A stretch of 64,000 nucleotides of DNA. Source: Candidatus Latescibacterota bacterium. Lineage in GTDB: Bacteria; Latescibacterota; UBA2968; UBA8231. The position numbers were made by a program, and so were the translations under genes. Below, piece after piece: positions 1-64,000 of this stretch. The number at the start of each line of letters is the position of its first letter. Position 1 is the stretch's first letter. Below the pieces are notes generated by a model, which made no database searches, was not told where the DNA came from, and saw only the letters and a list, made by a program, of their open reading frames with translations. The DNA is taken from assembly GCA_965208105.1 (NCBI GenBank), contig OZ242318.1, forward strand, positions 3,776,001 through 3,840,000, read 5' to 3'.

Positions 1-1
1 G

Positions 2-502
2 GGTAGCTGGTTTGGCCCCGAGTTCTCGGGAGAGCGAATTCCGACTTTGGAGGAACTCTTTGAACTCTGTGGTGACCGGGTTAACTATCTTCTCGAAATC
101 AAGGATTTCGGATTGATCGAGGAAAAGCTGGCGGAGAGCATTGAGGAAAGCGGCCTCCTCGACAACATCTTCGTCATCGGGAAGAATCCTGAGGCGCTTG
201 AACTGGTCAAGGATATCTGCTCTGAAATCAGGGTGGGTTTCACCTGCCGCGAAGTTACATCCGAGGATATTGATCGCGCCTTGAGTATGGGAGCGCACCA
301 TATCATCGTTCGCAACCAGAGACTAACCCCCGAGTTCACGAATTCCTGCAGAGAACGTGGACTGCAGGTACTCTCGACGACGGTTCGAACGGCAGAGGAG
401 TTGGAGCGCGCTGTGCGCTGCAACGTCCTCGGTATTCCCTTGCCCGACCCTCGTCGACTTCATGATTATCTCAAGGACGGCTTCACCTCCCCCGACGATT
501 GA
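2..502 (+). CDS. Glycerophosphodiester phosphodiesterase family protein (5'-partial)
   Basis: Frame is open from the window edge: GSWFGPEFSGERIPTLEELF...LLEIK, typical GDPD motifs. Confidence 0.8.
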   Translation, partial: GSWFGPEFSGERIPTLEELFELCGDRVNYLLEIKDFGLIEEKLAESIEESGLLDNIFVIGKNPEALELVKDICSEIRVGFTCREVTSEDIDRALSMGAHHIIVRNQRLTPEFTNSCRERGLQVLSTTVRTAEELERAVRCNVLGIPLPDPRRLHDYLKDGFTSPDD

Positions 503-511
503 GGCCGATTA

Positions 512-1414
512 ATGTCACCTGGCACCCGCGGCCTTGTCGAAGTCCATCTCGCGACCCTCATGTATGGATTCGTCGGCCCGGTCGGGAAGGCGGTCGACCT
601 CGACCCATACCAGATCGTATTCTGGAGGTCGATCCTGGCGGCGGTCATTCTGCTTGTCGTTGCCAGGCGTTTGGAGAGTCACTCTCCCATAAGGACCTGG
701 GCCGATCTGGCTACCCTTACGGTGATCGCCGGACTTCTCGTGATGCAATGGGGGTTCTTCTTCAAGTCGATAAAGGTCTCGACGATCGCAATCGGCCTCC
801 TGACGACCTATACCTATCCGGTATTCATGGTTTTTCTCGAGAGCTGGTTCTTCAAGCTCAGGCTCCGAGCTCTCGATTTCGCCAGCGCCGCCGCGGTCCT
901 GGTGGGGATCTACTTTCTGGTCCCCGAGTTCGATTTGTCCGATGCGACCTTCCAGGGGGTAATCTACGGAGTAACAGGAGGGGCAATGATCCCATTGATT
1001 GTCCTGATTCGGAAGAAGCGAATCATCGGCAACTATAACAGCTGGGACCTCTCGGCATATGAGTCGGGTATCGCGGGGCTGATCCTCATTCCATTCATGT
1101 TTTACGATGCGCATCTCTTCCGTATGCCAGGTTCAGGGGATCTCCTGCTCCTGGTGGTGCTTGGAGTGGTTCTGACGGGGTGCGCGAGGACACTGTTTAT
1201 CGACAGTCATCGATACCTCTCCGCCAAGGTCGTTGGGGTAATCCGGGTGCTCGAGGTGGTCTATGGAGTGATCCTCGCACTGATTATCTTTGCTGCGGTA
1301 CCATCGAACGGGGAAATCATCGGAGGCCTGATCATAGTGTCCGCCGCATTGTTCGAGAGCATGAGATCCCGATGGTTCGAAATTGTGGACAGAAATGTCG
1401 GAGGGGAGAGGTGA
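512..1414 (+). CDS. EamA/DMT family transporter
   Basis: 300 aa, about 10 hydrophobic segments in two repeats. Confidence 0.85.
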   Translation: MSPGTRGLVEVHLATLMYGFVGPVGKAVDLDPYQIVFWRSILAAVILLVVARRLESHSPIRTWADLATLTVIAGLLVMQWGFFFKSIKVSTIAIGLLTTYTYPVFMVFLESWFFKLRLRALDFASAAAVLVGIYFLVPEFDLSDATFQGVIYGVTGGAMIPLIVLIRKKRIIGNYNSWDLSAYESGIAGLILIPFMFYDAHLFRMPGSGDLLLLVVLGVVLTGCARTLFIDSHRYLSAKVVGVIRVLEVVYGVILALIIFAAVPSNGEIIGGLIIVSAALFESMRSRWFEIVDRNVGGER

Positions 1415-1524
1415 AGGTCCTTTCTCATTGTCGGACTTTGCTGTCCCCGGGATGAAAACGAAACACAATTCGAAAACTTCGACTCGACATCGGTGTCTGC
1501 AATCTTCACACGGGAGAAGCAGTC

Positions 1525-1926
1525 ATGGAAATTAAATCCGCAATCCCCGTTTTACCGGTGACCAACATGGACGACGGCGCAAGGTTTTACAGGGACGTCC
1601 TGGGGTTCGCCATCGTCCACCAGGAAACCGGATATTGCGTCCTCGCTCGCGACCGGATCCAGGTCCATTTGTGGGGAGCTACGGACGAAAGTTGGCGCAC
1701 TCGTGAGGAGGGAGGGCCGATCGAGTCGGGCGCTGAATCTTTCCTGGCCGGAACCCACAGCTGCCGTATCGAGGTCGATGGTATCGATGACCTGCACCGG
1801 GAGCTGGAGCCGAAGGGGATCATGCATTCGAACGCTCCGCTCCAGACCAGACCCTGGGGTGCGCGGGAATTCGGCGTTCTCGACCTGTATGGAAATCTCA
1901 TCACCTTCTTTGAGTTTCAGGCTTGA
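1525..1926 (+). CDS. VOC/bleomycin-resistance family protein
   Basis: IPVLPV..FY..LGF and PWGAREF.V.D..GN motifs. Confidence 0.9.
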   Translation: MEIKSAIPVLPVTNMDDGARFYRDVLGFAIVHQETGYCVLARDRIQVHLWGATDESWRTREEGGPIESGAESFLAGTHSCRIEVDGIDDLHRELEPKGIMHSNAPLQTRPWGAREFGVLDLYGNLITFFEFQA

Positions 1927-1953
1927 GGAGCGAATCCAGGGACTCGAAGGATC

Positions 1954-2652
1954 ATGGAAGTTTCCGCCGTCTCTTTCGATGCTGACATGACATTGTGGGA
2001 CCTCGACAAGGTCATGCGCCATGCGCTTGAACACACCTTGACGGAACTGCGCCGGCGAGTTCCGACCCAACGCGCTCTGAGCCTTACAGTGGATGAGATG
2101 ATCGGGATTCGCAACCGGCTCGCCGAAGATCTGAAGGGCAAGGTCTGGGCCCTGGAGGAGATCAGGCGGCTTGCATTCGAGAGGACGCTCGAACTGATCG
2201 GATGTCCGGACCGCGGCCTGGCCGACCGTCTGATTCAGATTTATGAGAAGCATCGATTCGGGGATATCGAGCTCTATGATGACGTGGTGCCCGCTCTCGA
2301 CGTTCTGGCTCCTCATTTCAATCTCGGACTCGTGTCAAACGGCAACAGCTATCCTGAACGCTGTGGTCTGGGGGGACGCTTTGGTTTTGTAGTATTTGCC
2401 CAGGATGTGCGCATCGAGAAGCCCGATAGAAGGATCTTTCAGATCGCCGCGGAGAGGGCGCGCTGTCCGCTCGAGCAGATGGTGCACGTCGGGGATTCCC
2501 TCGAGGACGATGTGGCCGGCGCAGGCGAGGCCGGGGCCCAAACGGTCTGGCTCAATCGCCAAGGTCTGAAAAACGATACCGGGGTCAGGGCAGACTACGA
2601 AGTGACTTCGTTGACCGAGCTGCCCGCAATTTTTGGGATAGGTGGGAGCTGA
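1954..2652 (+). CDS. HAD-superfamily hydrolase
   Basis: FDADMTL, SNG, KPD, VGDS...D motifs. Confidence 0.9.
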   Translation: MEVSAVSFDADMTLWDLDKVMRHALEHTLTELRRRVPTQRALSLTVDEMIGIRNRLAEDLKGKVWALEEIRRLAFERTLELIGCPDRGLADRLIQIYEKHRFGDIELYDDVVPALDVLAPHFNLGLVSNGNSYPERCGLGGRFGFVVFAQDVRIEKPDRRIFQIAAERARCPLEQMVHVGDSLEDDVAGAGEAGAQTVWLNRQGLKNDTGVRADYEVTSLTELPAIFGIGGS

Positions 2653-2770
2653 AGGTATTTGGCCATCGAAGTCATGCGGCATTCTCGGGCAGGTCGGGGC
2701 CTGAAGTTTTCGGGCGAAAGGGACCGGGAAAATGGATGAGAAGGCGCGGGAAAACGATCCATGTCCCCCG

Positions 2771-2799
2771 TTGACAGTTGGAGGATGGAGGCATACTTT
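2771..2799 (+). promoter_or_regulatory. Putative sigma70 promoter of the ankyrin gene
   Basis: TTGACA-17bp-TACTTT. Confidence 0.5.
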
Positions 2800-2849
2800 C
2801 GCGCCGTACAACCCGGCGATTTCTCCAGCCCTGCTAGGGAGCCAATACC

Positions 2850-3467
2850 ATGAGCAATGATATCGAGGACCTCATCGATGCAAGCAGGAAGGGCGATCTG
2901 GAAAAGGTCCGTCTGATTATCGAAAGCGGAGTCGATGTCAATGCACAAGGGGCTCACGGCAACACCGCGCTGGTCAGCTCCTTCGCTTTCGGCGACCACC
3001 TGGATCTCGTTCGGCACCTCATTTCTCTCGGCGCCGACGTGGACTATACCGGAATGGAGGAGGGCAGCCCCCTCATGCTGGCAGCTTTCGCCGGCAAGAC
3101 CGAGCATATGAAGCTGTTCATCGCGGCAGGAGCCGACGTCAATCTATCCATGCCGGTGGGAGGGGAGACGGCCCTGCACGACGCTGCCGTCCAGGGACAC
3201 ACCGACGCGGTGGAGCTGCTGATCGCGGCAGGCGCCGACGTGAACAGGACCACCAACAGCAACGCCGCCACCTCCATGTTCACCGACAGGAAGCTCATGG
3301 GCGAAACTCCCTTGCATTTTGCGGCCGCCTTCGGTGACGCAGCGATGATCACGGCGCTGCTGGAAGCGGGAGCAGAGAAATCGATGGCGAATTCGCAAGG
3401 TGAACTTGCCCTCGATTACGCGACCCGCAAGGGGAGGCCCGAGGAGATCCTCGAGCTGCTCAGGTAG
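2850..3467 (+). CDS. Ankyrin repeat protein
   Basis: Repeated G.TPLH.AA..G....LL..GADVN units. Confidence 0.95.
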   Translation: MSNDIEDLIDASRKGDLEKVRLIIESGVDVNAQGAHGNTALVSSFAFGDHLDLVRHLISLGADVDYTGMEEGSPLMLAAFAGKTEHMKLFIAAGADVNLSMPVGGETALHDAAVQGHTDAVELLIAAGADVNRTTNSNAATSMFTDRKLMGETPLHFAAAFGDAAMITALLEAGAEKSMANSQGELALDYATRKGRPEEILELLR

Positions 3468-3604
3468 GGCTGCGAAGGCCGAGTCCCTGATCGCAGTGCA
3501 GGCCCGGTCCAGGGTGCGATCGTCCTGTCCTTTCTCCCCGAGTTAAAGTGTATTGATAGATCCCATTTACCGGTTCCCCATTCGTTCATTGGAGTGAAAA
3601 GAAC

Positions 3605-4642
3605 GTGCGCCTGTGCGCGGACGCGCTTCCCGACAGAATCGAGAACGTGGAAGAATTGGAGGAGCTGTTATCTCGTCCGAGCGATGACGTCGTCGAAGAT
3701 ATGGCGCGGGTCGAAGGCGGCGTCCTCATTCTGGGTGGAAGCGGAAAGGTGGGACCCACCCTTGCCCGCATGGCACGGCGCGCGGCGCCGCGCAAGCAGG
3801 TGGTCGCCGTGGCGCGCTTCAGCGATTCCGGGGTGCGCGAACGCCTGAGTTCGTGGGACATCGAAACGATCTGCTGCGACCTGTTCGATCCCGCCGCGGT
3901 GAGCCTGCTGCCGCGTTTGCCCAACGTCATCTTCATGGCCGGCCGCAAATTCGGCACCACCGGCCAGGAAGAGCTGACCTGGGCAACCAACGTCCACCTG
4001 CCCGGCATTGTAGCCCGGACCTTCGCCGGCTCGAAAATCATCGCCTTCTCCACTCTGTGTGTCTATCCCTTCGCCGACGCCGGCGGCCCCGGATGGGACG
4101 AGAGCGCGGAGGTCGGGCCGGTAGGCGAATACGCCAACTCCTGCGTCGGCCGCGAACGCATCTTCCAGCATTTCTCCGAACAACAGGACACGCCTGGCCG
4201 GCTGATTCGGCTGAACTACGCCATCGATCTGCGCTACGGAGTGTTGCACGACGTGGCCTCGCAAGTTTGGCGGAAGCAGCCCGTCGACGTGACCATGCCC
4301 GAGGTCAACGTGATCTGGCAGGGAGACGCCACGTCCCAGATCCTGCGCGCCCTGCGCCACTGCACCGTTCCCACCAGCCCCTTGAACGTGGGCGGTCCGA
4401 GCCAAACCTCGATAGAAGCGCTTGCCCAGGCCTTCGCAGCGCGTTTCGGCACCGAGCCCATATTCACCGGCCGTCCGTCTTCCACCGCGTGGATCAACGA
4501 TACCTCCCAGGCCACCGGTCTCTTCGGACCGCCGCTCGTTCCCCTCGAGCGCATGATCGACTGGACCGCGGACTGGGTCTCGCGGGAAATGCCGGGTTAT
4601 GCCAAGCCCACCCGCTACGAGGTCCGCGATGGGCGCTTCTGA
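3605..4642 (+). CDS. NAD-dependent epimerase/dehydratase family protein
   Basis: ILGGSGKVG Rossmann motif, GEYANSC, RLNYA. Confidence 0.85.
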   Translation: MRLCADALPDRIENVEELEELLSRPSDDVVEDMARVEGGVLILGGSGKVGPTLARMARRAAPRKQVVAVARFSDSGVRERLSSWDIETICCDLFDPAAVSLLPRLPNVIFMAGRKFGTTGQEELTWATNVHLPGIVARTFAGSKIIAFSTLCVYPFADAGGPGWDESAEVGPVGEYANSCVGRERIFQHFSEQQDTPGRLIRLNYAIDLRYGVLHDVASQVWRKQPVDVTMPEVNVIWQGDATSQILRALRHCTVPTSPLNVGGPSQTSIEALAQAFAARFGTEPIFTGRPSSTAWINDTSQATGLFGPPLVPLERMIDWTADWVSREMPGYAKPTRYEVRDGRF

Positions 4643-4685
4643 AGGTCGCGGAGGGGGCGCTGATGATCGGGCTCCAGCAAATCCG

Positions 4686-5435
4686 ATGATTTCCGGGCAG
4701 TTCATCGCCCAGCTCGGCCTCGACCGGGACAAGGTCCCATCCTGGAAGGATTTCCCCTTTTGCCTGAGCGCCGTCCGCCACCTCGACAATATCGATCTGC
4801 ACCCCTCCGTCACTTTCTTCGTCGGCGAAAACGGTTCGGGCAAGTCCACCCTTCTCGAAGCGATAGCCGTGGCCTGGGGCTTCAATCCCGAGGGCGGCTC
4901 CAGGCACTTCCAGTTCGGGTCGCGGCCTTCCCACTCCGTCCTGCAGCGGTATATCCGCTTTTCCCGGGGGGTCAAAAGGGCGCGGGACGGCTACTTCCTG
5001 CGCGCTGAAAGCTTCTTCAACGTGGCGACGCAAATCGAGGAACTGGACGAGGAATTCGACAACATTCCCCGCATCGTCGACGCCTACGGCAGTCGTCCCC
5101 TGCACGAGCAGTCCCACGGCGAGTCTTTCCTTTCCCTCATGCTGAACCGGTTTGGCGGCAGGGGGTTGTATGTGCTGGACGAGCCCGAAGCCGCCCTGTC
5201 TCCCGGCCGGCAGATGGCGGTGCTGTCGCGGATGCACGACCTCGTGCGGCAGGATTCACAGTTCATCGTGGCGACCCACTCGCCCATAATTATGGCCTAT
5301 CCCCACTCCATCATCTACCAACTGTCGGACCAGGGGATGGAGGAGGTCGAGTACACCGAAACGGAGCATTTCTCGGTGGCCAAAGGCTTTCTCGAAAATC
5401 ACCGCAGAATGCTGGACCTGATTCTGGCGAGGTAG
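4686..5435 (+). CDS. AAA/ABC-like ATPase (COG3910 type)
   Basis: GENGSGKST, QSHGESF, LDEPEAALS, ATHSP; start taken at ATG 4686. Confidence 0.9.
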   Translation: MISGQFIAQLGLDRDKVPSWKDFPFCLSAVRHLDNIDLHPSVTFFVGENGSGKSTLLEAIAVAWGFNPEGGSRHFQFGSRPSHSVLQRYIRFSRGVKRARDGYFLRAESFFNVATQIEELDEEFDNIPRIVDAYGSRPLHEQSHGESFLSLMLNRFGGRGLYVLDEPEAALSPGRQMAVLSRMHDLVRQDSQFIVATHSPIIMAYPHSIIYQLSDQGMEEVEYTETEHFSVAKGFLENHRRMLDLILAR

Positions 5436-5664
5436 GCGATTAGGAGAAAAGGCGAGAAGATGAGCGATCTTCCGGGGTCGGCGGCCGAGGTCAGGACTTT
5501 CCCCCGTTGGTCACAAAATCATACAAGTCAAGCGAGGACCCGCTCCTGATTGGTAGCTGACAAAATTTGGTCCAAACTGGCCAACTACCAGGCGCGTCGA
5601 GCGAGCTTTGGCAGAATCCGGATCTGTTCAAGGGGGGGTACACCGCGTCCCGGCCGGGGATGGC

Positions 5665-5861
5665 GAACGGAAGAGACGCGAAGCCCTGTTGCTGATTCGC
5701 TGAGGGGCTCCCGGTGCTGAGTGGTTAGCGGCTAGGTCGTTGAGCGGCTTTGCCGGATAGTAGGTTATCAACCCCCGAGATCGCGCGTTGCAGTGCGCGT
5801 CGCTTCTGGGCTATGCGCCGTCACCGGCGCAGTCGCACTTGCTTCCCTGTCTCTTCCGTTC
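5665..5861 (-). ncRNA. Candidate structured RNA directly downstream of the DIP1984-like gene
   Basis: 13-bp perfect inverted repeat (5665-5677/5849-5861) enclosing several hairpins, one with a GUGA tetraloop on the minus strand. Confidence 0.55.
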
Positions 5862-5870
5862 TACTCGTTC

Positions 5871-6407
5871 TTATTGTTCGTCAGCGTACTCCACCTCTAC
5901 CTCGAACGACGCGGCGCGGATCTGCCGATTGAGCTGGCGGAACTCGACGCGGACCTCGTTGAGACGGGTGCGGCAATCGTCGTAGGGCAACTCGTTGTCC
6001 TCGACGATGTCCCGCTCCTCCTTGTGGAGGACCCGCTCGTAGGCGGAGTCGACGACCTGGGTGTGCAGCTCTCCGAGGCGGTCGTTGAGCGCTTTGCGGG
6101 TCTCGAGGGCCTCGGTGAGGCTCATGTCGTCGCCCTCGTGCTCAACGCGGTGCTCGAAGTTGGCTCGCTGGATCGCGGCGTTCAGTTTGCGGCGTTTGAA
6201 CTCGAGGGTGCGCAACTGGTCGCGTGCCTCGGAGACGCTGAATCCTGGTGCCGGTCGGCGCGAGAAGTCGTTGTCACGACGGGAGAACAGGTCTCGATTC
6301 TGACGCGCCTCGGGCAGGCAGTCGCGCAGCGTCTTGATGCGGGCGTCGTACTCGCCCCGCAGCTCGAGGGCTTCGTAGAGTTTGACGGTCTTTCTGGCTT
6401 CGGTCAT
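5871..6407 (-). CDS. DIP1984/DUF6847-like coiled-coil protein
   Basis: Internally duplicated KLYEALELR/SLTEALETR and KLNAAIQRANF/QLNRQIRAASF motifs; strong RBS AAGGAGGTGA. Confidence 0.7.
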   Translation of the reverse strand: MTEARKTVKLYEALELRGEYDARIKTLRDCLPEARQNRDLFSRRDNDFSRRPAPGFSVSEARDQLRTLEFKRRKLNAAIQRANFEHRVEHEGDDMSLTEALETRKALNDRLGELHTQVVDSAYERVLHKEERDIVEDNELPYDDCRTRLNEVRVEFRQLNRQIRAASFEVEVEYADEQ

Positions 6408-6668
6408 ATCTCACCTCCTTCTATTTTACCGGGAGATGAATGAAATTCGAGGGGACGTAGAACAGTCGCAAGGGTTCCAGCGACTTTTTGCGGGGGATGG
6501 AGAAGTGTAGTTTATCCAGGCCATCGGCGGCCAGGGCAGTGGGCTGAGTACCAAGCATCTGAGCGGCCTGCCCGGTTTCGTCGTCGACGCCAGCACAGGC
6601 AGCAAACCCGGAGACGCCACCCGCCCCGCGCGCGGAGGGTCCATCTCGACCAATGGTCCGGACCTGGC

Positions 6669-8678
6669 TCAGCTAGCGATGATCCGCCGACGACCACCTT
6701 CCAAACGGTCCAGCTCCTCCAGGCATCGAGGCCTGCGGCTGTTTTGCAGTCTCAAGGCGGCCAGGTACTCCTGCCATACGTCCTTGCGGCGGGTGCGATT
6801 GAGTACATTTCTAACCTTGCGCAGATAGGGAACCGCCGCCTGGTACCCACTGGCCTGAACCCGGGCGATATTATTTTTCGCGATCTCTTTCCAAATTGCC
6901 ACGGCCCGGTCCGGATGGGTCGATTTGACGGCTTCGGCCACCTCCTCGTCGAGGGAGAAGCCAAACATCCCGGACGGACCTTTTTTGCGGCCGCCGTGGT
7001 CGTACCACTTCAGAACTTCTTTCGGCTTTTTCTCGGCAATGGCCAACTGGGTCAGCACCTCGGTCATAGGCGCCTCAGATATCCAGGATGCTGCAGGCAC
7101 CGCGACCTCGGAAGCCGGCAGGGGCCAGGCTATCATCGGGTCGCTTTTGCGCTTCCTGCCGGCGCGGGGTCGCCGGCCGGTTTGCAGGTAGTGCCGCCCC
7201 CAGGCCTCGACTCCCTTGCCAGCGCGCGCGCTGCGGGCGGCTTTGCACAAATCCAGGAAATCGCCCGAACTGGGCCTGGCAAAAAATTCCTCCGCCTGTA
7301 AGGCCGGCCCGGCGAGCGGATTGCCGCTGCGCTGGTTTATGGTCTGCAGTTGTGGCCGCAGTCTCGCATTGAGGCCGCCAAACTCGGAGGACGCGGCCTC
7401 AATCCCCTGCCGGCACCAGCGCCGGGCCTCTTCCCAGCGCCGCCCGGCTATCAGGCGATTCACCAGGCGCCCGTAACTGAAGGTGATGGGGGCTTCGCGC
7501 TCGCACAGAGGAATGATATCCTTCCGACGGCCGGCCTTTTCCAGGGCTTTAATGAGCCAGTTGGAGATTCGGTCCCGTACGAAGTGATACGAAAGATCAT
7601 CATCTCCGGCAGGGGGGGACTCACAGGCCTCCAGGCGCTGTGTCAAGCGGTCGCAAACCGCGGACCAATCGCTTTTGGCGTAGTCTTTCTTCCAGAAGTT
7701 TTCCAGTCCGTCGGCGCACAGCTCGTAGTCGTCGGCCAGGGCCATGTCCAGGGCCCATTCTATCCGGTCTGCCGCCGCCAGGGAAGACCCATCCAGGGCG
7801 CGGAAAAGGACATTGAGGCAGTCGCTGATCGCATCGCCGGATTCTCCCTCATGCTCGTACTCCAGCACCCGGCTGCCCGCAGCCAGTAGTTCCGGCCCCA
7901 GTCGCACCGCCGCGTCGGCCTGTCCGGCTTCGACCAGTGTTTTGAGCGCCGCTTCGAGACGCTCCGTACTGGCAGCAGGGACCCCGTAGCCATAACCTTC
8001 CCATGCTGGTTCTTCCAGGGCTGCGATCTCGCCGCGGATCGTCTGCAGAACTTTGTGCGCCTTCCCCGAGGTCAGGGTGCGGCGGTCCTCAAGCGACCGG
8101 CGCACCCCCTCGTGCGCTTCGGCGAGTTGGACCAGCAGCGTTACCAGTTCGGCCTTGGTCTGCTTTTGCAGGTGCGCGCGCAGGGAAGAGAACATGGTTT
8201 GCCTGGAGCTTGCGGAACGCGCCTTGACGTTCTCCTCTTCCAGGTCTTCGCGGTACTCCTCCATATCGAACTCCTCCAGCTCCTCGAACTCTTCCTCGAT
8301 CGCGTCCAATTCCAGCAGGCGCGGATCGTCTTCCTCAACCCGGCCGATGGCGGTCTTGGCTTTTATCATTTCCAGGTATTTCAGCACCACGGCCACCGCG
8401 TGTTTGCAGGTCGCCCAGTATGGACAGGTACACTCTGATTCAAGATTCTTCCTTCCCTCGATGCGCACCCGGGTGGCATAGGGACGACTGCCCAGCACCC
8501 AGGCGACCAGCGTCCCGTCTTCGGCGCGCCCCAGGTCCCGAACAGCCCCCTGTCTCAGATAGGTCTGCCCCCGGGAGACGATGCGATCGCCGGCCCATTC
8601 CTCCAGGTCTTCCCAGGTGAGTTTCGAGAAGGGATCAACGGGCTTTTTCGGTTTGGTCTTTTTCTTTCGAGGAGCCAT
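6669..8678 (-). CDS. SWIM zinc-finger protein with helical C-terminal region
   Basis: CTCPYWATCKHAVAV SWIM motif, RGQTY motif, acidic linker. Confidence 0.85.
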   Translation of the reverse strand: MAPRKKKTKPKKPVDPFSKLTWEDLEEWAGDRIVSRGQTYLRQGAVRDLGRAEDGTLVAWVLGSRPYATRVRIEGRKNLESECTCPYWATCKHAVAVVLKYLEMIKAKTAIGRVEEDDPRLLELDAIEEEFEELEEFDMEEYREDLEEENVKARSASSRQTMFSSLRAHLQKQTKAELVTLLVQLAEAHEGVRRSLEDRRTLTSGKAHKVLQTIRGEIAALEEPAWEGYGYGVPAASTERLEAALKTLVEAGQADAAVRLGPELLAAGSRVLEYEHEGESGDAISDCLNVLFRALDGSSLAAADRIEWALDMALADDYELCADGLENFWKKDYAKSDWSAVCDRLTQRLEACESPPAGDDDLSYHFVRDRISNWLIKALEKAGRRKDIIPLCEREAPITFSYGRLVNRLIAGRRWEEARRWCRQGIEAASSEFGGLNARLRPQLQTINQRSGNPLAGPALQAEEFFARPSSGDFLDLCKAARSARAGKGVEAWGRHYLQTGRRPRAGRKRKSDPMIAWPLPASEVAVPAASWISEAPMTEVLTQLAIAEKKPKEVLKWYDHGGRKKGPSGMFGFSLDEEVAEAVKSTHPDRAVAIWKEIAKNNIARVQASGYQAAVPYLRKVRNVLNRTRRKDVWQEYLAALRLQNSRRPRCLEELDRLEGGRRRIIAS

Positions 8679-8707
8679 TTGGTTCAGTTATCCGGTTAAA
8701 AAAAACC

Positions 8708-9655
8708 GTAACCGTTCAGTTCTCTGGCGGGGGCGCCAGGAAAGACTACGAAATCTGGTTGGGCAGCAACGAGGGTGCTGGTTGGTTCCGCAAAGGGGCG
8801 TAACAGGCCAGCGTGAGAAAGTCGAGGACGTTGCGCTGCTGCTGACGCAGGGTGTCCCGCACTGTGAGCAGGCGCTCTGCGAAACGGCTGCCCTCGGCAC
8901 TGTGGCTGCCGAAGCTGGTGTGGCGCCACAACACGCCATGGCGAAGGGCTCGTTCGGCGTCGTTGTTCGTCGGCTCCACACCGTCCCGGTGGAAGAAGGT
9001 CCACAGGGCCGGCTCGAGGTCGAGGAAATTGCCGCAGGTGGCCGCCGTATGGGCGTCGGCGAACTGCTGTCCATGGCACAGGCGAAAACGAACCCGATGG
9101 CGCAGATCGCTGACATAGACTCGAAAGCTGGAGCGTTGCAGGGTACCATCGCGGATGCGTTGCCACCAGGTAAACAGCTTCTCGCTACAGTCCAACAGCT
9201 CCTGGCCGACCCAGGCGGCGTCTCCTTTTCGGGCCACAAAGTCCTCAAAGGTGCGCTGCAGATGTGCCCAACACACTAGGCGACGTCGAGGCGGCAAATG
9301 CCCGTAGACCGAAAATCGATCCGAGCCGATGATCGCCGTGCTGTCGTCGCCGAGCATCTCATCAACCACCTCCCGACCGCGACGGGTGCGAATCGCGAAC
9401 ACCGAAACGCCCTCTGTCACCACCGTCCACAACCACGCCTTGGCGCGGCGCTCCCGTCAGCTCGTCTCGTCCATATTGACCATGGCCTGTTGGCGAACGA
9501 AGGCCCGGGCCTCTGCCACCGGCTGGACCAGCGCTTCGGATACCTCTTGCTCCAGTTGGCTGATCGTACCCAGCGACACCTCCAGGCCGAACGCGTCGCA
9601 CAACAGCGCCCGGATGTTGCGCTTGCTCAAGCGGTAGGCGCCGGCCAACCCAAGC
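8708..9655 (-). mobile_element. IS66-family remnant (5'-truncated transposase with in-frame TGA); terminal repeat at 8708
   Basis: DETS*, SDRFSVY, CWAHL.R.F and PTNNDAERALR motifs; GTAACCGTTCAG end at 8708; stop at 9457-9459. Confidence 0.85.
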
Positions 9656-9699
9656 CTGCACGCTGGGACCGAAGGTGCGCCGCGACACCCCCTGCGGCC

Positions 9700-9945
9700 A
9701 GTCGGCCTCTCCTGGGCTACGCGAGTCACTTCCACGTGCGCGGCGGGCGCAAGGGCAGGCTCCAGACCCGCTTCGGCGCCAACGTCATCGACTACGAGCG
9801 GATCATCACCCAGCTGGGCAAGCGCAAGTACCGCGGTTGGATCGGATTGGAGTATGTTTGGCAGGATTGGGAGCGGTGCAAGGAATGCGACAATCTTTGC
9901 GAGACGATTCTTTTTCGCGATTTCTTCCGCAAACTGGCCGCCTGA
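9700..9945 (+). pseudogene. C-terminal fragment of a sugar phosphate isomerase/epimerase
   Basis: HFHVRG...IDYERII..L...YRGWIGLEY; no N-terminus; left boundary approximate. Confidence 0.65.
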
Positions 9946-10383
9946 ACGAAACGCCGCGCTCTCTGCGCCGACTCGACAACCAGCCGTAGCCGCTCCCCAA
10001 GCCGACTGGAGTTCCCTTGGGCGATGCCCCAGGTCGTCACTCCGCAGTGGCCGCGCGTTCCCCTTCGGTCGCCAGCGCGAGCTCCTCGGGCAGCAGGGAC
10101 TCCCACGCCCCGTCGTCCATCGCCAGGAAGCCGGACATATTCCTACCTAACTAATTGTTTTTAAAAGTCTTGAGATCGAAAAAATCAGAAGGGTACCGCG
10201 GCTCGACGTAGCTTTCTTGACCGATAATCTCTATATTTATCAAGTAGTTATCAGCATCCCCGTGGCCCCCCGGCCCTCCTGCTCGCAAACGTATTATTTA
10301 CATCAAGTTAGTCGTATGTGGTTGCGGTCTCAATGACCATCCAACCCCGGCCGCCGTTCTCCTAGGCCCGAAAGGACGCCGTC

Positions 10384-12381
10384 ATGACGGGAGGAGCCGC
10401 ATCGGATAGAATGCTGGAATACCGTTTGGCCACCGAGGAGAAGAAGCGGCTGAGGGGCCATCAACTGGTTTGGTTCATGTTGAAGCGCGGCGCGGTCAGC
10501 CTGCACTGGTACTGCACCGCCATTCTCGTCGCGCTCGTGAGTGTGGGCATCGAATTCCTGCGGCCCATCCCCGGCGCGATCATCATCGGCAGCATTCTGC
10601 CGCTGGTGGTGGACTTGCAGGAAAGCAGTTATGCGTTAATCACCCTATGCCTGGTCTGGGCCCTCCTCGAAGTAATTAGGGTGATCGTGGTAATGGTCTA
10701 CCAGTATCTGTCTACCGAAGGGTCGTTCAACCTGATGTACGACCTGCGTCGGCGCTTTCTGGGCGATATGGAGGAGATGAACGAAGAATCGAAGCAATCG
10801 CTCGGGCTCGGCCGGCTCTACACCACCTACAGCAGCGACCTGCCCGCCTACGGCCAGTTCTACAGAGATTTTCTCCCCGGCCTCATCACCAACCTCATCA
10901 ACATCGTCGCCACTTTCGGGGTGATCTACTTCATGTCGCCGGCGATTTTCACCTTGCTGCTTCTGGTAATACCGCTGCAGGCGTTTGTCATGTCGTTCTT
11001 TCGGTCCCGCATTCGCAGCAACCGGCGGAAACACAGTCAGCTGCGGGATACGGCGATGTCCATGTTCAACGAATCGCTGGAGAATGCGGACTTGATCAAG
11101 TCGTTCGACGCGGTCGAACGCATGAGCGGACGAACGCTGAGCACGGTAGAGGGGATGATCGCCCAGCAACGGAAGAATCGAAACTACCGGAATGCCTGGA
11201 TAGCCTGCAGCAACGCCGTGTCGATAACGTTTACGATCGGTGTCGCCCTCATAGCCGGTTTACAGGTGATCGAAGGGGCGATTTCCCTGACCTTCTACAT
11301 CGTGATCAACGTCTACGCTCAGCGGGTGCTCAGGCCGATCATGGCCGTAATACAGTCGTGGCAGGATATCATCCCGCTGATGGTGAGCGTGCAGTGGAGC
11401 GAGGAGTTCTTCGCTGCGGCCGAAGGCGTCCAGCGGCGGGCGCGCCCCAGACAGATCCCGATAACGAGTCACAAAATCGAATTCGAGAACGTCACCTTTC
11501 GCTACCCGGGCACGCCCGATTCCGCCCGACCCGCACTGGACGGAATCTCCTTTCGCGTGCCCCCCGGCCAAATGACCGTACTGTGCGGAGCCAGCGGCTG
11601 TGGCAAATCGACGGTGTTGAAGTTGCTGAGGGGCCACCTGGAGACCGCCGAAGGCGCGGTGCTGCTGGGGGGGAACGACGTGCGCGAAATAGACCGCAAG
11701 AATCTCTCTCTGCTGATGGCCTATCTGTCCCAGAAAATCTCCTTGCTGTCCATGTCCATCCTGCAGAACGCCGAGCTGCTCTCCCCAAAATCGAGCGAAG
11801 AAGATCTGCAAAAGGCGCTGCGCATGACCAAGGTACTGGACGAGATCGAGGCCATGGAACAGGAAGTCCGGGTTACCACCAGCGATGTCCGCAGCGGCCC
11901 TTTCCAACGGGTGGGGCGCGCGCTGTTCGGCTTCGAGCCGCGACGAGTCGACCTCATGGAACGCCGCGAGGGATTGGACCGGACGGCCGGTCTTTCGGGG
12001 AATCTCTCCGGTGGACAGCAACAGCGGGTGAGCATCGGATTTTCGCTGCTGACCCGTTGCCCCATCCTGCTGTTCGACGAACCGACCACCGGTCTGGACA
12101 AGTTCTCCGAAAACGAACTGGTGGACACCATCGCCGGGCTCGCCGCGCGGGACCGCACCGTGGTGGTGGTGGCGCATACCCTGGCGCCGTACTTTGCCCT
12201 GCCCGACGACAAGGTTTTTTTCGTGTTCTTGCACAACGGGCGTCTCATCGGCGCCGGCCAGCGGCGGGAGCTGTTGAGAAGTTGTCCCGAATTCGGCGCC
12301 CTGGCCCGGGAAAACGTGCGTCACGTCCTGGCGCTGCAACGTGCCGACCTGGAACTCATGCGCCTGGCGGGAGATCGGTGA
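10384..12381 (+). CDS. ABC exporter, fused permease/ATPase
   Basis: Transmembrane domain plus GASGCGKST, LSGGQQQR and LLFDEPT. Confidence 0.9.
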   Translation: MTGGAASDRMLEYRLATEEKKRLRGHQLVWFMLKRGAVSLHWYCTAILVALVSVGIEFLRPIPGAIIIGSILPLVVDLQESSYALITLCLVWALLEVIRVIVVMVYQYLSTEGSFNLMYDLRRRFLGDMEEMNEESKQSLGLGRLYTTYSSDLPAYGQFYRDFLPGLITNLINIVATFGVIYFMSPAIFTLLLLVIPLQAFVMSFFRSRIRSNRRKHSQLRDTAMSMFNESLENADLIKSFDAVERMSGRTLSTVEGMIAQQRKNRNYRNAWIACSNAVSITFTIGVALIAGLQVIEGAISLTFYIVINVYAQRVLRPIMAVIQSWQDIIPLMVSVQWSEEFFAAAEGVQRRARPRQIPITSHKIEFENVTFRYPGTPDSARPALDGISFRVPPGQMTVLCGASGCGKSTVLKLLRGHLETAEGAVLLGGNDVREIDRKNLSLLMAYLSQKISLLSMSILQNAELLSPKSSEEDLQKALRMTKVLDEIEAMEQEVRVTTSDVRSGPFQRVGRALFGFEPRRVDLMERREGLDRTAGLSGNLSGGQQQRVSIGFSLLTRCPILLFDEPTTGLDKFSENELVDTIAGLAARDRTVVVVAHTLAPYFALPDDKVFFVFLHNGRLIGAGQRRELLRSCPEFGALARENVRHVLALQRADLELMRLAGDR

Positions 12382-13952
12382 TGAACGAGATCCGGGTACT
12401 GGCCAAATCGGCCGAAGAGGCGATCGTCAAGATTCGCGATCGCGCCTTCCTCGTCCAACGGGGCAACCGCTACCTCCTGGTGCGCCGCACTTTCTGGTGG
12501 GTGGTTTGGGTGCTCGTCTGCCTCGGCATCGCCCTGACGGGGGGTCGACCGCTGCTGGCGTTGGCGCTGCTGGCCACTCCGCTGGCTTTCCGGTATCTGG
12601 GCAGACTGCTGAAATCGGCCTTCGGGCTGTTGCTGTTGGCGGCGATCGTCGCCTTTGCGGTCTACCAAGTCGTGGCTCTGGTGCCGAAGATCAGCCGATT
12701 CCTGGAAGGCACGACCTACAAATTCATATCCGGAGAGGGGGCCCGGATCATACCCCATTCCGGCGACCTGGTGCGGCTTTACGCGCAGGACGACTTCTTC
12801 ATCGGGGCGCGGCTGAAATCGGAGGGGGAGACGGTCTATCCCGGAGAGCGCCTGCTCATCGCCGATTTCGCCAAGGAAGTGATGGAACTCGCACAACGGC
12901 AGGAGGAAGTGCGGCCACGAGAAGCGTATGTGGACCTGCTGCTTTCGCAGCACCTGAACAAGCGACGGGATATCCGCACCGACCTCGAGGTTCGGGGACT
13001 GGAGCGCAAACAGGTGGGATTCGAAAAGGAGCAGTTCGAACGCCAGGCTCCCGGGGGAGAATCAACCCTGGAGGCGTATCGTAAGCTGCTCGATCGCGGA
13101 CTGATCTCGAAACGGGAATTTCGCGAAGTCGAACAGGAGTACGAACGCCTGAAGACCACCTACGAGCAACTTGGCCTGGAGGAACGCCAACTGAGCGCCG
13201 AGCTTGGAGACAGCGAGGCGGGCAATGTGCTGGAACAGGAATACCGTTACGAGAAAGCGCAAACGGATTTTCTCAAGTTTCGCACCCAATCGCAGCGGGA
13301 GTGGCTGACGAACTTGGCGTACGTGGCGGCGCCGGGTCGGTCCCCGGACCGTTCCAGCGCGGGTCGGGTATTGGACGCCAACCCGGGCGGGGTGGCGCGG
13401 GCCGGGGAGGAGGGTGGCGGACTCGCCGAGGCATCAAGGGAACCGGGGTGGAGCCATGGAGAGCTGATCTACCTGGCCGGTTCCCGCTCGAGCTCGCAGG
13501 TCAAGCGCGGAGAGCTCGTCGCCGAGATATGGGTGGGAGAACGGCGCAAGCGGATCGGCCTCGAACTTCCCCGGGGCAAAATGGTCGGTATTGAGATCGG
13601 TTCACCGGTGAACTTCATGCTGGACGAGGAGGTGGGGGACTTCGACACGGTGGTGTACGGCCGCGTGAAAAAGATACGGTCCGGTTCGGGGTCGAGCTTT
13701 TGGATCGAAGCCGGCTCCTTGACCGTAGCGCCCGACGACAAGACGCTGGATGATTTCCCCGTGGGACTGGCGGGCAATTACCGTATCGGCCTCCACCCGA
13801 TCAGCCACAGGGAAAAGTACCTCAAGATCAAAGACGAGGCGCAGTCGCTTGGGGCGATGTGGGATTCTCTGCGCGAGTACCTCAGTCGCTACCTGCAAAG
13901 GGAAGCGGGGGAAGACTTCATCGCCACGCCGCCGCCGCGTGGGAACGATTGA
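12381..13952 (+). CDS. HlyD-like membrane fusion protein
   Basis: TGATG coupling to the ABC gene; N-terminal TM helices, GETVYPGE and VKRGELV lipoyl halves, coiled coil with GLISKREF. Confidence 0.7.
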   Translation: MNEIRVLAKSAEEAIVKIRDRAFLVQRGNRYLLVRRTFWWVVWVLVCLGIALTGGRPLLALALLATPLAFRYLGRLLKSAFGLLLLAAIVAFAVYQVVALVPKISRFLEGTTYKFISGEGARIIPHSGDLVRLYAQDDFFIGARLKSEGETVYPGERLLIADFAKEVMELAQRQEEVRPREAYVDLLLSQHLNKRRDIRTDLEVRGLERKQVGFEKEQFERQAPGGESTLEAYRKLLDRGLISKREFREVEQEYERLKTTYEQLGLEERQLSAELGDSEAGNVLEQEYRYEKAQTDFLKFRTQSQREWLTNLAYVAAPGRSPDRSSAGRVLDANPGGVARAGEEGGGLAEASREPGWSHGELIYLAGSRSSSQVKRGELVAEIWVGERRKRIGLELPRGKMVGIEIGSPVNFMLDEEVGDFDTVVYGRVKKIRSGSGSSFWIEAGSLTVAPDDKTLDDFPVGLAGNYRIGLHPISHREKYLKIKDEAQSLGAMWDSLREYLSRYLQREAGEDFIATPPPRGND

Positions 13953-14034
13953 AAATATCCTTGGAATGGGGAGAGAAAGCGTTATACTTTAGGTTTCTTT
14001 CCCCAAAATCCCGGGGTGATTTGAAAGGAACGAA

Positions 14035-14304
14035 ATGTCCAGATTGACCGCGCGCATTCGCATCGTCCGCATGCATGGTGGCGTATACAAGGTGGAAAAG
14101 ATCAAGGTGAGCGACGACCACGGAGACCGCGTCGACGTGTTCAACGTGCCGATCAAAGAGGATCTTGAGTTCTCCACAAAGAACCAAGCGCGGGAACGCG
14201 GAGCCGAGCTTGCCCACGCATTTATCACGAGTAATTACTCCGAAGGTGCTCGCTACCAGATTCAGTGGAAAACGAGGGTAGAGATACGTCGGGAGGTCGG
14301 TTGA
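14035..14304 (+). CDS. Small hypothetical protein (89 aa)
   Basis: RBS AAAGGA; putative promoter TTGGAA-16-TATACT at 13961-13988. Confidence 0.6.
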   Translation: MSRLTARIRIVRMHGGVYKVEKIKVSDDHGDRVDVFNVPIKEDLEFSTKNQARERGAELAHAFITSNYSEGARYQIQWKTRVEIRREVG

Positions 14305-14733
14305 GAAAACGCTGGGTCAATAAGAGCTACCGGTTCAAGAGACCAATCCCAGGATGGCGCCCCCGTCCACCGCGCTGAGGTCCCCCATAAACTCCCTGTG
14401 CCACCCGCGCAGCATGCGCCGGCTTACCGCCTGTTCCCCCCGTTAAACAGATCCTTCAGTTCCGCCCGCGAGGTGCCAGCTGCGGGTCGATGCCCAGGAC
14501 AGCTCCCCGTCGACGCACGTAATCGAGCAGGGCATCGATATGCCGCACCGAAATGAGTGCCGTAGCCTGATAGGAAGGAACTTCACGCTGCAATCACTTT
14601 TGCAGATATCTCAGGACCTGACCTATGTAAGTATTTGATGTACATGTCGTGAAACTTCCTTGAAGGTGACATCTGTGTATTGCGATTGGTCGTCTTGTGT
14701 TCCATGATGGCATACAACTCGGGAGCAGGTCAC

Positions 14734-17467
14734 CTACGCGCTGTAGAACGCAGCCGGCTCCCTGACCACACCAGCATCGAAACTGGACTGCGTCGCGTAG
14801 GGACCCCGCAGGTAGATCGATTCTTCTTTGGGGGTTCCGTGTTTAACGCAGACGAGACCGATCGAGTACTGAGGGTGCACCTCCGGGAATACCCATTGGC
14901 GATTGTTGACCAGCATGGTCACATCCACCCGTTCCGCATCGTCGAATCCGGGGCGGTCGCGGAGGAACACCTCGGGAAAAGCCACCGGGAAGTGCAGAGC
15001 ATGGAGACTGCCAAGCTCCTGCTGCGCGATCCGTGCCGCCTCCGATTCGTCGGCCTTTTCCGCAATCTGCTTCCAATCCTCGAAGGAGGATTGAGTCATC
15101 TCTTGATCCTCGGAGATGGGTTGGGCGGCAATCAAATCGCAGAGCGTTGCGGTGCTGCGGATTGCCGAGTGGGCATCTCGCGTTGCTTGGCGGGCGGCGG
15201 CGATGTCCTGCAACGACGTATCGTTGATATTGGCGAGCCGCCTCAGGGGAGCAGCCGCGCGGCCGAGCAAGCTCTCAGCATCGATTAGAAATAGAGGCCA
15301 GGAGCGTTTTTCGAATTCCTTTTTGATCTCGTCGAGGGTGCCGACGCCGACCAGGGAGTTGCCGTGAACCAGGTTGTGATCCAGAAAGGAGAGCGGGAGG
15401 CCGGGCACGAAGGTGTGGATCCACACTGCAAGGCGAGCGAGCTGGACCGACAGGTTGTTGAGATCGACACCGTAAATGCAGCGTCGGGCGATCAAACGGC
15501 GCAACAACTGGCCGTCCTCGATCGTGGTGTTCTCCCCAAGATCCCCCAATTCTCCCAAGGCGGCGGCGCGAAGATGCGCCAGTTCCCGGCGCACCCCCGG
15601 CAGGTTCCACGCGGCGAGATAGTCGGCCATGCGTTTTTCGATGTGGTCGATGGCGCCGATCAGAAAGTGGCCCGAGCCCATGGCGATATCGGCCACTCGG
15701 AAGTCGAAGAAGGCCCAGGCCGCATCCGCATCATCCATGCCGTCGAGGCGCGCGAAGTGGTCGCTCAACGCGGGCTCCAGCGCGCCGTTCAACAGGTGCT
15801 CCACGGCGAACCGCTTGGTGTAGTAGCTGCCCGACGACTTGCGCTCGCCTGAGCGGTTTTGCAGGTAGGTCTCGCCTGCCGACACGCTGGGATCCTCTCC
15901 CCGGCGCGCCGGGGCGTACACCAACTCACCCTTCTGCATTCTGAGGACGAGGTCGGACTCGGCCACCGCCAGCTCGGATTCCAAAAGTCCCTCGTAGATG
16001 GTACCGAACTCGCGCACCCCGAGGGAGCGAAAATCGACCGGTCCGGCGACCCCTTCCGGTGTCTCGATGACTAGAAGTTGGCGGAGGGCGTTCTCGAAGC
16101 AATGGTTGGGCAAGGTGATGGCAGCCAGTTCGGCGCCGGTCCCCGAAGCTGCGGCTTCACTCTCGAACAATCCGCCGTCATAAGCCGGGACTCCCCACTC
16201 GGCATTTCCCCGGGCCACCGCCTGCCAGAGCAACGCGGTTTCCTGCCAGTGGGAATCCCCCTCGGCGATGGAAGTATCCCGGGCGACGGCATCGGCCAGT
16301 TCCTGCGCCTTCTGCTTCAAAGAGCGGCGGCGGTTGGCGTCGTTGTAGCGATAGGGCAGAAGATCGCGATCTTCCGCATAGGCGATGAACAACAGCCGGA
16401 ACAGGACGGTCAGCGCCATTTCGTAGGCGCGCCAAGTCCTGGGATTCGGTCGATCGATGCCGTGCGGCGGCGGCGATACCACGGGCGAGTTCGGGGACCA
16501 CATGGTCGTAAATCCGTTCCCGCAAGCGTTCGGCCAGGTTTCCGGCAAAGCGCTGCGATCCCTCCAGGATTTGCTCTAAGCTGCCGTCTGGAGCCAGGGC
16601 CTCGGCAGAGTAGAGCAGCCAGAGATAGGGGATATGCTCTTCAGTAAGCAACGAAGGCTGGCACTCGATGTAAGTCTCGGTGCGACCACGGTGCCCAACC
16701 CCGGCATCGACACCAGTGGCATAGAGGCGGAGCCGGTTGCCCTGGGTAAGGACGACCCAGGGAAGGTTTTCGTCGTCGGCTTTCTTGAAGGCGTAGCTGA
16801 TGGGAGAAAGGCTGTTGAAGCGGGCAGACCCGGCTTCCGCGGACTCGCTTTCGCGCAGCATGACCGCGAGCGCAGTGCGGCGTTCACCGCTGCGCAGGAG
16901 GTTGGTCAGGTTGTCGAGGGGCTCGACGGAAAAGCCGAGTGCATCCAGCAGCTTTCCTTCTCGCTTGCTCAGCACTCCAGCTGCCTTGCGTTTCGCCTCG
17001 GCCCAGTCGGGACGCTGAGGTACCGCCCGCTCGAGTTCGTGAAGCGCCAGCAACCCCTCGTTGTTGAGGCCGGGCAGCGCCGTTTCCAGCGATGGCAGGG
17101 CTTGGGCAAGTAGTCGAAGGGCCGCGTGGCGGTCGGGCTGAGCGAGCACCTCGCGGCAGAGGCGCTCCACTTGCCCCGGTTCCATGTCGGTGTAGACCGG
17201 CGGCGATTCCCCTGAGGGGCCGCAGAGCGACGCTTTCTCTGGGCGCAGAACGACCAGGAGCACCGGTGCGGCGCGCCGTCCTTTTCTCGACTTCCAGCAA
17301 TTGACCAGGATTGTTCGGCCAGGTTTCCGGGAAGCCGTTGCGACGGCGACTTCGATTGCACTCGTCCCTTCGCCGACGAACAGGCCGGCCGGTTGAAAAC
17401 CATGGTACGCATCAGGAGACCATGGTCGTGGCAGGAGGTCGGGAAGGAATTTGGCTACGTTCGACAT
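14734..17467 (-). pseudogene. Type IIG/Eco57I-like restriction-modification adenine methyltransferase, frameshifted, internally deleted and truncated
   Basis: LFRLLF..YAE, FGTIYEGLLE, RKSSGSYYT, DIAMGSGHFL, IYGVDLN, FPEVF..PGFD; frame switch near 16420-16470; NPPW motif absent. Confidence 0.85.
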
Positions 17468-17498
17468 AATCTCATCTTAGGACTGTGATATCAAGGCG

Positions 17499-19277
17499 TC
17501 AAGAACTGTCTCGATGTAAACGGATCCCTAAATGCAGCTCCCGCAACTGCTCGGGAGACACCTCGCCCGGGGCTCCCATGAGCAGGTCCTGGCCGTTCTG
17601 GTTCATCGGGAAGGCGATCACCTCCCGGATGTTGGGTTCGTCGGATAGCAGCATGAGGATGCGGTCGATGCCGGGGGCGATGCCGCCGTGGGGCGGAGCG
17701 CCGTAGCGCAGGGCGCGGATCATGCCCCCGAACCGGCGCTCCACTTCTTTCCGCGAATACCCGGCTATCTCGAACGCCTTGTACATGATGTCCGGTCTGT
17801 GGTTGCGGATGGCGCCGCTCGACAGCTCGAGGCCATTGCAGACGATGTCGTACTGACATGCCTTGATCTCCAGCGGCAGCCGGGTCTCCAGTGCAGCCAT
17901 GCCGCCCCGGGGCATGGAGAACGGGTTGTGGGAGAAGGCGACGCGGGCGCGTTTTTCGTCCCATTCGTACATGGGGAAATCCACGACCCAGCAGAACTCG
18001 TAGCGGCCCTCCCGCCGCAGGCCGAGCCGGTCCGCCAGGTGCAGGCGCAATCTTCCCGCCAGGAGGGCTGCCTCGTCTAACCGCCCGGCGATGAAGAAGA
18101 TGGCCGAACCGGGAGCGGCTGCGCACTTGTCGATGATGCGCTCGCGGCTGCTTCGCTCCAGGGCCGCGGCGATGGGACCTGAGGCGCCCTGCGCCCCGTT
18201 GACGAGGTAAGCCAGACCCTGGCCTCCCGCTTCTTTGACGAACGCCTCGAGGCTGTCGTAGAACGAACGCGGCCGCTCCTCCATTTCGGGGACGCACAGG
18301 GCGCGGACGGCCCCTCCTGTTGCCACCGACTCCCTGAACAGCCTGAACGAAGAGTCCGCGAAGACCCCGGAGAGGTCCTGGATTTCGAGCCCGAAGCGCA
18401 GGTCCGGTTTGTCCGTGCCGAAGCGCAGCATGGCCTCGGCGTGGGAGATACGCGGAAACGGCGGCGCGGTCACTTCCCAGCCGCTGAACTCCCGGAAGAG
18501 GCTGGAAAAGAGCTCCTCGATCACGGCGAAGACGTCCTCCTGCTTGACGAAGGCCATCTCCAGGTCGAGCTGGTAGAATTCGCCGGGGGAGCGGTCGGCG
18601 CGGGCGTCCTCGTCGCGGAAGCAGGGCGCGATCTGGAAGTAGCGGTCGAAGCCGGAAACCATCAACATCTGCTTGAACTGCTGCGGCGCCTGCGGCAGGG
18701 CGTAGAAGCGGCCGGGGTAGCTCCGGCTCGGCACCAGGTAGTCGCGCGCGCCCTCGGGGGAGCTGCTGGTGAGGATGGGGGTCTGGAACTCTGCGAAGCC
18801 CATCTCGGTCAAGCGCCGCCTGATACTGGCGATCACCTCCGACCTGAGCTGGATGCGCCGGTGCAGCCCGGCCCGGCGCAGGTCGAGGAAGCGATAGGAC
18901 AAGCGGATGCTCTCCCCCACCTCCGACTCATCCGCCACGGGAAAAGGAAGGGGATCGGCCGCCGAGAGCACCTCCAATCCGCGGACGGCTATTTCGATCT
19001 CTCCGGTATTCATCGCCCTGTTGATGGTCTCGGGCGTCCGCTCGCGAACCTCGCCATCGACGCGGACCACGGACTCCCGGGTCACCTTTGCCGCGGCTGC
19101 CGCCGAGTCGTTATCCGGCGCGACCACCAGTTGGGTGATGCCGTAGTGGTCGCGCAGGTCCAGGAACAGTACGCCCCCGTGGTCCCTCTTGCGGTGTATC
19201 CAGCCGCTCAGGCGAATGGTCTGGCCTGCGTGGCGCTCGCGCAGCTCGCCGCAGGTGTGGGTGCGATAGGGGTGCAT
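17499..19277 (-). CDS. aspS: Aspartate--tRNA(Asp/Asn) ligase, probably non-discriminating
   Basis: [44 protein letters not shown]; RBS GGAGG. Confidence 0.97.
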
Positions 19278-19305
19278 GGCAGCCTCCAGGTTTCGGTTGT
19301 ACATG

Positions 19306-19343
19306 AAAAAACCCGCCGTCGGCGCGGGGCTCGACAGCGGGTT
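19306..19343 (-). terminator. Attenuator terminator 2 (proximal to aspS)
   Basis: AACCCGCUGUCG-loop-CGACGGCGGGUU followed by a U tract. Confidence 0.85.
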
Positions 19344-19363
19344 GGGGTGAGGGTGCATTCTGA

Positions 19364-19456
19364 TCACGGCCAACGCCATCGAGCCCGGATGGCGGGGTTA
19401 TTGTTGCTGTCGCTATTGGAAAAGGCGTGTGCCGCGTGCTTGTGCCGTGATGTCAT
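19364..19456 (-). CDS. Asn-rich leader peptide 2, [30 protein letters not shown]
   Basis: GGAG RBS at 19465-19468; NNN at codons 18-20; overlaps the antiterminator segment. Confidence 0.75.
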
Positions 19457-19468
19457 TTCAAAATCTCC

Positions 19469-19509
19469 AAAAACAAAAACCCGCCGCGATGCGTGTTCGC
19501 GACGGGTTT
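19469..19509 (-). terminator. Attenuator terminator 1
   Basis: AAACCCGUCGCGA-loop-UCGCGGCGGGUUU followed by UUGUUUUU. Confidence 0.85.
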
Positions 19510-19539
19510 GGGATTTTCAGATTCGCTCGGAGTCAGTCG

Positions 19540-19626
19540 TCAGAACACGCGCAGTGGGGCCAGCGGATTATTATTGCCGGAATTGGCCTGGTTGTTGCAG
19601 GTGCGGTCTTTCTGACGGGTAAGCAT
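19540..19626 (-). CDS. Asn-rich leader peptide 1, MLTRQKDRTCNNQANSGNNNPLAPLRVF
   Basis: 6 Asn of 28 aa with NNN at codons 18-20; begins 8 nt after a -10 box. Confidence 0.75.
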   Translation of the reverse strand: MLTRQKDRTCNNQANSGNNNPLAPLRVF

Positions 19627-19634
19627 GATGGACA

Positions 19635-19662
19635 AAGATAGCGCCCCGCCGAAATCTGTCAA
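19635..19662 (-). promoter_or_regulatory. Promoter of the aspS leader
   Basis: TTGACA-16bp-TATCTT(TG) on the minus strand. Confidence 0.65.
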
Positions 19663-19832
19663 GCAGGGGAAGGGCAAGCCGTTGGGACAGGCAGAGGGAG
19701 GGGCGATGTGGTCGAACTCCTCCCGGGCCGGACCCCGGAGAAATCCAGTGCGGATCATGCCGGTCCGCTTTTCTACCGGGTTGATGTCCATGCCGCAGTT
19801 TCACAATTGCCGGGCGACACACCAGGGATCTG

Positions 19833-21440
19833 TCACTCTCCATCTGCACCGCCATAGCGCACCGAGAGCTGTATGCAGTCCAGCGCCGCCGCCGTTTCGC
19901 CCCGACGCTGCAGCAGCACCTCGACCTCGTTTTCGCCTCTTCTGACCTGCTCGGGCTGCAGGGGGCATTCCAGCCAATAGCCGGCCGGCTCCGCCTGCAA
20001 TGGAGCGTCGGGCCTCAGGTCCTCCAGCACAGCATTGTTGAGTTTCACCTGTATCCCGTCGTTTTCCACGATGTCCCACAGATGCAGGCGAAAGCGGAGT
20101 TCGGCGGTGGTCCCCGGGCCCAGGTCTTCGCCAACCTGAAAGTGGGTCTGAAAGGGAGCGTCCGGCTGCAATGCGACCTCGCGTATCTGGTCGAAGCTCG
20201 AGTCGCCGCGGAAATTTTCGACGCCGAAGATCTTGTCCTTGTTGGCCATGGATTCAGGATCGCCGATCTCCCGCCACACCTCGGGGCTGGCGAAAAAGCC
20301 GTTGAAGGTGTAGATGCCGTCGGCTCCGGCGTTGAACAGATTGGTGGCGGCGGCGCGCCACGTCGCCATGGTCCCCTTCCACTCGTTGATCAATCCCGTG
20401 GCGGACACGCCCTGTTGGCGCACGGAGTCGAGCCAGGCATCGTAGGTCCGGTGCCGGCCCTGGGAGTAGCCCAGGTAGGCCCAGTGGTTCCAGAAACCCC
20501 AGTTGGTGGAGGGATATACCGGCACCCCGTGGCGGTGCCCCATCTCGATGATGGGCGCGAAGGACTCGGCCAGATTCGACTCGCTGCCGCCGCCGGCGAT
20601 GAGCAGATCGACCAGGTCTTCCTCCAGCCATTTCTCCAGGTCCACGCCGATGAAGCGGGCGTCGGCAACCTTGAACGGCGCCCGCACCGCAAGCAGCAGC
20701 GGCCGCCCTCGCTGCGCCCCCCTTTCGGCGGCCAGGCGGGCGACGCGGCGCACCAGGTCCGTCATCATGTCCAGGTGCCGGGGCTCCACCGGCAGGCTCT
20801 CCCGGGTCGGACGGAAAAAGGGGAAGTGGCGGAAGAAGTCCAGCTCCATGCCGTCGACGTCGTAGTTGCGCGCCACCTCCTCGATGATCGAGAAGATGTG
20901 CTCCCTTACCTCGGGGAAGCTGAAGTCGAGGCAGGTCCACTTGGTCTTTTCAGTGCCCTCGTACTTGTCCCAGTCGCCCGGTTCGCCCATGAGGAATTCG
21001 GGGTGGTCGCGCTTGAAGGGCGCCAGGCCATAGGTCCAGCGCCGCGTCCCCATGGGATGGGCGTCGTGGCAGTCGTTCATGCGCAGGGACCAGAACGCCT
21101 CCATGTTGTTGTCGTGGCTGAAGTCGGTCTGAATCTGCAGGCTGTCGCGCCCGTAGCGCTCCACCAGCTCCAGCGGGATGCCTTCGCCGTGGAATCCCCC
21201 CAGCCGGGTGCGGTGCGAGAAGCGCACCCCCGCCATGCAGCTGCAGTACCAGTTGCTATCCACCTGGGTCCCCACCAGCGGCCTGGTGCGGGCGTCGAGA
21301 AAGTCGTCCATCAGCTCCCGGTCGGTGCGCAGGGTCAGGTTGTCGCCGCTCTTCTTCTCGGTGGCGATTACGTCGTCGCCGTCGTTGTTGTAGATGATGC
21401 GCCGCCGGCGCCAGCGCGCAGCTCTGCGGGTCTCGTCCAT
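19833..21440 (-). CDS. Glycoside hydrolase-like TIM-barrel protein (GHL10-like)
   Basis: IIYNNDG, SLRMNDCH, LDFSFPEVR, YDVDGMELDF; start MDETRR after RBS. Confidence 0.6.
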   Translation of the reverse strand: MDETRRAARWRRRRIIYNNDGDDVIATEKKSGDNLTLRTDRELMDDFLDARTRPLVGTQVDSNWYCSCMAGVRFSHRTRLGGFHGEGIPLELVERYGRDSLQIQTDFSHDNNMEAFWSLRMNDCHDAHPMGTRRWTYGLAPFKRDHPEFLMGEPGDWDKYEGTEKTKWTCLDFSFPEVREHIFSIIEEVARNYDVDGMELDFFRHFPFFRPTRESLPVEPRHLDMMTDLVRRVARLAAERGAQRGRPLLLAVRAPFKVADARFIGVDLEKWLEEDLVDLLIAGGGSESNLAESFAPIIEMGHRHGVPVYPSTNWGFWNHWAYLGYSQGRHRTYDAWLDSVRQQGVSATGLINEWKGTMATWRAAATNLFNAGADGIYTFNGFFASPEVWREIGDPESMANKDKIFGVENFRGDSSFDQIREVALQPDAPFQTHFQVGEDLGPGTTAELRFRLHLWDIVENDGIQVKLNNAVLEDLRPDAPLQAEPAGYWLECPLQPEQVRRGENEVEVLLQRRGETAAALDCIQLSVRYGGADGE

Positions 21441-21514
21441 CTTTTCCTTCCTTCCCGGCGGATTTTTTGCGCTCCACCGCCGGACCCGGGGGTGGGAAAG
21501 TAGATCCCTATGCT

Positions 21515-21680
21515 TAGTGTCCCGTCGCAGAAATATGTCGCCATTTTTCCACCGATCCATCCCGGCTCACGGCGTTGCCTTTACTCGCCGTACACCACTG
21601 GTACGACTCGCTCAGGCGCCTTGTGAGCCGGGCGCCTCGGCGGCCCAATTGCGTCAACCTATCTCTGCGACGGGACACTA
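21515..21680. mobile_element. 166-bp MITE, copy 1
   Basis: TIR TAGTGTCCCGTCGCAGA...TCTGCGACGGGACACTA; three copies in the window. Confidence 0.85.
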
Positions 21681-22628
21681 GTCGGTCTCTTCTTCCACCT
21701 GGCGGATGAGTCTCCTGAGGTTGGCGCAGTTGATGCGCATGGCGTCCACGTTCGTGCCCCCGGGAGGGGTGAAGTGGGTCGCCAGGGAGAGAAATACGTC
21801 GCAGTCGTGGTCGCGCAGGTTGCGCAGCACGGTGAGGTAGTCGGTGTCGCCCTCGCCCAGGGGGCAGTATTCGAAATCCAGGCTGAGGCCGTCGTTGATG
21901 CGCAGGTCCTTGAGGTGCAGACCGTAGATATAGGGCCGCACGTTTTGGAAGCCGGCGGTGGCCACGTCCAACTCGCCGCAGTTGGTGTTGTCCGCCGGTC
22001 CCCACATCACCTTGATGCGGCGGGAGCCGACGCGCTCGGCCACGCGGCGAAAGTTGGCGGTGGTGTTGGTGTAGTTCCACGGCATCATGGACACCGCCAC
22101 GTCCACCCCATGGCGCTCGGCCTCCTCGGCCACCAGGGAGAAGGCCTTGGTCAGCTTGTCCATGTCGGTGTCGGTGATGACCCCGCCGCGGGTGAGCCAG
22201 CGCATGGGCCAGGTGGGCTTGTCGGGTATCTCCCCGGGCCACAGGAAGGAGAACACGTTGACGGCGCCGACGCCGAGATAGGCGGCGACCTCCATGGTGC
22301 GCACCAGCTCGTCGAAGTCGCGGCGGAAGGTGGGGTGCTCCTCCAGGGTGTCCAGCGTGACCTCGGTCAGGTGGATTCCCTTGAAGTGGGGACGGTTCAG
22401 GAGCAGGAAGAACTCCTGGCCGCGCGCCGCCAGGCTGGCCTGCATGGCGTCGATCTCGGCGGCGCTCATCTCCACCAGGGCCTTGTCCTTCTTCAGGCCG
22501 CTGACTTCGCCGTTGCACATGTACCACAGGTACTTGACTTCGAGCTCGGCGGCCAGGTCAAGGGCTTCCTCGAAGGGCAGTTGGGGCTCGGTGAGAAACA
22601 TGCCGAGTTTGAATTTGTGTTTGCTCAT
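21678..22628 (-). CDS. Sugar phosphate isomerase/epimerase (xylose isomerase-like TIM barrel)
   Basis: LHLKD, PLGEGDTDY motifs. Confidence 0.75.
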   Translation of the reverse strand: MSKHKFKLGMFLTEPQLPFEEALDLAAELEVKYLWYMCNGEVSGLKKDKALVEMSAAEIDAMQASLAARGQEFFLLLNRPHFKGIHLTEVTLDTLEEHPTFRRDFDELVRTMEVAAYLGVGAVNVFSFLWPGEIPDKPTWPMRWLTRGGVITDTDMDKLTKAFSLVAEEAERHGVDVAVSMMPWNYTNTTANFRRVAERVGSRRIKVMWGPADNTNCGELDVATAGFQNVRPYIYGLHLKDLRINDGLSLDFEYCPLGEGDTDYLTVLRNLRDHDCDVFLSLATHFTPPGGTNVDAMRINCANLRRLIRQVEEETD

Positions 22629-22680
22629 GACAGGCTTTCCATGGTGAGGTGGATGGATGGATGACAGGGTTGGCGCAGGC

Positions 22681-24774
22681 TTATCTGCTTTCCTCCGGGC
22701 GGGGACCCACGTCGCCGAGATCGATGGGCTTGAAGCCGAGGGCCCAGGCCGGTGAATCGCTTTCCAGGGTGAAGTCGAAGGCGGACAGGTCGCGGCATTT
22801 GGGATCGGCGATGACCGAGTGGATATCGTAGCCCATGGCCTGCCAGCCTTCCATGTCGTACTCGGTCTGGGGCAGCCCGTGCGGAGCGCTGCCGCATAGC
22901 AGGGGCGTTCCCCCCGATACGTCCCAGAAGAGATTCAGGTCGGTGCTGATGGCCTTGTGCTCCACGTGCCAGCGCCGGCCGCCGGTGTAGAATGGCCTGC
23001 CGTCGGTGATCACCAGGTTGCGCTCGAAGGTGAAGGCGTTGTGGTCCTCGCCGCGGCCGAGGCGGGCCTGGGCCTCGCGGCCGAAGGCGAAGATGTTGTT
23101 GCGCACGATGTTCTCCCGGCCGTAGTGCTGCACGAAGGCCTGGCTGCTGCAGTTGTAGCTGATGTTGTTTTCCACGATGATGTGCGAGGTCCCCTCGTCG
23201 AGGTAGATGCCCCAGCCGCCGTAGACAGATTTCTCCACGTCGTGCACCAGGTTGCCCCTCACCACGGTTCCCGGCTGCACCCCCAGGATGTAGATGCCGC
23301 CCATGTCGCTGAGGACGCCGTGGCCTATGTCGTGGATGTGGTTCTTCTCGATGAGGTTGTCCTTGGCGACGTGCACCCCGTAGCCCCAGCTCCAGCCGCA
23401 GTTGATGCCGCTGTAGAAGAAATCGTGGATGTGGTTGTGTGCGATGACGGTGCCGAAGCAGTCCATGCAGTGCACCCCCAGGGCGGCGTGGAAGACGTGG
23501 CCGCCGTCGCCGATGTGGTTGTCGGTGATGCGGTTGCCGCCGCTGCGCCGCGGCGGCGGCACGTCGGAGTTGGGATATCCGCGGGACTCGGCCTTGATGC
23601 CGCCCGCTCCCAGGTCCACGATGGTGTTGCCCACCAGGTGGTTGCCGCAGCTGCCGGCGGTGAGCTCGATGCCGTACCAGCCGATGTTCCGGATCCTGCA
23701 GTTTTCGACCCTGCAGTAGCGCGCCCCGGAAAAGGAGATCGCTCCGGGCACGTGGCAGGCTCCCTGGGGGGCGCTGCCGTAGTCCAGCTCGGGCCGGTAG
23801 TGGGGCACCCAGCGCTCGCCTCCCCCCGGAGGAAGGGTGCATTCGGTGTGTTCGAAGCCGAGCCCTGCGAAGTGGAGATGCTCGACGTACTGCTCGTCGT
23901 CGGGGTCGCCCTCGAGGCGGAGCAGCTGCTCGATCACCGGGGCGAAGAACTCGGATTCCTCCAGGGTTTCGCCGGGCAGAGGGATGTAGCAGAGCTCGCC
24001 GGTCGGGCGGTCCAGGTACCATTCCCCCTCCTCGCTCAGGGCGTCCTTGACGTTGTCCACGTAGTACTTGGGGGCCTCGCTGTCGGCGGCGTCGCCCGGG
24101 TCAAGGGGAAAGATGCAGTAGCGCGAGGACTGCACCAGGCCGGTCCGCGGATCGAAGGAGGTGACCGGCAGGCGCTCTTCCACCCAGCGGTGCATGGCCA
24201 CGACCTCCACGTCGCCCATGTTCTCCCATTCCTCTATGTCCCCTTCGTGGCAGATGAAGTTCCCCTCCCCGCCCCAGTACTCGGGCGCGAAGGAGTGGGT
24301 CGGAGGCACGCCCTTCACCCGGTAGCGTCCCTCCTTGGGCAGGCGCGGGCGCCGCCGCCTCTCGCCGTTGACGAAAAGCTGGCGGAAGTACCAGCGCCCC
24401 GCCGCCACGTCGGCGATCTCGGTTACCCACACCGTCCTGCCCCGGCGCTCCTCGGCGCGCCAGCCTTCTATCGCCGCGCCGCCGTCGAGAATGGGCTGCT
24501 CGCCCGGATAGGCGGCGTAGGTGGTGGGCCAGGAGTCCGCCGGCGTAAAGGTGATGGTCTTTCGCACCAGGTAGCGGCCGCCGCGCACCAGGACGGTGGC
24601 GTTGCCCGAAAGTTCGCCGGCCTCCTTGCGCTCGCGCAGGACCTGCTGCGCCGCTTCGATGGTCGCCAGTGGTCCGTCGCTGCCCTCGGGGTTGGGCTCG
24701 GGCAGGGTTCCGCTCCAGGTGTTGTCGCCCCTGGTCGAAACGTAGAGGTCGGCGGCAGTCTCGTGGTTCATCAT
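22681..24774 (-). CDS. Right-handed parallel beta-helix protein (GH141/lyase-like)
   Basis: DGPLATIEAA, GEWYLD, NHIHD repeats, DMGGIY, GIYLDEG. Confidence 0.85.
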   Translation of the reverse strand: MMNHETAADLYVSTRGDNTWSGTLPEPNPEGSDGPLATIEAAQQVLRERKEAGELSGNATVLVRGGRYLVRKTITFTPADSWPTTYAAYPGEQPILDGGAAIEGWRAEERRGRTVWVTEIADVAAGRWYFRQLFVNGERRRRPRLPKEGRYRVKGVPPTHSFAPEYWGGEGNFICHEGDIEEWENMGDVEVVAMHRWVEERLPVTSFDPRTGLVQSSRYCIFPLDPGDAADSEAPKYYVDNVKDALSEEGEWYLDRPTGELCYIPLPGETLEESEFFAPVIEQLLRLEGDPDDEQYVEHLHFAGLGFEHTECTLPPGGGERWVPHYRPELDYGSAPQGACHVPGAISFSGARYCRVENCRIRNIGWYGIELTAGSCGNHLVGNTIVDLGAGGIKAESRGYPNSDVPPPRRSGGNRITDNHIGDGGHVFHAALGVHCMDCFGTVIAHNHIHDFFYSGINCGWSWGYGVHVAKDNLIEKNHIHDIGHGVLSDMGGIYILGVQPGTVVRGNLVHDVEKSVYGGWGIYLDEGTSHIIVENNISYNCSSQAFVQHYGRENIVRNNIFAFGREAQARLGRGEDHNAFTFERNLVITDGRPFYTGGRRWHVEHKAISTDLNLFWDVSGGTPLLCGSAPHGLPQTEYDMEGWQAMGYDIHSVIADPKCRDLSAFDFTLESDSPAWALGFKPIDLGDVGPRPEESR

Positions 24775-24808
24775 CGGGTTCCTTCCTCGGCAATCGGGAA
24801 ATTCGGCC

Positions 24809-25765
24809 TCAGTCTTCGCGCAGGCCGGCGCGAATGGCCTCGACCAGCTCGACGCTCTTGGCCCCTTCCTCCAGGTTTGCCGCCGGCAGCTCCACCGGGC
24901 GGTCCTCGACCAGGCAATCGACGAAGTAGCGCAGCTCCTCCTCGGTGCCGCCGGTCTCCGATGGAGGCAGCTCGCTGGTCTTGCCGTCGCGGTAGATCAA
25001 TCCGGTCTTCACCCCCTCGAGGAAGACCGAGATGTCGCGCCCGTGGATCTCGTAGCGCTCCAGGCGGTAGCCGGTGGTGTAGTTGAAGGCGAAGTTGGCG
25101 ACGCAGTTGTTCTCGAAGACGACGAGGGCGGCGTGGAGGTCCCTGTACTCCGAGAATGCCCGGCGGCCGAAGCTGTGCAGCTCCTTGACTTCGGCACCGG
25201 CCAGGGCGCGAACGATGTCCACGGCGTGGATATCGTTGGCCATCATCCAGTTGTCCATGACCTCGGGGACGTAGCGCACGCGGGATTTTCCCAGCATGGT
25301 CATGCTCTTGTGAAACTCCCCCACCAGTTGCACGATGGGACCGCGCTCCTCGACCATCTCCCGCGCCCTGGTGATCATGGGGTGGAAGCGCCGGTTGAGA
25401 CCCACCATGCCCTTGGCGCCTGTCTTCTGCGCCGCGGCGCACAGGGCCCTGGCTTCGTCCGGTTTCATGCCCGGCGGCTTCTCCAGGAAGGTGTGGACCC
25501 CATGCTCGAGGCAAACCTGGGAAACCGGCGCGTTGAGCTGCGGCGGGGTGGCGACGAATACCGCGTCGAGCTCTTCGCCGTCGAGCAGTTCCTCCACCCG
25601 GGAATAGCGCCGGGAGATGTTGTAGCGGTCGCCCGCTTCGTCGCGGGCGGCGGCCGCCGGGTCGCATACGGCGACCAGCTCCACCTCCTCGAATTCGTTC
25701 AGGATGCTCATGTGCTGCAGGCCCTTGGGGCCCGTGCCGACCTCGGCTGCGCGCAGTCGCGACAT
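24809..25765 (-). CDS. Gfo/Idh/MocA oxidoreductase
   Basis: EKPP, NRRFHP, IHAVD. Confidence 0.9.
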   Translation of the reverse strand: MSRLRAAEVGTGPKGLQHMSILNEFEEVELVAVCDPAAAARDEAGDRYNISRRYSRVEELLDGEELDAVFVATPPQLNAPVSQVCLEHGVHTFLEKPPGMKPDEARALCAAAQKTGAKGMVGLNRRFHPMITRAREMVEERGPIVQLVGEFHKSMTMLGKSRVRYVPEVMDNWMMANDIHAVDIVRALAGAEVKELHSFGRRAFSEYRDLHAALVVFENNCVANFAFNYTTGYRLERYEIHGRDISVFLEGVKTGLIYRDGKTSELPPSETGGTEEELRYFVDCLVEDRPVELPAANLEEGAKSVELVEAIRAGLRED

Positions 25766-25831
25766 CTCAGTATTCCTTTCTACGGGTGAAAATTCGCCGG
25801 GAAATTACAGGGAAAATCCACGGATGCATGC

Positions 25832-26779
25832 CTACTCCCGCAGGCCCTGGAGAATCGCCTCGGCCAGCTCCATGGTCTTGATGGCCTCGTCCAGGTTGCA
25901 GGCGGGCAGCTCTATGGGGCGGTCCTCCCTGACGCAATCGAGAAAGTAGCGCTCCTCCTCCTGGGCTCCGTCGCCGGTGTTTTCCAGCTCGTGGCGCCTG
26001 CCGTCGCAGTACACCTCCCCGCGGTTCACGCCTTCGAGGTAGGCGGAGACGTCGCGGCCGTGGATTTCGTAGCGCTCGAGCCGGCCGCCGCTGGTCCAGT
26101 TGAAGACGAGATGGGCGAGACAGCCGTTGTCGAAGAGGACGAGGGCGCCGAAGACGTCCTTGTACTTGTGCAGGGCCCGGCGCACCACGCTGTGGACCTC
26201 GGCCACCTCCGCGCCCGCCATGGCGCGCACGATGTCCACCGAGTGGTTGATGGACTCCCACATCATGTGGTCGAGGAAGTCCTCGCCGTAGAGACCGGCC
26301 TCCTCGAACCGGGTCAGACTCTTGTGGAACTCGCCGACGAGCTGCACCACCGGTCCGCGCTCCCCGACCATCTCCCGGGCGCGCAGGATCATGGGATTGA
26401 GGCGGCGGTTCCACCCCACCATCCCGCGGGCGCCGGAGGCCGCGGCCGCGTCGCGCAGGGCGGTGGTCTCCGCCACGCTCATCCCCGGCGGTTTTTCCAC
26501 GAAGGTGTCCATGCCGCTCCGCAAACAGGGCAGGGCGACCGGTGCGTTGAGATAGGGTGGAGTGGTGACGAAGACGGCATCCAGGCCGCCGGCGTCCAGC
26601 AGCTCCTCCACCTCGGCGAAAAGGCGCTTCGCCCCGAACTGTGCGGCCGCCGCGCTGCGAGCCTCATCCACCGGGTCGCACACCGCGTTAATTTCCACGT
26701 CGTCGAAGCCCTGCAGGTCGCCCATGAGGCCGCGGCCCCGGCCCCCGGCCCCTACTACCCCTACTTGCAGACGGGACAT
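25832..26779 (-). CDS. Gfo/Idh/MocA oxidoreductase (tandem paralog of 24809-25765)
   Basis: VVGAGGRG, EKPP, shared GPxVQLVGEFHKS and RLERYEIHGRD. Confidence 0.9.
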   Translation of the reverse strand: MSRLQVGVVGAGGRGRGLMGDLQGFDDVEINAVCDPVDEARSAAAAQFGAKRLFAEVEELLDAGGLDAVFVTTPPYLNAPVALPCLRSGMDTFVEKPPGMSVAETTALRDAAAASGARGMVGWNRRLNPMILRAREMVGERGPVVQLVGEFHKSLTRFEEAGLYGEDFLDHMMWESINHSVDIVRAMAGAEVAEVHSVVRRALHKYKDVFGALVLFDNGCLAHLVFNWTSGGRLERYEIHGRDVSAYLEGVNRGEVYCDGRRHELENTGDGAQEEERYFLDCVREDRPIELPACNLDEAIKTMELAEAILQGLRE

Positions 26780-26844
26780 TTCTTCCTCTCCATTTCTCGT
26801 TCCTTTCCGCTGGATGGACCTGATGCGCTCCAGGTCGAGGGTGC

Positions 26845-26873
26845 TTGACAGACAGTTGGGCGCAGTGTAAATC
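26845..26873 (+). promoter_or_regulatory. Putative sigma70 promoter
   Basis: TTGACA-17bp-TAAATC in a divergent intergenic region. Confidence 0.4.
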
Positions 26874-27047
26874 TTCTGGGTTTGTGAAGCTCCGCACAAT
26901 ATAAGGAAACTATTTCCAAAGGCGAAATATCCCGGGTATCGGCGCCGGGCCGGGTTCCCTCCACTCGTCCCCGGGCTGGACTTCGGCACCTGGTCCTGCC
27001 GGGAAGCCTCCATCGGAATCCCCTCTCCATACCCCAGGAGAAAAGCG

Positions 27048-28592
27048 ATGATCTCACCGATGCGCAACAGACGCCCGCCCTACGAGCTGCCCTCGAACAT
27101 CATCTACTTCTTCGATTGGCGCTACGTGCACCACGGCAGCCACTCCGGCTGGCTGACCGCCTCGGGGGAGCGCAAGCGCCTGTGGACCACGGACCCGGTG
27201 GAGCCGACCCTGCACCTTCCCGGCTATATGCCGACCGGCATCCGCCTGCGGGCGAAACCGGCGCGCAAGACCGAGGCCTTCCTGGTGCCCGAAGGAGACG
27301 AGGATTTCATCTGGTCAGGGGGGGTGGTGATCCACGAGGAGGGACGTTACCGCATGTGGTACGAGACGGCGGGCAAGGAGCACGTGAATCATCCCACCTA
27401 CCGCATGGGGGCTTTCGACTACCTGCGCTACGCCGAGTCCGACGACGGGGAAACCTGGCGCCGCCCATCCCTGGGGTTGCTGGAACGCAACGGCAGCAGG
27501 GACAACAACATCGTCTACGGCGTGCCCCTCATCGACCCCACCGGCCTGCACGGCGCCACCGTGTTCAACGACCCCTCCGCGCCGCCCGAAGAGCGTTACA
27601 AGATGTTCCACACCGGACAGATGGGCGGCGAGATGAAGGAGCGCTATCTGCGCGACCGCCCCGGCGAGCTCTGCGCCCAGTCGGTAATGGGCGACCGGCT
27701 GGAGGGATTCTTCGGCGCCGTTTCGCCGGACGGGCTGCACTGGACGCCGCTGCAGGACGCCCTGGTCTCCCAGGTCAGCGACACCCACAACGTCTGCGAG
27801 TACGATCCGGTCCTGGGGCAGTACGTGGCCTACTGCCGCAGCCACTACTTCAACAGGCGCAGCATCGGCCGCCTCGCCAGTCCCGATTTCACGCGCATGC
27901 CCCTGTCCGAGGAGGTGTTCTGGCCCAACGGCACCAACGAGCCCTACGACCTCTGGTACGGCAACGCCAAGACCACCATGCCCGGGACCATCGACTACCA
28001 CCTCATGTTTCCCCTGCGCTGGCGCCTGGTCGACGATACCTTCGCCTTTCTCCTGGCCGCGAGCCCCGACAATGTGGTATGGAGCCCGGTGCCCGGCGGA
28101 CCTGTCTGTCGACCGGGAGAGCCCGGGGAGCCGGACGCCGGCACGGTGGCCGCAGGGGTGGGCCTGGTGAATCTGCCCGGCGACCGCATGGGGGTCACGG
28201 TGGGGTGCAGCGCCCACGGCCACAAGCAGCAGCTGCGCCGGCGGCCGGACGCGAGCATCAAGTGGGCAACCTGGCCCAAAGGCCGCCTGGCCGCGCTGGA
28301 GGCTCCGGAGGAGGGCAACTTCCGCACCTTCCAGTTGACCATTCCCCAGCGCCGGGTCCACCTCAACTTCAAGACCGCCGCGGGGGGACAGGTGCAGGTG
28401 CAGGTGGCCGACTCCCGCTACAAGCCCTTGCCTGGCCGCGGATTCGACGACTGCGACTGGCTGATGGGAGACCAGTTGGACCGGGAGGTGAGCTGGAACG
28501 GCGAGGCGGACCTGGGCCACGAGGGCGATGGGCCCATATCTCTGGGGTTTCGCCTGCGTTGCGCCGAGCTCTACAGCGTCGAGTTCAAGTGA
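27048..28592 (+). CDS. Hypothetical beta-propeller protein (GH32/43/130-like fold)
   Basis: YAESDDGETW, AVSPDGLHW Asp-box motifs. Confidence 0.65.
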   Translation: MISPMRNRRPPYELPSNIIYFFDWRYVHHGSHSGWLTASGERKRLWTTDPVEPTLHLPGYMPTGIRLRAKPARKTEAFLVPEGDEDFIWSGGVVIHEEGRYRMWYETAGKEHVNHPTYRMGAFDYLRYAESDDGETWRRPSLGLLERNGSRDNNIVYGVPLIDPTGLHGATVFNDPSAPPEERYKMFHTGQMGGEMKERYLRDRPGELCAQSVMGDRLEGFFGAVSPDGLHWTPLQDALVSQVSDTHNVCEYDPVLGQYVAYCRSHYFNRRSIGRLASPDFTRMPLSEEVFWPNGTNEPYDLWYGNAKTTMPGTIDYHLMFPLRWRLVDDTFAFLLAASPDNVVWSPVPGGPVCRPGEPGEPDAGTVAAGVGLVNLPGDRMGVTVGCSAHGHKQQLRRRPDASIKWATWPKGRLAALEAPEEGNFRTFQLTIPQRRVHLNFKTAAGGQVQVQVADSRYKPLPGRGFDDCDWLMGDQLDREVSWNGEADLGHEGDGPISLGFRLRCAELYSVEFK

Positions 28593-28671
28593 ACGGGCCC
28601 TGAATTTCCAGGCGATGGAAGACAACGGAATCCGCCGCTGAAACCCGCGGCGCAAGAAAGGAGACAGGCTC

Positions 28672-29679
28672 ATGACGGAAAAAGTTCGAGTGGCGTTCAT
28701 CGGGGCGGGCGTGCTGGCCAACAGCATCCACTACCCTTGTCTGGCCAGCTTGCCCGACGTGGATATCGTGGCCGCCTGCGACCTGGTGGAGGACAAAGCC
28801 CGGGAGACGGCCGAGCGCTTCGGCATTCCCCGCACCTTCACCAACCACGAGGAAATGCTGGAAGAGGTCGATCCGCAGGTGGTCTACGTCATCATGCCGC
28901 CGCAGAACCTCTTCGAACCGGCCGCCGCGGTGCTCTGCCAGGGCCGCCACCTCTTCGTGGAGAAGCCCCTGGGGATGACGGTGAAGCAGGCTCGCATGCT
29001 GGCCTACCTGGCGCAGGAGAACTCCTGCCTCACGGCGGTGGGCTTTCAGCGCCGCCACATTCCGGCGCTGACGGCTCTGAAGCGGCGGGCTGAAGAGCAG
29101 GGACCCATCCACCAGGCCACCGTGAGCTTCCTCAAGGGCGGTGCCAACCGGCCCCTGGACCAACCCGCGGCGGTCTACGGGGGAGCCATCGACAGCCTCA
29201 CGGTGGACGGCATCCACGCCGTCGACAACCTGCGCTTCCTGTGCGGCGGCGAGGTGGAGGACGTCGCGGCCCAGGTGCGCACGCGCTACATGCCCGGACC
29301 CTTTCCCAACGAGTACACCGCCCTGGTGTCTTTCAGCACGGGCGCGGTGGGCATCCTCAACTTCAGCTACGTGAGCTGCATCGGCGTCTTTCGAGCCGAG
29401 TTCCACGGCAGGAACGTGGCCGCCTACGTCGACGCCGCGACCCAGTCCTACATCAGGTTCGGCGACGGCGAGCGCGAGGTTTACGACTCGAAGGAATTCG
29501 GGACGGCGGAGGGGGTGACCGACGGCGATGACGATACGGTGAACTGGATGGGATTCTGGCACGAGGACCGCCATTTCATCGACTGTGTGAAGGAAGGCCG
29601 GCAACCGCTGACCCACTTCGCCGACGCGGTCAAGAGCATGGAGCTGGTGGATGAGATCTACCGCGCCGGAGGCGGTTGA
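28672..29679 (+). CDS. Gfo/Idh/MocA oxidoreductase
   Basis: FIGAG, EKP, GFQRRH, IHAVD. Confidence 0.9.
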   Translation: MTEKVRVAFIGAGVLANSIHYPCLASLPDVDIVAACDLVEDKARETAERFGIPRTFTNHEEMLEEVDPQVVYVIMPPQNLFEPAAAVLCQGRHLFVEKPLGMTVKQARMLAYLAQENSCLTAVGFQRRHIPALTALKRRAEEQGPIHQATVSFLKGGANRPLDQPAAVYGGAIDSLTVDGIHAVDNLRFLCGGEVEDVAAQVRTRYMPGPFPNEYTALVSFSTGAVGILNFSYVSCIGVFRAEFHGRNVAAYVDAATQSYIRFGDGEREVYDSKEFGTAEGVTDGDDDTVNWMGFWHEDRHFIDCVKEGRQPLTHFADAVKSMELVDEIYRAGGG

Positions 29680-29729
29680 TCCCCGACCCGCCTCCCCGCC
29701 TGAAGCAGAGCAACTTTATCAACGGGCTG

Positions 29730-30893
29730 CTAGGGAATCCTTCCCAGGCGGCGGTCCTCGTTCTTCAGCCACTCCTCGTAGTTTCGCGCCGGATCGGCCG
29801 GGGCGCCGAGGCCGTGCTCGCGGCGCCAGCGCAGCAGCGGGTGTTCGCGGTCGGCCTGGGGCAGCTCTACCCGCCGGCCGTAGGCGGCGGACTCGAAGAT
29901 GGCCATCATGGCCTCCATCACCCGCAGGGCGTCCGCGCCGCTGCATTCGTGGTCGCGGTCCCGGTCCAGGGCCCTGACGTACTCCTCCACGAAGCAGTAG
30001 TCGTCCTGGGCGGCCCCGGCGTCGGGATCGTAATGCCGGGGCAGGATGGGTTGCAGCGGTTCCCAGCGGTCGTGCTCGCCGTCGGGAACCAGGTGGGCGG
30101 TGGGCAGGCGCCAGGCGCGGGATCCCCGCCACAGCAGGCGGCCCTCGGTGCCGAAGAATTCAACCACCGAGGCCGCCAGGGTCTGCGCTCCCGGCAGCCG
30201 CTGCTGCAGCAAGGTGGCGGTGACGTTGCCGGCGAATTCGAGGACCGCGGTGATATACTCGCCGGCGATGACCCCCATTCCGGCAGGAGAGGCCAGAACG
30301 TCCTTCGGTGTTAGCGGGCGCCCGTCGGTCAGCCCCACCGCCGTGACGGCGCGGCAGGCTCCGGCGAATTTCTGCATGACGTTGATCTTGTGGGTGCCGA
30401 TGTTCATCACCCCGAAGCCCCCGTAGTAGCCCTTGTCCCGGGTGTAGATGTAGAGCAGGTCGCCGATCTGTCCTTCCTCGTAGGCCCGGTGCGCCGCCTG
30501 CAGCCAGGCGTTGAGGCGGTGCTGGTGATGGACCGCGATGCGCACGCCCTTCTCCCGGGCCCTGGCGACCACCTGGTCGGCCTGTTGGAGGTTGACGCAC
30601 AGCGGTTTCTCGACGTCGATGTGGACCCCGTGCTCCAGCACTCGCATGGCCAGGTCGAAATGGAATTCGGTGCCGGTGGGGATGGCGACTATGTCCGGCG
30701 CGGTGGCCTCGATCATCGCGTCGAGGTCGGAAAAGCGCTCTCCCACCCCCAGTTCATTCCCCAGCCGCTGCAGGCGTTCGCCGACGAGATCGCACAGGCC
30801 CGCCACCTCGGTGCGGGGGTGGGCGTGGTAGGCGCGCGCGGCGGCGGTGCCGCGGGCGCGGCAACCGAGAATGGCCACTCTGTATGTCCGCAT
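29730..30893 (-). CDS. Gfo/Idh/MocA oxidoreductase
   Basis: ILGCRARG, EKPL, GTH; start MRTYRV. Confidence 0.85.
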   Translation of the reverse strand: MRTYRVAILGCRARGTAAARAYHAHPRTEVAGLCDLVGERLQRLGNELGVGERFSDLDAMIEATAPDIVAIPTGTEFHFDLAMRVLEHGVHIDVEKPLCVNLQQADQVVARAREKGVRIAVHHQHRLNAWLQAAHRAYEEGQIGDLLYIYTRDKGYYGGFGVMNIGTHKINVMQKFAGACRAVTAVGLTDGRPLTPKDVLASPAGMGVIAGEYITAVLEFAGNVTATLLQQRLPGAQTLAASVVEFFGTEGRLLWRGSRAWRLPTAHLVPDGEHDRWEPLQPILPRHYDPDAGAAQDDYCFVEEYVRALDRDRDHECSGADALRVMEAMMAIFESAAYGRRVELPQADREHPLLRWRREHGLGAPADPARNYEEWLKNEDRRLGRIP

Positions 30894-30998
30894 GGATTCA
30901 CTCCCTTGCTTGGGGATTTGCTGGAGGTCTGCCGCCGCCGGCGGGGCGGCAGGCGTTTGCGCGGCGGCGGCGAGGTGGTTATTTTCCTCTTCCGCCGT

Positions 30999-31076
30999 CG
31001 GGGTGTAGCGCAGTCCGGTTAGCGCACCTGCTTTGGGAGCAGGGGGTCGCCGGTTCGAATCCGGCCACCCCGACCA
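30999..31076 (+). tRNA. tRNA-Pro (TGG)
   Basis: Cloverleaf: CGGGGTG acceptor stem, CCTGC-TT-TGG-GA-GCAGG anticodon arm, GGTTCGAATCC, encoded CCA. Confidence 0.98.
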
Positions 31077-31084
31077 ACCAGGCA

Positions 31085-31113
31085 AGCCGGCGCCGGCCGG
31101 CTGAATTTTTTTT
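31085..31113 (+). terminator. Intrinsic terminator after the tRNA
   Basis: AGCCGGC-GCCG-GCCGGCT hairpin, then GAA and T8. Confidence 0.65.
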
Positions 31114-31191
31114 GGCCGCGGGCTCTCGCCGCCCACCGCGCCGGGAGACCGCACTTCCCCAGACCGCACACCCGGCACCGCGGCGCCGGAA

Positions 31192-32229
31192 TCAGGCCTC
31201 CGCGGTCGCCCCCATGATGCGCCACACCCCCCTCTCGTCCACCGCCGTGCCGTCGCAGGCCTCGTAGAACATGCGGTAGCGCCAGCCGCTGTTCCCGGGA
31301 ATGGCGATCACGCACATCTCGGAGCACTTGGCGCGGTCCCAGCGGCCTCCGGGGGCGATCACCGGCTCCTCCTCCTTGCGCCATATCAGGCCGTCCTCGG
31401 AGACGGCGCTGAGCACCTGGGCGCGGTTTGGCGCACTGTAGCCCGAGTAGTACATCCGGTATCCGCCTCCCTGGATGCGCAGGACCTCGGGGGCGAAGGC
31501 ATTCAGCGCATCGTAGCGCGGACCGGGTCCGACGCGCACCCCCGGCTCCTGTTGGAAGGTGAGGCCGCCGTCCAGCGAAAGGGCGCTGATGATCCCGACC
31601 CCGCGCTGGCTGCAGTAGAGGCGGCAGCGGCCGTCGTCCAGGTAGAGGAGCCGGGGCGCGTTGTAGCTTGCCCCGGGTTTTCCCAGGCGCACCCCCTCTT
31701 CCACTCTCCAGTGCAGGCCGCCGTCCTCGGAGACCGCGCTGCGCACGGCGGCGGGACCGGTCCGCGGGTCGGGGAAGCATTCGTAGTACATGCGCAGGAG
31801 TCCGCTGCCGCCGGGCGCGGGCACCACTTCCGGCGAGACGACGCGGAACTCGCCGGCGCCGCCTTCCCGGGGTCCGAGGCGAACGCCCGGCTCCGGGGTC
31901 CAGCTCAGGGCGTCGGTCGAGTGCGCACTGAGGATCCGCGTGGTGGAGTTGTCGTAGTCGTTGGCGCCGTCGGGAAAGCCTCGCCGGGGGAGGATCTGGG
32001 TGTAGTAGAGGCGGTAGCCCCCTTCGGGGAGGGCAATGACGTTTGGAGCCACGGCGCCGCGGATTCCCGTGCGCGGCGCTGCCGCCGGCCACCGGGCTTC
32101 CGGAGCAGGATCGGGCGCTCCCGCGGTCTCGGGGTCGGGTGGTGCTTCGATTGCGGGCCGGGCGTCCCTGGTCCACGCTGTGCCCGGGTCCTCGGCGGCG
32201 GTATGGACCTGCATGGCAATCTCGCTCAT
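31192..32229 (-). CDS. Asp-box/beta-propeller repeat protein
   Basis: Repeated YRMYY and SAVSEDG..W units. Confidence 0.65.
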   Translation of the reverse strand: MSEIAMQVHTAAEDPGTAWTRDARPAIEAPPDPETAGAPDPAPEARWPAAAPRTGIRGAVAPNVIALPEGGYRLYYTQILPRRGFPDGANDYDNSTTRILSAHSTDALSWTPEPGVRLGPREGGAGEFRVVSPEVVPAPGGSGLLRMYYECFPDPRTGPAAVRSAVSEDGGLHWRVEEGVRLGKPGASYNAPRLLYLDDGRCRLYCSQRGVGIISALSLDGGLTFQQEPGVRVGPGPRYDALNAFAPEVLRIQGGGYRMYYSGYSAPNRAQVLSAVSEDGLIWRKEEEPVIAPGGRWDRAKCSEMCVIAIPGNSGWRYRMFYEACDGTAVDERGVWRIMGATAEA

Positions 32230-32487
32230 CCGCTTTCCTTGCTCGATTGAATTATAGCAGATTCCTGGGGGGAATTGGCGCCCGGGCAAATCTGCTCAAT
32301 CCCCGGTTGAGCATCAAGGGGAGCCGGGGCGGGGAGGGACTGGGCCGACTCCTGCAAGCATGCCCGCCGGCCGGGGATGGGGTTTGGCAGGGCCCCGGTG
32401 CCGTCGCCTCGGCGAAGGCCGGGGACGCTCCATCCAGCTTGCCATGAGAAAAAATTCGTGTTAGAGTGTGAGAGGAGGACGGTCATT

Positions 32488-33987
32488 ATGGCGAGTGAAG
32501 AACTGGCGGCACCCACGCCCTTTGTCGACTGGTACGGAATCTGGGCGGGACATGGCGGAGTAGGCCGGGACGGATTGAGCTGGATCCAGGACCCGCCCCA
32601 GGGAGATCTGCAGCTCAAGGTCCAGCCGGGGCGCTGGTCCGAGCGCATCTTCCTTCCAGGTGAGCATCCCTGGGAGAGCGCAAGCGTAACGCCCAACTTC
32701 GTCCTCCTCGACGAAGACAGGTTGAAGGTCTGGTACCAGTGCAGCGGAGAGGATGGGACGAGCTACGAGGCCTATGCCGAAAGCAGCGACGGCCGCACCT
32801 GGCACAAGCCCCAACTGGGACTGGTGCCCTACATGGGATCCTCGGCCAACAACCTGCTGCACCGCACCGACCATTTCTGGCTGCGCTGCGTGTTCCGGGA
32901 CCCCTCGGCGCCGCCGCAGGAGCGCTACAAGTCCACCGTCCCCGGAGGTCTGTGCTACCTCGACGGGGAGCCGCGGCCGGACCTGACCTCGAGCCGGTTT
33001 ATGGAGATGCGCACCGCCATGCAGCACGAGGGCATGGGGCTGGCCGAGATAAAAGAGAAGCTCGAGATGCACCAGATCATTCGCGCGGCGGTCTCGCCGG
33101 ACGGACTGCGCTGGACCGTTCTCGACAAGCCCCTGAGGGACCTGGGGTCGCTGACCCTCGACGGGGAATACTTCACCACCTACGACCAGGACAGGGGAGA
33201 ATACGTTGCCTACCACCGCGGCCAGGTGGAGCGCCGGAGATGCATTCGCCGCAGCATCGCCAAGCGCTTCGACCAGTGGGAGGAGCCCCGCTTCGTCTTC
33301 ATGCCCGACCCCCAGGACCCCATCGACGTGGACGTCTACAGCTCGGCCTACTGCCGCTACCCTCACGGCGACCTGCACCTGATGTTCTTGCCCTTCTACC
33401 ACCGCCTCACTTCCACCGTCGACGTGCAGCTGGCGACGAGCCGCGACGGCCTGCTGTGGAGCCGGCCGCAACGCGTGCCCATCATCCCCCGCGGACCCTA
33501 CGAGACCGTCTACGCCTGCCACCATCTGGTCCCCCTGAGCTCGGAGGAGTGGGGCCTGTTGTTCATGGGGTGCAGGAACCGCCACGATTTCCACACCTTC
33601 AGAGCGGACGGGGACGCGCCGGCCAGGGCAAACGACTGGCGCTGGGCCCTGTGGAAGCGCGACCGCCTCGTGGCCCTGGAGGCCACCGGAGAGGCGCGCT
33701 TCACCATGGTGCAGAGAGAGTGCCATGGCACCCGGATGCGGCTAAACTACGAGACCGAGACCGGGGGCTGGGTGCGGGTGGAGCTGGTGCATCCGCCGGT
33801 GACCCCGCCGGAGCCGGTGGAACCCTTTGCCGGGTATGGACTGGACGACGCCGAGGTGCTGGTGGGAGACGAGCTCTCCAGGGTGGTGAGCTGGAAGGGG
33901 AGGGAGGACCTGGGCGCATTGAAGGGGAAGTTGGTCTCGATCCGCATCCACATGTCGCGGGCGCGGCTGTACTCGGTGTCCATCTGA
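32488..33987 (+). CDS. Hypothetical beta-propeller protein (paralog of 27048-28592)
   Basis: DPSAPPQERYK, AVSPDGLRW, RLVALEA; RBS GAGGAGG. Confidence 0.65.
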   Translation: MASEELAAPTPFVDWYGIWAGHGGVGRDGLSWIQDPPQGDLQLKVQPGRWSERIFLPGEHPWESASVTPNFVLLDEDRLKVWYQCSGEDGTSYEAYAESSDGRTWHKPQLGLVPYMGSSANNLLHRTDHFWLRCVFRDPSAPPQERYKSTVPGGLCYLDGEPRPDLTSSRFMEMRTAMQHEGMGLAEIKEKLEMHQIIRAAVSPDGLRWTVLDKPLRDLGSLTLDGEYFTTYDQDRGEYVAYHRGQVERRRCIRRSIAKRFDQWEEPRFVFMPDPQDPIDVDVYSSAYCRYPHGDLHLMFLPFYHRLTSTVDVQLATSRDGLLWSRPQRVPIIPRGPYETVYACHHLVPLSSEEWGLLFMGCRNRHDFHTFRADGDAPARANDWRWALWKRDRLVALEATGEARFTMVQRECHGTRMRLNYETETGGWVRVELVHPPVTPPEPVEPFAGYGLDDAEVLVGDELSRVVSWKGREDLGALKGKLVSIRIHMSRARLYSVSI

Positions 33988-34122
33988 GGCGATGGCGGCC
34001 CGGGGCCCAGGATCCCGTGCCAGGTCAGGGCCCTGGCGGCTGGTTTCCGGAGGATCGAATTCAGGGGCTGATGCAGCGGCGGTGAACCGAAGGACCGGCG
34101 CAACGATGGGAGAGAACCCCAG

Positions 34123-35577
34123 GTGAAGACCGTTCTCATTCTCCTTGACTCACTGAATCGACACTATCTGGCCTCCTACGGAAACTCCTGGGTGCGCACG
34201 CCCAACATCGACCGGCTCGCCCGCCGCGGGGTCGTGTTCGACAACCACTATTGCTGCTCCATGCCCTGCATGCCGGCGCGGCGGGACCTCTTCACCGGCC
34301 GGGCCAGTTTCCTCGAGACCCCCTGGAGCCCGATCCAGCCCTGGGACGACTGCCTGCAGCCTGAGCTGCGCCGCCAGCGGGGGACCTACAGCCACCTCAT
34401 CACCGATCACTTCCACTACTACCACAGTGGCGGCGAGGGCTACCACACCCGCTTCGATTCCTGGGAGTTTCAGCGCGGCCAGACCTGGGATGAATGGCGC
34501 CCCCTGGTGCGGCCTCCACAGCCTCCGCCCTTCAAGGGCAAAAACCCGCGGTCCTACTGGGCCAACCGGGCTTTCGCCGACAGCGAGCGCGACGAAGACT
34601 ATCCCACGCCCCAGTGCTTCATGCGCGGGGTGGAATTTCTCGACAAAAACCACGACCAGGACAACTGGCATCTGCACCTGGAAGTCTTCGATCCGCACGA
34701 ACCATTCGCCTGCCCGCGCAAGTACCGCGAGGTCTACGACGACCGCTGGGACGAGCGCTACCACTTCGACTGGCCCGACTACCTCCCCGTCGCCGAAGAT
34801 GAGGAGGAGATCGACCACATCCGCAAGAGCTACGCCGGCACCCTGACCATGGCCGACGTCTGGCTCGGCAGGTTCCTCGACAGGATGGACGCCCTCGATT
34901 TGTGGGAAGACACCACCGTGATCCTCACCACCGACCACGGCCATCTCCTCGGGGACCACGGCTACTGGGGCAAGAACTACATGTTCGACTACCAGGAGCT
35001 GGTCCACATCCCTCTCATCATCTGCTCCCCCGCATGCTCCGGGGGCAGGGTCGGCGCACTGACCAGCGCCCTCGACCTGATGCCCACCCTGATGGAGCTT
35101 CACGGAGGAGAGCTGCCGCCCCAGGTCCACGGCAGGTCCGTGTGCCACCTCCTCGAGGGGGGAGGGGACCACCACGACGCCGTGCTCTACGGCTACTTCG
35201 GCAAGGACCTGAACCTCACCGACGGCCGCCATACCTACTGCCGCCAGCCGCTGCCCAATTCCTTTCTCCACCACCACACCGCCATGCCCTGCGCCTTCCG
35301 GGATTTCATCGACCGCGATGCCCTTGCCAGCGCCGAGTGCGGCGTCTTCCTCGAGCATGCATACGGCATACCCCACCTGCGCCTCAAAGTCCCGTCGCAC
35401 CGGCACCACGGCGCGCCCGATTACAATCCCGTCTACGACGTCGGCGCCGATCCCCGGCAGCAGAAGCCCATCCGCGACCGCGGACTCGAAGCCGGACTCG
35501 CAGCGAAGATGAAGGAGTTGCTGCAGCGCCTGGACGCACCGGAATGCCAGTATGCCCGCCTCGGGTTGCAGGGATAG
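34123..35577 (+). CDS. Sulfatase (Cys-type, formylglycine-dependent)
   Basis: CMPAR...TGR signature, DPHEP, TDHG. Confidence 0.93.
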   Translation: MKTVLILLDSLNRHYLASYGNSWVRTPNIDRLARRGVVFDNHYCCSMPCMPARRDLFTGRASFLETPWSPIQPWDDCLQPELRRQRGTYSHLITDHFHYYHSGGEGYHTRFDSWEFQRGQTWDEWRPLVRPPQPPPFKGKNPRSYWANRAFADSERDEDYPTPQCFMRGVEFLDKNHDQDNWHLHLEVFDPHEPFACPRKYREVYDDRWDERYHFDWPDYLPVAEDEEEIDHIRKSYAGTLTMADVWLGRFLDRMDALDLWEDTTVILTTDHGHLLGDHGYWGKNYMFDYQELVHIPLIICSPACSGGRVGALTSALDLMPTLMELHGGELPPQVHGRSVCHLLEGGGDHHDAVLYGYFGKDLNLTDGRHTYCRQPLPNSFLHHHTAMPCAFRDFIDRDALASAECGVFLEHAYGIPHLRLKVPSHRHHGAPDYNPVYDVGADPRQQKPIRDRGLEAGLAAKMKELLQRLDAPECQYARLGLQG

Positions 35578-35641
35578 GAAGAATGGGATGCGGTGGGTTC
35601 GAGCGTGTTGCGCAGGAGACGGAGACAGGCCGGAGGTCCTT

Positions 35642-38614
35642 ATGAGGAGAAGATCACTGCACCGGTACCTGGGGCTCCTGGCGCTCGCGGCTTGGGCCGC
35701 GGAAGCGGAGGAACCGGCCGGGCATCCGGCCGTGGAAGAGGTGGCGGCACCGCGGCCTTACCTGCGCTACGAGCGCCCGCTCTACCGCAACTTCGTCTTC
35801 GACCCCTTCACCCAGTACCCGGACCACACCTGGTCCCTGCGCACGGTGGGATCGCAGCAGGGAGGCGGCCTGGCCCTCGGCCTCGACCGCTATCAGGCCC
35901 TCTACGACCTGATGGGAAATAACCTCGGGACCGGGTACGATTTGTTCTACTGGATCGAGCGCCGCCAGCCCCTGCAGCGCCGGGGCAGCGAGCTGTTCAA
36001 GGACTGGTCCGCCTGGCAACTGGTATTCACCAACGTGGCGGTTGCCCGGGACGGTTATGGGCGATGGGGCTACAGCGCCATTGTAGGGGACGGGCTGAGG
36101 GCGCGCTTCACCCCGTTGACCCTGTCCATGTCCGACTTCAACGGCCTGCGCCTGGATCTTTCGACCCCGCGCGTGAAGTTCACCGGGGTGGGCTCGCGCA
36201 TAGCCCGGCCGAACAGGGAATCCTACAAGCCCGCCCAGAATATCGGCCAGGTCGAGGTCGACCATTCCACCATGCTGGCGGGCGCCCGCGTCCAGGTCGA
36301 CCTCGGCGGGCTGCACCTGGGGGTGAACGGGGTGAACCTGCATCCCTACGACAGCACCAGGCCGGACAACAGCATCAAGGGAGGACTGCGCAATCATCAG
36401 CAGCCGCAGCTGGCTCAGCCGCTCTACGAGTGGCTCATCGTGCGCGTTTCCGACGACTCCCCGGCTGACGGCCGCGGCGGCGCCCTGGTCGGGGATATGC
36501 GGCTGGTGATCAACGGCCGGCCGCGGACCGACCTGGAGCCCCGGGTGATCCGCCACCGCGCCGGGGTTCCCTCCCAGGTGGGGCGCATCCTCTCGGCATC
36601 CGACCAGTTCCTGCCGGTCTATTACACCACCGTTGCCGGCCCGCCCAACTATTACAGGGGCCGGGAGATTCCCCTCTTCGCCGATTATCTCTACCGCCTT
36701 GCCTACGACGCCGGAGTCGACGTCAGCGAGGACACCTTCCAGGAGGGACTGCTGGCCAACTTTCCCCTGGCTGCATCAGGAGGTGTCCTGCGCGCCGACG
36801 GGAAAGAGCAGCTGGTGTTCCTGTTCGATCTGGGAGGAGAAGCCGCGGTGGAGTCGGTGGAGGTGGAGGCCACGGTGGGCAACGACTACCGTCTGGAGTG
36901 GGCGGGGGTCTACTTCAACCCCGCCAACCGCACCGCCGCCAAATTCGAGCAGCGCTTCGGCAGTACCTTCTACCGCCTTGCGCGGCGCGCCCGGGGCAGC
37001 GTGGAGGATGGATCGAATCTCGAGCGGGTGCGATTCAAGGTGGGGGAGAACACGGCGATTTTCACCTACGGCGCGGACGTGCAGCTGGTGCTGCCCTGGC
37101 TGGAGGTGGCCGGGGAGTACGCGCGCTCGACCGTCTACGGAAGGTATCCCGCCCACGAGGGGGGGCGTCCCATGTTCGACCGCAGCCCGCGCTTCTCCCA
37201 TCGCGGCTCGGCCTGGTTCGTCAATGCCCTGCACCGCTTCGGCCGCGGCCGCCTGGGTGCGGAGTACTTCTCCATGAATCCGGACTTCACCACCGAGATG
37301 CAGGCCTTTCTCCCCAGGGACTTCGGCTATTCCTCGGGAGGCCCCTACACCGTGTACGAGGGGCTGTCCAACTCTACCGTCATCTGGCGGTTGGTGCAGG
37401 ACAACGACGACGGGGACCGCTATCCGGACATTCTTCTGGGCACCGTCCTCGGCAGTCCGCAGGCGGGAGCGAGGGACCTGGACGGTGTCTTCCTGGGGCA
37501 GGACGAGGACAACGACGGCATCGTGGATACGGACCGCAACTTCAACGGCATCCCCGACTACGACGAGACCTTCCTGATGTACGGAGTGGAACCCAACGAG
37601 TACGTCTATGGCCTCGACCGCAATCACAACGACGAGCCCGACCAGCGCGAGGACGACTGGGTCGCCGACTACCCCTACGATCCTGACCAGCGCGGCGTCC
37701 ATCTCTTCGGCCAGGTGGACCTCGGCAGATACTGGTCCGCGGGGGCGGGACGCTACGCGGTGGAGGAGCTGGCCGGCGGCGGGCGCAACCGCTCCACCTA
37801 TGCCCTCCTGACCTACCGCCGCGAGGTGGAAGCGCGCCGGCAGCGGGTGTTCTTCGAGAACTACTTCCGCCGGGTCGAGGACGACATCGCCGATGAGTTC
37901 AACCAGTTCAGCAGGGCCGCCCGCCTCGACCGGCTGGATGACTACAACAGCGGCTTCACGGGCATCGTGCAGAATGTGGCCGGGTCAATCGAGCGCCGCC
38001 CGGACCCGCTTCACTACCAGAACAGCTATGTCAACGAGACTTACCTGGAGGGGGAGTGGCGCCCCTGGACGGCCCTGCACCTGGTGCAGAAGCTGCGCCT
38101 GCGCTACAACTGGCAGCGGGGCGGCCGGCTGGCCAGCGGGCTCTTCCAGCGCCAGCGCCGGCTCGACTTCGCTGCCTCGACCAGCCGCGCCGGGCTTGGA
38201 TGGCAGTGGGGCAGGCTGGGCCTGGCCGCCCAGTTCAAGTTCCTGCTCCTGCGCCTGGCAGACCAGGGGGGAGGCCGGGTGCTGCGCTCGGAGCACCGGG
38301 TGATTCCCATCGTCAAGCTGAGGTATCAGCTGATGCCGCGCACCGCCCTGCAGGCGGGGGTGCAGGGCTGGGGGCCGCTGCCCTACCGCCTCGAGGACCG
38401 CAGCGAGCGGCGCAACAGTCTCGAGCAGCGCTCCGCGGTGGTCACCGTGACCAACAGCTCGCGCTACTTCGGCTACGACATGCACACCATTCTCGGGCTG
38501 CGGCGTGAGGACCTGGACTGGAAGGACAGGTTTCAGCGTTTCCGAAACTTCGACGGGTGGACGTTTTTCGTGCGCAATCTCATCGGCTTCACCGAATTCG
38601 GGCAGTTGTTGTGA
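35642..38614 (+). CDS. Large exported hypothetical protein, putative outer-membrane beta-barrel with DxDxDG repeats
   Basis: Signal peptide, acidic Ca-binding-like repeats, alternating-pattern C-terminal strands; paralog of 54045-57008. Confidence 0.6.
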   Translation: MRRRSLHRYLGLLALAAWAAEAEEPAGHPAVEEVAAPRPYLRYERPLYRNFVFDPFTQYPDHTWSLRTVGSQQGGGLALGLDRYQALYDLMGNNLGTGYDLFYWIERRQPLQRRGSELFKDWSAWQLVFTNVAVARDGYGRWGYSAIVGDGLRARFTPLTLSMSDFNGLRLDLSTPRVKFTGVGSRIARPNRESYKPAQNIGQVEVDHSTMLAGARVQVDLGGLHLGVNGVNLHPYDSTRPDNSIKGGLRNHQQPQLAQPLYEWLIVRVSDDSPADGRGGALVGDMRLVINGRPRTDLEPRVIRHRAGVPSQVGRILSASDQFLPVYYTTVAGPPNYYRGREIPLFADYLYRLAYDAGVDVSEDTFQEGLLANFPLAASGGVLRADGKEQLVFLFDLGGEAAVESVEVEATVGNDYRLEWAGVYFNPANRTAAKFEQRFGSTFYRLARRARGSVEDGSNLERVRFKVGENTAIFTYGADVQLVLPWLEVAGEYARSTVYGRYPAHEGGRPMFDRSPRFSHRGSAWFVNALHRFGRGRLGAEYFSMNPDFTTEMQAFLPRDFGYSSGGPYTVYEGLSNSTVIWRLVQDNDDGDRYPDILLGTVLGSPQAGARDLDGVFLGQDEDNDGIVDTDRNFNGIPDYDETFLMYGVEPNEYVYGLDRNHNDEPDQREDDWVADYPYDPDQRGVHLFGQVDLGRYWSAGAGRYAVEELAGGGRNRSTYALLTYRREVEARRQRVFFENYFRRVEDDIADEFNQFSRAARLDRLDDYNSGFTGIVQNVAGSIERRPDPLHYQNSYVNETYLEGEWRPWTALHLVQKLRLRYNWQRGGRLASGLFQRQRRLDFAASTSRAGLGWQWGRLGLAAQFKFLLLRLADQGGGRVLRSEHRVIPIVKLRYQLMPRTALQAGVQGWGPLPYRLEDRSERRNSLEQRSAVVTVTNSSRYFGYDMHTILGLRREDLDWKDRFQRFRNFDGWTFFVRNLIGFTEFGQLL

Positions 38615-38724
38615 CCCCTGAACGTGAAATAATTATGTGCATTAGTTAATGGTTGGTTTGTAGGTGCGAATTACTTATATTCCTGATATCATAACCCACA
38701 CCTTACCTTAAAGGAGGTAGTGTA

Positions 38725-40647
38725 ATGTTCAAGCTGAGATCGAGTTTTCTTGCCCTGAGCATGGGCCTGCTGCTGGCAGGTATGCAGTGGGCTGAGGCTC
38801 AGGACATCCAGGACCGCGGCGGACGCTATGCGCCCCCGCGCCCTGACGGAGCGGACCGCACCTATCACGGCAGCGCCGGCGCGGCCTACAGCGAAGCAGG
38901 TGGAACCATCCACATTCCCGAGAACTCCGGGAATCCCACGCCCCTGGTTATCAATACCCAGAACGTGGCCTGGGACGGATCGGGATCGGTGGGCATTCCC
39001 TTCAGCCTCAACATGCGCGCCCGGGTAATGCTGGTGGTCTACAGGACAGATTCCAACGCGACCGGGGCGACCGGACCTTACGGCGCCTGGGTGCGCCTGG
39101 TTGCCCAGGACATGTACGTAGGCAGCACCCCGTTGGCCCCATTCGAGGCAGGGAGCAACACCCTGACCTGGGACGGCAATGACTGGGAGGGCAATCACGC
39201 CGGGGCGGGCAGCTACGAGTTCGATCTGATCGGCTTCAACGACCTGGATTCGGGTACCATCATCAACGTGGGCGGTTCAGGCAATGCCTGGGGCCCCAAC
39301 ATAGTCGACACCAAGGTCGAGCCGGCCGAGTACTGGAGCCCCTTCCAGGAGACCCCGCCAACTCCATACTCCCGCAGCGTCATCGGGACGGATTTCATCG
39401 CCAATCCGGGCGCCGTCGAGGTCTGGGATGTTACCGCCTTCGGACCGGAGGAGGAGAGGAATCTGAGCGGCCATTTGCCCGACGACATGGACGCGACGGT
39501 CCACTGGACCAGCCGGCGGCGGGAGAACGAGGCCCTGGGTGTAACGGGCGGGGTTATCAAGCTCACCCGCAACGACAATTCCAAGACCATGGACGTGAAT
39601 GAGTCCTTCGGCGACAACGGGCTTTCGGCCAGCCGAGGTGGGAGCATCTATCACATCCGTCCCAACAGAGATCTGCTCTACGCCGCTTTCCAGAACGGAG
39701 ATCTCCTCCAGGCGGTGATCGAGAAATACGACAAGTCCTCCGGTGAACGCGTCGGGGAGATCGACCTCTTCGAGTATTTCAACAACACCGCCGTTGACGA
39801 CGACGGCAACGAGCAAACCCAGGTTCACGGCCCCACCGTTATGGACGTGCACGACGGTGGGATCTGGGTAACCTCCCACAACTCCGTCAACACGGTGCAC
39901 CTGGACCTGGACGGCAACGTGCGCTGGGTCAACCGCCTCGGGGACAGCATCAGGGACTGGATCTCCATTGAGGACGCCGCCGAGCTGGGCCTGGTGCCGA
40001 ACCTGCCTGCAACGGTGGGATTCGGGGCCGACGATAACGGCAAGATGGCCTATTCCACCGAAACTCATAATCACATCGGCTACCAGCTGGCCATGTTCGG
40101 CCGCGACGGCACCGGTCTCGCCAACGTCGAGTTCAGCCCCGAGACCGGACCGTTCAACCGCGGCAACAACTCCAAGCACATCGACCTGGTCAACGATGGC
40201 GGCAAGTACGACGGGCTTTATATCTGCGCGGGCAACGCCGACACGCGGCCCTACCCCTCGGCCTACCCGGAGATGAACATGGGAGTGTTCGTCCCCTACG
40301 ATCTGGCCTCCGGCAGCCTGGGCGGGGATGCCACCGCGGTGGAGGATCTGGGTCCGGCGGGCACCCCCGACAGCTACAGTCTGGGTGACGCCTATCCCAA
40401 TCCCTTCAACCCCGAGACCAGCATCGAGTTCAGCGTGCCGGCCACCGGACACGTCGAGATGGTCGTCTACAATGCGGCCGGCCAGCAGGTGGCCAGCCTG
40501 GTGGACGAGGAGCTGAGCGCGGGGTCCTACAGGACCACCTGGGATGCGCTTGACCGCTCCGGCGAGCGGGTGGCCAGCGGTGTCTACTTCTACCGCATGC
40601 AGGCCGGCGACTTCGCCGATACCCGCGCGATGACCCTGCTGAAGTAG
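38725..40647 (+). CDS. Secreted protein with FlgD-Ig/T9SS-A-like C-terminal domain
   Basis: Signal peptide, TWDGND, YPNPFNPET...ASGVYFYRM...MTLLK; RBS AAGGAGG. Confidence 0.85.
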   Translation: MFKLRSSFLALSMGLLLAGMQWAEAQDIQDRGGRYAPPRPDGADRTYHGSAGAAYSEAGGTIHIPENSGNPTPLVINTQNVAWDGSGSVGIPFSLNMRARVMLVVYRTDSNATGATGPYGAWVRLVAQDMYVGSTPLAPFEAGSNTLTWDGNDWEGNHAGAGSYEFDLIGFNDLDSGTIINVGGSGNAWGPNIVDTKVEPAEYWSPFQETPPTPYSRSVIGTDFIANPGAVEVWDVTAFGPEEERNLSGHLPDDMDATVHWTSRRRENEALGVTGGVIKLTRNDNSKTMDVNESFGDNGLSASRGGSIYHIRPNRDLLYAAFQNGDLLQAVIEKYDKSSGERVGEIDLFEYFNNTAVDDDGNEQTQVHGPTVMDVHDGGIWVTSHNSVNTVHLDLDGNVRWVNRLGDSIRDWISIEDAAELGLVPNLPATVGFGADDNGKMAYSTETHNHIGYQLAMFGRDGTGLANVEFSPETGPFNRGNNSKHIDLVNDGGKYDGLYICAGNADTRPYPSAYPEMNMGVFVPYDLASGSLGGDATAVEDLGPAGTPDSYSLGDAYPNPFNPETSIEFSVPATGHVEMVVYNAAGQQVASLVDEELSAGSYRTTWDALDRSGERVASGVYFYRMQAGDFADTRAMTLLK

Positions 40648-40701
40648 ATCGAGCGGACTGCATAGTCTCGGTCATGCCCCTGGCAGTGCCGAGACGGTGA
40701 T

Positions 40702-40779
40702 ATAACTGGCTGATTTGGACGGGATGGGTCGGCGACCTGAACCCACCCACCTCGTGACAAATCAGCCAGTTATTTTTTT
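40702..40779 (+). terminator. Long-stem intrinsic terminator
   Basis: 16-bp perfect inverted repeat 40702-40717/40758-40773 followed by a T tract. Confidence 0.7.
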
Positions 40780-40882
40780 GGCCTCGCGGGTATCATGATT
40801 GAGGCAGAAGAGGAAACCGCTTCGAAGCCCATCTCCCACCTTGCTGCCGCGCCGACGACCCACCGGCGCAACCGAACTTCCA

Positions 40883-42880
40883 GTGAAAATAGCTGAATCC
40901 CCTCCGCCCTCGCCGCATGGGGGCGGCGCAGAGGAAGCCGGCGCCACCGAGCCCATCATCACCCTGCGCGCCCTCGTGCTGGGTCTCGTGACCATAACCG
41001 CCATGCTCTACTACCTGACCCAGGTAGTGCACCGCATCGGTTCCGGCACCTTCGTCCACTCCCAGTTCCCCATGGCGGTGATCATCCCCTTCGTGCTCTG
41101 GCTCTTTCTCAACGTCGTGCTCAAGCGCCTGTGGCCGCGCATGGCGCTGCGCCAGGGGGAGCTCCTGACCATTCTGGTCATGATGTGGGTGGTGGGCACC
41201 ATTCCGCAGCATGGGTGGATCAACTTCTGGGCCCCGATCCTGGCGGCGCCGACCTACTTCGCCTCGGCCGAAAATCAGTGGGCCGACACTTTCTTCGATT
41301 TTTTGCCATGGAGCGTCTTTCCGCCCACCGACCTCTCCGTGATCGACGGATTCTGGTTCGGTCTGCCCCAGGGAGCGGAACTGCCATGGGCGGCATGGGT
41401 GGGGGTCATATTCCAGTGGCTGGGTGTATCCATGGCCATGCTGGGTTTCGGCTTCTGCACCATCGTACTCTTTCACCGGCAGTGGGAGGAGAGGGAGAAG
41501 CTCACCTTTCCGCTGGCCCAGATGCCCCTCGATCTGATGCGCGGCTTCGACGGGCCGCGGCGCATGCCCGACCTCTTTCGCAGGCGCCTGTTCTGGATCG
41601 GCGCCCTCGTCGCCTTCCTCCCCATCCTCTACAATATCACTACCTACTTCACCCCAGGTCTGACCACCCTGGAGTTTCTGACCACCTACCGCTACCTCAA
41701 TCCCGAAATACCCTACATCGGCCATTTGAAGATCCGCTACATGCCCATTGTGATGGCGGTTACCTACCTGTGCCCCCTGGATATCCTCGGCAGCCTGGTG
41801 CTGTTCCGCATTCTGGAGTCGGTCAAGGTGGGGATCATTCACCGCGTCGGGTATTCGGTGGGGTCGCCGGGCCAGCAGATAAGCGGAGAGAACATAGTCT
41901 TCCTGGAGAACTACGGCGCCCTGATGTTCATAGCGATGTGGGCGGTCTGGATCGCCCGGCGCCATCTGCGCGAGCTCTGGCGCCAGGCCCGGACCGGAGA
42001 GGGAGACCCCCGGGAGGTGCGGCGCTATCGCCTCGCCTGGGCGGGGCTGCTGCTCTCCACCGTCTACGTGCTGGCCTGGGCCATGAGCCTTGGGGTCAAT
42101 CTGTTTCTCGCCGCCGGGGTGTTTGCCTTGATGGTGCTCACCCTCCTCGCCACCACCAAGCTGATCGCGGCCACCGGCTTCGCCTACCTGATGCCCTACC
42201 GGCCGCACCTGAAAGGCGACAGCTTCGTGGAGGAAATCGTCGGTACCGCCAGGATTCCCGCCCGCGACCTGACCGCCCTCAAGATTTTCACCAGCAAGGC
42301 ATTCTTCGGCACCTTCCTCATCCCCGCCTGGCCGGCGATCTCGCACATTCTGCGCATGTTCTCGCTGAGGCGTCAACCGGGGTGGGTGACCGCGGTGGTG
42401 TTCACCGCCTTTCCCGTGGGCTTCGTAGTGGCTGCGGTGTCCCTGATCGAGCTGGTCTACACCGAGGGCGGGGCCATGCTCTACGTGTCGCACTTCCGCA
42501 TTACCCAGGTGTACGAGCAGATATCCCATATCCTGCACAACCGCACCGCCTTCGACCTGGGGAAGCTGGGGGTGTTCATGTTCGGCTGGACCGAGGCGGG
42601 AATCCTGACCTACCTGAGGGCGCGGTTCCACTGGTTTCCGCTCCATCCGGTGGGACTTGCCTTCGAGGGGACCTTCGGTCCGGACCTCTACTGGTCGACC
42701 CTGGCCATCGTGTGGGTGGTAAAGCTGACCCTGTTGCGCTACGCGGGAGTCAAAGGATACCTGGCGGGAAAGCCCTTCTTCTACGGGTTGGGGATCGGCT
42801 ACGTGGGAGGGGTGATCCTCTCGGCGACGGTGGACCTGATCTGGTTCCCCAGCGCCGGCCACCGGGTGCACTGGTGGTGA
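40883..42880 (+). CDS. DUF6785/DUF6784-type polytopic membrane protein (putative transporter)
   Basis: RQWEEREKLTFPL, WFPLHPVG, YAG...Y....PFFYGL motifs; start uncertain. Confidence 0.7.
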   Translation: MKIAESPPPSPHGGGAEEAGATEPIITLRALVLGLVTITAMLYYLTQVVHRIGSGTFVHSQFPMAVIIPFVLWLFLNVVLKRLWPRMALRQGELLTILVMMWVVGTIPQHGWINFWAPILAAPTYFASAENQWADTFFDFLPWSVFPPTDLSVIDGFWFGLPQGAELPWAAWVGVIFQWLGVSMAMLGFGFCTIVLFHRQWEEREKLTFPLAQMPLDLMRGFDGPRRMPDLFRRRLFWIGALVAFLPILYNITTYFTPGLTTLEFLTTYRYLNPEIPYIGHLKIRYMPIVMAVTYLCPLDILGSLVLFRILESVKVGIIHRVGYSVGSPGQQISGENIVFLENYGALMFIAMWAVWIARRHLRELWRQARTGEGDPREVRRYRLAWAGLLLSTVYVLAWAMSLGVNLFLAAGVFALMVLTLLATTKLIAATGFAYLMPYRPHLKGDSFVEEIVGTARIPARDLTALKIFTSKAFFGTFLIPAWPAISHILRMFSLRRQPGWVTAVVFTAFPVGFVVAAVSLIELVYTEGGAMLYVSHFRITQVYEQISHILHNRTAFDLGKLGVFMFGWTEAGILTYLRARFHWFPLHPVGLAFEGTFGPDLYWSTLAIVWVVKLTLLRYAGVKGYLAGKPFFYGLGIGYVGGVILSATVDLIWFPSAGHRVHWW

Positions 42881-42976
42881 GAGCGCGGGGGAGGGCCGCC
42901 ATGGGACCTTGCGGGAAGGCGGCAAGGGATTTCGGGCGCCGGGCATCCCCGGACGGAACCTGCTTCCCATCCGGGA

Positions 42977-44677
42977 TCAGAACCGGATCTCGACGCCTTC
43001 ACCCCGCCGCAGGATGACTATCTGGTTGGCGCCGAAATCGCCGAAGCTCTCGGCATAGCCGTCGGTCCAGCGCACCGCTACCTCGGAGACCCCTTCCTCC
43101 GTCCCCAGTCCCAGGTGAACGCGCGGGTCGTTGGCCGCGAGATAGCTGTAAGCCGTGCGCACCTCGCGGGTCTTCCCGGCGCCCGCTGCCCGGAGGGTAA
43201 CGACCGCGCCCAGGGCGTCGCCGCCGTGCTCGTTAAGCACCCGGAATGCAATCCAGTTTCCCCTTGCCGCGGCCAGGTTGTGGAGCAGGTAGGCCGGCGC
43301 GTCCCGGTTGACCACCAGCACGTCCACTCCGCCGTCGTTGTCCACGTCCCCGAAGGCCGCGGCCCGGCTGGTGGCCACCAGGAGTTCCTCCGTACCTCCC
43401 CTGGGCAGGACCTCCTCGAAGCGCGCCCCCGGCCTGCCGCGGAAGAGCAGGTTGGGTTCGGCGAAGGGATCGGCGCTGTGCCGGGCGAGCTGGCTGATGT
43501 CCCCGATGCTGCCGTTGGCGAGGTAGAGGTCCAGCAGCCCGTCGTTGTCGAAGTCGAGGATGCCCACTCCGAAACGGGTGAACACCCCCCTGTCCCAGAC
43601 CAGCCCGACCGCCGCGGTGGCGTCGGTGAAGTACTCTCCCCGGTTGAGGAAGAAGGAATCCGACTGCCGGCGCAGATTGACAACCAGCAGATCGAGGGTG
43701 GAGTCGTCGTCGACATCGACGGCGCTGACCCCCATTCCCGCCTTGGCCTTGCCGCTCTCGTCCAGGGCGCAGCCCCGCAGCAGGGCCTGGTCGGCGAAGG
43801 TGCCGTCCCCCCGGTTCAGCCACAGGCGGTCCAGGTTGCTGTCGTTGGCCACGAAGATGTCGGGCCGGCCGTCCCCGTCGAAATCGCCGCAAACGACCCC
43901 CAGCCCGTTGCCCGAGGCGGCGCCCATGCCGGCTTCCGCGCTCACGTCGGCGAAGGTGCCGTCCCCGTTGTTGCGGTAGAGCACGTCGATGGTGGGAGCA
44001 TCGTACTCGAGGGGGTAGCAGTAGTCCGGCTCTCCCAGGGGATTGGGGCATTCCCTTTCAACCTCCATGGACCAGCCGACGTAATTGGTGGCGAACAGGT
44101 CGAGGTCGCCGTCCGCGTCGTAATCGAGGAAGGCCGCGCTTGCGCCCCAGCTTCCATCTCCCACCCCGGCCGTGGCTGTGACGTCCGCGAAGCGTCCATT
44201 GCCTTCGTTGCGCAGCAGAACATTGGGTCCGACGTTGGTAACGTAGAGGTCGGTGTTGCCGTCGTTGTCGTAGTCTCCCGTGGCCACCCCCATGCCGTAG
44301 CCGCGGTGGCCGGCGCCGCTTTGAGGGGTGACGTCGTCGAAGCGGCCATCGCCCCTGTTGCGATAGAGCCGGTTGCCGGGACGGGCGCGCTCCCCGGCTT
44401 CCAACCGCCCCCCCTGCACCAGGTAGGCGTCCAGGTCGCCGTCGCCGTCCATGTCGAAGAGGGCGGCTCCACCTGCCATTATCTCGGGCATCAGGTGGCG
44501 GCCTCGGTGGCCGGATTCGAAGCTGAAGCCGATTCCTCGGTCGGCGGCGGCGTCCCGGAACCAGGGGGATCCGGGTGGGGAATTCGCAGTCCCCACATCC
44601 CCTTTCTGGCCGCAGCCGCAAAGAATCAGCAGGACGGCGGTGCCACACAGGGGCAACCACTGGCGACCGGAACCCAT
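42977..44677 (-). CDS. CRTAC1-family (FG-GAP + ASPIC/UnbV) lipoprotein
   Basis: GDYDNDG..DLYV repeats, SYLAAND.RVHLGLG; lipobox-like LCGC. Confidence 0.9.
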   Translation of the reverse strand: MGSGRQWLPLCGTAVLLILCGCGQKGDVGTANSPPGSPWFRDAAADRGIGFSFESGHRGRHLMPEIMAGGAALFDMDGDGDLDAYLVQGGRLEAGERARPGNRLYRNRGDGRFDDVTPQSGAGHRGYGMGVATGDYDNDGNTDLYVTNVGPNVLLRNEGNGRFADVTATAGVGDGSWGASAAFLDYDADGDLDLFATNYVGWSMEVERECPNPLGEPDYCYPLEYDAPTIDVLYRNNGDGTFADVSAEAGMGAASGNGLGVVCGDFDGDGRPDIFVANDSNLDRLWLNRGDGTFADQALLRGCALDESGKAKAGMGVSAVDVDDDSTLDLLVVNLRRQSDSFFLNRGEYFTDATAAVGLVWDRGVFTRFGVGILDFDNDGLLDLYLANGSIGDISQLARHSADPFAEPNLLFRGRPGARFEEVLPRGGTEELLVATSRAAAFGDVDNDGGVDVLVVNRDAPAYLLHNLAAARGNWIAFRVLNEHGGDALGAVVTLRAAGAGKTREVRTAYSYLAANDPRVHLGLGTEEGVSEVAVRWTDGYAESFGDFGANQIVILRRGEGVEIRF

Positions 44678-44680
44678 CCC

Positions 44681-44846
44681 TAGTGCTCCGTCGCAGAAAT
44701 ATGTCGCCATTTTTCCACCGATCCATCCCGGCTCACGGCGTTGCCTTCACTCGCCGTACACCGCTGGTACGACTCGCTCAGGCGCCTTGTGAGCCGGGCG
44801 CCTCGGCGGCCCAATTTCGTCAACCTGTCTCTGCGACGGGACACTA
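44681..44846. mobile_element. 166-bp MITE, copy 2
   Basis: Near-identical to 21515-21680; CTAG at both ends. Confidence 0.85.
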
Positions 44847-46253
44847 GGGGTCCTCCCTCCGGGCTTTGAGTCGCCGCACTTCCTGCAGCATTCCCTCGAG
44901 CTTGGGATTGAGGGCGGCGGCGCGTTTGAAAGCGGCTTCAGCCTGGTCCAGCTCTCCGAGTCTCTTCCAGGCCTCGCCGAGGCTCATGAAAGCCTGGTAG
45001 TAGGTCGAGTCGAGTTCGGTGGCGGCCTGGAGACTGGCGAGCCCGGCCTCCCACTGCTCCATGGAGCAGCGGACCAGCCCAAGCTGCAGCTGGTGCCGGG
45101 GATTGTGCGGGTCCTGCTGCAGCGCCAGTTCCAGGGCCTCCGCCGCGGCGGGGTAGCTGCCCAGTTGGGCAAGAAGGTATCCCTTTTTTGCGTAGGCTTC
45201 TCCCAGCCTGGGGTCCAGGGCAATGGCCCGGTCCAGATGCTCGAGGGCCGCGCTGGAGTTTTGCAGCCCGGTGTAAGCGGATGCCAGATTCAAATGAACC
45301 TGGACGTCCTCCGGGGAGTCCCTCGACAATTGCCGATGTACTTCGAGCGCCTTCCTGAACTGTTTGCGGCTGCTGTAGATCATGCCCAGATTCTGCAGCA
45401 CGGCCTGATCCCGGGGGTAGATCCGCCGCAGTTTCTCCAGTAGGCCGAGGGCGGCATCCATGCGCCCGGCAGCGAAGAACCGGCGCGCCCTCTCGAACTC
45501 CACGTCCAGACCCGTCTTGTGCCGGATTACCTCCCTGTCCCACTCGTCCGGGGCAGGCAGGGGGGAGCTACCGGCGCCGAGCTCCAGGGCTGTCCTGGCT
45601 TCCTCCCAGCGGCCCAGTTGGCGGTAGGCCGTCCCCAGGAGCAGTTGGGCATAGCCGTCCCGGGGCCACTTCTTCACCACATCCTCGAGCACGTCCGCCG
45701 CCTTTCCGGGCTGCTGCCGCTGCAGCAGGACCCGGGCATGGCCCCACCAGCCGGAAGGATCGTCCGGGTCGAGGGCGATGGCCGCTTCGAACGAGGTCTG
45801 CGCCTGCTCCAGATGTCCCTCCTCCAGTTGCCACATGCCCAGGCGCCAGCGCATGGGCGCAAAGTCCGGGGCCGCGGCGACGACCCGCCCGGCTGCCTCA
45901 TGGGCGCCGGCCCGGTCCCCCATGGTCATCTTGATCTTCGCCACCCGGTACCAGGCCCTGGGGTGGTTTTCGTCGAGGGCGAGGGCGTGGAGATAGCTGT
46001 CCAGGGCGAGGGAGGTGAGGAGGTGGGCTTCGTAGACGTAGCCCAGGCGCAGCCACAAATGCGGGTTCCCCGGGTCGGCGGAAATCTCCTGGAGGGTCAG
46101 CTCCACCCGCTGGCGGAGCAGGGGATCCCTGCCCTGGAGGACGTCCGGGACGGTCAGGTCGAGGGGGCGGGGCGGCCACAGGACAACAGTGGCCGCGGCG
46201 CCGGCCGCCGCTGCGATCAACAGCCCTATGAGGTGCGTTTTTCCGAGTCGCAT
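44844..46253 (-). CDS. Tetratricopeptide repeat protein with N-terminal anchor
   Basis: Multiple TPR units (LG..Y...A...A.ALDP). Confidence 0.9.
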   Translation of the reverse strand: MRLGKTHLIGLLIAAAAGAAATVVLWPPRPLDLTVPDVLQGRDPLLRQRVELTLQEISADPGNPHLWLRLGYVYEAHLLTSLALDSYLHALALDENHPRAWYRVAKIKMTMGDRAGAHEAAGRVVAAAPDFAPMRWRLGMWQLEEGHLEQAQTSFEAAIALDPDDPSGWWGHARVLLQRQQPGKAADVLEDVVKKWPRDGYAQLLLGTAYRQLGRWEEARTALELGAGSSPLPAPDEWDREVIRHKTGLDVEFERARRFFAAGRMDAALGLLEKLRRIYPRDQAVLQNLGMIYSSRKQFRKALEVHRQLSRDSPEDVQVHLNLASAYTGLQNSSAALEHLDRAIALDPRLGEAYAKKGYLLAQLGSYPAAAEALELALQQDPHNPRHQLQLGLVRCSMEQWEAGLASLQAATELDSTYYQAFMSLGEAWKRLGELDQAEAAFKRAAALNPKLEGMLQEVRRLKARREDP

Positions 46254-46420
46254 GTTCCCCGATTGATCAGCAATGTGCTCGCGCCTCGCGAATTTTCAAA
46301 AGCCCGGCCAGGCCCTGGGGGGTTTCGCGCCGCAGGATGCCGCGCCGGGGGATCCTTGCCCAGGAGTCCTTGGGCAGGAAGCGCGGCATGCGCAGGGAAA
46401 CGATCCCGGCAGGGGGATTA

Positions 46421-48142
46421 TCACGAGCGCGGCGATCCGCTCTCGCCCGTAGTCTCCATGGTCATGAGCTGGATGATGTCGTTGCTGGTGACCGCGCCCA
46501 AAAACTTTTCCGAGTCCCTTTCCACGACGGGCATGACGGAAAGAGAACTCTCTGACATACGGTGCAGCACGTCTTCGACTTGCTCATCAGGCCAGGCCAA
46601 TGGGGTTTGGCGCCGTACCACAGCGTCGAGCCGGGTCTTGCCCCAGGCGTCCTTGGGCAGGTAGCGGAGCATCTCCAGAGATACGATCCCGACCAGCGCT
46701 TCCTTATCTGCCACGACGTAGTGGGGCTGGTGCGGAACGATCCACCGCTCCGTGAAATCACGCACTGTGACCGAAGGCGCCGGATGCGGATGCGAGCGGT
46801 CCAGAATGTCATCGATCCTGATGTCTTCCAGCGCGAAGCGGACCATTCCCAACGGAATGTCGTCAAGTTGCGCCGGCAGGTCGGTCCTGCGGCTGGTCCG
46901 GCTCACCGCGAAGTTGATCACCCCCGGCATGAACAGGATGTAGCAGAACATCACCAGCACCAGGAATGAGAAAACCACCTCGTCGATGATTCCGGAGTCC
47001 CACATGACCAGCAGCAGCGCGATTTCAGCCACTCCCTTGCCCATCAGTCCGGTGGCCACGGCGTAGGGAACGACGAGGCGGGACACGTAAGCGCCGATGA
47101 AGGCGCCGGTGAAGTTGCCGAGCAATGGGATCAGCGCCAATCCCGCCATGGCCCCCAGCGGCAAGGTCGCGAAGGTAAAGCTGAAGCACAATCCGGCGGA
47201 AGCAAAGAAGAGGGGCACGAAAAATCCCTCGGCCACGCTGCGAAACCCTGGGATGATCTCCCGCCGCACCTGGTAGGGAAGGCTCGACAGCGACGCCCCG
47301 AACAGTAAAGCACCCAGCGAGCCGTGGAGTCCCACTGCTTCCGCGCCGTACACTATCAGGAAGAGCATGCCAAGCAGTAGACCCAGGGAGAGTTGCGGCA
47401 CCTGGATCACCCGCTGCAACAGCGCCACCAACGGCGGCAGCACCCGCGACGACAAAACCCAGGTCACCACCGAAAAACCGGCGACTTTGCCCAGCAAAAT
47501 CAGTATGCCCACAGGCGAAACCTGGTGGGCGTGTTCGCCGATGCTGACGCCGATCAGCAGCAGGGCAATCAACTCGGCGATGATCACCACCGTGAAGATC
47601 TGCAGTCCAACCGGCTGTTTCAGGTATCCGCCGTCCGTCAGCACTTTGGCCACGATGCCCAGACTGGTCATCGAAAGCACGCCGGCCAACGCCAGCGACT
47701 CGGTGAAATTCAGCTGCAGTCCGAAATCGAATACTGAATCGGTGGTGACCAGCATCGAAATGCTCAGGGAAACGATCACGGACAGTACGGCCGCGAGGAA
47801 GTAATGGCCTTTGAGGGACGACATGAAACTGGAAATATCCACTTCGTCCAGGCCGATCAGGAAAAAGAATACGAACACGCCCAGCGTCAGAACCAGCTCG
47901 AGGTGCAGCGAAGACTCAATCCACCAGACGCCGGTCTGTTCCATGACCGGCCCGAGAAAAATACCTGACGCCGCATAGGCGACGATGGAGTTCAACCGCA
48001 GCCTGCGAAAAACGCCCTCGGCCAACTTGGCGACGATGATGAGCATCCCGAGAGTCAACAGGGACCGGTGCAGTTCGTGCGCGTGCTCAGCGAATCTGAA
48101 CAGGTCCACTATTTCCTGGAGCGAGAAGCCTTCCATGGACAT
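46421..48142 (-). CDS. Cation:proton antiporter (CPA2) with C-terminal CBS pair
   Basis: TSLGIV, FFVPLFFAS, KGVAE motifs; CBS-like C-terminus. Confidence 0.85.
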   Translation of the reverse strand: MSMEGFSLQEIVDLFRFAEHAHELHRSLLTLGMLIIVAKLAEGVFRRLRLNSIVAYAASGIFLGPVMEQTGVWWIESSLHLELVLTLGVFVFFFLIGLDEVDISSFMSSLKGHYFLAAVLSVIVSLSISMLVTTDSVFDFGLQLNFTESLALAGVLSMTSLGIVAKVLTDGGYLKQPVGLQIFTVVIIAELIALLLIGVSIGEHAHQVSPVGILILLGKVAGFSVVTWVLSSRVLPPLVALLQRVIQVPQLSLGLLLGMLFLIVYGAEAVGLHGSLGALLFGASLSSLPYQVRREIIPGFRSVAEGFFVPLFFASAGLCFSFTFATLPLGAMAGLALIPLLGNFTGAFIGAYVSRLVVPYAVATGLMGKGVAEIALLLVMWDSGIIDEVVFSFLVLVMFCYILFMPGVINFAVSRTSRRTDLPAQLDDIPLGMVRFALEDIRIDDILDRSHPHPAPSVTVRDFTERWIVPHQPHYVVADKEALVGIVSLEMLRYLPKDAWGKTRLDAVVRRQTPLAWPDEQVEDVLHRMSESSLSVMPVVERDSEKFLGAVTSNDIIQLMTMETTGESGSPRS

Positions 48143-48176
48143 ATTGAAGCTCTCCGCAGGTGCCGTTTGGGGGTCT

Positions 48177-49453
48177 TTAGTACGAGTCTCTCAGTTTTTC
48201 GACCCCGCGGTACTTGCCGTCCGTACCAATCACGGTCAGGAACACGGCGTCGGATCCCTGGTTATCGTCCGGCCCGTATTTGAGCTGCATGCCGTCAATT
48301 TCTATGGCGCCGGCGTCTCGCACCGCGTGGAGAAGGCCCTCTCGACTCAGGTCGGGGCCGCAGGCTTGGAGACCGGCGACGGCCAGGCGTCCGGCCAGAT
48401 AACCTTCCAACGAAACGAACCCGGGTTCCGCCTGGGGGGCGTACTCGGAGAGGGCGCCGTGGTATCGAGCCACCACGGGGATGTCTTCGTCATCGGGGGA
48501 GGAACTACCTGCGTAACGTAGACGCCGGCCCCGTCGGGCCCCAACTCCTTCGCCAAAGCGTTGCTCCCCACGAAGGAGACCGTCATGAATACCGGGTCAA
48601 GCTCACGCCGCACCAACTCTATGGTCTTGACCACCGGCTTGTAGGAGCCAATCAAGATCACCGCTTCCGGATTGGCCGCGGTGATCTCGAGCGCGGCTCC
48701 CTTCACGGCGCGGGTATTGCGCGGGTAGTGCGAGGCCGCTACCGGCACCAGGCCCCGGCGCTCCAGCGCCAATCGCGCGCCCTCCAGCCCGTTCAAGCCG
48801 AAGGAATCATCCTGATAGAGGACGGCAACGCGGGTGATCCCCACATCCCCGGTGAGCCGCGCCACCATCTCCTCGGTTTCCTGGTAGTACGATGCCCGGA
48901 CGTTGAGCACATTGTCCAACTCCGGGTCGCGCAGGAACTCGGCCCCCGTGAACGGAGCCAGGAAGGGCACCCCGGCCGCCCGGGCCAGCGGTGATGCAGC
49001 GCGGGACGTGGGCGTGCCCACCGCTCCGATCAGCGCGAATACTCCTCCATTCTCAATCAACCGCTGCGTGTTGGAGGCGGCGAAGTCGGTTTCATAGCCG
49101 TCATCCAACGCCTTGAGCTTCAGTTCGCGGCCATGGACGCCTCCTGCCTGGTTGGCCTCGTGGAATGCCGCCTCGATTCCCAGGCGCATCGCCTTGCCCA
49201 ACTCCCGGGCAGGCCCGGTGAACGCGGCGGATTGACCGAAGAGGACGTGGTCGTCGGAAAACCCGGGGCCCTCGTGGCCCTCTTTCTGCGCCGTTGCCGG
49301 GTGCGGCGTATTCATTCCCCTTCCGCCGTCATTTGGCTCGGGGGCGTCCTGCCCGCCCAGACAGGCCATGCCAAGGGCCGCCAGCAGCAACCCTGCAATC
49401 ATCACAAGGGGGGGTATCAAGTGAGAAACCAAACGCCGTGCCGGCTTCATCAT
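48177..49453 (-). pseudogene. Branched-chain amino acid-type ABC substrate-binding protein, frameshifted near 48495
   Basis: GQSAAFTG, GGVHGR, DDGYE, VGTPT, NVRASY; C-terminus (SLEGY.AG) lies in another frame. Confidence 0.8.
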
Positions 49454-49757
49454 TGCGTTCTCCTCACTGGGCAGATTGTGGAAGAGTAGAATCAGCGTCT
49501 TCTCCCCGCTACCCAAACCCATGCCATCGGCGCGGGCCTGCTGCCCGGTTTCCCCGGGCGGGGATTCCCGCAAATGACGGACCAATTAAGTATCAACGGG
49601 GCAGACCGTCAAGGAACGGGGACTCCCTTGCGCAGCTTGTCCGGCAGGTACCGGAGGTCTATATTTTCGACTCCGAAACCAGACCGATGAAGCGGCCAAA
49701 ATCAGGTCCGGCCGCGCCCTCATTCCACCTCGCGATCATACTTCATGACCACAAGAC

Positions 49758-49923
49758 TAGTGTCGCGTCGCAGAGATAGATTGACAAAATTGGGATGCCG
49801 AGGCGCCTGGCTCACAAGGCGCCTGAGCGAGTCGTACCGGGGGTGTACGGCGAGCGAAGGCAACGCCGTGAGCAGGGATGGATCGGCGTTCCAATGTCGA
49901 CATATTTCTGCGACGCGACACTA
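49758..49923. mobile_element. 166-bp MITE, copy 3 (inverted, more diverged)
   Basis: TIR TAGTGTCGCGTCGCAGA...TCTGCGACGCGACACTA. Confidence 0.85.
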
Positions 49924-49940
49924 AGAGAGGGAGTTGGTTC

Positions 49941-51611
49941 ATGGGACCGTCCTGGTGTTGCGCCGCGCTGCTCCTGCTCCTTCTAACTGCCGACGGGCGC
50001 GGCCAGACCGGGACAGCGGTGGTCTTTCGCGACGTGGCGTCGGAGGCGGGCCTGGACCTGGTGACCTATTGCGGGAGCCTCGAGAAGAACCACATTCAGG
50101 AGGCCAGCGGGACGGGTGGGGCCTTCTTCGACTACGACGGTGACGGCTACCTGGACCTCTACATCGTCAATGCCTGGAGGATCGTGGACCGCAAGGTGGC
50201 TCGCAAGGGGTCCAATGCCCTCTATCGCAACCGCGGCGACGGGACCTTCGCGGACGTGACCGGGGAAGCCGGCGTGGGGGACATGGGATGGGGCGCAGGT
50301 GCATGCGTGGGGGACTTCGACAACGACGGGAACCCCGACCTCTACGTCACCAACGTGGGCCCAAACCGGCTCTACCGCAACAGGGGGGACGGAACTTTCG
50401 CCGATGTGACCGAGGCGGCGGGAGTGGGAGATCCGGGCACGGGAACGGGCGCGGCTTTTCTGGACTACGATGGCGACGGAGACCTGGACCTCTACGTGGC
50501 CAACTACGTGCGCAGCACCATGGAAGAGGTGCTGGGCGCGGAGCGCAGCAGGATGTGGAGAGGAGTGGGCAATGTCCTGTTCGGCCCGCGGGGACTGCAG
50601 GGGGACGCGGACGCCTTCTACCGCAACAACGGTGACGGCACCTTCACCGACGTCACCGCCGCCGCCGGTTTGTCGGCGAAAGTTCCTTTCTTCGGCTTCG
50701 GTGTCTGCGCCACCGACTACGACGGCGACGGCGACCCGGACATCTACGTGGCCAACGACACCAACCCGAATTTTCTCTACCGCAACAACGGGGACGGCAC
50801 CTTCAGGGAGGTGGGGGGCTCGATGAACGCCGCGCGCTCGAAGGGGGGAATGGCCCAGGCGGGTATGGGAGTGGACGCGGGCGATTTCGACAACGACGGC
50901 GATTTCGATCTCTTCGTCACCAATTTCTCCCAGGACTATTCCACTTTGTACCAAAACCAGGGACGGTACTTCGAAGACATCACTCCGAAGGCGGGATTGT
51001 GGAAGCCGACCTACATGTCCCTGAGTTGGGGCACGGCGTTCTTCGACTACGACAACGACGGAGCCCTGGACCTCTTCATCGCCAACGGCCACATCTATTC
51101 CCAGCTCGACGGTGTGGAGGACCATGCGGAGACCTACAGGCAGGCCAACCAGCTCTTCCACAACCAGGGAGGACGCTTCGTCGATGTATCGGACAAGGCC
51201 GGTCCGGGCATGTCCATTGTTCAGTCGAGCCGAGGCACCGTTTTCGGCGACTACGACAACGACGGGGACGTGGACGTGGCGGTGCTCAACATCGACGAAA
51301 GGCCCAACCTGCTGCGCAACGATGGGGGCAACTCGGGGCATTGGCTGCAGGTGAAGACGGTGGGAACCAGGAGCAACCGGATGGGAATCGGCGCCCGGGT
51401 CCGGGTCCGCTCCGATTCCCTTGTACAGGTCCGCGAGATCCGCTCCGGTTCGAGCTATCTGTCGCAAAACGATATGCGCGCCCACTTCGGCCTGGGAGAG
51501 CGGACCAGGGTGGACACGGTGGAGGTGCGCTGGCCGACGGGCACCGTAGACCTCCTGGTGAACGTAGCCGCGGACCGTCTGATCGTGGTCGAGGAAGGAC
51601 GCGGACGGTGA
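49941..51611 (+). CDS. CRTAC1-family (FG-GAP + ASPIC/UnbV) protein
   Basis: DYDGDG.LDLY repeats, SYLSQND.R.HFGLG. Confidence 0.9.
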   Translation: MGPSWCCAALLLLLLTADGRGQTGTAVVFRDVASEAGLDLVTYCGSLEKNHIQEASGTGGAFFDYDGDGYLDLYIVNAWRIVDRKVARKGSNALYRNRGDGTFADVTGEAGVGDMGWGAGACVGDFDNDGNPDLYVTNVGPNRLYRNRGDGTFADVTEAAGVGDPGTGTGAAFLDYDGDGDLDLYVANYVRSTMEEVLGAERSRMWRGVGNVLFGPRGLQGDADAFYRNNGDGTFTDVTAAAGLSAKVPFFGFGVCATDYDGDGDPDIYVANDTNPNFLYRNNGDGTFREVGGSMNAARSKGGMAQAGMGVDAGDFDNDGDFDLFVTNFSQDYSTLYQNQGRYFEDITPKAGLWKPTYMSLSWGTAFFDYDNDGALDLFIANGHIYSQLDGVEDHAETYRQANQLFHNQGGRFVDVSDKAGPGMSIVQSSRGTVFGDYDNDGDVDVAVLNIDERPNLLRNDGGNSGHWLQVKTVGTRSNRMGIGARVRVRSDSLVQVREIRSGSSYLSQNDMRAHFGLGERTRVDTVEVRWPTGTVDLLVNVAADRLIVVEEGRGR

Positions 51612-53929
51612 GGTGCGGGGGCGGGAGGTTGCGCGCGGGAACGGCGGCGCTGCCCTTGCTGGCGCTCGCCGCGGTGTTTCAGTGCTATGGCTGTGGGCAG
51701 GACCAGGATCGACCCTCTCCGCAGGCGCTGCCGCAGCCGTCCGCAGCCGGGTCCCCCAGGACCCTGTCCAGTCACGACCGCATGCTTGCACTCCTGCGGG
51801 AGACCGCCGTTCTCACCTTGGGCGACCATCCGATCCTGGGCGACAAGTTGGCGCGGGAACTGCGCCCCCGGGTGGCCAGGGCGAGGTTCGATGGATCCTC
51901 TTCCCCGGCGGCGGAACAGGCCATCAAGCTGTACTCCCTGCTGGGGAAAGAGGAGTTGCGCCTGGGAAATATCGATCAGGCCATCGAGCACCTCTCCGCC
52001 GCCTACCGGGGCCGGAAGCTGTCGGGTCGGGAGGGAAGGGCCTCGCCGCAGGAGGTGGCCGAGGCAGCCTACAGCCTGGGCATCGCCTACATGCGCCTGG
52101 GCGAGACCCGGAACTGCTGCGTCCGCAACTCTCCGGAAAGCTGCCTGCTGCCCATCCGGGGCGGCGGCATCCATGCCCATCCTGAAGGTTCGCGGCAGGC
52201 CATAACCTATTTTGCCGAGGTGCTGGGCACGGTTCCGAGGAGCTCGGCTCTCTACATGAAGGCGGTCTGGCTCCTCAACATCATGTACATGACCGTCGGC
52301 GCCTATCCCGACCAGGTCCCGGCGCAATATCTCATCCCACCGCGGCTGTTCGAGTCGGAGGAGCCTTTTCCCAGGTTCGCCAATATAGCCCCCGGGCTTG
52401 GCCTGGACACCTTCGGCCTTCTCGGCAGCGCGGTCGCCGACGATTTCACCGGCGACGGCTATCTCGACATCGTCGTATCGACCTGGGATCCCCACGGCCA
52501 GATGCACTTCTTCCGCAACGACCGGGACGGCACCTTCTCGGACCGCACCGGGCAGGCCAACCTGACCGGCCTGGTCGGCGGTTTCAACATGGTGCAGGCC
52601 GACTACGACAACGATGGCGACCTGGATATTTTCGTTCTGCGCGGCGGTTGGATGCGCCAGGCCGGCCGCATTCCAAACTCACTTTTGCGCAACGCGGGAG
52701 ACGGAACCTTCACCGATGTCACCCTGGACGCCGGACTGGGCGAGGTCCACTATGCGACCCAGACGGGGGCATGGAGCGACTATGACAATGACGGCGACGT
52801 CGACCTCTACGTCGGCAACGAGCCTCTCGATTCTTCCCGGGACTCGCCCGGCCAACTGTTCCGCAACGAGGGAGACGGCACCTTCGTGGACGTGGCCCGG
52901 GAAGCCGGGGTGCTGAACTACGCCTATGCCAAGGCGGTGGGATGGGGGGACTACGACGACGATGGATTCCCCGACCTCTACGTTTCCAACTTCGGCTCCG
53001 CCAATCGACTCTACCGCAACGAGGGAGACGGCACCTTTGTCGACGTGGCCGCGGATGCGGGAGTCGGCGGCCCCGAGAGGAGCTTCCCCACCTGGTTCTG
53101 GGATTTCGACAACGACGGGATCCTGGATTTGTATGTGGGGGGTTACACGTGGGACAACGGCAGCCTGGCGGCAGTGGTGGTCAGCCGGCTGGGCATGCGG
53201 GTCGGCTACGAGGGCGCCCATCTCTACCGCGGAGATGGCGCCGGCGGTTTCGATGAGGTGGCTGCCGAGCACAACCTGGGGGTCCTGACTCTGCCCATGG
53301 CGGGCAACTTCGGCGACCTGGACAACGACGGCTATCTCGACTTCTACCTCGGCACCGGCTACCCGGACTACGAAGCGCTGATGCCCAATGTCATGTACCG
53401 CAACCGCCGCGGGACCGGGTTTGCGGACGTGACCAGCGCCGGCGGGTTCGGCCACCTGCAGAAAGGCCACGGCATCGCCTTCGCCGACCTGGACAACGAC
53501 GGCGATCAGGATGTCTTCGAGCAGATGGGCGGATTTTATCCCGGGGACCAATACTTCAACGTCGCCTTCGAGAACCCCGGCTTCGCCAACCACTGGATCG
53601 GAGTCGAGCTGGTCGGGGTGCGCTCCAACCGCGCGGCCATCGGGGCCCGCATCCGCGCCGAGGTGGTCGAGAACGGGCGGAGGCGATCGATCTACAAGCT
53701 CGTCAACAGCGGCGGCAGCTTCGGCGCCAATCCGCTGCGCCAGACCATCGGCCTGGGAGAGGCATCCAGCATCGAAGTCCTCGAGGTATTCTGGCCCGCG
53801 ACCGGCCAGCGCCAGACATTTCGCCAAATCGCCGCCGACCGCTACATCAGGATAACGGAGGGGGAGGAGCACTACACCACTCTGTCCCTCGAGAAATTGG
53901 ATATGGGCGCTCCATCCCCAGGTGGATGA
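51608..53929 (+). CDS. TPR + CRTAC1/ASPIC-UnbV protein
   Basis: GTGA coupling; TPR-like N-terminus, NCC..N..ESCLLP, GFGHLQKGHG, SGGSFG. Confidence 0.85.
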   Translation: MRCGGGRLRAGTAALPLLALAAVFQCYGCGQDQDRPSPQALPQPSAAGSPRTLSSHDRMLALLRETAVLTLGDHPILGDKLARELRPRVARARFDGSSSPAAEQAIKLYSLLGKEELRLGNIDQAIEHLSAAYRGRKLSGREGRASPQEVAEAAYSLGIAYMRLGETRNCCVRNSPESCLLPIRGGGIHAHPEGSRQAITYFAEVLGTVPRSSALYMKAVWLLNIMYMTVGAYPDQVPAQYLIPPRLFESEEPFPRFANIAPGLGLDTFGLLGSAVADDFTGDGYLDIVVSTWDPHGQMHFFRNDRDGTFSDRTGQANLTGLVGGFNMVQADYDNDGDLDIFVLRGGWMRQAGRIPNSLLRNAGDGTFTDVTLDAGLGEVHYATQTGAWSDYDNDGDVDLYVGNEPLDSSRDSPGQLFRNEGDGTFVDVAREAGVLNYAYAKAVGWGDYDDDGFPDLYVSNFGSANRLYRNEGDGTFVDVAADAGVGGPERSFPTWFWDFDNDGILDLYVGGYTWDNGSLAAVVVSRLGMRVGYEGAHLYRGDGAGGFDEVAAEHNLGVLTLPMAGNFGDLDNDGYLDFYLGTGYPDYEALMPNVMYRNRRGTGFADVTSAGGFGHLQKGHGIAFADLDNDGDQDVFEQMGGFYPGDQYFNVAFENPGFANHWIGVELVGVRSNRAAIGARIRAEVVENGRRRSIYKLVNSGGSFGANPLRQTIGLGEASSIEVLEVFWPATGQRQTFRQIAADRYIRITEGEEHYTTLSLEKLDMGAPSPGG

Positions 53930-53941
53930 GCAGGGGTGCGA

Positions 53942-53970
53942 TTGATCGACACCCGCACTAGTGGTATATT
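53942..53970 (+). promoter_or_regulatory. Putative sigma70 promoter
   Basis: TTGATC-17bp-TATATT with extended TG. Confidence 0.55.
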
Positions 53971-54044
53971 GAGGGTCGGCAACGAGGATGGCAGCACGTC
54001 CCGTACCGGCACAAAGCGTGCGCGGCGAGAATGGAGCATAGCTC

Positions 54045-57008
54045 ATGAGCCGGAGATCACTCTACAGTACCTGGTTTCTGACCCTGACCTTGCCGGCCGC
54101 CATGGGGGCGGAGGAGCCGGTCCGCCTGGCCGTTCCCCAGATGGAGGACGACCGCCCTTTCCTGCGCCGCGAACGGCCTGCCTACCGCAATTTCGTCTAC
54201 AATCCCTTCACCCACTACGGCGACCATACCTGGGGCCAGCGCCGGGCTGGGATCGCGACCCGGCTGGACATGAGAGAGATCGAGCGCGCCCACGCCCTCT
54301 GGAGCCCCCTGGGGGACTACGTGGCCACGGGGTACGATCTCTACACCTGGACCGAACGACGCCAGCCCGAACAGCGCTGGGGCAGCGAGCTTTTCAAGGA
54401 CTGGGCAAGCTGGTCGCAGGAGTTCAACAGCCTGGCGGTGGGGCGCGACGGCTACGGAGATTGGGGCATCATCGCGGCGGTGGGGGATGGCCTGATCGCC
54501 CGCTTCACCCCCCTGACCCTGTCGATGACGGATTACAACGGCCTGCGGCTGGACCTTGCCCTGCCCAGCCTGAAGTTCACCGGCCTGGCGTCGCGCATTT
54601 CGCGTCCCAACCGGGAGTCCTACCTGAGTTCGGAGAATACTGCTGAATTCGCGATCGATCATGGCACCTTGCTTGCGGGAGGGAGGGTCCAGGCAGATAT
54701 CGGCGTCCTCACCCTGGGTCTGAACGGGGTGAACCTGCACTCCTACAACAGCACCCAGCCGGGCAACTCCTCCCGGGGGATGCTGCGCCTGGACCAGCCG
54801 GTCTACGAGTGGATCCTGGTGCGCTTCGGCGATGACGCGCCCCTGGACGGGCGGGCGGGGGCCGCGGTGAGGGAGGTGCGGCTCATCCTCAACGGCGAGC
54901 CCCGGCCCGATTTGCAGCCCCGGGTGGTGCGCCACCAGGACCGGGTCCCCTCACAGGTGGGACGCACCCTGTCATCGGGAGATTTCCTGCCCGTGTTCTA
55001 CAACAGCTACAGGGCGCCGCCGAACTATTACCGGGACCGCCGGATTCCCTACTACGGAGACTATCTCTATCTGATTGCTCACGCCGACGGCCAGGACGTG
55101 AGCGGGTCCACCCACCTGGAGGGGTTGCTTGCCAACTTCGCCCTGGTGGACCCGGAGGGGATCCTGCGCGCCGAAGACCGGGAGCAGCTTGTCTATCTCT
55201 TCGACCTGAGCGGCGAATCACTGATCGAATCGGTCGAGGTGGAGGCGGTCCTGAGCAACGACTACCGGGTGGATTGGGCGGGGCTCTTCCGCAGCCCGGA
55301 CGATCCCAAGGCGCAAAAATTGGAGGTGCGCTACGAAAGCACCTTCTGGCGGCCGGCGTTGCGCGCCCGGGGCAGCGTCGAGGACGGCTCGAACATGCGG
55401 CGGGTGCGCTTCGAGATCGGCGAGAATACGGCGATCTTCACCTACAGCGCGGACATGCAGCTGAACCTGCCGGGGCTGGAGGTGAGCGCGGAGTACGCGC
55501 GTTCCGCGCTCTACGGGCGCTTTCCCGCCCACGTGGAGGGGGCCCCCGCCTTCACTGCCAGTCCACGTTTTGCGCAAAGGGGTTCGGCCTACTTCATCAA
55601 CGCCCTCAAGGAGGTGGGAAGAGGGCGGGTGGGAGCCGAATTCTTCTCCATGAATCCGGACTTCAGGACCGAGATGGAGACCTACCTGCGCAAGGACTAC
55701 GGATATACCTCGAGCCGCGGCTACAGTCCATTCGCCGGACTGGCCAACGATACCATGGTCTGGCGCCTGGTGCAGGACAACGAGGACGGGGACCGCTGGC
55801 CCGACGTGATGCTGGGCAACATCCTCGGAACTCCGCAGACCTTCAACTACCGCACCCTGGATACAAGGGACGGGGACGGCACCCTGCTGGGGCAGGATGA
55901 GGACTACGACGGTATCGTGGATACGGACCGAAATTTCAACGGCATCCCCGACTACGACGAGACCTTCCTGATGTACTCGGTCGAGCCCAACGAATATGTC
56001 TACGGACTCGACCGCAACAACAACGACGAGCCCGACCAGCGCGAGGACGACTGGGAGGTGGACTACCCATACGACGCGGACCAGCGCGGCCTCCATCTCT
56101 TCGGCCAGGTGTCCCTGGGCAGGCACGTGTCCCTGGGGCTGGGGAGGTACGCGGTGGAGGAGCAGGCCGGCGGCGGACGCAACGAATCCACCTATGCCCT
56201 TCTGGGCTACCGCAGGGAAGGAGTAGGCAGCCTGCGCCGGCTCTTTTTCGAGAATCAGCTCCGCCGGGTGAAGGACGACATAGCCGATGAATTCAACCAG
56301 TTCAGCAGGGCGGTCCGGCTGCAGGAGGTGGATATACTCGACCGCCCCGGCAGGGGGGTGTTCCAGGACGTGGTGGGCAGGCTCGAGCGCCGCCCGGACA
56401 GGCTGTTCTACCAGGACAGCGTCGTGAACGAGACCTACCTGGAAGGCTCGTTTCGCCCCTGGTCGACCCTGAACATGGTGCACAAGGTGCGCCTGCGCCT
56501 GAACTGGCAGCAAGGAGGCCGGCTGTCCAACGGGCTCTTCCAGCGCCAGCGCCGGCTGGACTTCTGGGCTTGGAGCAGCCGCGCGGACTACACCTGGCAG
56601 TGGGGCAGACTGCGCGCGGAACCCCAGTTCAAGTTCCTCCACCTGCGCCTGACCGACCGGGAGGACCGGCAGGTTCTGCGCTCCGAGTACCGGGTGATCC
56701 CCATCCTCAAAGTCAGACTTGCGCTGATGAGCCGCACCGCCCTGCAGATGGGGGTGCAGGGCTGGGGACCGCTGCCCTACCGGCTCGCGGACCGCAACGA
56801 GCGGCGCAACAGTATCGAGCAGCGCACCGCGGTGATCACCCTTAACAACAACTCGCGCTACTTCGGCTACGACATGCACACCATCCTCGGGGTGCGGCGC
56901 GAGGAGCTGGACTGGGACGATCGCTTTCAGCGTTTCAGGAACTTCGACGGCTGGACGTTCTTCCTGCGCGCCCTGGTCGGCTTCACCGAGTTCGGCCGGT
57001 TTTTCTGA
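54045..57008 (+). CDS. Large exported hypothetical protein (paralog of 35642-38614)
   Basis: Shared blocks ARFTPLTLSM, GENTAIFTY, DTDRNFNGIPDYDETFLMY, GFTEFG; ends in Phe. Confidence 0.6.
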   Translation: MSRRSLYSTWFLTLTLPAAMGAEEPVRLAVPQMEDDRPFLRRERPAYRNFVYNPFTHYGDHTWGQRRAGIATRLDMREIERAHALWSPLGDYVATGYDLYTWTERRQPEQRWGSELFKDWASWSQEFNSLAVGRDGYGDWGIIAAVGDGLIARFTPLTLSMTDYNGLRLDLALPSLKFTGLASRISRPNRESYLSSENTAEFAIDHGTLLAGGRVQADIGVLTLGLNGVNLHSYNSTQPGNSSRGMLRLDQPVYEWILVRFGDDAPLDGRAGAAVREVRLILNGEPRPDLQPRVVRHQDRVPSQVGRTLSSGDFLPVFYNSYRAPPNYYRDRRIPYYGDYLYLIAHADGQDVSGSTHLEGLLANFALVDPEGILRAEDREQLVYLFDLSGESLIESVEVEAVLSNDYRVDWAGLFRSPDDPKAQKLEVRYESTFWRPALRARGSVEDGSNMRRVRFEIGENTAIFTYSADMQLNLPGLEVSAEYARSALYGRFPAHVEGAPAFTASPRFAQRGSAYFINALKEVGRGRVGAEFFSMNPDFRTEMETYLRKDYGYTSSRGYSPFAGLANDTMVWRLVQDNEDGDRWPDVMLGNILGTPQTFNYRTLDTRDGDGTLLGQDEDYDGIVDTDRNFNGIPDYDETFLMYSVEPNEYVYGLDRNNNDEPDQREDDWEVDYPYDADQRGLHLFGQVSLGRHVSLGLGRYAVEEQAGGGRNESTYALLGYRREGVGSLRRLFFENQLRRVKDDIADEFNQFSRAVRLQEVDILDRPGRGVFQDVVGRLERRPDRLFYQDSVVNETYLEGSFRPWSTLNMVHKVRLRLNWQQGGRLSNGLFQRQRRLDFWAWSSRADYTWQWGRLRAEPQFKFLHLRLTDREDRQVLRSEYRVIPILKVRLALMSRTALQMGVQGWGPLPYRLADRNERRNSIEQRTAVITLNNNSRYFGYDMHTILGVRREELDWDDRFQRFRNFDGWTFFLRALVGFTEFGRFF

Positions 57009-57188
57009 TTGGCGCAGGTGGCGCGCATCCTGCACCAGGACCCGCCTGAGCGGAGGTTTCCTCCTCCGCTGCCGCGGACGGGGCCCTCGCCGGCCGGGCT
57101 TGCCCTCCCAGGCCGGAGCTGGCCACCTCGCCGGTCGGATGAATCGAATTCCCACCCTCAACCCATCCCACAGGAGTCTCCATACTTC

Positions 57189-60100
57189 ATGAAGAACGAC
57201 AACGGCGGCCAGGCGGTGCCGTCCAGAGACCTGCTGTTGCGCCAGTTCGGCAATCCTCCATCCGGGTTCGGCCCCATCGACTGCTGGTGGTGGGAAGGGG
57301 GCCGGCTGGACAAGGAGCAAATGCGCTGGCAGCTGGAGGACATGCGGGAGAAGGGCATATCCGGAACCTGGTACTACCCGCGCTTCGTCCACGGCCAGCC
57401 GCTCTCCTGCGATCCCGAGTACTGGACCGAGAAGTGGTGGGAGTTCACCCGTTTCGCCATCGAGGAGCACCGGCGCCTGGGGTTGATCTACTGGTTCAGC
57501 GACTGGACCTCGCACGAGTATTTCCAGGACGTGCTGCGGCAGGAGCGCGCCGGCAATCCTTCCCTGGGCGGCAGGCGGCTTGTTGTCCACGAGGAGGAAT
57601 CCGCGGGCCCGGGATTGATCGAGATGAAGATTCCGCCCGAGGAGGAGATCGCCGATGCCGCGGCCTACAGAAGGGCGGGTGAGGGCCTGGACTACGACTC
57701 GCGCCGGGAGCTGAAAAACGCCGTCGCCGACGGCCGCCTGGTGTGGGAAGCCCCCGGGGCCGGCTGGGTGGTGGCGGTGGTCAGCAGCCAGCCTTTCGAC
57801 CTGGACTACCTGAGCCGCGGAATGACCGGGAGGTGGATCGAGCTGGTGCTGGGTCCTTACGAGGAGCGCTTCGGGGAGTTCATGGGCAACACCATACAGT
57901 CCTTCGGCACGGATGAATGGAGGTTCATGAAGGGCAACATCCTCCATTCCAGCGACCTGATGCAGCGCTTCCGGGAGGAAAAGGGATACGATCCCGCGCC
58001 CTACCTGGTTGGTCTCTTCCGCGATATCGGCAGGTCCACCGACATGATCCGCTGCCAGTACTACGAAGTCATGTCCTCCCTGCTGGTGGAAAATCTCTAC
58101 AGGCCCTTTGCCTCCTGGCTCGAAGAACGGGGAATGATCTTCACCGAGTTCTGTCCGCGGGGGAAGTGGGAGAATATGCTGGAAGGGACCCACCACTACG
58201 GAGATTTCTTCCGCTACATGGGGACCTACCACATCCCGGGAAACGAAGAGCGCTGCCTCGACCTGGACCGGGTGCGGACATTTCAGGCGAAGATGGCCAG
58301 CTCCATCGCCCATCTCCACGGACGCAGCAGGGTGGGGGTGTGCGTCTACTGGGGGTCCGGGTGGGGTCACAATACCCAGGAGAATCTGGCCTGGACCCAC
58401 GAAAATTACGCCTACGGCGCCAACCTCTACAACCGCCACGGAGTGCTCTACACCACCCTGGGCGGATGGTTCGAGTGGGTGCCGCCGGCGGTGCACTTCC
58501 GCCAACCCTACTGGCGCTACTGGAGGCACTTCAGCGAATATCTCTCCCGGCTGAGCTACATCCTGAGCCAGGGAGTGCATCGCGCCGACGCGGCCTTCCT
58601 CTACCCGCAGGCAACCATTCACGCCAACTGGGAAGACAGGGAGGAGTTCAACGCCATCGCCCGGGAGGTCAACAAGACGACCTATGACCTGGGAAAGCGC
58701 ATCTACCGCAGCGGCATCGACTTCGATTTCATCGACGATTACGGCATGGAGCGCGCTGCCGTGGAGGGCGGGTTGCTGAAGGTGGCCGGCCTCGAGTTCC
58801 GCGCCGTGGTCATGCCGCCGCAGACGACCATGCGGCTGAGCACCCTGCGCAAGGTCAGGGAGTTCCGCGACGGCGGAGGCACCGTAGTTTCCTATGGCCG
58901 CCTGCCGGGGGCTTCGGCCGAGAACGGGCGGGACGACGCGCAGCTGCGCCGCCTGCTGCAGGAGATTTTCGGCGTCGACTCCAGCGCGGGAGTCGAGGAG
59001 GTGGTGCGCCATGGCAGGGCATCCTTCGTACCCGCCGGCCAGGCAAAGGTGGCGGAAATCCTCTCGGAGTCCATCGAGCGGGACGTGGTTGCCTCGGCGG
59101 GAGACGTCTATCACACCCACCAGCAGGTGGGCTCCACGGATGTCTACTTCCTCTTCAACAATCTGCAGGAAAAACGGCGGATCTCCTTCGACCTGCGGGT
59201 CGCCGGCGCTCCCGAGGTATGGGAGGCCTCCAGCGGAATTGCCCGGCCTCTGCACCGTTTCGAGGTCCGCGGCGGGCGCACCCGGGCGCAGCTGGACATG
59301 GAACCCTTCGAGGCGGTCGTGCTGGTCTTCGGCGGATCGAAGGGCGTTCCCCAGGTCGTGGAGGACGACCTGACCATCATTTCGAAGGTGAAGGCGGGCG
59401 CGGATGGCCTCGAGCTCGACGGATTCGATGCGGCGGGTGGCGAGAAGATGGTCCGGATTCTGCACGCCGGCCGAGAGTACGCTGCGGAGGGCCGGGTGGA
59501 TGCGCCGCCGCAACCACTTGCCCTTGACGGTGAGTGGGACTTCCGCCTCGAGCCCACCATGAACAATCAGTGGGGGGATTTTCGCCATCCTGCGGCGAAG
59601 GAGTACATCGGCGCCGAGGTGCGCCGACTGCGATATAGGGAGGCGGCCGGTGTGGACGGCGTGGAGGAGGGTTGGCACCTGCCCCACTGCGACGATTCGG
59701 AGTGGGAGCGGGTTACCTACTCACATGGCCCCTACTGGTGGACCATCGGACCTTTTGCTCCCGGCGAGGAACCCGCCGATTTGCTGCGCCGGGCGCGCAA
59801 CGGGGAGGTGGACAGCGCAGAGGCCTGCGAAGCGGGCGGAGCCACCTTGCGCTGGCGGCCCTACAGCTTTTCCCAGAAGCACGGGTACGAGTCGAGGGAA
59901 GGGACCAGTGCCATGCAGGTCGCGCTCAACATGAACGGCCTGACCGGCGTGCCGAAGGAGTTCCTCGTATTTCAGGCCGTCGATGCCGACCCGGAAACCG
60001 CCGCCGCCGATATCGAGGCGCCGCCCGCGGACGCGGCATCCAGGACGGAATCCGGGGGCCGGGAAGGGGAGGCGAAGGTTTACCAGCGCTACCTCTTCAC

Positions 60101-61049
60101 CTGGATATGGTCGCCCGAGGACAGGGAGTACGTCTTCGACTTCGGCGGCGAGACCCGATGGCCGCGTCAGGCCTGGGTCAATGGAAGAGAGGTCGTTGCC
60201 GCCGGCCTCGAGGAAGCCGGGGCGCGGGCCGTGGTCAGGCTCAACGAGGGACACAATGCGGTGTTTTTGAGGATAGGTCAGCCGGCGGCGGAGACCATCG
60301 AGACCTACGCCGCCTTCTGCGAAGGCGAGGTCCCCGCCGTCGATCCCTACCTGCCCTTGCTGCCCTGGTTCGGGGAAGGGCACAGGCTGGTTTACGATAT
60401 CTCGCCCCGGGCCGGGAGGCGGGTGGGTTGGTACCGGTTTTCCGCTCCTCCGGGGGTCGAGACCATGCGCATGCACCTGCAGGCCGAGGCGGTGCAGGCC
60501 TGGGTGGACGGAAGACCGGTGCGGGTGGAGAAGGACCGGGTGGTTCTGGATGCGCCGGAGGAGAGAGCTTCGCAGGTGGCCCTGCGGGTGGTGCAGAAGC
60601 CGGGCTGTTACGCGGGGGCGGCTTTTTCCCTGCCGGTGGCCTTCGAGTGCGCCGCGGGCAGGATCCCTCCTGGCGACTGGTGCGACCACGGGCTGAGGGA
60701 ATACTCCGGAGGCGGGGTGTACACCACCACGGTCGAGCTGCGGCGGGAGCATTTGCGGGGAATGGTGGTCCTGGACCTGGGGCGGGTCGTTGCCACCGCG
60801 GAAGTGGAGGTGAACGGCCGGCCCGCGGGGGTGCGGATGGCCCTGCCGTTCCGCTTCGACATCAGTGGCCTGGTGCGGGAAGGGGAGAACAGGGTCGAGG
60901 TGAAGGTGGTGAACACCCTGGCCAACCACATGAGCTCCTACCCGACGAACTTCGTCTACGACGGGCAGATGGTCTCCGGCATGCTGGGTCCGGTGAGGAT
61001 CGAGTTTCTGTCGAAGGTCGGGCTGCAGTGCGCTCCTCTGCATGGATAG
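57189..61049 (+). CDS. Glycoside hydrolase, GH106 (alpha-L-rhamnosidase)-like, with GH2-type sugar-binding C-terminus
   Basis: WWWEG, FGTDE, ASSIAH, GIDFDFID, LDLGRV...EVEVNG, SGMLGPV. Confidence 0.75.
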   Translation: MKNDNGGQAVPSRDLLLRQFGNPPSGFGPIDCWWWEGGRLDKEQMRWQLEDMREKGISGTWYYPRFVHGQPLSCDPEYWTEKWWEFTRFAIEEHRRLGLIYWFSDWTSHEYFQDVLRQERAGNPSLGGRRLVVHEEESAGPGLIEMKIPPEEEIADAAAYRRAGEGLDYDSRRELKNAVADGRLVWEAPGAGWVVAVVSSQPFDLDYLSRGMTGRWIELVLGPYEERFGEFMGNTIQSFGTDEWRFMKGNILHSSDLMQRFREEKGYDPAPYLVGLFRDIGRSTDMIRCQYYEVMSSLLVENLYRPFASWLEERGMIFTEFCPRGKWENMLEGTHHYGDFFRYMGTYHIPGNEERCLDLDRVRTFQAKMASSIAHLHGRSRVGVCVYWGSGWGHNTQENLAWTHENYAYGANLYNRHGVLYTTLGGWFEWVPPAVHFRQPYWRYWRHFSEYLSRLSYILSQGVHRADAAFLYPQATIHANWEDREEFNAIAREVNKTTYDLGKRIYRSGIDFDFIDDYGMERAAVEGGLLKVAGLEFRAVVMPPQTTMRLSTLRKVREFRDGGGTVVSYGRLPGASAENGRDDAQLRRLLQEIFGVDSSAGVEEVVRHGRASFVPAGQAKVAEILSESIERDVVASAGDVYHTHQQVGSTDVYFLFNNLQEKRRISFDLRVAGAPEVWEASSGIARPLHRFEVRGGRTRAQLDMEPFEAVVLVFGGSKGVPQVVEDDLTIISKVKAGADGLELDGFDAAGGEKMVRILHAGREYAAEGRVDAPPQPLALDGEWDFRLEPTMNNQWGDFRHPAAKEYIGAEVRRLRYREAAGVDGVEEGWHLPHCDDSEWERVTYSHGPYWWTIGPFAPGEEPADLLRRARNGEVDSAEACEAGGATLRWRPYSFSQKHGYESREGTSAMQVALNMNGLTGVPKEFLVFQAVDADPETAAADIEAPPADAASRTESGGREGEAKVYQRYLFTWIWSPEDREYVFDFGGETRWPRQAWVNGREVVAAGLEEAGARAVVRLNEGHNAVFLRIGQPAAETIETYAAFCEGEVPAVDPYLPLLPWFGEGHRLVYDISPRAGRRVGWYRFSAPPGVETMRMHLQAEAVQAWVDGRPVRVEKDRVVLDAPEERASQVALRVVQKPGCYAGAAFSLPVAFECAAGRIPPGDWCDHGLREYSGGGVYTTTVELRREHLRGMVVLDLGRVVATAEVEVNGRPAGVRMALPFRFDISGLVREGENRVEVKVVNTLANHMSSYPTNFVYDGQMVSGMLGPVRIEFLSKVGLQCAPLHG

Positions 61050-61185
61050 GAGGCGGCCTTACTCGGGAGGCAGACTGGAGATTCATCTCCTTGGGATGCC
61101 CACACCTGTGACAATCCACGACCTCATGCCGGGCATTCGCCAAAACGGAACAATTTCAATCCGATGACAACGGGAGCACCTTGAA

Positions 61186-61932
61186 ATGGGAGACGATGCC
61201 CGCGGCTTCTTCGACGAAAACGGATACTACCTGGCGCGCGGCGTCTATTCACCGGGGGAAATCGGCCGGCTCCGGGAGGAGTTCGACCGCGTCGTCCACC
61301 AGGTCGCCGAGAGCGGCAGACCTGGCGAGGGGCCCAATACGACAGAGGACAACGGCATCATCTCGACCTTCAACGTGCAGAAATACTCTGCCTACTGGCT
61401 GACCCACGGATTGCTGCACAAGCCCTTCCTGGATCTCGCCGAGCAGTTCATCGGGCCGGATATCGTCCTGCAGCGGACGAGCCTGTACGAAAAGAGGAAA
61501 GCTGCTGTCGTCGGCCCGTTCCGGATGCACCAGGACTGGATTTACGGGCCGATGGAGAAGGACACCATGGTCGCGGGGATGATCCACGTCGCCAGGGTAA
61601 CCGCGCGCATGGGCGCACTGCGCATCTACCCGGGCAGTCATCGCTCGCGGATGGAGAACTCCCGGACCACGGACGAAGACTTCAACCGGAGATTCCCCCT
61701 GGAAGACGCGCTGGTGATCGAGGGAGAGGCTGGCGACGTCCTCTTCTTCCACTACCGCCTGGTCCACGGCTCGAAGTCCAACGAGGTTGACGAGCCCAGG
61801 AAAATCGTGCACGTCCGGATGTTCTCGGGCCGCGACCGCCGTGAGAACCACAACCAGCCCTTCGAGAACCTCGTCCTGCGCGGCTGGAATTCCCACGCAA
61901 ACGCCGCCAACGCCACGTCGGACAACCCCTGA
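61186..61932 (+). CDS. Phytanoyl-CoA dioxygenase (PhyH) family protein
   Basis: FFDENGY, HQD, PGSH, AGDVLFFH..LVHGS. Confidence 0.9.
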   Translation: MGDDARGFFDENGYYLARGVYSPGEIGRLREEFDRVVHQVAESGRPGEGPNTTEDNGIISTFNVQKYSAYWLTHGLLHKPFLDLAEQFIGPDIVLQRTSLYEKRKAAVVGPFRMHQDWIYGPMEKDTMVAGMIHVARVTARMGALRIYPGSHRSRMENSRTTDEDFNRRFPLEDALVIEGEAGDVLFFHYRLVHGSKSNEVDEPRKIVHVRMFSGRDRRENHNQPFENLVLRGWNSHANAANATSDNP

Positions 61933-62137
61933 TGCCGGTCCGGCGCCCGGCGCTGATCGCCTGAGCGGCCCGCCCGGCCTGTCCCGCAGTCCTCACAATG
62001 TGCCCGCACGAACCCCTGGCAGCCCGGAAGGACTTTTTCATCGCGCTGCCAGGCCAGCGCATTCGAGGCAGGCGCGCATCTCTTTCTCGACGTGGAGTGG
62101 CAGACAGTGCCCGGGTATTCCAACCAGGGAGAGGCTT

Positions 62138-62881
62138 GTGAACTCATCTGAAAATCAGTATGACGCCATCGCCGAAGCCTATCAGGATTCAAAGCAATTG
62201 CCCTTTCGGAAATACATCGAAGCCTATTCTCTTTTCAACATTTTGGGAGATATTCGCGGAGCGGCGGTTTTGGACCTGGCATGCGGTGATGGGTTTTACA
62301 CGCGCAAGATCAAGCAAGCCGGGGCTTTGGAGGTCACGGGCGTCGATCTTTCCGCGGAGATGATCAGGTTGGCCGAAGGAGAAGAACGCGCCCGTCCCCT
62401 GGGATGCAAGTATTTGCACCGGGATGTGGCCGTGCTCGAGTTGTCCGAACCGGTTGATCTCGTGGTGGCCATGTACCTCTTGAATTACGCCGGGACGAAA
62501 GAGGAACTGCTCAGGTTTGTCGAGGTGGCTTGTAACATGCTGCGGCCTGGGGGGCGGTTCGTCGGGTTCAATGACAATGTTCAGTGCGTTCCCAGGGGAA
62601 CTCATTCCCTGGCCCAATACGGATTGGAAAAAGTGTGCGCCGATGACCCGCGAGAAGGCGATGTAATCTTGTACAAATTGACAAATGAAGACGGAACGCA
62701 GTTTGAGTTTAAAAATTACTTTCTCAAACCAGAGACCTATCAATGGACCTTTCAAGAAGCGGGATTTACCGATTTTCAATGGGTCGGCCCCTTTTTGCAC
62801 CCGTCCCAGCAGCACAATCCATTTTGGGATGCCTTTATGTCTCATCCCCCGGTCATTGGCTTCAGGGCGGCGAAACCGTGA
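62138..62881 (+). CDS. Class I SAM-dependent methyltransferase (ToxA-like)
   Basis: VLDLACGDG, GVDLSAEM, LRPGGRF; GTG start. Confidence 0.85.
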   Translation: MNSSENQYDAIAEAYQDSKQLPFRKYIEAYSLFNILGDIRGAAVLDLACGDGFYTRKIKQAGALEVTGVDLSAEMIRLAEGEERARPLGCKYLHRDVAVLELSEPVDLVVAMYLLNYAGTKEELLRFVEVACNMLRPGGRFVGFNDNVQCVPRGTHSLAQYGLEKVCADDPREGDVILYKLTNEDGTQFEFKNYFLKPETYQWTFQEAGFTDFQWVGPFLHPSQQHNPFWDAFMSHPPVIGFRAAKP

Positions 62882-62913
62882 GCCATGGATCATACCAGCG
62901 AGGACTACGGGTT

Positions 62914-64000
62914 ATGAACGCGGGATACGCATTTTTTCTGGCACTCGCCGCGGCCTGCGCCTGTTCCATGGGTGCGTTTGCGGAAGAAGAGAGGGACGAA
63001 CGGGAGATATACGAACTCCACGAGATCACGGTGACCGGCTCCCGCATCAAAAGCGCGGAGACGCTCGCGCCAGCGCCGATCGTCGTCCTCTCATCAGAAG
63101 AAATCAGGGCCCAGGGCCTGGCCTCTATCGGGGACGTGCTGCAAACGCTCACGGTGCAGTCCAATGCGATCAACACCCAGGCCAACAACGGCGGCGACGG
63201 CTCTACCCGCGTCAGTCTGCGCGGCCTCGGCTCCAATCGCACTCTCGTGTTGGTCAATGGCCGTCGCTTCGTGACGGGCGGGACAGGCGCGAATTCCTCC
63301 GTTGACCTGAACGCCATCCCCGCCGCGGTCATCGAGCGAGTGGAGGTGCTCAAAGACGGAGCCTCGGCCGTCTATGGATCGGAGGCCATCGGCGGCGTGG
63401 TCAACATCATTACGAAGACCGCGATAGAGGGGATGGAAATCGACTATTACGCGGGGACTTCGGGCGCGGGCGACGGCGAAGTCCTGGACCTCAGCGTAAC
63501 CACCGGCCTGCGAAGCGAAAAAGGCCACGTCGCCTTTTCGGCCGGCTACCACAACCAGCGGCCGGTCTGGACCGGCGACCGCAGCTTCAGCGAGTCGGAC
63601 AAGGCCTACGACTGGGAAAAGAACGACGGATCCTACAACAACAACGGCAGCTCGGCCACCCCGGAGGGCCACATCATAGACCGCTCGGGTGCCGAGGGAA
63701 ACGAAGCCTGGCAGGCGGTCGTGGAGGCGGCCGGCGACGAGGCCGGTGATTACCACCGCGATCCGGATACTGGCTGGCGTCCCTTCAATTGGGCGGGGAT
63801 TTCATCGGACGGGAGCGGCGATACCTACAACTACCAGCCGGAGAACTACCTCTACACTCCGCAGACGCGCTACAGTTCCTTTCTAAGCGGTTCCCATACC
63901 GTCGCCGTGGATGCGAAAGCGTATTTCGAGGTGATCTACACCAACCGCCAGTCCGACCAGAAGTTGGCGCCGACGCCGCTGTTCACCATAACAGACGGGA
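62914..64000 (+). CDS. TonB-dependent receptor (3'-partial)
   Basis: Signal peptide, ITVTGSRI, LRGLGSNRTLVLVNGRR, IERVEVLKDGASAVYGS..IGGVVNII. Confidence 0.93.
   Translation, partial: MNAGYAFFLALAAACACSMGAFAEEERDEREIYELHEITVTGSRIKSAETLAPAPIVVLSSEEIRAQGLASIGDVLQTLTVQSNAINTQANNGGDGSTRVSLRGLGSNRTLVLVNGRRFVTGGTGANSSVDLNAIPAAVIERVEVLKDGASAVYGSEAIGGVVNIITKTAIEGMEIDYYAGTSGAGDGEVLDLSVTTGLRSEKGHVAFSAGYHNQRPVWTGDRSFSESDKAYDWEKNDGSYNNNGSSATPEGHIIDRSGAEGNEAWQAVVEAAGDEAGDYHRDPDTGWRPFNWAGISSDGSGDTYNYQPENYLYTPQTRYSSFLSGSHTVAVDAKAYFEVIYTNRQSDQKLAPTPLFTITDG

Follow-up and report, generated by a model that had tools for sequence, protein, structure and literature searches.

A structured RNA that accompanies DUF6847/DIP1984-like genes points to a candidate bacterial ribonucleoprotein

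Several described bacterial systems combine a protein with a repetitive or gene-adjacent RNA. In Bacillus, TRAP on the trp leader and HutP on the hut leader recognize regular 3-nt words in unpaired RNA, one word per unit of the oligomer; these 5' leaders control attenuation, and their proteins form beta-rich rings or hexamers. CsrB and RsmZ display GGA words in hairpin loops, are encoded by RNA genes unlinked to csrA and have no pseudoknotted core. In type III toxin-antitoxin systems (ToxIN, CptIN and TenpIN), an antitoxin RNA that binds the toxin is encoded as an array of ~34-36-nt repeats ahead of the toxin gene, separated from it by a terminator; the toxin, a ToxN/AbiQ-type endoribonuclease, cuts the repeats out and is neutralized by the RNA. 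Y RNAs such as YrlA, the partners of Ro (Rsr), are closed at their ends by a stem and encoded beside the gene of their binding protein, and have no run of short repeats. Members of the DIP1984/DUF6847 protein family often bear the label 'septicolysin', which we take to be a mislabelling. A crystal structure of a family member was released in 2009 (PDB 3KDQ, four chains), and literature searches found no published function or RNA partner for any member, nor anything relevant on short-repeat RNAs of the type described here or on septicolysin with a small RNA in Acinetobacter plasmids. In a passage of PMC5559437, septicolysin counts as a putative cytolysin on the basis of its name alone, and plasmid records still carry this cytolysin-derived label.

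The locus described here lies in a 64,000-nt stretch of DNA (the window; positions 3,776,001 to 3,840,000 of contig OZ242318.1) from a Candidatus Latescibacterota bacterium, and all of its features are on the minus strand. The open reading frame list places a DUF6847/DIP1984-like gene of 178 aa at 5871-6407 (stop TAA 5871-5873, ATG 6405-6407), and the very strong ribosome-binding site of the original prediction can be read from the sequence upstream of the ATG as AAGGAGGTGA at 6411-6420. Pfam assigns DUF6847 (PF20935) alone to the protein (E 9.6e-12, 45.5 bits against a gathering cut-off of 27), in two stretches that both align to profile positions ~58-140. NCBIfam DIP1984_fam (NF038048) aligns over positions 1-148 of its 149 at 42 bits (E 9.7e-11), which by the NCBI rule (42 < 70 bits) makes the protein a distant relative and not a member of DIP1984_fam. 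The internal duplication proposed earlier is evident both in the two Pfam stretches and in the self-alignment of two homologous halves (E 0.005), each of which contains the conserved motif LN..I(Q/R)..(N/S)F. An AF2 model (pLDDT 93.6, with a low-confidence insert at ~residues 40-57) matched only chains of 3KDQ at E<=0.001 in a Foldseek search of the PDB (E 5.7e-5 and 1.2e-4; TM 0.67-0.81), and the modelled protein shares the DIP1984 fold. A profile search of the PDB also returned 3KDQ alone (E 0.53), and a sequence search of the PDB gave no match at E<=1. Compared with the structurally characterized family, the protein thus has the same Pfam domain and, by the model, the same fold, but it falls below the DIP1984_fam cut-off, carries the insert and is ~30 residues longer than 3KDQ. 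The Foldseek search of the PDB matched no known RNA-binding fold and no nuclease fold, none of the PADLOC models match the protein, and its pI of 5.43 (family median 6.47) makes it net acidic. Matches to PHROGs were weak (best E 4e-4, to a tail-fibre family) and were read as a coiled-helix artefact.

Downstream of this gene lies a structured RNA of 197 nt (5665-5861), delimited by the two arms of its outer helix P1. It begins 9 nt past the stop codon, in agreement with the multi-stem RNA of ~200 nt that had been proposed there, and 9-25 nt past the stop across loci. The 13-nt arms of P1 (GAACGGAAGAGAC at 5849-5861 and GUCUCUUCCGUUC at 5665-5677) are 100% complementary and 171 nt apart; the window contains the arm word twice where 0.11 occurrences are expected, a count that 0/100 shuffles reach. 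The inner seven pairs of P1 were modelled and are 97% paired over 83 distinct rows of the alignment, with two-sided changes in 5/7 pairs. Inside P1, P1b joins GAAGC (5841-5845) to GCUUC (5680-5684) and is 100% paired, with swaps of GC to AU and of CG to UA in 10-11 rows per pair. P2 is a hairpin with the GNRA loop GUGA (5814-5831; 96-98% paired, two-sided changes in 7/7 pairs), and P3 is a CGCGC/GCGCG hairpin (5782-5799; 88% paired, two-sided changes in 4/4 pairs) whose loop contains CUG at 5791-5793. This CUG pairs with CAG (5806-5808) in the near-invariant UAGCCCAG to give pseudoknot 1, which is 100% paired over 79 rows, with CG to AU in 2 rows and AU to GC in 8. P4 and pseudoknot 2 occupy 5756-5774: P4 pairs 5772-5774 with 5762-5764 and is 86% paired, and pseudoknot 2 pairs GAUA (5766-5769) with UAUC (5756-5759) and is 81% paired, with 4/4 pairs changed on both sides. 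Neither pseudoknot was part of the model behind the alignment. Covariation across the aligned sequences supports a fold made up of two closing helices stacked on each other, a hairpin with a GNRA loop and a pair of pseudoknots.

The structure as a whole has 94.3% of cells paired against 36-55% with slid partners, and 419 cells with two-sided changes against 23-98 in slid controls; 0/500 shuffles reach the observed values for pairing and two-sided change. Sequence, and not just pairing, is conserved in the core, with near-invariant single-stranded stretches across phyla. Covariation upholds the 13-nt outer stem, its GAAGC/GCUUC extension and the GUGA-loop hairpin of the original prediction, together with its GGUU/AACC helix, which forms part of P4 (5762-5774). 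The composite element proposed as CCC-AGA..CGCGC/GCGCG survives in its CGCGC/GCGCG part, which covaries. Its CCC-AGA/UCU-GGG part, and the further proposed hairpin CGGC-AAA-GCCG, were rejected, as they are 58-65% paired against 56-63% in slid controls; the CAG at 5806-5808 finds its partner instead in pseudoknot 1. Folding of the single sequence was uninformative because z was close to -2.3 on both strands (-2.30 on the gene strand, -2.35 on the other), with 6/200 shuffles as good on each. The assignment to the gene strand comes from G-U pairs in P2, P4 and P1, which fit that strand only.

The segment 5665-5861 is a new class of structured RNA and not an intrinsic terminator. Rfam 15, scanned at gathering and at E-value thresholds, gave no family for the window RNA (best match Ysr224, at 16.4 bits against a gathering threshold of 70 and on the wrong strand), nothing but one tRNA at the gathering threshold in 20 homolog loci, and nothing relevant in one type 2 locus and 13 canonical loci of the subfamilies described below. 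ARAGORN detected no tRNA or tmRNA in loci L229 and L230. The original prediction had argued from the missing U tract against a plain terminator, and this holds: no U tract follows the closing stem in the window, the stem encloses 171 nt, and a scan found no intrinsic terminator at the element, the nearest minus-strand site being at 5543-5523. The clade of the window likewise has no U tract after the closing stem, and a U-rich tail is present in 47/84 related RNA rows. A scan of 5450-6750 for sigma-70 promoters found none. The covariance model of the RNA, R1, scores 153.9 bits on 5668-5857 and has no other match in the 4.85-Mb genome, and genome BLAST also shows a single copy, with all other matches at E >= 0.27 and 15-30 nt long. 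A MITE is excluded, since the genome holds one copy of the element, linked to the gene. Two observations had been named in advance as counter-evidence, namely a lack of covarying structure downstream of homologs and a genome-wide MITE unlinked to the gene; both searches were run, and they found covarying structure downstream of homologs and one gene-linked copy.

The 3' third of the RNA is an A/C-rich, mostly unpaired octamer run (5687-5756) that starts at the conserved CCGGCAAAGC and lies inside the closing helices. It comprises ~8 units (NNNNNAGC), each ending in AGC or a weaker A-N-C. In the window the run has 70 nt (A 20, C 29, G 15, U 6) and 6 AGC, with AGC-to-AGC spacings of 16, 15, 9, 8 and 8; over 43 sequences, the spacing is 8 nt in 73 cases, 9 nt in 17 and 15-17 nt in 53. 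The RNA thus has regularly spaced short words in unpaired sequence, as in recognition of the TRAP/HutP type. The octamer run and the two pseudoknots, the most telling parts of the RNA, were absent from the original prediction.

Gene and RNA are linked, whichever of the two is used to find loci. Among 80 loci ascertained by the protein, 79 have the RNA just after the stop codon on the same strand; they span Latescibacterota, Gemmatimonadota, Desulfobacterota, Acidobacteriota and Spirochaetota, and also include the PVC group, SAR324, Nitrospinota, Chloroflexota and two archaeal MAG contigs. From the RNA side, a search with a 19-nt RNA word gave 66 loci that the model confirmed, and 53 had sufficient upstream DNA: a full one-frame gene lies upstream in 47, remnants in 4 and no gene in 2. 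Among 80 metagenome loci listed with this word, twelve lacked a model match and were set aside as chance, and L187 (24 bits) and L142 (15 bits) were excluded from the counts as too weak. The RNA is present in all 8 of the 61 related genomes that have a full gene; its other occurrences among the 61 are confined to G029, whose gene is in pieces, G026, where gene and RNA have both decayed, and G018, with one weak 25-bit match and no gene. An intact RNA stands beside a decayed gene in six cases (L113, L121, L132, L165, L183 and G029). Conversely, the repeat run is present after every full gene whose downstream DNA can be read; one locus with a full gene (L075) keeps the run and has lost the core. 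In another (L099), three tandem RNA copies follow one gene. Clustering of 998 neighbouring ORFs from the 80 loci yielded no partner gene, as only the gene itself and its antisense shadow ORFs recur. The window protein had no tblastn match in plasmids and phages, and none of 50 pattern matches in IMG/VR viral contigs was a relative.

The unit shared by close relatives is a cassette of ~900 bp (5592-6489), made up of 82 nt upstream, the gene, the RNA and a 73-nt tail. When 2500-9500 of the window was compared with 13 close loci by blastn, identity was 82-92% inside these limits and nothing matched outside them; the match extends to 5592 in 8/13. A genome of the same genus has no such module, and a fragment of an IS66 transposase lies 2.9 kb from the element; together with the confinement of similarity to ~900 bp, this agrees with the accessory region that had been proposed. 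Neighbours vary by lineage: in the window they are a PDC-S62-like SWIM protein and a PtuA/AriA-like ATPase, and spirochaete loci have a PemK/MazF gene directly upstream. The SWIM protein was considered as a partner and rejected, as the close relative L030 has in its upstream position an aspartyl-tRNA synthetase-type gene with no similarity to it.

Transcript data, from RNA libraries that may hold DNA, bear on the earlier description of the RNA as co-transcribed and processed; stretches of the window that no contig covers were given no weight. One metatranscriptome contig of 771 nt spans 5660-6422 and thus both gene and RNA, which weakly supports co-transcription. Contig depths and ends hint at processing. 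In the same run, a 189-nt contig (5676-5863) has a depth of 29.5 against 2.3-3.5 for coding contigs, depth being a poor measure of expression, and contigs from four studies end at 5658-5676, at the 3' end of P1, contig ends being a poor measure of processing.

Related protein subfamilies are followed by RNAs with other repeat words. A type 2 subfamily (35-38% protein identity) has the same RNA core and units of 7-nt period ending in UUAC; UAC-to-UAC spacings there are 7 nt (18 cases), 8 nt (5), 14 nt (2) and 21 nt (4), and each run has 0-3 AGC. Type 1 runs (n=81) contain on average 5.3 AGC and 0.58 UAC. Downstream of canonical DIP1984 genes from six phyla lies an RNA of the same ground plan, with two long-range helices that have compensatory changes in 10/10 pairs and with runs whose units are UAC, CAC or GAC depending on the lineage and are irregularly spaced. 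Carriers of this RNA include Acinetobacter plasmids and the cultured Picosynechococcus strains of L258 and L261, and canonical family members occur on 370 plasmid records, of which 341 are from Acinetobacter; the gene tables of these plasmids, which list no RNA genes, leave ~260-440 nt without a listed gene after DIP1984 genes. Canonical relatives in Actinomycetota and Latescibacterota have a T-arm-like GGGUUCGA(C/G)UCCC, and one Acinetobacter plasmid has rtcA at a distance of 260 nt past the DIP1984 gene. Evidence that repeat motif and protein subfamily vary together comes from 5 distinct type 2 RNAs and 12 canonical RNAs, that is, from few independent lineages, and could reflect shared descent rather than recognition.

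We interpret the locus, with a probability of about 0.6, as a new class of RNA in the 3' part of the gene's mRNA which forms with the gene a two-part cassette of ~900 bp and whose repeat run docks several units of the encoded protein. The RNA would be transcribed as the 3' part of the DUF6847/DIP1984-like mRNA, the run would serve as a multi-site docking platform for the DIP1984-like protein, and one RNA with several protein units would assemble into a ribonucleoprotein particle; as the protein consists of two homologous halves, one RNA would hold several protein units. The linkage and the fold are shown directly. We infer binding because genetic linkage is strict and the repeat motif changes with the protein subfamily, and we infer likewise the stoichiometry and a cellular role, which may be the sequestering of a harmful protein or that of an active particle. 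Against docking, the protein is net acidic and matches no RNA-binding fold, and the window run has only 6 AGC, two of them at a spacing of 15-16 nt.

The closest analogue for the way such a run might work is TRAP/HutP recognition, on the strength of its many evenly spaced 3-nt words. Unlike those 5' leaders, the DIP1984 run is in a 3' RNA, inside closing helices, beside a pseudoknotted core and with a 7-8-nt period, and the DIP1984-like protein is a helical two-repeat bundle. CsrB/RsmZ may be a parallel in that many short words on one RNA can hold several copies of a small protein; here, however, AGC or UAC words occupy unpaired RNA, the protein is not CsrA-like and no Rfam Csr/Rsm family matches. 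A compact, horizontally spread pair of protein gene and repetitive RNA resembles type III toxin-antitoxin systems, but the RNA is downstream, its 7-8-nt units lie within one folded RNA, and the protein has no nuclease fold, no PADLOC match and no Pfam domain other than DUF6847. The Ro-Y system offers a possible likeness in its gene-adjacent structured RNA with 5' and 3' ends in a long closing stem, to which the T-arm-like element of some canonical DIP1984 RNAs and the one locus near rtcA may be added. Unlike Y RNAs, the DIP1984 RNA has a short-repeat run, and the scanned loci gave no Rfam Y-RNA match; no Ro/TROVE neighbour recurs among the 80 loci, for which Pfam put a name to only some of the neighbours. 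The pairing, in bacteria of many phyla, of a small protein gene with a folded RNA that closes in ~8 short, regularly spaced repeats points to an undescribed protein-RNA particle.

A sub-case of the docking interpretation would make the RNA a type III-like antitoxin: the protein would be harmful alone, the multi-site RNA would soak it up, and the cassette would be addictive or defensive. Its patchy, horizontal-looking spread (8/61 related genomes and not the same-genus genome), the unrelated flanks around ~900 bp common to close relatives, the persistence of the RNA beside broken genes with no intact gene lacking the run, the frequent defence or toxin-antitoxin neighbours (SWIM protein, PtuA/AriA-like ATPase, PemK/MazF) and the 370 plasmid records all suit this sub-case. 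We nevertheless consider it unlikely, given that there is no PADLOC match or nuclease fold, that gene order and repeat size are unlike those known of type III families, that phage records and viral contigs contained no relatives and that the neighbours vary among lineages. The RNA might also be a purely cis-acting 3' end that stabilizes, terminates or auto-regulates its own mRNA, with no separate RNA, as its start 9-25 nt past the stop, the U-rich tail in 47/84 rows and the contigs of four studies that end at the 3' end of P1 (5658-5676) would suggest. An RNA of ~190 nt with two pseudoknots and near-invariant single strands, however, goes far beyond the needs of a terminator or stabilizer; the clade of the window has no U tract, L099 has three tandem copies after one gene, the RNA outlives decayed genes, and, more weakly, the RNA-alone 189-nt contig has ~8 times the depth of coding contigs. 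We regard a purely cis-acting role as improbable.

Alternatively, the RNA could have an activity or other clients of its own, as a tRNA-like or Y-RNA-like scaffold or decoy or as a self-cleaving RNA; the protein would then play just an auxiliary or regulatory part, and the short repeats would be recognized by a different factor or through base pairing. The conservation of the core in both sequence and pairing, the T-arm-like element of canonical Actinomycetota and Latescibacterota relatives, the rtcA gene on one Acinetobacter plasmid and the acidity of the protein are compatible with this, but ARAGORN and Rfam (Y-RNA, tRNA and ribozyme families included) were negative, no further gene travels with the pair, and the repeat motif follows the protein subfamily, which together leave such an RNA quite improbable. 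That the element is an inverted repeat arisen by chance, or else a MITE or a mobile-element end, as the single-sequence z of just -2.3 on both strands and the IS66 transposase fragment 2.9 kb away might suggest, is already refuted by its single copy in both the BLAST and covariance model searches, by compensatory changes across phyla and by its fixed place after one gene.

The docking interpretation may extend further, to a state in which every DIP1984/DUF6847 branch has its own cognate structured RNA with a co-evolved repeat run, each pair forming a defined particle; we offer this extension tentatively, at somewhat less than even odds. The branches would be the 178-aa clade of the window, its UUAC-type sister clade and the canonical proteins of ~150 aa, the last carried by Actinomycetota, Cyanobacteriota, Bacillota and Pseudomonadota; among these proteins would be the so-called septicolysin that hundreds of Acinetobacter plasmids encode. 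Their runs would consist of AGC, UUAC, UAC, CAC or GAC words in ~5-9 units with a 6-8-nt period, and a particle might, for example, place four two-repeat proteins on eight words. If true, bacteria would widely possess a hitherto unseen ribonucleoprotein whose protein-RNA recognition code can be read.

For the DIP1984/DUF6847 family, the constant downstream RNA is a first functional handle. Its design, in which a pseudoknotted core is combined with evenly spaced 3-4-nt words that vary by protein subfamily, is unusual and makes direct tests by mutating or swapping words simple. If binding is confirmed, the pair would illustrate multi-site protein-RNA recognition in a compact natural system. The unlisted stretches of ~260-440 nt after DIP1984 genes on plasmids could become annotatable. 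The module is small, its flanks are unrelated in close relatives and its kin occur on 370 plasmid records; plasmid maintenance, stress response and defence are plausible roles for it.

The gene at 5871-6407 (- strand), an open reading frame behind the ribosome-binding site AAGGAGGTGA (6411-6420, - strand), encodes a 178-aa DUF6847/DIP1984-like protein (Pfam DUF6847, E 9.6e-12, 45.5 bits against a cut-off of 27). Two separate stretches of the protein match the same part of the DUF6847 profile, and its halves align with each other (E 0.005, 26% identity over 78 residues), so the internal duplication proposed in the original prediction is real; each half carries a conserved LN..I(Q/R)..(N/S)F helix. 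The NCBIfam DIP1984 model aligns end to end at 42 bits against a cut-off of 70. An AlphaFold2 model built from a 61-sequence alignment (pLDDT 93.6) has four long helices, small beta hairpins and, around residues 40-57, an insert modelled with low confidence. At E <= 0.001 it matches nothing in the PDB but two chains of 3KDQ (TM 0.67-0.81), a Corynebacterium diphtheriae protein of unknown function. With a pI of 5.43 versus a family median of 6.47, the window's protein is net acidic, and no PADLOC model matches it.

The 13-nt word GAACGGAAGAGAC (5849-5861, gene strand) starts nine bases past the TAA of this gene and, as had been noticed originally, is perfectly complementary to 5665-5677, 171 nt away. 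The window holds two copies of the word where 0.11 would be expected, a count that none of 100 shuffles reached. Folded singly, the gene strand gave -80.8 kcal/mol (z = -2.30) and the opposite strand -97.7 kcal/mol (z = -2.35), with 6 of 200 shuffles equally good in each case; single-sequence folding thus settles nothing, and the case for the predicted RNA structure rests on comparison with relatives. RNAalifold predicted 27 pairs from 43 sequences sharing at most 90% identity, 21 of them with compensatory changes. An alignment of 84 matches (83 distinct) to R1, a covariance model of the RNA, was supplemented by hand with two pseudoknots. There, 94.3% of 2779 cells are paired, compared with 36-55% when partners are slid along the alignment, and 419 cells are altered on both sides versus 23-98, with 0 of 500 shuffles attaining any observed pairing measure; this alignment is fitted to the nested helices and biased towards them, both pseudoknots lying outside the model. 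An unfitted MAFFT alignment is 90.9% paired versus 33-45% in slid controls.

In the 84-match alignment the two 13-nt arms form helix P1, followed inwards on the - strand by P1b (5841-5845 with 5680-5684), an invariant G-C/C-G pair closing off the P2 region, the GUGA-looped hairpin P2 (5814-5831), P3 (5782-5799) and P4 (5762-5774). Pseudoknot 1 joins CAG 5806-5808 to CUG 5791-5793 in the P3 loop and is 100% paired in 79 rows, with swaps from CG to AU and from AU to GC; pseudoknot 2 (5766-5769 with 5756-5759, - strand) is 81% paired. G-U pairs are numerous (among them 18 and 11 at two P2 pairs and 23 at P4) and would be A-C on the opposite strand, which places the RNA on the gene strand, in line with its original assignment. 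Two helices drawn in the original prediction, CCC-AGA/UCU-GGG and CGGC-AAA-GCCG, pair no better than slid controls. In 8 of 13 close relatives conservation extends through the 73 nt past the RNA (5592-5664), beyond which a terminator-like hairpin and its U-rich tail are located at 5543-5523 (- strand). Rfam 15 returned nothing near any gathering score for the RNA, which is a new class, in no Rfam family. A dispersed repeat such as a MITE, named originally as a finding that would refute the prediction, is ruled out by the single copy in the 4.85-Mb single-contig genome: BLAST of a 221-nt stretch returned only itself and 12 other matches of 15-30 nt (E >= 0.27), and R1 matched once.

Among 61 related genomes, 12 have protein matches, 8 of them full-length including the window's own, and a same-genus genome has none. 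A similar element is recognisable past the stop at 7/7 full-length homolog loci, and R1 matches all 8 genomes with a full gene, as well as G029 (123 bits, gene in pieces), G026 (gene and RNA both decayed) and G018 (one weak 25-bit match in a genome without the gene). A wider scan of one-per-species genomes gave 125 relatives, of which the best 80 loci were kept. These derive from Latescibacterota (proteins 93-97% identical), Gemmatimonadota, several Desulfobacterota groups, Acidobacteriota, Spirochaetia, the PVC group, SAR324, Nitrospinota, Dehalococcoidales and two archaeal MAG contigs. The conserved, covarying structure that the original prediction had asked for after homologs is found just past the stop on the gene strand in 79 of these 80 loci (nhmmer with five seed RNAs, R1 agreeing); the protein match at L107, the sole locus without it, is only partial. 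Contig ends cut the RNA match at L029, L052 and L102, and the RNA is reduced to its 3' part at L075 and L084. Candidatus Uabimicrobium (L099, NZ_CP165719) has three tandem copies (3523-3706, 4068-4256 and 4284-4470; 118-132 bits each), the first adjoining the gene and the others about 360 nt further. We note that the two contigs binned as archaeal are from Bathyarchaeota and Thermoplasmata MAGs (L052, L077), and the L077 RNA matches the one on a Desulfatibia contig (L063) exactly, which makes mis-binning or recent transfer likely.

The linkage was also followed from the RNA. A 19-nt word of the RNA core matched at least 119 stretches of metagenome contigs, 80 of which were listed as loci, and R1 confirms 68 of these. 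The other 12 have no R1 match and are taken as chance matches; in L123 (motif at 5543, - strand) and L170 the word is followed by CUGAGA...ACCUG...GGGA ahead of an ATG, presumably a resemblance to the TPP riboswitch. Two weak loci (24 and 15 bits) were dropped, leaving 66, of which 13 have less than 560 nt of upstream sequence. Among the 53 testable listed loci, 47 encode the full protein in one frame upstream, 10-48 nt (mostly 10-25) from gene end to word; four have gene remnants only (L113, L121, L132, L165) and two lack the upstream gene (L183, L115). Intact or nearly intact RNAs (123-171 bits) lie beside truncated, frameshifted or missing genes at L113 (RNA clipped by the contig end), L121, L132, L165, L183 and G029:C158 (L022), and no full gene was found without the repeat run described below. 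The RNA fold covaries, and its linkage to one protein family is strict and two-way.

No third gene belongs to this pair. Clustering of 998 ORFs from the 80 loci recovered only the gene itself in all of them, and other neighbours are lineage-specific, such as an HTH_31 gene directly upstream in PVC loci, a PemK/MazF-like toxin gene ending right upstream in spirochaete loci (L091:2643-3011, L094, L095, L102, L106), an AAA_14-DUF4143 ATPase upstream in 8 loci from three phyla, as well as PhyH and MR_MLE enzymes. Around the window's own module lie a 669-aa SWIM zinc-finger protein (6669-8678, - strand; PADLOC candidate PDC-S62, E 8.8e-18), a convergent 278-aa AAA_21/AAA_15 ATPase (4599-5435, + strand; PtuA/AriA/mad3-like), an IS66 transposase fragment (8746-9432, - strand) and an ankyrin-repeat protein (2850-3467, + strand). 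DNA similarity to 13 close relatives (82-92%) is limited to about 5592-6489, with unrelated flanks, and searches of phage records and of viral contigs gave no relative. The module is a small cassette in unrelated contexts.

The last ~70 nt before P1b, after a conserved CCGGNAAAGC, form an A/C-rich run (A 20, C 29, G 15 and U 6 in the window) that is largely unpaired in the consensus. Its units are eight bases long and end in AGC or a weaker A-N-C, the best-kept runs having 8-9 units. In 43 sequences, AGC-to-AGC spacings are 8 nt (73 times), 9 nt (17) and 15-17 nt (53); the window has six AGC, spaced 16, 15, 9, 8 and 8 nt. A sister kind of the RNA (type 2) was found at six of the listed metagenome loci, with R1 scores of only 52-61 bits, and comprises five distinct RNAs (L115, L116, L124 with its near-twin L137, L144 and L161). 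The associated proteins are 35-38% identical to the window's at five of the six loci, L115 having no upstream gene. These RNAs retain P1, P1b, the AAGUGCGA joiner, the GUGA hairpin and AUAGCC, and their run has a 7-nt period with units ending in UUAC (UAC-to-UAC spacings of 7 nt 18 times, 8 nt 5 times, 14 nt twice and 21 nt 4 times; 0-3 AGC per run), compared with means of 5.3 AGC and 0.58 UAC in 81 runs of the window's kind.

Ordinary, canonical DIP1984 genes likely also have an RNA, judging from few loci with some features aligned by eye. When 168 genomes of the phylum were searched for the family, two genes matching the full DUF6847 profile emerged (L229, L230; about 175 bits); R1 does not match them. 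Their downstream 210 nt are conserved between the pair, with a 14-bp closing stem maintained via G-U changes, a T-arm-like GUGGGUUCGAGUCCCAC and a run of UAC words. A T-arm-like GGGUUCGA(C/G)UCCC with a flanking stem lies inside canonical RNAs of Latescibacterota and Actinomycetota (L229:2030-2060, L264, L266, L267); ARAGORN found no tRNA in L229 and L230, the two Latescibacterota loci given to it. The L229 protein matches 370 plasmid records (341 Acinetobacter, 17 Enterococcus), further plasmid hosts being Picosynechococcus, Streptomyces, Mycobacterium, Paracoccus, Psychrobacter and Aeromonas, and these relatives are labelled DIP1984 family protein or septicolysin. At 11 loci examined, at least 260 nt past the gene hold no listed gene, and the next one, where listed, follows after 260-440 nt, which is weak alone as the plasmid gene table is incomplete. 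Closing stems are lineage-specific (11 perfect pairs 183 nt apart in pAB0057; 13 pairs in Psychrobacter), and RNAalifold on 12 canonical sequences from six phyla predicted two long-range helices with compensatory changes in 10/10 pairs. Run words are UAC in Latescibacterota, Cyanobacteriota and Moraxellaceae, CAC in Actinomycetota and GAC in Paracoccus, at a less regular spacing of 5-8 nt. Rfam gave no match at these RNAs.

Other features were observed around canonical loci. Just past the 3' closing arm, GAGGG(U/C)GGG, 3-4 nt and GGGG occur in Actinomycetota, Cyanobacteriota and Paracoccus (L264, L266, L267, L258, L261, L262); this motif, absent from the window, may be G-quadruplex-like. In A. 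baumannii p2VB280821 (L263:1319-1650), a single case, rtcA (RNA 3'-terminal phosphate cyclase) starts 260 nt past the DIP1984 gene, just beyond the RNA, a placement that recalls Ro-Y RNA-Rtc neighbourhoods. A T-box leader (L260:1098-1328, - strand; 86.8 bits against a gathering score of 93) precedes a peptide ABC-transporter gene adjoining the Enterococcus DIP1984 gene and is unrelated to the module.

Relatives of the window's module (90-95% identity) occur as contigs in four sponge/coral metatranscriptome runs from four studies, and weakly suggest that gene and RNA are co-transcribed and that the RNA part accumulates. One 771-nt contig spans gene and RNA (5660-6422), and contigs of all four runs terminate at 5658-5676, the P1 3' end. 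A 189-nt contig (5676-5863) has a depth of 29.5 versus 2.3-3.5 for coding contigs of the same run, and in another run a contig at 5667-6089 has 195.6 versus 2.2 further upstream; contigs are unreliable for ends and levels, and RNA libraries may contain DNA.

The repeat run is the putative protein-binding part of the RNA. This is suggested by the change of word and period with protein subfamily while the core stays, by L075, which keeps the run beside a full gene though the core is lost, and by about eight equal sites facing a protein of two like halves. Alternation of strong AGC with weaker A-N-C, yielding the 15-17-nt spacings, could reflect two unequal halves reading adjacent units; four proteins on eight units would be an attractive guess only, the 3KDQ entry having four chains. 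Caution is called for mainly because the protein is acidic and has no known RNA-binding fold, and because the word switch involves few independent lineages. The RNA may act like those bound by TRAP/HutP, in which protein units read spaced triplets, or like the sponge RNA CsrB, and the gene logic is similar to that of type III toxin-antitoxin and Ro-Y RNA pairs. The module fails the testable defining features of each. Intact RNA beside decayed genes, together with the lack of full genes without a run, would fit an RNA that restrains a putatively harmful protein. Nothing was found in print, supplements and subscription journals aside, on DUF6847/DIP1984 function or an RNA partner. The feature originally noticed is real and comprises more than was then seen, and the gene and its RNA probably constitute a new ribonucleoprotein module.
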